IMG/VR virus record: IMGVR_UViG_2802429251_000002
Length of the DNA: 16,523 nucleotides
Direction: 5' to 3' (one strand)
From: a virus
Lineage: Duplodnaviria > Heunggongvirae > Uroviricota > Caudoviricetes
Shown: positions 1 through 16,523 of the stretch, one piece after another
Numbering within the stretch: position 1 is the first letter of the stretch
Layout: every line of letters starts with the position of its first letter
Notes under the pieces: model-generated
Database searches by the model: none
Told to the model about the DNA's origin: nothing
The model's input: the letters and a program-made list of their open reading frames with translations, nothing else
Made by a program: the position numbers and the translations under genes

Positions 1-1398
1 CGCATAATTTCCGATTGCAACGTAAATATCGTAAGTATCACCAGATGTATTGACCCAGGCAAAATTTGTAAACCCTGCCGATGTGCGCTGCCATAAAGCA
101 CCAGTAATCCCCTTCGGATTATCATTACCTGCACGCAAAACAAGTTCAGATATACCTGCCTGTTGAGGTGACCCCACGTTAAATCCCGCGCCACCAATCA
201 ACGTAATTGAAACAACAGAACTCGCCTGCGGCATGGTTACCGTTGCTAATTTGAACCAACCAGCACCACCGCTGAATGACATAGTTGTTGAGTTAAGCGT
301 ACCAATATCTTTCGGCGTCAGTGTTATATCCGCTGAAAGCGCCTTACCATTCACCTTACGGGCAGAAGGTACCCGACCATTCGCATTGTCATTAGCTGCT
401 TTCACTGCTTTCGGTGTCGCGGCAAGCGTTTCAGATGTGCTGTTAGTCGCGCTGCTTAGCTGGACAATCCCTTTTTGTGCTGTCGTAGCGTCTTGAGCGG
501 TATATTTCCCGTTAGCAAGGTCATATGCTGTCTTTACCGCTTTCGGTGTTGCGGCCAGAGCTTCAGACGTGCTGTTGGTGGCGCTACTGAGCTGGACAAG
601 GCCTTTTCGCGCTGTGGTGGCATCCTGCGCAGTATATTTCCCGTTAGCAAGGTCATATGCTGCCTTTACCGCCTTTGGTGTTGCCGCCAGCGTTTCTGAA
701 TCGCTGTTGGTGGCGCTACTGAGCTGGACAAGGCCTTTCCGCGCTGTGGTGGCGTCCTGCGCAGTATATTTCCCGTTAGCAAGGTCATATGCTGCCTTTA
801 CCGCCTTTGGTGTTGCAGCCTGTGTTTCAGACACGCTGTTAGTGTCGCTACTGAGTTGAACAAAGCCTCTTGCGGTCAGTGAGGCGTCCGGGTGACGTCG
901 TGACTGTTCATGCTCTTTCAGTTTGTCATCCACGTAATCCATGGTGGCCATCACCATGGTGTTATCCACGGTAAGTGCCACAGTGGCAGTGCTGGATACG
1001 GTCAGAATGGTGCGAAATGTTTGTGCACGTCCTGACCCTTCGGCAACGGTAGGCTTGTAACTTTCGGCAGTATTGCCCACCGCGATTAAATCGCCGTGCT
1101 CATCAAACACACCAATTTCCCTGATCCAGAATCCGCCCGTTTCAGGAGGAATAACCAGCTCCGCAATAATGCGGTTCTGATGTGTTGCGTCCAGGAAGAC
1201 GCGATTAACAGTATGTCGCCACACCTCATGCACAAGACGGGTCTGCTTACTGTCTGGCGTGGGTAAAGTACCGCCGCCGTCACCCACGGCCATATGTGTC
1301 AGGCGGACAGGTTTACCATCTGGTGCGGCTGCCTGCGCTAATTTTTTTGCACCCGTATCGGTGATAACGGTTTTAAATTTTCGTGTTGTGGTACTCAT
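1..1398 (-). CDS. H: Tail fiber protein (P2 gpH-like), N-terminal ~466 codons; 3' end lies beyond window start
   Basis: Minus-strand frame is open from ATG at 1398 to the window edge; N-terminus translates MSTTTRKFKTVITDTGAKKLAQAAAPDGKPVRLTHMAVGDGGG, resembling the conserved P2 gpH N-terminus as I recall it; contains AATPKAVKAAYDLANGKYTAQDATTARKGLVQLSSATNS repeats typical of P2-like fibers; start lies 2 nt after the gpI stop. Absent from the ORF track because the stop is outside the window. Confidence 0.85.
   Translation of the reverse strand, partial: MSTTTRKFKTVITDTGAKKLAQAAAPDGKPVRLTHMAVGDGGGTLPTPDSKQTRLVHEVWRHTVNRVFLDATHQNRIIAELVIPPETGGFWIREIGVFDEHGDLIAVGNTAESYKPTVAEGSGRAQTFRTILTVSSTATVALTVDNTMVMATMDYVDDKLKEHEQSRRHPDASLTARGFVQLSSDTNSVSETQAATPKAVKAAYDLANGKYTAQDATTARKGLVQLSSATNSDSETLAATPKAVKAAYDLANGKYTAQDATTARKGLVQLSSATNSTSEALAATPKAVKTAYDLANGKYTAQDATTAQKGIVQLSSATNSTSETLAATPKAVKAANDNANGRVPSARKVNGKALSADITLTPKDIGTLNSTTMSFSGGAGWFKLATVTMPQASSVVSITLIGGAGFNVGSPQQAGISELVLRAGNDNPKGITGALWQRTSAGFTNFAWVNTSGDTYDIYVAIGNYA
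376..903. repeat. About four tandem copies of a 132-bp (44-codon) in-frame repeat inside the tail fiber gene
   Basis: The motif cccgttagcaaggtcatatgctg recurs at 508, 640 and 772 (period exactly 132 bp), with a more diverged copy near 376; on the minus strand each unit encodes ...TPKAVKAAYDLANGKYTAQDATTARKGLVQLSSATNSDSETLAA. Confidence 0.9.
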
Positions 1399-1400
1399 GC

Positions 1401-1931
1401 TTAATCGCCTGGATAAATGGTAATAACTTCACCGTCATAAGTTGCCGCCGCTGCGAAAATATCCCCCGGAATTTCCTGAATGATATTCAGCCCTGTCATG
1501 TGGCGGCTGACCGGGCGGGCATCAGCAATCAACCGCTCCATTTCCAGATACATTTCCTCCGTCACGCCACTGTCCAGCGTGCCGACTTCAACGGTAAATG
1601 TTCCCGGTTCTCCGCCGAATTCCCACCACTCAGACACGCGAATGAGGTATCCCAGCGGCTCAATGGCCCGGCGCAGTGCGCTGATGGTTCCCTTGTGTCG
1701 GTGTATCAGCCATGCATCACGAATAACCTGTCGCTTTGTCTCTTCCGGCCAGTTGCGATCCCAGCGGTCAACGGAAAATGCCCAGGCGAGATAAGGCAGC
1801 AGATGCACCGGGCAGGTGTCCGGTGACCACAGCGTGTTGAGGTCTACCGGGATGTCTGTAATGCGCGCTCCGACAGCTTCGGCGCAACGCATGAAACTGC
1901 TGGCTGATGGCGGTAACAGTGAATTACTCAT
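1401..1931 (-). CDS. I: Baseplate assembly protein (P2 gpI-like)
   Basis: ORF 1401..1964; I prefer the internal start MSNSLLPP at 1931, which gives 176 aa (P2 gpI size) and a short overlap with the gpJ stop; position H-I-J-W-V matches P2. Confidence 0.8.
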   Translation of the reverse strand: MSNSLLPPSASSFMRCAEAVGARITDIPVDLNTLWSPDTCPVHLLPYLAWAFSVDRWDRNWPEETKRQVIRDAWLIHRHKGTISALRRAIEPLGYLIRVSEWWEFGGEPGTFTVEVGTLDSGVTEEMYLEMERLIADARPVSRHMTGLNIIQEIPGDIFAAAATYDGEVITIYPGD

Positions 1932-2820
1932 TACGCCCACCTTCGCTGATGGTGAATGACTCACAGCGCGCCGCCTGTATGTCGCTGATGGCCATATTCT
2001 GTGTGGGTTCGATTATCTCCACGCGTTGCACACCGTGCACATGCAGTGCGGCAGCAATGGCGGACAACGCCACGTCCTGACCGATAAGCCCCTGCTCAGC
2101 CAGCCACTTCCTGAACGACGATTCCGCCGCAGCCAGAATAGGTTCGGATTCCGGGCCGGGGTAAAAGTACAGTTTTGCATTCAGCCGCCATGTCACGATT
2201 CTGGCGCTCTGTACGGTCAGGCGGTCGGCCACCGGGCGGGTGTCCTCTGCATTCAGAACGGCGCGAACGGTATTAAGCAACGCCTCCGTTGCTGTGCCGT
2301 CGCCTTCAGTGGACAGAATGGAAACCGTCACATTTGCCGGAGACGGACTGATAGCCCGCGCATCACGCACCAGACCGCTGGCGCTGCGTGCAAAATACTC
2401 GTATGCACCTGACGGGCCAGCAACACTTAGGCCGTCGTACGCCCGCTGCGCCCGCAGTCTCAGCGAGGTGTCGCTCTCCATCACCGCGTCGGTGGTATCC
2501 GTTGCCGGAGTGATAACCAGGCGTTTTGTGTTCATATTGCCCGCGAGGTTGTCCAGGTCTGTCCCGGCGCTGTGGCTTAACATGCAGGCGCGTGCCCCCT
2601 CGTTAACCCGCTGGCGTAACAGCATTTCACGAAACGACATGGTTTGAGCGATAACGTTAAGGGGTTCCGATTCCAGCTCCAGCGCGGCGGAAACGGCTTC
2701 ACGCTGTTCGGCGGGATAAGCCGCAATCATCATGGCCTTTGTGTCAGCCAGAATTGCCTCAAAGTCAGGCTCCGCGATGATGGCGGGGTCCGGTAACTGT
2801 GAAAGGTCAACGGCGGGCAT
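1924..2820 (-). CDS. J: Baseplate assembly protein J (P2 gpJ-like)
   Basis: 298-aa ORF (P2 gpJ about 302 aa); N-terminus MPAVDLSQLPDP... and conserved stretches (RPVADRLTVQSA, LYFYPGPESEPI) resemble gpJ as I recall it; synteny. Confidence 0.85.
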   Translation of the reverse strand: MPAVDLSQLPDPAIIAEPDFEAILADTKAMMIAAYPAEQREAVSAALELESEPLNVIAQTMSFREMLLRQRVNEGARACMLSHSAGTDLDNLAGNMNTKRLVITPATDTTDAVMESDTSLRLRAQRAYDGLSVAGPSGAYEYFARSASGLVRDARAISPSPANVTVSILSTEGDGTATEALLNTVRAVLNAEDTRPVADRLTVQSARIVTWRLNAKLYFYPGPESEPILAAAESSFRKWLAEQGLIGQDVALSAIAAALHVHGVQRVEIIEPTQNMAISDIQAARCESFTISEGGRNE

Positions 2821-2823
2821 GAT

Positions 2824-3174
2824 TTACTCCCTCAGCGTGATGGTTAATTCAACATTCTGCATGGTCTGCATGACAGTGCCCGACAGCGTCACCCCGGCGC
2901 GGCCTCCCGCTTTCCAGACAACGTCGATGGCATCCAGGGCAATGCGGGGTTCCCATCGTGTCAGCGCAATCACGGCAGCACTCATGCATTGCAGACGCGT
3001 GGTGTTATTCATGGGTTCGTCAATCAAATCAGGCACAAGGCTGCCATATTCCCGTCGCATAACCCGGCTTGCCAGTGGGGTGGTCAGGATGTCCCTGACT
3101 GACTGTTTCAGGTGCTCCATATCGTTCAGGTTTCCCGTTCCGTCCGGGTTCATTCCTGTGTAGCGGGTTGTCAC
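2824..3174 (-). CDS. W: Baseplate wedge protein W (GPW/gp25 family)
   Basis: 116-aa ORF (P2 gpW 115 aa) between V and J; start overlaps the V stop (ATGA). Confidence 0.8.
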   Translation of the reverse strand: MTTRYTGMNPDGTGNLNDMEHLKQSVRDILTTPLASRVMRREYGSLVPDLIDEPMNNTTRLQCMSAAVIALTRWEPRIALDAIDVVWKAGGRAGVTLSGTVMQTMQNVELTITLRE

Positions 3175-3752
3175 TGCGGGCCTCCTGTCGAATCGCTGCC
3201 ACCTTTCACGCCACCGTGTTTATGCGTATGCACTGTGATGCCGTTTGAGGTGAAATCGCCGCCGCTGTGCGTGATATTGCCGCTCATCTTTCCCCCTTTT
3301 GTGACGTAAAGCGTCGCCGTTCTCAGAAGGTTTGTGCATTCCACGACGGGCGTGTCCAGTGTCACGCTGACGGATGCCTGTAAAGTGGCCGTTTTCATGC
3401 CGCTGGCGCTCAGTGCGCCTGCGTCCGCGTCGTAGCGGAACACCGCGCCGTCCGGCGCGCTGATCACGATTTCTTTCAGGCTTTTGCCGGGGGCCGGATT
3501 GGCATCACTCCACAGGCTGCCAATTATCATGGCGGTTTCCGGGTTGCCGCCAATGCAGGCAATTACCACCTGTTCGCCTGGTGATGGCGGCAGCCACACA
3601 TTGAAGGCTCCCGCGCGCGTGGTGTTCCAGCGCAACCAGCCTGTCTCCAGTTCGCCGCTGCGAACGCGCACGCGCCAGGACTTCTCATCAACTTCAGAGA
3701 TGATCCCGGTGCGGATGATATTGCTCAGCAGTCGCATGAGTTCTGCGCTCAC
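3171..3752 (-). CDS. V: Baseplate central spike / assembly protein V
   Basis: 193-aa ORF in the gpV position; Gly-rich C-terminus (HTHKHGGVKGGSDSTGG) typical of spike proteins; start overlaps the S stop (ATGA). Confidence 0.8.
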   Translation of the reverse strand: MSAELMRLLSNIIRTGIISEVDEKSWRVRVRSGELETGWLRWNTTRAGAFNVWLPPSPGEQVVIACIGGNPETAMIIGSLWSDANPAPGKSLKEIVISAPDGAVFRYDADAGALSASGMKTATLQASVSVTLDTPVVECTNLLRTATLYVTKGGKMSGNITHSGGDFTSNGITVHTHKHGGVKGGSDSTGGPQ

Positions 3753-4384
3753 CGTACAGCCTCCGCAATCCGGCCCAGCACCGTGTTATAAATCAGGCGT
3801 TCATCTGCCTGACTGATGCCCAACAGCTCACGTACCGGGTAATCGGTGAAAATGCCCGGCGCAACCTGATCGCGCTCACCGAACTGATGAACGCGTGCAA
3901 TACGTGCAGCCACGCCGCTGTAACCCACCGTCACACCGGAAGTATCCGCACGGGCTTTCAGGTAGCGGGCGGTGCGCAGTTTTACGAACATGGGGACGCG
4001 CTTTGTGCTGTCCTGGTTGATGCGCCGGGTGCGTATTTCCAGAAAGCGGTCGATGTCATCCCGGTAAAACGTGCGGATGTTGTTTTTATCCTCATCCCAC
4101 CCGGTGATGGTTCGCCCGTATTTCCCCGTGTCGTGATGCCAGTTTTTCAGCGTGCGTGCTTCGTTATTCCAGATAAAGCGAATGCGTTCCTGTATCCGGG
4201 TTACGCGGCGTCTGCGTGGTGTCCATGCGGTCCCGTCCGGCGCTTTCTGTGACCGGATACGTGCCTGCTGGGCGCGACGTAAATCCTGTGCCAGCTTTCT
4301 GGCGATGTTATTGATGGCCTGCTGATTCAGGCTGTCGCGGATGGCCTCAAAGGTTTCATCCACGCGGGTGAATGCCTTATCCAT
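3749..4384 (-). CDS. S: Tail completion / virion morphogenesis protein S-like
   Basis: ORF 3749..4393 begins with GTG; I prefer the ATG at 4384 (MDKAFTRVDE...), giving 211 aa. Position between R and V matches P2 gpS, though it is longer than P2 gpS (about 150 aa), so the N-terminal boundary is uncertain. Confidence 0.7.
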   Translation of the reverse strand: MDKAFTRVDETFEAIRDSLNQQAINNIARKLAQDLRRAQQARIRSQKAPDGTAWTPRRRRVTRIQERIRFIWNNEARTLKNWHHDTGKYGRTITGWDEDKNNIRTFYRDDIDRFLEIRTRRINQDSTKRVPMFVKLRTARYLKARADTSGVTVGYSGVAARIARVHQFGERDQVAPGIFTDYPVRELLGISQADERLIYNTVLGRIAEAVR

Positions 4385-4844
4385 CGCTTTCACCCCACGT
4401 CACATCCTGGAATACATGCGACCAGTCGCCTTCGGAAGATGGCAGGCGGGGTTTTGGCTCCGGCAGGTGTTCTGCCTGCGGTGTGCCCTGACTGCTGCGC
4501 GTGATGCGAACGCGTTCCCGCAAGGGGAGCGTAAACAGGAGATCGGCGCTGTCATCGTCATTGATAACGGCGGAGAATTTGATGTCCTGATTACGCTCAG
4601 GGTTGAGCAACAACTGTGGCTGATTTTGGGATAACCACGCCAGCAGCGGCAGCGTGAGGTCATCCAGCTCCCCGGCGTAATCCATGACAAACATCACCAT
4701 CTGATAGCGGTAAACAAACGATGGGGTTTCTCCGGTCGTTTCAATGTTGCCGCTCTCCACGAAAATGGTGAATTTTTCCGGGTTGGCCTGACACCATCGG
4801 CATGAACGGGTCATGGCTTCACGCAGGGAATCAGTTTTCAGCAT
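4377..4844 (-). CDS. R: Tail completion protein R-like
   Basis: 155-aa ORF, the same size as P2 gpR; GAGGA ribosome-binding site 8 nt upstream of ATG 4844; sits between the lysis cassette and S as in P2. Confidence 0.75.
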   Translation of the reverse strand: MLKTDSLREAMTRSCRWCQANPEKFTIFVESGNIETTGETPSFVYRYQMVMFVMDYAGELDDLTLPLLAWLSQNQPQLLLNPERNQDIKFSAVINDDDSADLLFTLPLRERVRITRSSQGTPQAEHLPEPKPRLPSSEGDWSHVFQDVTWGESDG

Positions 4845-5121
4845 GGTTGTTATCCTCGTTGTTCAGTCGTTGCAGCCTGCGCTGTTCCAGTAATTCAATG
4901 GCCCGTTTATCCGCGTTACAGGTTTCCAGTGCATCCAGAAGGCGGTCGCCCCATATACCGAGATTTCCCCATGTGGGAGTATCAGGGAAGGGGGGAGGCG
5001 TTACCGGTATGGTCAGCGTCTGCGGTATAAGCCGGACTGACGGCGCTGGCCGTAGCGCGTTCTGCGTGCCTGCGCAGCCTGTCAGTAAAACGAGCGTCAG
5101 GCAAAGCGTGGGCGCATTCAT
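4831..5121 (-). CDS. lysC: Outer-membrane lipoprotein spanin (o-spanin, LysC/Rz1-like), embedded out of frame in the i-spanin gene
   Basis: From the internal ATG at 5121: MNAPTLCLTLVLLTGCAGTQ..., a signal peptide plus lipobox (LTGC), proline-rich, 96 aa (P2 LysC is 96 aa); overlaps the 3' part of the i-spanin ORF in another frame, the classic Rz/Rz1 arrangement. Confidence 0.65.
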   Translation of the reverse strand: MNAPTLCLTLVLLTGCAGTQNALRPAPSVRLIPQTLTIPVTPPPFPDTPTWGNLGIWGDRLLDALETCNADKRAIELLEQRRLQRLNNEDNNHAEN

Positions 5122-5389
5122 CTTTTGCAATATCGTTGCGTAGCTGTTCACGTCTTACCTCTCCGTCCTGATTGCGTTGCTGATTTTCCACGCGGAGTTG
5201 CGCCAGCACCTGCTGCATATCCTGTACCCCGGCGCTGATGATATTCAGGGTGTCGGCGGTACTTTTCAGGGTGCTGGCCTGCGCTTCGTTTCTGGCGTTC
5301 TCCCGGCCCAGCGACCACGACAGACGCATGGATGTTCCCCATCCGGCAGTCAGAAGGAAAGCGACGCCAAGCGTGGGCCAGAGCTTCAT
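4982..5389 (-). CDS. lysB: Inner-membrane spanin (i-spanin, LysB/Rz-like)
   Basis: ORF 4982..5533 in the track; the likely true start is ATG 5389, overlapping the endolysin stop as ATGA, giving MKLWPTLGVAFLLTAGWG... (N-terminal transmembrane anchor) followed by a charged coiled-coil-like region; 135 aa. Confidence 0.65.
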   Translation of the reverse strand: MKLWPTLGVAFLLTAGWGTSMRLSWSLGRENARNEAQASTLKSTADTLNIISAGVQDMQQVLAQLRVENQQRNQDGEVRREQLRNDIAKDECAHALPDARFTDRLRRHAERATASAVSPAYTADADHTGNASPLP

Positions 5390-5778
5390 GCCGGATAGGC
5401 TCCGTGTGGTAACTGAAAATGCGGTCCGTCTTTCAGGGTCTTCCAGTCGCCGCCCCATTCCACCGGAATATTCAGTTCCTGGCTGGCCTGTCTGAATGCT
5501 GCTGCGATTTTTTCGTACAGCGGCCATTCCCATGACACCTGGCTGCCGATATAAGCCACAACATCCACGGCATGCCCCGTAAGGTGGCGGCTGTTCATGG
5601 TCTGGCTCTTACCCGTGGCCACCAGTTGCTTCTGGCGGTAACGGCTGCGCAACCCTTCGGTGATACCAAAATCCACTTCCGAGATTTCCAGTGCCCGTCG
5701 GGTCACTTTCACCAGATCAGGATTTACGCCCTGCAAATTCTTTTCGCTCCGGCTGCTGAATTTAAATGTGTTGCTCAT
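5386..5778 (-). CDS. Endolysin, peptidase M15 family (L-alanyl-D-glutamate endopeptidase type)
   Basis: 130-aa ORF MSNTFKFSSRSEKNLQGVNPDLVKVTRRALEIS...HLTGHAVDV... resembling small M15 endolysins such as T5 Lys (recalled, not searched); located between holin and spanins. This is not the lysozyme-type gpK of P2. Confidence 0.8.
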   Translation of the reverse strand: MSNTFKFSSRSEKNLQGVNPDLVKVTRRALEISEVDFGITEGLRSRYRQKQLVATGKSQTMNSRHLTGHAVDVVAYIGSQVSWEWPLYEKIAAAFRQASQELNIPVEWGGDWKTLKDGPHFQLPHGAYPA

Positions 5779-6098
5779 TCGTCCTTCTCCTTCACCCTGC
5801 GATTAAAGGCCGCAATAACCTTGTCGCGTGCTTTCTCTGCGCCCATAAAACCGATTGATGCGCCGATAAACGTCACGGCATCTTCAGGAAACCCGAAGAA
5901 GCGCAACGACCCGGCCACGGCCATGGCAAGAACGCCGCACGCCAGCGATCCCGTTACGGTCTGAACCAGTGTTCGTCCGTCATAAAGACTCATCAGCGCG
6001 GAAATGCTGACTGCCGCGCCTACTGCATACACCGTTGGCAGGTGGTCAAAGAGCCACGCAATAACCTGCTCTGTGATCCCTGTTTGAATGGTGCTCAC
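5775..6098 (-). CDS. Putative holin
   Basis: Open frame upstream of the endolysin with ATGA overlap; best start is GTG at 6098, preceded by GGGGGGAG 5 nt upstream; about 107 aa with three hydrophobic segments and a charged C-terminus (RRVKEKDE). The start is non-ATG, so the boundary is uncertain. Confidence 0.6.
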   Translation of the reverse strand: MSTIQTGITEQVIAWLFDHLPTVYAVGAAVSISALMSLYDGRTLVQTVTGSLACGVLAMAVAGSLRFFGFPEDAVTFIGASIGFMGAEKARDKVIAAFNRRVKEKDE

Positions 6099-6100
6099 TG

Positions 6101-6307
6101 CTACTCCCCCCACAACTGAATCATTTCTCGTTTCTTCTTCTCCGGCTCCGGCATCTCCACGTCCTGCCCGGCGTCCAGAAATACCTGCTGACAGAGTCCG
6201 GGGTTGGCATCCAGCACCTTTTCGGTGACGCCCTGCGTCGTGCCGTAGTACCGGAAACAGAGCGAATCCACGGTGTCGCCTTCCAGTGCCTTCACTTTCA
6301 TCAGCAC
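6101..6307 (-). CDS. X: Tail protein X-like
   Basis: 68-aa ORF (P2 gpX 67 aa) in the X position between L and the holin. Confidence 0.7.
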   Translation of the reverse strand: MLMKVKALEGDTVDSLCFRYYGTTQGVTEKVLDANPGLCQQVFLDAGQDVEMPEPEKKKREMIQLWGE

Positions 6308-6795
6308 AGCTCCGCAAAAATTCGCGGGCGGCGCAGAATGTCAGAGATGGCCCAGCTCACATCGCGCCACAAATCCGATGTCTGTATATCCAGTGCGTCC
6401 GCCCGGCGGTCGCCCTTATCCGTTGTGTCCGCATCGCGGTAACGCTCCAGAATCAGGGCGCGTGTGGCGGTATAAACGGCATTGCGCCAGTGCCAGAGAT
6501 TGACGCTTTCTCCGTTAATTACGGGTGCCGGAACATCGGCCAGCGTCTGATGGCCAGCCGCCTGCTGTTCCTTCTGCCACGCTTCCAGCTCGCGGGTAAC
6601 GTGTGCCACGGCCCCGGTGGCGGTATGCAGCAGGCGGGAGGTGGTCACACGGCCCGGCAGTCGTACCGCCAGACGCAGTTCACGCAGCACAATATCCGGC
6701 CAGAATGCACCCGCTGAAATACGGGTATCACCATCATCGGTATCGGTGATGTCGTCCTCTGCGGGTCCGGGGTTGGTTCTGGCAACCATACTCAT
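6301..6795 (-). CDS. L: Head completion / stabilisation protein L-like
   Basis: ORF 6301..6804 (GTG in track); preferred start ATG 6795 with AGGAG 8 nt upstream, giving 164 aa (P2 gpL 169 aa); position between M and X. Confidence 0.75.
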   Translation of the reverse strand: MSMVARTNPGPAEDDITDTDDGDTRISAGAFWPDIVLRELRLAVRLPGRVTTSRLLHTATGAVAHVTRELEAWQKEQQAAGHQTLADVPAPVINGESVNLWHWRNAVYTATRALILERYRDADTTDKGDRRADALDIQTSDLWRDVSWAISDILRRPRIFAELC

Positions 6796-6816
6796 GGGGT
6801 TCACTCCTGAAAAAAT

Positions 6817-6880
6817 CGGGCGGTGGGTGCGCGGTGTAAACGGTCACGGAGTCAAACCGGAACACCGCGCACGCCGCCCG
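6817..6880 (-). other. Long imperfect stem-loop between M and L
   Basis: Arms 6817-6837 (cgggcggtgggtgcgcggtgt) and 6862-6880 (acaccgcgcacgccgcccg) can pair over about 17 bp with one bulge; 24-nt loop; lies in the 92-bp M-L intergenic region. Confidence 0.4.
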
Positions 6881-6896
6881 CTGACGGGGTCAGTCG

Positions 6897-7697
6897 TTAA
6901 CCGCGCTTCGCCTTCTGCGTCGCGGTGGTTTTTCGTGTTGCAGGCTTCCGCGTTGTCTTTTTACTTTTGCTGCTTTCGTCCTGCGCCTGCGGTGTGCTGG
7001 CGTCTTCTGGTGCGGCTGCGGAATCGGCTTTTTTCAGGGCGCGGGAAAGGGTTGCAATCTCGCGTTTCACACCTGCGTTCGGGTTCAGGTGCATTGCTTC
7101 GCGCAGCAGCTTCAGTGACAGGGCCATGCTGTCCGCATCACTCAGGCCACGGCGGACAAAGGCGCACGCTTTGCATAATTTGGCGCGCACTTCGTCCGGC
7201 ATATCCTGGTTGGCGACAATTTCCCAAAGTGTGTCCAGTGGTTCGATAAAGGCGGACAAATCCGCGTCGGCATCCGTCCCGGCCTGCGTCAGTACCGGAT
7301 TACAGATTTCTTCGGTCAGTACCGTGGCAGCAGTACGGCCAAAGTTATCCGGCATGATGAGGTTGTGACGGACCACATACGCGCCGATACGCAGCGCAAG
7401 CGGAAGATCGCCACAGTCAATCGCCCACACCATCAGCGTGGCAATCACTTCATCCTGCTGCCCGCCGTCAGCCTCCAGCGTTCCCTCAATCCAGCCGGAA
7501 AAATCCGGCAACAACTCTTTTTTGATGGCGGCTTTCGCGCTTCTGGCCTGTACGCCCTTAAGCCGGGCCTGTGCCAGACGCAGACGATACAGCACCTCTT
7601 CATGCGCGGTACGCGCGGCGTGGTCCACGCCTTCATTCGCCCGGCCTGCGCGCTGTGCCATCACGTTCTGCCAGTGTTGCTGTGCAGGAGTAATCAT
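6897..7697 (-). CDS. M: Terminase endonuclease (small) subunit M-like
   Basis: 266-aa ORF (P2 gpM 247 aa) immediately downstream of the capsid gene; GGAGAG ribosome-binding site before ATG 7697; basic Ala/Lys-rich C-terminus. Confidence 0.8.
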   Translation of the reverse strand: MITPAQQHWQNVMAQRAGRANEGVDHAARTAHEEVLYRLRLAQARLKGVQARSAKAAIKKELLPDFSGWIEGTLEADGGQQDEVIATLMVWAIDCGDLPLALRIGAYVVRHNLIMPDNFGRTAATVLTEEICNPVLTQAGTDADADLSAFIEPLDTLWEIVANQDMPDEVRAKLCKACAFVRRGLSDADSMALSLKLLREAMHLNPNAGVKREIATLSRALKKADSAAAPEDASTPQAQDESSKSKKTTRKPATRKTTATQKAKRG

Positions 7698-7714
7698 TTG
7701 TTCTCTCCGTTACT

Positions 7715-7733
7715 GGCGGGCATGATGCCCGCC
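7715..7733 (-). other. GC-rich hairpin between capsid gene N and terminase gene M
   Basis: Near-perfect palindrome GGCGGGCAtgaTGCCCGCC (8-bp stem) between the N stop (7743) and the M ribosome-binding site/start (7697); no U-tract. Confidence 0.4.
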
Positions 7734-7742
7734 GTGAGTTGA

Positions 7743-8795
7743 TTAGCTGTCGGCGAACTTCAGGCCAGTGACCATCGCGCACTTGCCATAGTCTTCAACG
7801 ACATAAGCGTCATTGATGGACTGGTAGGTGGCGATGCGGTTGTATTCCGGCTCGTCTTTCATCAGGCGACGCATTGAACCTTTCTGCCAGTAAATCGACA
7901 GGTTGTTGAACGAGGTGATCAGCATCGTTGCATCCGGGAAGAACGGCGCAAGGAACACGCCCAGCCCGCCAATGGTGCGCGATGACAGGATGAGCTGCCC
8001 GGCAAGTAATTCCGCATTGGGATTCTGGCCGCTGATGCTGTTCAGCACGGGCAGACGCAGCGAGTTAAACAGATTGCGCCCCATAATCACCACGAGGTCG
8101 TCAGCTTCCTTGTGCCATTCATCCAGCAGGGATGAACGCGCGTCCTGTACCAGTGCATCAGCGTTCGCATACTTACCCGCGTGCGCCACGGTGTTGTCCA
8201 TGTTGCGGGAGGTCAGCGTCACGTCATTCATAACGCGTTCGCTGGCGTCGGTTCTGATGTGCTCCAGCCATCCCACGTTAACGTCCTGAAGCAGCTTGTT
8301 GGTGCTGAAGTTGGACTCATCCGCGTGAGACGTGCCGTTGAAACCGATCATGATGCGGTCAAGCGCCACCTGTCGGGCAATCTGTGCGCTGATGCGGGAC
8401 TGAAAATCAGGGTGTGCCGACCAGGCATCAAGCTGCGGATACGAAATAAACGTGTCGTAGTTCACCTGTTCGCACTGGTATTTGCGGTTTTTCAGATCAA
8501 CCACGTTATTCGGGTTACGGCGTTTTGTGCCGTCATAACTGGTATTCGTGCGTGCAATTGGCCCGGTGGTGTCCGGGAGGATTTTTTCGCCTTTCTGGTC
8601 GGTCACGCCGATCACGTTAATTCTTTTTGTAAATTCGGTGCTTTCCTTTGAGGCGTTTTCAAAACGCTGCTGTACCGAGGGTTCCACGGTAAATCGCGAT
8701 ACCAGTGCGGAAACCGGGATATTGTTAAGCGACGCCTGCTGCGCCATATAGCAACCCAGCTTGTTGCGGGTAATATCTGACATCACCAGATTCAT
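7743..8795 (-). CDS. N: Major capsid protein N-like
   Basis: 350-aa ORF (P2 gpN 357 aa) following the scaffold gene; size and order O-N-M-L match P2. Confidence 0.9.
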   Translation of the reverse strand: MNLVMSDITRNKLGCYMAQQASLNNIPVSALVSRFTVEPSVQQRFENASKESTEFTKRINVIGVTDQKGEKILPDTTGPIARTNTSYDGTKRRNPNNVVDLKNRKYQCEQVNYDTFISYPQLDAWSAHPDFQSRISAQIARQVALDRIMIGFNGTSHADESNFSTNKLLQDVNVGWLEHIRTDASERVMNDVTLTSRNMDNTVAHAGKYANADALVQDARSSLLDEWHKEADDLVVIMGRNLFNSLRLPVLNSISGQNPNAELLAGQLILSSRTIGGLGVFLAPFFPDATMLITSFNNLSIYWQKGSMRRLMKDEPEYNRIATYQSINDAYVVEDYGKCAMVTGLKFADS

Positions 8796-8818
8796 AAAAA
8801 ATTTGCTCCTTTGTCTTA

Positions 8819-9655
8819 TCAGAAGTCAGCCAGCTGGTCGGAGGCTGCGCCCGTTGCGGTGAACCGGTTCTGCGGATCGCCGTCCTGCGTGCTCAGTTTT
8901 TCCTTCAGTGCTGCCAGCTCTGTGGTCAGTGAAGTGATTTTCTGGCTGTCCTGCTGATGGCGGGTTTCCAGTGCATTAAAACGGTCGATAATGTCGGCCT
9001 GTGACGTTGCGACGCCTTCCACCGCTTCCTGAATGCGGGAGAAACTGGCGTCATCCGCTTTGCGGCCACGGCCAATAATCCCCATTACGCGGTTAAACCA
9101 CTGGGTGCCTTCTTCCTGGCGTTGTTCTGCCATTTCGATGATTTCAGACTCGATGGCTTCGGAGATAAGCGGCGCTTCACCCTGGATACTGTTGAACGTC
9201 ATCACCGCCTGACGTTGCTGTGCCGTGAATTTCAGGCGCTCAGTGCCCAGGCTTGCCGGGGTGTCGGTCATCGCCAGCCCGACCAGATAGGCGCGCCCGT
9301 TAACGGAGAACTGCGGGTGCAGTTCGATACTGGAATAGATTTTCTTGCCGTCCGCGACAAGCTGCTTCATGCGCTCGGTCGGTTCGATTTCTGCATACAG
9401 CGCAGTACGTCCGGCCAGCGGACCTTCCGTAATGTCTTCCGTACTCAGTGCGGTGACATCGCCCATTGCGGAAAATTCGCTTGACGGGCATGGCGAGAGA
9501 TAGTGCTCAACGTTCACGCGGGCAGCGTAAACATCCGGGTTGAAGTTCTCGGCGGCTTCACGCAGATGCACCGGACTGATTTCACGGCCATCAACAGTTG
9601 ATCCGGAGACAGCCACGCGAAACTTTTTGCGGGATGTCTTTTTTTCATTAGCCAT
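8819..9655 (-). CDS. O: Capsid scaffolding protein O-like
   Basis: ORF 8819..9688; preferred start ATG 9655 (MANEKKTSRKKFRVAVSGSTVDGREISP...) with GAGGGG upstream, 278 aa (P2 gpO 284 aa); first gene of the minus-strand late operon. Confidence 0.85.
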   Translation of the reverse strand: MANEKKTSRKKFRVAVSGSTVDGREISPVHLREAAENFNPDVYAARVNVEHYLSPCPSSEFSAMGDVTALSTEDITEGPLAGRTALYAEIEPTERMKQLVADGKKIYSSIELHPQFSVNGRAYLVGLAMTDTPASLGTERLKFTAQQRQAVMTFNSIQGEAPLISEAIESEIIEMAEQRQEEGTQWFNRVMGIIGRGRKADDASFSRIQEAVEGVATSQADIIDRFNALETRHQQDSQKITSLTTELAALKEKLSTQDGDPQNRFTATGAASDQLADF

Positions 9656-9809
9656 AGTTTTTGCCCCTCTGACTGGTTCTTCAGTCATGATGGCAAAGCG
9701 TAACAGGCTGATACAAAGGGCTTTTGTTGTAAGAAAACGGCCAGAACAGGGGGTTAAGGAGAACAGTTTCGCGCGCGGGTAATCTTCCTGTAATTACTCA
9801 GGGGGAGCA
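9656..9809. promoter_or_regulatory. Divergent late-promoter region between O (minus) and P (plus)
   Basis: 154-bp intergenic region between divergently transcribed O and P, the location of the activator-dependent PO and PP late promoters in P2. Contains TGT-N15-ACA (9728-9748) and GGGGGAG before the P start. I did not find an exact TGT-N12-ACA. Confidence 0.4.
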
Positions 9810-11561
9810 ATGATTCAGGACGCTTTTGTGCGCCAGCGTGCGCGGCAACTTTACTGGCAGGGTTATCCGCCCGCAGAAATATCACGTCTGATGGGAATAA
9901 ACCCGAACACGATTTATGCGTGGAAAAAACGTGACCAGTGGGATGAAACGCCACCCGTGCAGCGTGTCACGCAGTCCATCGATGCGCGCCTCATCCAGCT
10001 TACTGAAAAACAGAATAAAACAGGTGGTGACTTTAAGGAAATAGACCTGCTGACCCGGCAGCTTAAAAAACTGCATGATGGCCAGCCGGATGCGACGGTC
10101 ACAGGAAAGAAAGGCCGGGCGAAAAAACTCAAAAATCATTTCACGCCGGAACAGATTGCCGCACTGCGGGAAAAAATCATCAGCAGGCTGGAGTGGCATC
10201 AGCGGGGCTGGTTTGACTCCCTGACCCTTTGCAGGGAAGCCGGGATACGTAACAGGATGATCCTGAAATCCCGACAGATTGGGGCGACCTGGTATTTTGC
10301 ACAGGAAGCGCTGCTGATGGCGCTGCGTGACGATGTGGCGCAACCTTACCAGCGTAACCAGATTTTTTTGTCTGCGTCGCGTCGTCAGGCGTTCCAGTTT
10401 AAAAGCATTATTCAGAAGGCCGCGGCTGAAGTTGATGTGGAGCTGAAAGGGGGCGATAAAATCATCCTCTCCAACGGCGCAGAGCTGCATTTTCTCGGCA
10501 CTTCTGCTGCGTCGGCACAGTCCTATACGGGCAATTTTTATTTTGATGAATTTTTCTGGGTCAGTCGCTTTGCTGAACTGCGCAAGGTGGCTGGCGCTAT
10601 GGCAACCCTCAGCGGACTGCGGCGCACCTACTTCTCCACGCCATCCACCGAAACGCACGAGGCATACGCCTACTGGAACGGCGACCGCTGGAACGAGAAA
10701 AAGGCCTCGCATAAACGCCAGCGTTTTTCTGTGGACTGGAAAACGCTGCATAACGGGCTTATCTGCCCTGACCGGACGTGGCGGCAAATTGTCACGCTGG
10801 AAGATGTGGTTAATCACGGCTGGAAACACACCGATATCGACGAAATTCGTGATGAAAACACCGAAGACGAGTTCCTCAATCTCTATATGTGTGAGTTTGT
10901 CCGCGAAGGGGAATCGGCATTTAACCTGAATATCCTGATTGGCTGCGGCGTTGACGGATACGACGACTGGAAAGACTGGAAACCTTTTGCTCCCCGCCCG
11001 ATGGGGAATCGTCCGGTATGGATTGGGTATGACGCAAACGGCAGCAGTGGCAACGGCGACAGCGGCGCTGTGTCCGTGGTGGTTCCTCCGTCTGTTCCTG
11101 GTGGCCGTTTTCGAACGGTGGAGACGCGACGCGTTCAGGGGCTGGAGTTTGAAGAACAGGCCAGAGTCATTGAAGAGTTCACGTGTCGCTACAACGTGGA
11201 ACACATCGGCATTGATGTGACGGGCGGGAACGGGGAGGCTGTTTATCAGATAGTGAAACGGTTTTTCCCTGCCGCTATTCCGTACACCTTCACGCTGTCA
11301 TCAAAACGGTCGCTGGTACTGAAAATGCTGCAAATAATGCGTGCCGGGCGGTGGGAATACGATCGCGCCGAACGCGAGCTGGTCGCGGCCTTTAACGCCG
11401 TGCGTAAGGTGAAAACACCGGGCGGCTTTATCACTTACGAAACGGACCGAGCGAGGGGGATCAGCCACGGCGACCTTGCGTGGGCAACCATGCTTGCTGT
11501 CATTAACGAACCGATTGGCGGCGAAGGAGAAAACGAGCGTTTCACGGTTATGGAGTTCTGA
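9810..11561 (+). CDS. P: Terminase ATPase (large) subunit P-like
   Basis: 583-aa ORF (P2 gpP 590 aa); Walker-A-like KSRQIGAT motif; N-terminus MIQDAFVRQRARQLYWQGY...; stop overlaps the Q start (TGATG). Confidence 0.9.
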   Translation: MIQDAFVRQRARQLYWQGYPPAEISRLMGINPNTIYAWKKRDQWDETPPVQRVTQSIDARLIQLTEKQNKTGGDFKEIDLLTRQLKKLHDGQPDATVTGKKGRAKKLKNHFTPEQIAALREKIISRLEWHQRGWFDSLTLCREAGIRNRMILKSRQIGATWYFAQEALLMALRDDVAQPYQRNQIFLSASRRQAFQFKSIIQKAAAEVDVELKGGDKIILSNGAELHFLGTSAASAQSYTGNFYFDEFFWVSRFAELRKVAGAMATLSGLRRTYFSTPSTETHEAYAYWNGDRWNEKKASHKRQRFSVDWKTLHNGLICPDRTWRQIVTLEDVVNHGWKHTDIDEIRDENTEDEFLNLYMCEFVREGESAFNLNILIGCGVDGYDDWKDWKPFAPRPMGNRPVWIGYDANGSSGNGDSGAVSVVVPPSVPGGRFRTVETRRVQGLEFEEQARVIEEFTCRYNVEHIGIDVTGGNGEAVYQIVKRFFPAAIPYTFTLSSKRSLVLKMLQIMRAGRWEYDRAERELVAAFNAVRKVKTPGGFITYETDRARGISHGDLAWATMLAVINEPIGGEGENERFTVMEF

Positions 11562-12607
11562 TGAGCAGAAAAAATAAAAAAGTGCGCATGAGTTCACGCA
11601 TTGATCTCGCTGATGCGCTCAGGAAAGAATCATCGCTCAGTGCATTCACATTTGATGGTCCTTATCGCCTGACCGGGCATGACCTGCTGGACAATATGTA
11701 CTGTGCTGATAACGGGCGGTGGTATGAAACCCCGGTGGACTGGTACGGTCTGGCAAGAGCTGCCCGGCAAACGTCCTGGCATCAGTCTGCGCTTTACTTT
11801 AAGCGCAATGTATTGCTCGGTTGCTACATCCCGCACCCGCTGCTTTCCCGGCAGGATTTCTCGGCGCTGGCGCTGGACTGGTTTGTGTTCGGTAACGCAT
11901 TCCTTGAGCTTCGAAGCAATATGCTCGGCGAACCGCTTAAATTACGGCACGCCCTGGCGAAATACATGCGACGCGGAAGCGATCTTGAATCATGGTGGTA
12001 TGTGCAGGATGGCAAGGACGCGTTCCAGTTTCGCCCTGGCAAAGTGTGCCACCTGATGAATCCGGATATTAACCAGGAAATCTACGGCATGCCGGAATAT
12101 CTTGGCGCATTACTCTCGGCCAGCCTGTCTCATTCGGCGGACATGTTCAGAAAACTGTATTACGACAACGGATCCCACGCCGGGTGCATCATCTACATCG
12201 GTGCAGCGCAGGTAAACCGCGAAAGCATGGACTCCCTGAAAGAAACGCTACAGGGGGCACGTGGTGGTGGTGCGTTTAAAAACGTGCTCATTCATGCGCC
12301 CAACGGGGGCAAAGAGGGGGTGCAAATTTTGCCGTTCCAGCAGATCACCGCAAAGGATGAGTTCATGAATGTTAAGGCGGCATCCCGTGATGATGTGCTG
12401 GCTGCGCACCGCGTTCCGCCGCAACTGATGGGGGCAATGCCGGGCGAAAAAAGTGCGTTTGGTGATGTGGAGAAGGCCGCGCGGGTTTACGCAATTAACG
12501 AGCTGATGCCCGTCATGGAGGCCATGAAGCACATCAATGACTGGCTTGGCGAAGAGGTGATCCGCTTTAACTCTTACGCACTGTTAGACACCCAGCCCAC
12601 ATCCTGA
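11561..12607 (+). CDS. Q: Portal vertex protein Q-like
   Basis: 348-aa ORF (P2 gpQ 344 aa) downstream of and overlapping P; adjacent to the non-coding region where cos is expected, as in P2. Confidence 0.9.
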   Translation: MSRKNKKVRMSSRIDLADALRKESSLSAFTFDGPYRLTGHDLLDNMYCADNGRWYETPVDWYGLARAARQTSWHQSALYFKRNVLLGCYIPHPLLSRQDFSALALDWFVFGNAFLELRSNMLGEPLKLRHALAKYMRRGSDLESWWYVQDGKDAFQFRPGKVCHLMNPDINQEIYGMPEYLGALLSASLSHSADMFRKLYYDNGSHAGCIIYIGAAQVNRESMDSLKETLQGARGGGAFKNVLIHAPNGGKEGVQILPFQQITAKDEFMNVKAASRDDVLAAHRVPPQLMGAMPGEKSAFGDVEKAARVYAINELMPVMEAMKHINDWLGEEVIRFNSYALLDTQPTS

Positions 12608-13097
12608 CGCGCTTCGCTTGTCTGCTGCTTCGCCGGGGCATAAAAAATTTATGCCCCGACTCTCCAGCTCCTGTATCAATCAGATAATTTCACGACGCTT
12701 TCCTGCTGATTGCCATCATCGACAGTCAGACTCTTACGCAATCCCACCGCGTTGACTGCATGTTCTCGCCGTCTCAGTGCGATTTTGACGGCCTTACCTT
12801 TCACCCCATCAAATCAAAAGCTCTCACGTCTTTTTCATGCTCAGCGTGAGAAATATGGCCATTCTGTTGTATCTCTGCGACATCGTTCAGGGAATGCTAT
12901 TTACCCCCTGAAACGCGGGCTGTTCCCCCGTCACCTGCGCGCAGAAAAAGCGCGTTTTTTTGTGCACGCACGGATCCTTGACGGATCCAGCCGCCATGCG
13001 GGCCGGAAGGGTAAAAAGTCGTTCAAAAAAATTGTGCAAATTTGTGCACTATTGTGCAGAAGGGCGATGCGCGATTATCGCCCTGGTTTGAGGGGGA
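12608..13097. other. Non-coding region expected to contain cos (cohesive end / packaging site)
   Basis: In P2 the cohesive end lies just beyond the 3' end of Q; here 490 bp without a convincing ORF separate the convergent Q and Ea22-like genes. Contains a perfect 10-bp-stem hairpin (12634-12656), helically phased TTGTGCA repeats and a C-rich segment (12921-12939) loosely resembling the reverse complement of the P2 cos 19-mer as I recall it. Exact cos position not determined. Confidence 0.35.
12936..12961 (+). terminator. Candidate intrinsic terminator for the P-Q transcript
   Basis: ctGCGCGCagaaaaaGCGCG followed by seven T (12955-12961); the stem is short (5-6 bp). Confidence 0.4.
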
Positions 13098-13688
13098 TCA
13101 GGTGTTATTTTTATCTGTCGTCAGTGAGCTAAACCATCCACGATTTACATCGCAGGACTGATGCGTTCTGTCCTCGTGTTTCTCCTGCCACAATGCTTTT
13201 CCGCCAGCCTTTATGATGGCTCTTTCAACATCCCGCTCGTATCGCAAGGGCTGAAATACGTCATTAATGAAATATTCGCTTATGTCCGGAAGCGATACTG
13301 CAAAATTATTTGTTTGTTGCGCCGTCCTGCTATGCAGCAAAGCGGCATGCTTTAATGCGTCCTGTGCTTTCTGGAATTTAAGTGCATAGTCAGTGGCGAT
13401 TTTTTCCAGTTCAGCGATTCGGTTGTCTTTGGTTTCCAGCCAATCAAGTAGCGCCAATACTTCAGGATCCCCGACATCCAACACTGTTACGCGTGATTTT
13501 TCATAATGTTCGTCAGCAAGAGTTCGGCCAATTTTGAAATCTCCATCATCACCATAACCGGAGCAGGCATAAACAACCTGTGCTCCAGATATTCGCTGAA
13601 TTGACATTTCCTCGCCGCAAATAGGGCATTTCGGTACTGGCACAGGTGAATAACGTTCACGTAATGCCTGATAGTTGATTTCGCTCAT
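13098..13688 (-). CDS. Ead/Ea22-like protein with N-terminal CxxC zinc-ribbon-like segment
   Basis: 196-aa ORF with AGGAG 9 nt upstream of ATG 13688. The stretches INYQALRE and VLALLDWLETKDNRIAELEK resemble the Ead/Ea22-like family of enterobacterial prophages (recalled, not searched); N-terminus has CPICGEEM...YACSGYGDDGDF. By eye slightly lower GC (about 47%) than the structural genes. Confidence 0.5.
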   Translation of the reverse strand: MSEINYQALRERYSPVPVPKCPICGEEMSIQRISGAQVVYACSGYGDDGDFKIGRTLADEHYEKSRVTVLDVGDPEVLALLDWLETKDNRIAELEKIATDYALKFQKAQDALKHAALLHSRTAQQTNNFAVSLPDISEYFINDVFQPLRYERDVERAIIKAGGKALWQEKHEDRTHQSCDVNRGWFSSLTTDKNNT

Positions 13689-13751
13689 TAAGTCGTTCTC
13701 CTTGTTTATGTTCTGAGGTGGAGAGCAGGGCGAACTCGCCCTGATGTTGTG

Positions 13752-14063
13752 TTATTCAGGAAATAACGCCCGGATATTTCCGGCCATCTGACTGGTTATC
13801 TGTGCGGTTGATACTGGCTGTGATGCGGGGCGTTCTGTCCTGGTTTGTGTCACTGATAATGCTTCATCACCAGCCCATGCAGCCAGTCGATAAGCCTCTG
13901 CCGGATTCATTTTCAGAAGTGCCAGCCCGGCCAGAAAAGCCACGCGTTGGCCGCTTTTGCGGGCTTCTGGTGTAAGGCTGTCCAGCCAGGCGCATGCTTC
14001 TCCTTCGTTCTTGACGGCGGTGGGCTTCAGATAGAAACTTATCCGTCTGGTTGGAGTCGTCAT
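13752..14063 (-). CDS. parR: ParR-like centromere-binding partition protein
   Basis: Internal ATG at 14063 (within track ORF 13752..14198) preceded by GGAG, 5 nt downstream of the parM stop; 103 aa. N-terminus RRISFYLKPTAVKNEGEACAWLDSLTPEARKSGQRVAFLAGLALL and the IRALFPE motif resemble plasmid R1 ParR as I recall it; gene order parM-parR. Confidence 0.7.
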   Translation of the reverse strand: MTTPTRRISFYLKPTAVKNEGEACAWLDSLTPEARKSGQRVAFLAGLALLKMNPAEAYRLAAWAGDEALSVTQTRTERPASQPVSTAQITSQMAGNIRALFPE

Positions 14064-14067
14064 TGGT

Positions 14068-15027
14068 TTACTCCTTGTCCATTGCGTACAGCCCATTAAC
14101 CAGAGCAAACTGTGGCACCCCGTCCGCGATGAAAGTCGCATTAACTCCGCAGGCTTCGCGGATAGCGGGTGCCACAATCTCCGCCCCTCCACCGACAACC
14201 ATCACCCGCCCGTAACCCGAAAAACCCGCCAGCGCGCGGATCACGCGTTGTTTCAGTGTTTCTTCCTTTTCACGAATTACCGCCATCAGGCTGGCGTAAT
14301 GCGCGTCATTGTGGATGTGCTGGCGCAGCCAGGCTTCATCATGGCGATGTTCGATAATGGTATTGGCGATGTGGTGACTGGTGCGCATACCGTTAGTGGC
14401 CATCACCGACAGTACGGCATCGGCCATCAGAGAAACGCCCACGTGTGGATCGCAAAACACCTGGCTGATACCTGCCAGTTGCCCCTGAACCTTTGCCACA
14501 TCCAGCGTGGTTCCGCCCAAATCCACAATCAGCAGGGATTCAAACGGACTCATGTCAGCCAGTGCCTTAAAGCCAGCCGGAATGGATTCAGGCATAACCC
14601 GTACGTTACGGATAGTGAATGCTTCGCCGTTCTGGTACTCCACCGGGCGCATGACGTTCGCTTTTTTGCGGTTGATGTTGGCCATGTCCGGCTGTGCGTT
14701 TGTATCGAAATACTCGCTCAGTGGCAGGGTGACAACCACATCCACTTCCTGTGGTGTGATGCCTGATTTGACCAGCGCGTGATGAATGGCAATTATATTC
14801 ACATCGCTGTACTGGTATTGCGTGTCGGTCGTCTGGACAAAGCGATCGCTGACCGGATCAAAACCATAGCGCACGCCATCAAGCATGTAGTTCGCGGGCT
14901 GCGTGCCACCGAACGGCGCAGACCATTCCGACTTGAAGCTGTTCGGGCTGATGGCGTTGCGGCGTTCGCCGTTCTCAGTCCATGCCAGCTTGATGTTGGT
15001 GGAGCCGTCGTCGATACAAATTTTCAT
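14068..15027 (-). CDS. parM: ParM/StbA-like actin-type segregation ATPase
   Basis: 319-aa ORF starting MKICIDDGSTNIKLAW; motifs YSDVN, VMPESIPAG, IDLGGTTLD, VVGGGAE and LVNG are collinear with plasmid R1 ParM (recalled); AAGGA ribosome-binding site before ATG 15027. Confidence 0.9.
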   Translation of the reverse strand: MKICIDDGSTNIKLAWTENGERRNAISPNSFKSEWSAPFGGTQPANYMLDGVRYGFDPVSDRFVQTTDTQYQYSDVNIIAIHHALVKSGITPQEVDVVVTLPLSEYFDTNAQPDMANINRKKANVMRPVEYQNGEAFTIRNVRVMPESIPAGFKALADMSPFESLLIVDLGGTTLDVAKVQGQLAGISQVFCDPHVGVSLMADAVLSVMATNGMRTSHHIANTIIEHRHDEAWLRQHIHNDAHYASLMAVIREKEETLKQRVIRALAGFSGYGRVMVVGGGAEIVAPAIREACGVNATFIADGVPQFALVNGLYAMDKE

Positions 15028-15103
15028 GTCGCTTTTCCTTATGTTGATTAATTAATCGGTTACAGGATTTTTAAATCCCGCTTTTGCCTGTTTTGTGCGC
15101 GCT

Positions 15104-16523
<1,420 letters not shown>

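Follow-up and report, generated by a model that had tools for sequence, protein, structure and literature searches.

Gene organization of the prophage and its cos-adjacent region

The window, which here means the whole 16,523-nt stretch of DNA analysed, corresponds to a P88-like prophage (Xuanwuvirus, P2 family). Its gene order, with gpP, gpQ, the repeat element, cargo, ParMR and a replication gene in succession, is the one annotated in phage P88 (Table 1). The cos region is located downstream of the portal gene gpQ, as in P2, and the annotations of both P2 and 186 place cos next to Q or W. The cargo gene adjoining cos in the window is Ead/Ea22-like; P88, Chuche and other relatives have other genes at this position.

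Beyond the cargo gene, and although the prophage is a P2-like one of the integrative kind, there is a type II plasmid-partition pair (13752-15027, minus strand). Within the phage collection, ParM is distributed over P88-like phages and the plasmid-prophage D6 (47% identity). The sequence upstream of parM (15028-15103) contains no iteron-type centromere, only the palindrome GGATTTAAAAATCC.

Two mechanically called ORFs overlap the repeat region (12710-13132 on the plus strand and 12887-13039 on the minus strand). The overlapping 140-aa ORF has no Pfam match, and conservation among relatives is confined to short islands between freely varying sequence, from which we regard the repeat region as non-coding in practice. 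This agrees with the statement in the first-pass annotation that no coding feature explains the repeats. The Rfam 15 covariance models gave no match at E ≤ 1 in 12550-13150 on either strand.

Table 1. Genes and sequence features of the terminase, cos and cargo regions in the window.
Feature	Position	Strand	Basis or remark
gpM-type terminase small subunit	6897-7697	-	Pfam PF05944, E 1e-36
gpP-type terminase large subunit	9810-11561	+	Pfam PF03237, PF17289, PF06056 (E 1.8e-26), HTH_23 (E 4.2e-7)
gpP N-terminal helix-turn-helix domain, residues 6-63	9825-9998	+	PF06056; HTH_23, E 4.2e-7; candidate binder
gpQ portal gene	11561-12607	+	Pfam PF04860
Non-coding stretch with cos-like core and repeats	12608-13097		Between gpQ and the cargo gene
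Predicted 19-nt cohesive-end sequence GGGCTGTTCCCCCGTCACC (reverse complement GGTGACGGGGGAACAGCCC)	12917-12935		Homology to P2
GC hairpin GCGCGC-AGAAAAA-GCGCGT followed by T-run	12937-12961	+	Between the predicted nick and the proximal pentamer
Proximal TTGTGCA (pentamer GTGCA 12962-12966)	12960-12966	+	Equivalent of the AATGCA closing the 55-bp P2/P4 core
Spacer, variable in sequence, conserved in length	12967-13031		Ends in an A-tract, 13024-13031
ACGGATCC, two copies with 11-bp period	12970-12988	+	Inside the spacer; one GATC per copy
Distal array, three TTGTGCA at exactly 10-bp spacing	13032-13058	+	Conservation, shuffles
Start of the variable cargo region	13059-13097		Similarity of relatives stops right after repeat 3
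Ead/Ea22-like cargo gene adjoining cos	13098-13688	-	PF13935, E 2e-32
StbB/ParR-like protein	13752-14198	-	PF10784
ParM/StbA	14068-15027	-	PF06406, E 3.7e-82

The predicted cos core and its right arm

All cos nick positions in the window are homology-based predictions. The sequence GGTGACGGGGGAACAGCCC is identical to the P2 cohesive end GGCGAGGCGGGGAAAGCAC at 13 of 19 positions (compared by eye), and the predicted nick could be 1-2 nt off. This predicted cohesive end lies within a conserved, GC-rich cos-like core (approximately 12914-12945; 1.50 bits per column). Both its similarity to the P2 end and its position in the conserved core place the neighbouring repeats near cos, and their earlier description as cos-proximal was therefore appropriate. 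The Chuche record lacks 7 nt (CTGTTCC) within the predicted 19-nt cohesive end (window 12920-12926), a gap that may reflect either misassembly at cos or genuine variation.

The GC hairpin that follows has a predicted folding energy of -12.2 kcal/mol (z -1.08). Its T-run is invariant in 44 aligned representatives, whereas the hairpin is not retained in every lineage; P2, P4 and 186 have a hairpin and TTTT at the equivalent place. The T-run and proximal pentamer together (TTTTTTTGTGCA, 12955-12966) are located 26 nt from the predicted nick. In P2, P4 and 186, GGTTTTAATGCA is found 24 nt from the nick and forms the right edge of the 55-bp P2/P4 core.

The first-pass annotation had reported three TTGTGCA copies at an exact 10-bp spacing and a fourth at 12960, and all four were located on the plus strand (12960-12966, 13032-13038, 13042-13048 and 13052-13058); its reading of the first copy, TTGTGCAC, is present as stated. 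The raw number of TTGTGCA in the whole window is unremarkable, with seven occurrences against 4.0 expected. The distal copies are the only 7-mer triple in the window at 9-12 bp spacing, and no such triple appeared in any of 500 dinucleotide-preserving shuffles of the window. The proximal site itself is a doublet, the window having GTGCACGCAC at 12962-12971. Beyond the third distal repeat, the start of the cargo region contains a GC hairpin downstream of the Ead/Ea22-like gene (-12.9 kcal/mol, z -2.1).

A second repeat, ACGGATCC, had been described as a pair with an 11-bp period at 12972-12990. The two copies and their period stand, and the coordinates were wrong by two, the copies lying at 12970-12977 and 12981-12988; a third match is found at 12168 inside the portal gene. 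Three matches compare with 0.56 expected in the window, and three of 200 shuffles reach this number. Only the P88 clade has the pair, and its two copies (0.70 and 0.85 bits) are about as variable as the spacer around them (0.73). It is absent from phiT5282H and other GTGCA-type lineages, and related lineages have CCGATCC...CAGACC in its place. The first-pass annotation had put it on a par with TTGTGCA, to which it is not equivalent; ACGGATCC is a spacer feature of one clade and lies outside the conserved signal.

Conservation and geometry among P88-like relatives

For comparative analysis, 80 loci were gathered via portal homology, and an alignment was built from 44 non-redundant cos regions, the most distant of which have portal proteins 57% identical. 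The T-run with the proximal GTGCA carries 1.72 bits per column and the cos core 1.50, whereas the spacer carries 0.73 and the sequence after the third repeat (past 13059) only 0.17. The first-pass annotation would have counted a lack of conservation in close relatives against its reading; in the same alignment the three distal repeats reach 1.81, 1.65 and 1.43 bits per column, and nothing else between the genes is conserved as strongly as the repeats. The proximal GTGCA is invariant in the 44 representatives. Since the same site had served as the alignment anchor, the analysis was repeated with the distal repeats as the anchor. Of 65 distinct sequences, 57 then had the proximal pentamer at exactly 72 bp upstream, and the rest had it at 70-73 bp. 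GTGCA is retained in the first, second and third distal repeats of 62, 54 and 40 of these 65 sequences, respectively, and the third repeat is weakly conserved.

In BLAST searches, 16 P88-like phage records cover at least 80% of the intergenic query, and similarity mostly stops at query positions 451-452 (window 13058-13059), the last base of the third repeat. The corresponding region of Enterobacter phage phiT5282H is 75% identical, with the block TCAAAAAAATTGTGCAAATTTGTGCACTATyGTGCA almost unchanged. A degenerate pattern of the whole layout matched 55 expected sites and none elsewhere in 1.9 Mb. When viral contigs were scanned, the full GTGCA layout was found, among the matches listed, only beside portal genes. 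Fourteen portal-less matches, also among those listed, were considered as satellite cos sites of the GTGCA type and were rejected, as they do not have the layout and look like chance occurrences. The element is common, the same 161 nt being present in 1110 of 5426 complete E. coli genomes.

The spacer was also inspected for a conserved inverted repeat. RNAalifold predicted none, though one is visible in 186, P4 and some lineages. A named 7-bp spacer helix pairs in 58.9% of cells compared with 55.1% in shuffles, and 33 of 500 shuffles are as good.

The same layout in P2, 186, P4 and other Peduoviridae

The comparison with the P2 and 186 cos regions that the first-pass annotation had proposed revealed the same layout, with ATGCA as the pentamer. 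The right ends of P2, 186 and P4 share the order cos, hairpin, TTTT, AATGCA, spacer and ATGCA repeats, with successive distances of 72/10/12 bp in P2 and 72/10/13 bp in 186 and P4. The values are 72/10/12 in Yersinia YpM_50 and 73/10/13 in Erwinia ENT90, and Burkholderia KL3 has GTGCA-71-GTGCG-10-ATGCG-10-ATGCG. Across the family, the distal array starts about 72 bp (70-74) from the first pentamer and has a spacing of about 10 bp.

It has been reported that cos is the only region common to P2 and P4 (Rousset et al., PMC9122126). As the P2 terminase packages P4, the features common to both provide the best available proxy for what terminase needs. Of the 75 usable P4-like loci (Psu-bearing), 74 carry ATGCA-72-ATGCA-10-ATGCA, and the spacers of P2 and P4 are unrelated in sequence. 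P2-type prophages with portal proteins 99% identical to that of P2 yielded 50 variants of the right arm, no two of which have spacers sharing 80% identity or more. A pentamer NTGCR occurs at 71-73 bp in 44 of the 50, and in 30 of those 44 it is followed by ATGCA after another 10 bp; RTGCR has a background of 0.3 hits per offset. Six of the 50 have no recognisable pentamer at 70-74 bp. The retention of 71-73 bp across unrelated spacers indicates that the spacer sequence is free, and that its length and the pentamers are constrained.

These P2-type prophages diverge completely right after the proximal AATGCA, yet every variant has a spacer of its own, about 67 bp long, with ATGCA repeats after it, so that cargo cassettes seem to travel with their own distal array. 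Approximately 42 of the 50 variants have a proximal doublet in the form of the inverted repeat ATGCAg(t/g)TGCAT, at offset +6/7 from the proximal pentamer. The first position of the pentamer is not strict, since some P2-type arms have GTGCA or GTGCG and KL3 mixes GTGCA, GTGCG and ATGCG. In P2, at 33452-33460, the third ATGCA overlaps the -35 hexamer TTGAAT of the old-tin promoter, which was deduced from the annotated transcript starts at 33424 and 33426. From this overlap we infer that in P2 the packaging signal and a cargo promoter use the same bases.

Seven other Peduoviridae (Klebsiella ST11-OXA245phi3.1, E. coli 813R9, SopEPhi, an Arsenophonus plasmid-prophage, Ralstonia YO139_2, K139 and Pseudomonas phi3) showed no such layout in the 1.2 kb that follow the portal gene. 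Several have a gene beginning 60 nt or less after the portal stop codon, so that cos must lie elsewhere there, and the cos of the seven is probably at another place.

Three papers that cite Ziermann and Calendar 1990 (PMC5694545, PMC2231350 and PMC9594776) describe the P2/P4 cos as a 55-bp core. Aligning P2 with the P4-like loci showed that this core ends exactly at the proximal AATGCA, which places the distal array outside it. The distal array is not mentioned in these three papers, and full-text searches for the repeats in the literature consulted retrieved nothing relevant. Located at a fixed 72 bp and outside the core, it is the one part of the element that may have been under-described.

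Terminase subunits as candidate readers of the pentamers

Of the two terminase subunits, gpP has the only recognisable helix-turn-helix domain, the putative recognition helix of which is not the same in GTGCA-type and ATGCA-type phages. The AlphaFold2 model of gpM (pLDDT 81.9) comprises a helical-repeat domain and a disordered basic C-terminal tail. This subunit is a candidate binder as well. No classical DNA-binding domain was recognised in the gpM model, and its fold showed no similarity to gpNu1 or other solved small terminases, the best PDB match being to TPR proteins (E 0.018). The gpM N-terminus and the gpP helix-turn-helix both differ between the pentamer groups, which are also separate clades.

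P88-like phages have GTGCA in each of their four pentamer copies, and P2, 186 and P4, which infect the same host species, E. coli, have ATGCA; this difference favours a phage-encoded reader. Such a reader is plausible on these comparisons. Because the first pentamer position is not strictly kept, co-evolution of reader and site is suggestive and not proven.

A probable packaging signal and alternative explanations

Based on sequence comparison, the TTGTGCA repeats probably represent the cos right arm of this P88-like, P2-family prophage, where they would be bound by terminase and act in a manner similar to lambda cosB. Terminase recognition near cos was among the functions put forward in the first-pass annotation, and it gains comparative support from the fixed distance to a P2-type cos core, from the highest conservation in the intergenic region and from the presence of the layout in P2, 186 and P4. 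Several copies of a phage-encoded terminase DNA-binding module (gpM and gpP) would bind the pentamers, and those at 72, 82 and 92 bp from the proximal copy would be presented on roughly one face of the helix. Binding would bend or loop the intervening DNA, and the resulting complex would set the gpP nuclease on the 19-bp cos sequence, starting packaging. If 55 bp are enough for packaging, the distal array would be accessory and not essential.

Partition is the function that the gene content of the prophage brings to mind. Type II partition centromeres, such as parC of plasmid R1, are arrays of short helically phased direct repeats, and here the repeats would serve as a parC-like centromere, bound by the StbB/ParR-like protein (13752-14198, minus strand), which together with ParM (14068-15027, minus strand) would partition the phage genome. 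About 700 bp separate the partition pair from the repeats, the sequence upstream of parM shows no iterons, and ACGGATCC, with its 11-bp period, tends to be found where ParM is encoded (20 loci with both, 37 with neither, five with the pair only and one with ParM only). However, the TTGTGCA layout is present in the ParM-less phages phiT5282H and 500465-2 and in at least 24 loci that lack a ParM gene within 6 kb, and its ATGCA version occurs in P2, 186 and P4, for which the phage collection gave no ParM match at E ≤ 1e-5. The association between ACGGATCC and ParM is confounded by clade and broken in six loci, and two copies are far below the number in known centromeres. A centromere role for TTGTGCA is accordingly scarcely credible, and the distribution of the repeats comes close to refuting it. 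The first-pass annotation had also mentioned a host-factor site. Binding of IHF, Fis, CRP or a similar nucleoid or regulatory protein that bends DNA at cos would fit the A/T tracts flanking the proximal and distal pentamers, and lambda cosB does contain an IHF site. Against it, the GTGCA and ATGCA difference is consistent between lineages of the same host species, with different pentamers among phages of E. coli; there is no IHF consensus WATCAANNNNTTR in 12900-13100 with one mismatch allowed; and TGTGCA is not a full CRP half-site pair. We therefore regard a host protein as a highly improbable reader.

Transcriptional functions were weighed in the same way. Cargo and early genes are transcribed towards cos, and a terminator scan flagged GTGCACAAATTTGCAC followed by T7 on the minus strand from 13049 to 13034, which would make the distal repeats and A-tract a minus-strand intrinsic terminator or insulator shielding cos from early and cargo transcripts. 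It is very unlikely that this is their role: repeats 1 and 2 pair into a weak hairpin (5 bp, -6.3 kcal/mol, z -0.74; matched or surpassed by 44 of 200 shuffles), the equivalent repeats of P2, 186 and P4 are not followed by a T-run, the cargo cassettes bring stronger hairpins of their own, and the third repeat, the proximal copy and the fixed 72 bp would all be left unexplained. An operator or promoter element for the adjacent cargo genes, another function suggested at first, would be in line with the overlap between the third ATGCA and the -35 hexamer of the old promoter in P2. In the window, though, the adjacent gene (13098-13688, minus strand) is transcribed towards the repeats, no sigma-70-like promoter was detected in 12500-13800, and among relatives the repeats persist unchanged while the cargo varies in gene content and orientation, leaving little probability for cargo regulation.

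Within the packaging-signal interpretation, a more elaborate arrangement can be proposed, although we consider it unlikely. The P2-family cos would be bipartite, consisting of the 55-bp core and an array 72 bp away, with the pentamers read by the N-terminal helix-turn-helix of gpP and not by the small subunit. The four to five pentamers, counted as the proximal site (a doublet in P2-type phages) and the three distal copies, would then template a large-subunit oligomer on looped DNA. A corollary, were this true, is that the turnover of cassettes at the hotspot would be coupled to packaging specificity, since in P2-type phages each cassette appears to bring a spacer and a distal array with it.

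The conserved array has several practical implications. Cosmids with longer flanks are reported to transduce better, with no explanation offered (PMC9594776), and a conserved array at a fixed 72 bp would explain this. It would also show how short an efficient packaging signal can be made in P2/P4-based transducing particles, and the GTGCA and ATGCA variants would predict which helper phages pair with which satellites or cosmids for packaging. Since the array marks the cos-side border of the cargo/defence hotspot to the base, it provides a handy anchor for delimiting cassettes.

Comparison with known packaging and partition systems

The resemblance to type II parC lies in helix-phased direct repeats near a parM/parR-like gene pair. 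The differences are that the TTGTGCA layout occurs in phages without ParM and that its 3 + 1 copies are not upstream of parM. In the pac sites of SPP1 and P1, short helix-phased boxes at a distance from the cut organise the terminase-DNA complex. The window shares the short phased boxes, and the P1 boxes contain GATC, as does each copy of ACGGATCC. Packaging in SPP1 and P1, however, is of the headful pac type, and the boxes flank the cut on either side, whereas the pentamers in the window are all on one side of cos.

Lambda cosB, located beside cosN, contains the sites R3-I1-R2-R1 for the small terminase subunit gpNu1. Like cosB, the window arm has several short repeats on one side of the nick over roughly 120 bp, with a presumed role in holding terminase and in DNA bending, which we consider a functional analogy and not family membership. 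The two have no sequence similarity, the window repeats being 5-7 bp compared with about 16 bp in lambda, and the window arm has no IHF consensus. The modelled gpM is predicted to consist of a helical-repeat domain and a basic tail, without a winged-helix domain. A further difference is that phages of the P2 family package circular monomers (PMC2231350).

The closest counterparts are the cos regions of P2, 186 and P4. In all of them cos is located downstream of the portal gene, with a cohesive end that the predicted one of the window resembles (13 of 19 positions in the comparison with P2), a hairpin or T-run with a pentamer 24-26 nt from the nick, and a second pentamer group that starts 72 bp further on with a spacing of about 10 bp. 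The window differs in having GTGCA (extended to TTGTGCA) in place of ATGCA, distal spacings of 10 and 10 bp in place of 10 and 12-13 bp, six deviating positions in the 19-mer and an A-tract preceding the distal array. As a phage packaging signal the element is an ordinary though neatly delimited one, a P2-family cos with a lineage-specific pentamer.

Follow-up and report, generated by a model that had tools for sequence, protein, structure and literature searches.

An Ea22-like gene among the exchangeable cargos of the gpA-gpQ hotspot near cos in a P88-like prophage

A gene for an Ead/Ea22-like protein with a cysteine-rich start lies directly behind the partition genes parM and parR in a P2-like prophage. 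This raises the question whether the gene belongs to parMR as the third member of one functional unit or is cargo in its own right, and what such a protein might do there. The DNA analysed here, called the window in the following, is a stretch of 16,523 nucleotides from a virus of the Caudoviricetes (IMG/VR record IMGVR_UViG_2802429251_000002). The region belongs to a P88-like phage of the P2 family, genus Xuanwuvirus, and is 99.6% identical to phage P884B11 (megablast); similar prophages are found in many E. coli. A preliminary description of the window had proposed an Ea22-like protein fused to a zinc-ribbon-like N-terminus, possibly co-transcribed with parMR as a three-gene cargo operon.

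The locus and its expression context

The gene order is gpA-parM-parR-ea22-(cos region)-portal, and the following features can be assigned:

15104-16474 (ORF as listed): gpA, P2-type replication endonuclease; its 3' end precedes parM
14068-15027, minus strand: parM, StbA actin-like ATPase (StbA_N E=4e-82; ParM C-terminal domain E=1e-68)
13752-14063, minus strand: parR, Plasmid_stab_B/StbB (Pfam E=3e-23; PHROG 2515 E=2e-57), 63 nt upstream of the ea22-like gene
13726-13743, no strand assigned: GC hairpin CAGGGCG-NNNN-CGCCCTG just past the parR stop codon, with a 7-bp stem of which 6 are GC pairs and a 4-nt loop
13698-13703, minus strand: Shine-Dalgarno sequence AAGGAG, read from the sequence, 9 nt 5' of the ea22-like ATG
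13098-13688, minus strand: coding sequence of the Ead/Ea22 family, 196 aa, ATG start (ORF and translation, Pfam PF13935)
13061-13084, no strand assigned: 3' hairpin of the Ea22 cassette, AGGGCGAT-N8-ATCGCCCT, without an adjacent T-run
13059-13751, no strand assigned: variable cargo slot of the gpA-gpQ hotspot, with the ea22-like gene as its sole occupant here

In E. coli IHE3034 a copy of the locus with 99.4% identical DNA lies within an integrated P2-like prophage adjoining pdxB. There, PGAP labels the protein 'ead/Ea22-like family protein' (WP_001289967), and the neighbouring genes are annotated as terminase, portal, 'plasmid partitioning/stability family protein', 'ParM' and 'replication endonuclease'. 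With a GC content of 45.3% and a GC3 of 41.6% the ea22-like gene lies below the window as a whole (55.2% GC), as the preliminary description had estimated for the phage core; parM, gpA, portal and terminase have 54-58% GC and 61-65% GC3. Between slot variants the core of the C-terminal part of the protein has a dN/dS of ~0.1-0.5 (small counts), which identifies the ORF as a genuine gene, as opposed to a frame that is open by chance, and these substitution ratios indicate that the core is under purifying selection.

The gene follows parR directly on the same strand, as had been stated, with a spacer of 63 nt and all genes on the minus strand. The spacer contains the GC hairpin for which the absence of a U-tract had been noted, and this is correct as well: on the coding (minus) strand the 7-bp stem is followed by CTCTCCACC and thus by no U-tract, and on the plus strand by ATGTTGTGTT, a T-rich run. 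The hairpin recurs behind parR in 63 of 76 loci, independently of the cargo type, with the loops CATC, AGTT, TATT, GAAAC, TATC or AACT and with one compensatory change in the stem from G-C to A-T. Judged by this distribution, it belongs to the backbone and lies at the slot's left edge, outside the Ea22 cassette, and since a search of positions 12400-15300 against Rfam returned no RNA family, it is not a known RNA element. The hairpin could insulate parR from convergent transcription of cargo on the opposite strand. It could also attenuate read-through into the ea22-like gene. The second hairpin, at the 3' end of the cassette, accompanies every Ea22-type cargo that has the C-terminal module of the window type; other cargos with the orientation of parMR have clear intrinsic terminators at their end, and the backbone beyond the second hairpin has a weak stem with T7 at 13049-13024.

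A simple consensus scan of the minus strand from 12500 to 15300 gave no sigma-70-like site, and no U-tract terminator is found between parR and the ea22-like gene. It is therefore plausible, as far as such sequence signals can tell, that the gene shares a transcript with parMR and, probably, the early operon. Homology with cargo types that begin in another gene extends to ~13700, near the Shine-Dalgarno sequence of ea22, so that the ribosome-binding context is a property of the junction between backbone and cargo. Other cargos on the parMR strand have this context in common with ea22.

A mosaic protein with a conserved N-terminal domain

The preliminary assignment to the Ead/Ea22 family holds. 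Pfam PF13935 (Ead_Ea22) matches aa 2-140 with E=2.1e-32 and 113 bits, at a cut-off of 27, over HMM positions 1-134 of 139, and the protein also matches PHROG 368 (function unknown). Its leader follows the family pattern MSEIxxQALRE, with M1, I4, Y6, L9, R10 and E11 conserved in at least 90%. The coiled-coil core LLDELE...RIAELE is present too, with L80, L81 and L94 invariant and R90, I91, A92 and E95 conserved in at least 90%. In an exhaustive HMMER search, 452 of 1.84 billion cluster representatives matched, and nearly all of the best 150 of these pair query residues ~1-95 with their own N-terminus. Most of the top homologues are ~75% identical over residues 1 to ~95 and then have wholly different C-termini, with total lengths of 157-296 aa. 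Beyond the family itself, the NCBIfam scan yielded sub-threshold zinc-finger noise only, and PDB sequence searches with the single protein and with the family profile returned nothing at E<0.1 and did not recover the lambda C-terminal domain. The PADLOC models matched none of the Ea22-like protein, ParR and ParM; for the Ea22-like protein there was no match at E<=1, and it thus falls under none of these defence models.

The protein is a mosaic that consists of the following parts:

13467-13688, minus strand: aa 1-74, leader MSEINYQALRE and zinc-ribbon-like module, with C21, C24, C42, D50 and an A-D-x-H61-Y motif
13320-13466, minus strand: aa 75-123, long helix of the coiled-coil type with an LLDxLE...RIAELE core, a continuous helix in both AF2 models
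13179-13319, minus strand: aa 124-170, small C-terminal alpha/beta module essentially restricted to the slot, FAVSLPDISEYFINDVFQPLRYERDVERAIIKAGGKALWQE
13098-13178, minus strand: aa 171-196 and the stop codon, a poorly constrained tail of 26 aa

The cysteine-rich start with the look of a zinc ribbon is indeed there, in the form of C21-x2-C24 and C42. However, the claim that an Ea22-like protein was fused to it is not supported, as the block is an internal part of the Pfam model, which the window protein fills from HMM position 1 to 134 with 139 residues. Among 144 family representatives with at most 50% mutual identity, 138 span the block, and within these 138 C21 is conserved in 136, C24 in 135, C42 in 135 and H61 in 136, and 109 have H, E, C or D at position 50. 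In an alignment of 83 diverse relatives P19, C21, C24, C42, G54, D59, H61, Y62 and S65 are invariant. The family consensus has GCHY, with its cysteine aligned to residue 50, whereas the window protein has GDFK with D50 at this site. The Ea22 protein of phage lambda needs only 100 residues to span HMM positions 1-139, and no Cys block can be seen in it by eye; because it covers the full model with so few residues, lambda is the member with the deletion. From the family alignment we conclude that the Cys-rich start is the normal N-terminal domain of the Ea22 family and that lambda is the outlier. What is added here to the known name of the protein is that this block forms the conserved core in the majority of Ea22-family proteins.

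The block also occurs in the Ea22 variants of Shiga toxin (Stx) phages, where a segment of 63 residues that is absent from lambda has been described (PMC10834534) and was predicted to add three beta-strands and to form an autonomous domain (PMC7093339). In the window protein the block covers aa ~12-74, and the AF2 model places strands at residues 29-34, 37-41 and 67-70. Based on the alignment of 83 sequences, AF2 models residues 1-100 with a pLDDT of 90.7, with a helix at 6-13, beta-hairpins at 20-41, a further helix at 61-65 and a strand at 67-70, which is followed by the long helix. C21-x2-C24 forms the first knuckle, on a beta-hairpin, and the second knuckle has C42 alone; H61 is invariant. 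Pfam zinc-ribbon models gave sub-threshold matches only (E 0.014-0.12), and fold searches returned no significant neighbour. The label 'zinc-ribbon-like' is thus reasonable but provisional, and the invariant C-C-C-H pattern suggests that the domain binds a metal. Zinc, cysteines or metal binding of the Ea22 N-terminal domain are mentioned in none of PMC10834534, PMC7093339 and PMC8614690, a set that leaves Tong et al. 2020 (PMC7271347) outside.

The closest known relatives in overall layout are the Ea22 proteins of the Stx phages Phi24B, 933W and P27 (variants V1-V3, PMC10834534). They share with the window protein the leader MSEIxYQALRE, the 63-residue Cys-containing block, which in the window protein is ~75% identical to that of many E. 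coli prophage Ea22 proteins, the coiled-coil core LLDELE...RIAELE and a three-part layout with a swappable C-terminal domain. The coiled coil of the window protein is shorter, however, and does not have the SKLNEQREYYEGVISDGSK segment. Lambda Ea22 (NP_040612) shares the membership in PF13935, the leader, the coiled coil and the character of an early-gene cargo. In contrast to the window protein it is devoid of the zinc-ribbon-like block, and its C-terminal domain, of which an NMR structure is available (PMC10834534), is a different and larger alpha/beta dimer domain. The C-terminal module of the window protein is related neither to that of lambda nor to those of V1-V3. The terminal tripeptide K/R-G-E of lambda and Stx Ea22 is missing as well: the window protein has ...IIKAGGKALWQEK plus the tail of 26 aa and ends with ...DKNNT, and its equivalent of K/R-G-E is ...IIKAGGK..., which is internal and 30 residues away from the end.

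For the C-terminal module, a query with aa 96-196 matched only 37 protein clusters among 5.8 billion, and the named ones are all Ea22-like proteins of Escherichia, Salmonella or Shigella. For three relatives that have the same C-terminal module (P0023, P0031 and P0010) the genomic context was examined, and each stands directly after parR in the same type of prophage; P0031 forms a tandem there with another Ea22-like gene. In each of the three the N-terminal or the central segment differs from that of the window protein. A C-terminal module that is, judging from these matches, essentially confined to the slot between parR and the portal gene is a further addition to what was known of this hotspot. 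A part of the module also occurs elsewhere: a motif of ~30 aa, EYFIxxVFQPxRYERDVERAIIxAG, ends SE1 gp32, a protein of 96 aa encoded in the nin region of a P22-like phage. The C-terminal ~30 residues of SE1 gp32 and of ST64T orf-86, EYFI(N/D)xVFQP(L/M)RYERDVERAII(K/A)AG, are 81% identical to the window protein at the amino acid level and 83% at the nucleotide level. SE1 gp32 otherwise has an unrelated N-terminus, without Ea22 leader, zinc block or coiled coil, and without a Pfam match.

In AF2 the C-terminal module reaches a pLDDT of 52-66, which is low confidence, and the tail, which is predicted to be disordered, only 29-35. The full-length model has a pLDDT of only 60.7, and a Foldseek search of the PDB with this low-confidence model gave no meaningful match. 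Compared with the most divergent variant, the dN/dS of the tail is ~0.7-1.0, whereas the core is at 0.1-0.5 (small counts). Shorter relatives end without such a tail, P0010 with ...WQEA and P0007 with ...WQEAEDN. Therefore, the 26 residues are probably a read-through extension past an ancestral ...AGGKxxWQE end, as can be read from these termini.

Turnover of cargo behind parR

The slot was surveyed in 80 related IMG/VR loci, which were collected via ParR, together with phage and genome loci, and homology was mapped onto the window; a ParR search of a contig collection with one genome per species returned 3 loci only. In 75 related loci homology is unbroken from gpA through parR to ~13700-13752 and comes back at 13058/13059, from where it runs on through the portal gene. 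Clustering of the sequence in between resulted in 26 cargo types in 76 slots, which range from 537 to 3715 bp. An Ea22-like gene is present in 31 of the 76 slots and occurs in eight configurations; the other 45 slots do not contain one. The configurations include the window type, types with other N-terminal modules, types with an overlapping ORF of 174 aa in front, and a frameshifted remnant. The latter, cluster c3, is a remnant of a window-type ea22 gene that is partly overwritten by a gene for a membrane protein. The ea22-like gene thus lies between gpA and gpQ and is replaced by unrelated genes in related prophages, as is characteristic of cargo in the gpA-gpQ hotspot.

This cos-proximal hotspot was described by Rousset et al. 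2022 (PMC9122126) and was revisited in NAR 2026 (PMC13586616), and the exact parMR-ea22 arrangement is tabulated in Table S5 of the former. As the protein has a RefSeq name and the published survey lists the arrangement of the locus, both carry little weight as a discovery. The slot mixes bona fide defence systems and early genes of the lambdoid type, which is another modest addition of the present analysis. Defence genes in sister slots encode IetA, AbiLi/AbiLii, RmrA, PDC-M04A and a Doc-like toxin; an ORF of 734 aa downstream of IetA can be regarded as its Ietsu partner by position alone. Further cargos are DUF4760 membrane proteins and an ORF with a ClpX-type zinc finger together with small ORFs in lambdoid style. 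With other cargo of the hotspot, for example old and tin of P2 (PMC9122126, PMC13586616), the ea22-like gene shares the position by cos and the cassette-like turnover. Unlike most recognisable defence cargos, however, it has no known defence domain, lies on the parMR strand and has no detected promoter of its own.

The distribution of parMR is much wider than that of the gene behind it. Of 5426 complete E. coli genomes, 1307 contain parMR DNA, at 1455 places of which 1453 are chromosomal, whereas 134 have the full ea22 gene. By this measure parMR is a conserved part of the backbone of P88-like prophages. The preliminary description had suggested to check for co-occurrence with parMR across genomes, and the numbers speak against a coupling: with 26 cargo types in the slot and 1307 parMR-bearing against 134 ea22-bearing genomes, the gene is interchangeable cargo and not part of a dedicated three-gene unit. 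The proposed cargo operon fails as a unit in the same way, as at least 25 other cargo sets take the place of ea22 behind parR. Where ea22 and parMR are found together, this reflects residence in the hotspot of one phage lineage and not a dedicated functional link. In summary of the slot data, the ea22-like gene is one of the exchangeable cargos that a P88-like prophage carries next to cos, in the gpA-gpQ hotspot.

Exchange also takes place within the gene. Partial matches to ea22 fall at module boundaries (nt 1-371, nt 250-591 and nt 25-214), and those of nt 25-214 belong to O157 prophages and to plasmids of ~110 kb. One and the same C-terminal module is combined with four N-terminal modules in the slot (P0012/P0023, P0031, P0040-type and window type). 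Conversely, the N-terminal module of the window type is found with other C-termini in lambdoid prophages, O157 prophages and the ~110-kb plasmids, and among phages the DNA of this module matches, for example, lambdoid ES18 and P1-like D6. Hence the view that Ea22-like genes are normally found in lambdoid prophages is right insofar as lambdoid relatives exist, but too narrow, since P1-like D6, the ~110-kb plasmids and the P2-like slot have to be included. Stx and lambda ea22 lie in the exo-xis or nin region of lambdoid phages, whereas the window gene lies between parR and portal in a P2-like prophage. Thus, the survey adds that Ea22 genes recombine by module within one P2-like slot and trade parts with lambdoid and P1-like elements.

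Possible roles of the Ea22-like protein

For lambda and Phi24B it is known that ea22 is an early gene whose deletion lowers host survival and lysogeny, and that Ea22 forms tetramers with variable C-terminal domains (PMC7093339, PMC10834534); the tetrameric, early and pro-lysogenic character of Ea22 is known only for lambda, Phi24B and P27. By analogy, the reading that we tentatively prefer, and which we still regard as somewhat less than probable, is that of an oligomeric adaptor which is expressed early by read-through, with the zinc domain as the common core and the C-terminal module selecting the target. The gene would be expressed by read-through out of parMR and the early replication operon, which is indicated by the lack of an own promoter and of an upstream terminator and by the strong ribosome-binding site. 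The protein would then be made early after infection or induction, like ea22 in lambda and the Stx phages, and would assemble through its coiled coil into an oligomeric scaffold, probably a tetramer. A shared activity or contact might come from the conserved zinc domain, and the swappable C-terminal module might recognise a target of host or phage and shift the balance between lysis and lysogeny. Such a protein would be no partition protein, and the frameshifted and partly overwritten remnant in cluster c3 shows that the gene is dispensable for the phage. The pro-lysogenic role was shown only in lambdoid phages, with C-terminal domains that are unrelated to that of the window protein. In P2-like phages the lysogeny decision is made via C/Cox and not via CII/CIII. 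The target of the Ea22-like protein may thus differ in a P2-like phage.

A conflict gene would be a possible alternative, although we consider it rather unlikely: the protein could act as a superinfection-exclusion or defence factor, or as an anti-defence protein in which a rapidly swapped inhibitor or sensor module is carried on the Ea22 scaffold. The place would be suitable, since the slot is the published defence hotspot of P2-like phages and sister loci carry IetA/IetS, AbiLi/AbiLii, RmrA, PDC-M04A, the Doc-like toxin and DUF4760 proteins. Such extreme swapping of N- and C-terminal modules, with a conserved core in between, is a typical trait of arms-race proteins, the low GC content marks horizontally acquired cargo, and according to a 2026 preprint the anti-OLD protein Oad2 (EaE-like) occurs in some cases as a fusion with an EaD/Ea22 protein. 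However, the protein has neither a PADLOC match at E<=1 nor an enzymatic or effector domain. Moreover, an own promoter is not detected, whereas most recognisable defence cargos are on the opposite strand or have their own upstream region, and ea22 starts, like other small ORFs of the lambdoid type, 64 nt past parR on the parMR strand. Rousset et al. (PMC9122126) catalogued the arrangement, and the accessible part of their survey contains no report of a test. Residence in a slot whose occupants in other loci include Ietsu, AbiL, RmrA and PDC-M04A agrees with a conflict role as well as with the early-adaptor reading.

A broader version of the conflict idea, which appears unlikely to us, would see Ea22 proteins in general as modular delivery scaffolds for conflicts between phages or between phage and host. 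The Cys3-His N-terminal domain would be the shared core, and the slot-restricted C-terminal module would be an inhibitor or trigger of a specific immune system, a competing phage or a satellite. If Ea22 proteins were such conflict adaptors, the slot would represent a natural series of domain-swap variants.

It is quite improbable that the gene is a functionless and decaying hitch-hiker, a mosaic left over from recombination, illegitimate or homologous, between lambdoid and P2-like prophages. Decay is seen in the frameshifted, partly overwritten copy of cluster c3 and in the near-neutral tail of 26 aa with its predicted disorder, and most P88-like prophages do without the gene. However, the intact ORF is kept at >=99% identity in more than 100 genomes, and the core has a dN/dS of only ~0.1-0.5. 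The gene has a strong Shine-Dalgarno sequence and an intact start, the N-terminal domain retains every family-invariant residue, and several independent module combinations have their reading frame intact.

That the protein is an accessory of ParMR, as an adaptor or regulator in a dedicated parM-parR-ea22 module, would agree with the shared strand, the 63-nt gap and the missing terminator, which probably result in one transcript, and with the position of every examined C-module protein directly after parR, but it is very improbable and was rejected on distribution, as the co-occurrence expected for a part of a type II ParMRC system is not found: only 134 complete E. coli genomes have the full gene against 1307 with parMR, 26 unrelated cargo sets follow parR in 76 loci of which 45 have no Ea22-like gene, the exchange junctions lie exactly between parR and the gene, and the relatives of the N-terminal module in lambdoid prophages have no parMR adjoining them. 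With regard to the flank of the slot, a P2 cos sequence was not found with up to 3 mismatches. TTGTGCA repeats were considered as a candidate parC site and set aside, since they are located in the conserved cos-proximal flank and are at least as likely to serve in packaging.

Contents and turnover of the cargo slot

The Ea22-like gene of the window (13098-13688, minus strand, 196 aa) occupies a variable cargo slot between parR and the portal gene (13059-13751), and in the sister prophages (loci L024, L049, L057, L080, L028, and L032) the same slot holds known or candidate defence genes, most of which are encoded on the strand opposite to parMR.

Known or candidate defence contents of the parR-portal slot in sister prophages
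IetA with a large downstream ORF
AbiLi/AbiLii
RmrA
PDC-M04A
Doc-like toxin with a Phd-like partner
DUF4760 membrane proteins

Directly 3' of the parR stop codon lies the hairpin CAGGGCG-N4-CGCCCTG (13726-13743), which is kept in 63 of the 76 loci compared, irrespective of the cargo, and which across the loci displays six different loops as well as one compensatory change from G-C to A-T. This hairpin appears to be a structural element that bounds the hotspot.

The exchange of cargo can be followed in the four loci of cargo cluster c3 (L030, L036, L064, L082), where the Ea22-like gene of the window persists as a frameshifted remnant. Homology on the DNA level reaches down to position 13318, and the remainder of the gene is replaced by a gene on the opposite strand that encodes a 176-aa membrane protein. 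The remnant is a snapshot of cargo turnover. Moreover, three Salmonella loci (L096-L098) carry two Ea22-like genes of 181 aa and 169 aa in tandem in the slot after parR (3429-4510), which shows a duplication or stacking of members of this family.

Neighbours and possible translation signals of Ea22-like genes

A 174-aa ORF starting with MKKYEYMLMKEALRAG is found at nt 61-585 of the slot of L066, and neither Pfam nor PADLOC yielded a match for it. In four cargo types (L044, L054, L060, L066) this ORF and the start of an Ea22-like gene overlap by 4 nt, and in two further loci, L091 and L092, it is located downstream of the Ea22-like gene. A fifth cargo type, L073, has the ORF upstream of other genes and contains no Ea22-like gene. 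The 174-aa ORF may be a functional partner.

Ea22 proteins have a C-terminal K/R-G-E tripeptide (PMC7093339). In the lambdoid locus L093 (5587-5605) this tripeptide is encoded by AAAGGAGAG, which immediately precedes TGAGATG, the stop codon followed by the start of the next gene. The motif may simply represent the Shine-Dalgarno sequence of a translationally coupled downstream gene. Folding of the RNA of the parR-ea22 spacer (13695-13725, minus strand) gave an overall z-score of -2.6, with CUCUC right after the hairpin predicted to pair with GGAGA of the Shine-Dalgarno sequence of the Ea22-like gene. Very speculatively, this pairing could weakly occlude the ribosome-binding site.

The partition genes and the repeats at the right edge of the slot

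In this integrating P2-like prophage the actin-type partition pair ParM/ParR, which together with the gpA-parM spacer spans 13752-15103, belongs to the backbone. Of 5426 complete E. coli genomes, 1307 carry the pair, and 1453 of its 1455 places are chromosomal. Iterons such as parC would be expected to have are absent from the 76-bp spacer between gpA and parM. At the other side of the slot, three exact copies of the heptamer TTGTGCA with 10-bp spacing (13032-13058) abut its conserved right edge, and a fourth copy (12960-12966) is found 72 bp from this array; over the whole window the heptamer is not enriched overall (7 matches versus 4 expected). Since the record of phage P884B11, which is 99.6% identical to this region, opens at the position corresponding to ~13014, cos is probably located near 12996-13014. 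The repeats could form an array for packaging or protein binding, or possibly a parC-like site.
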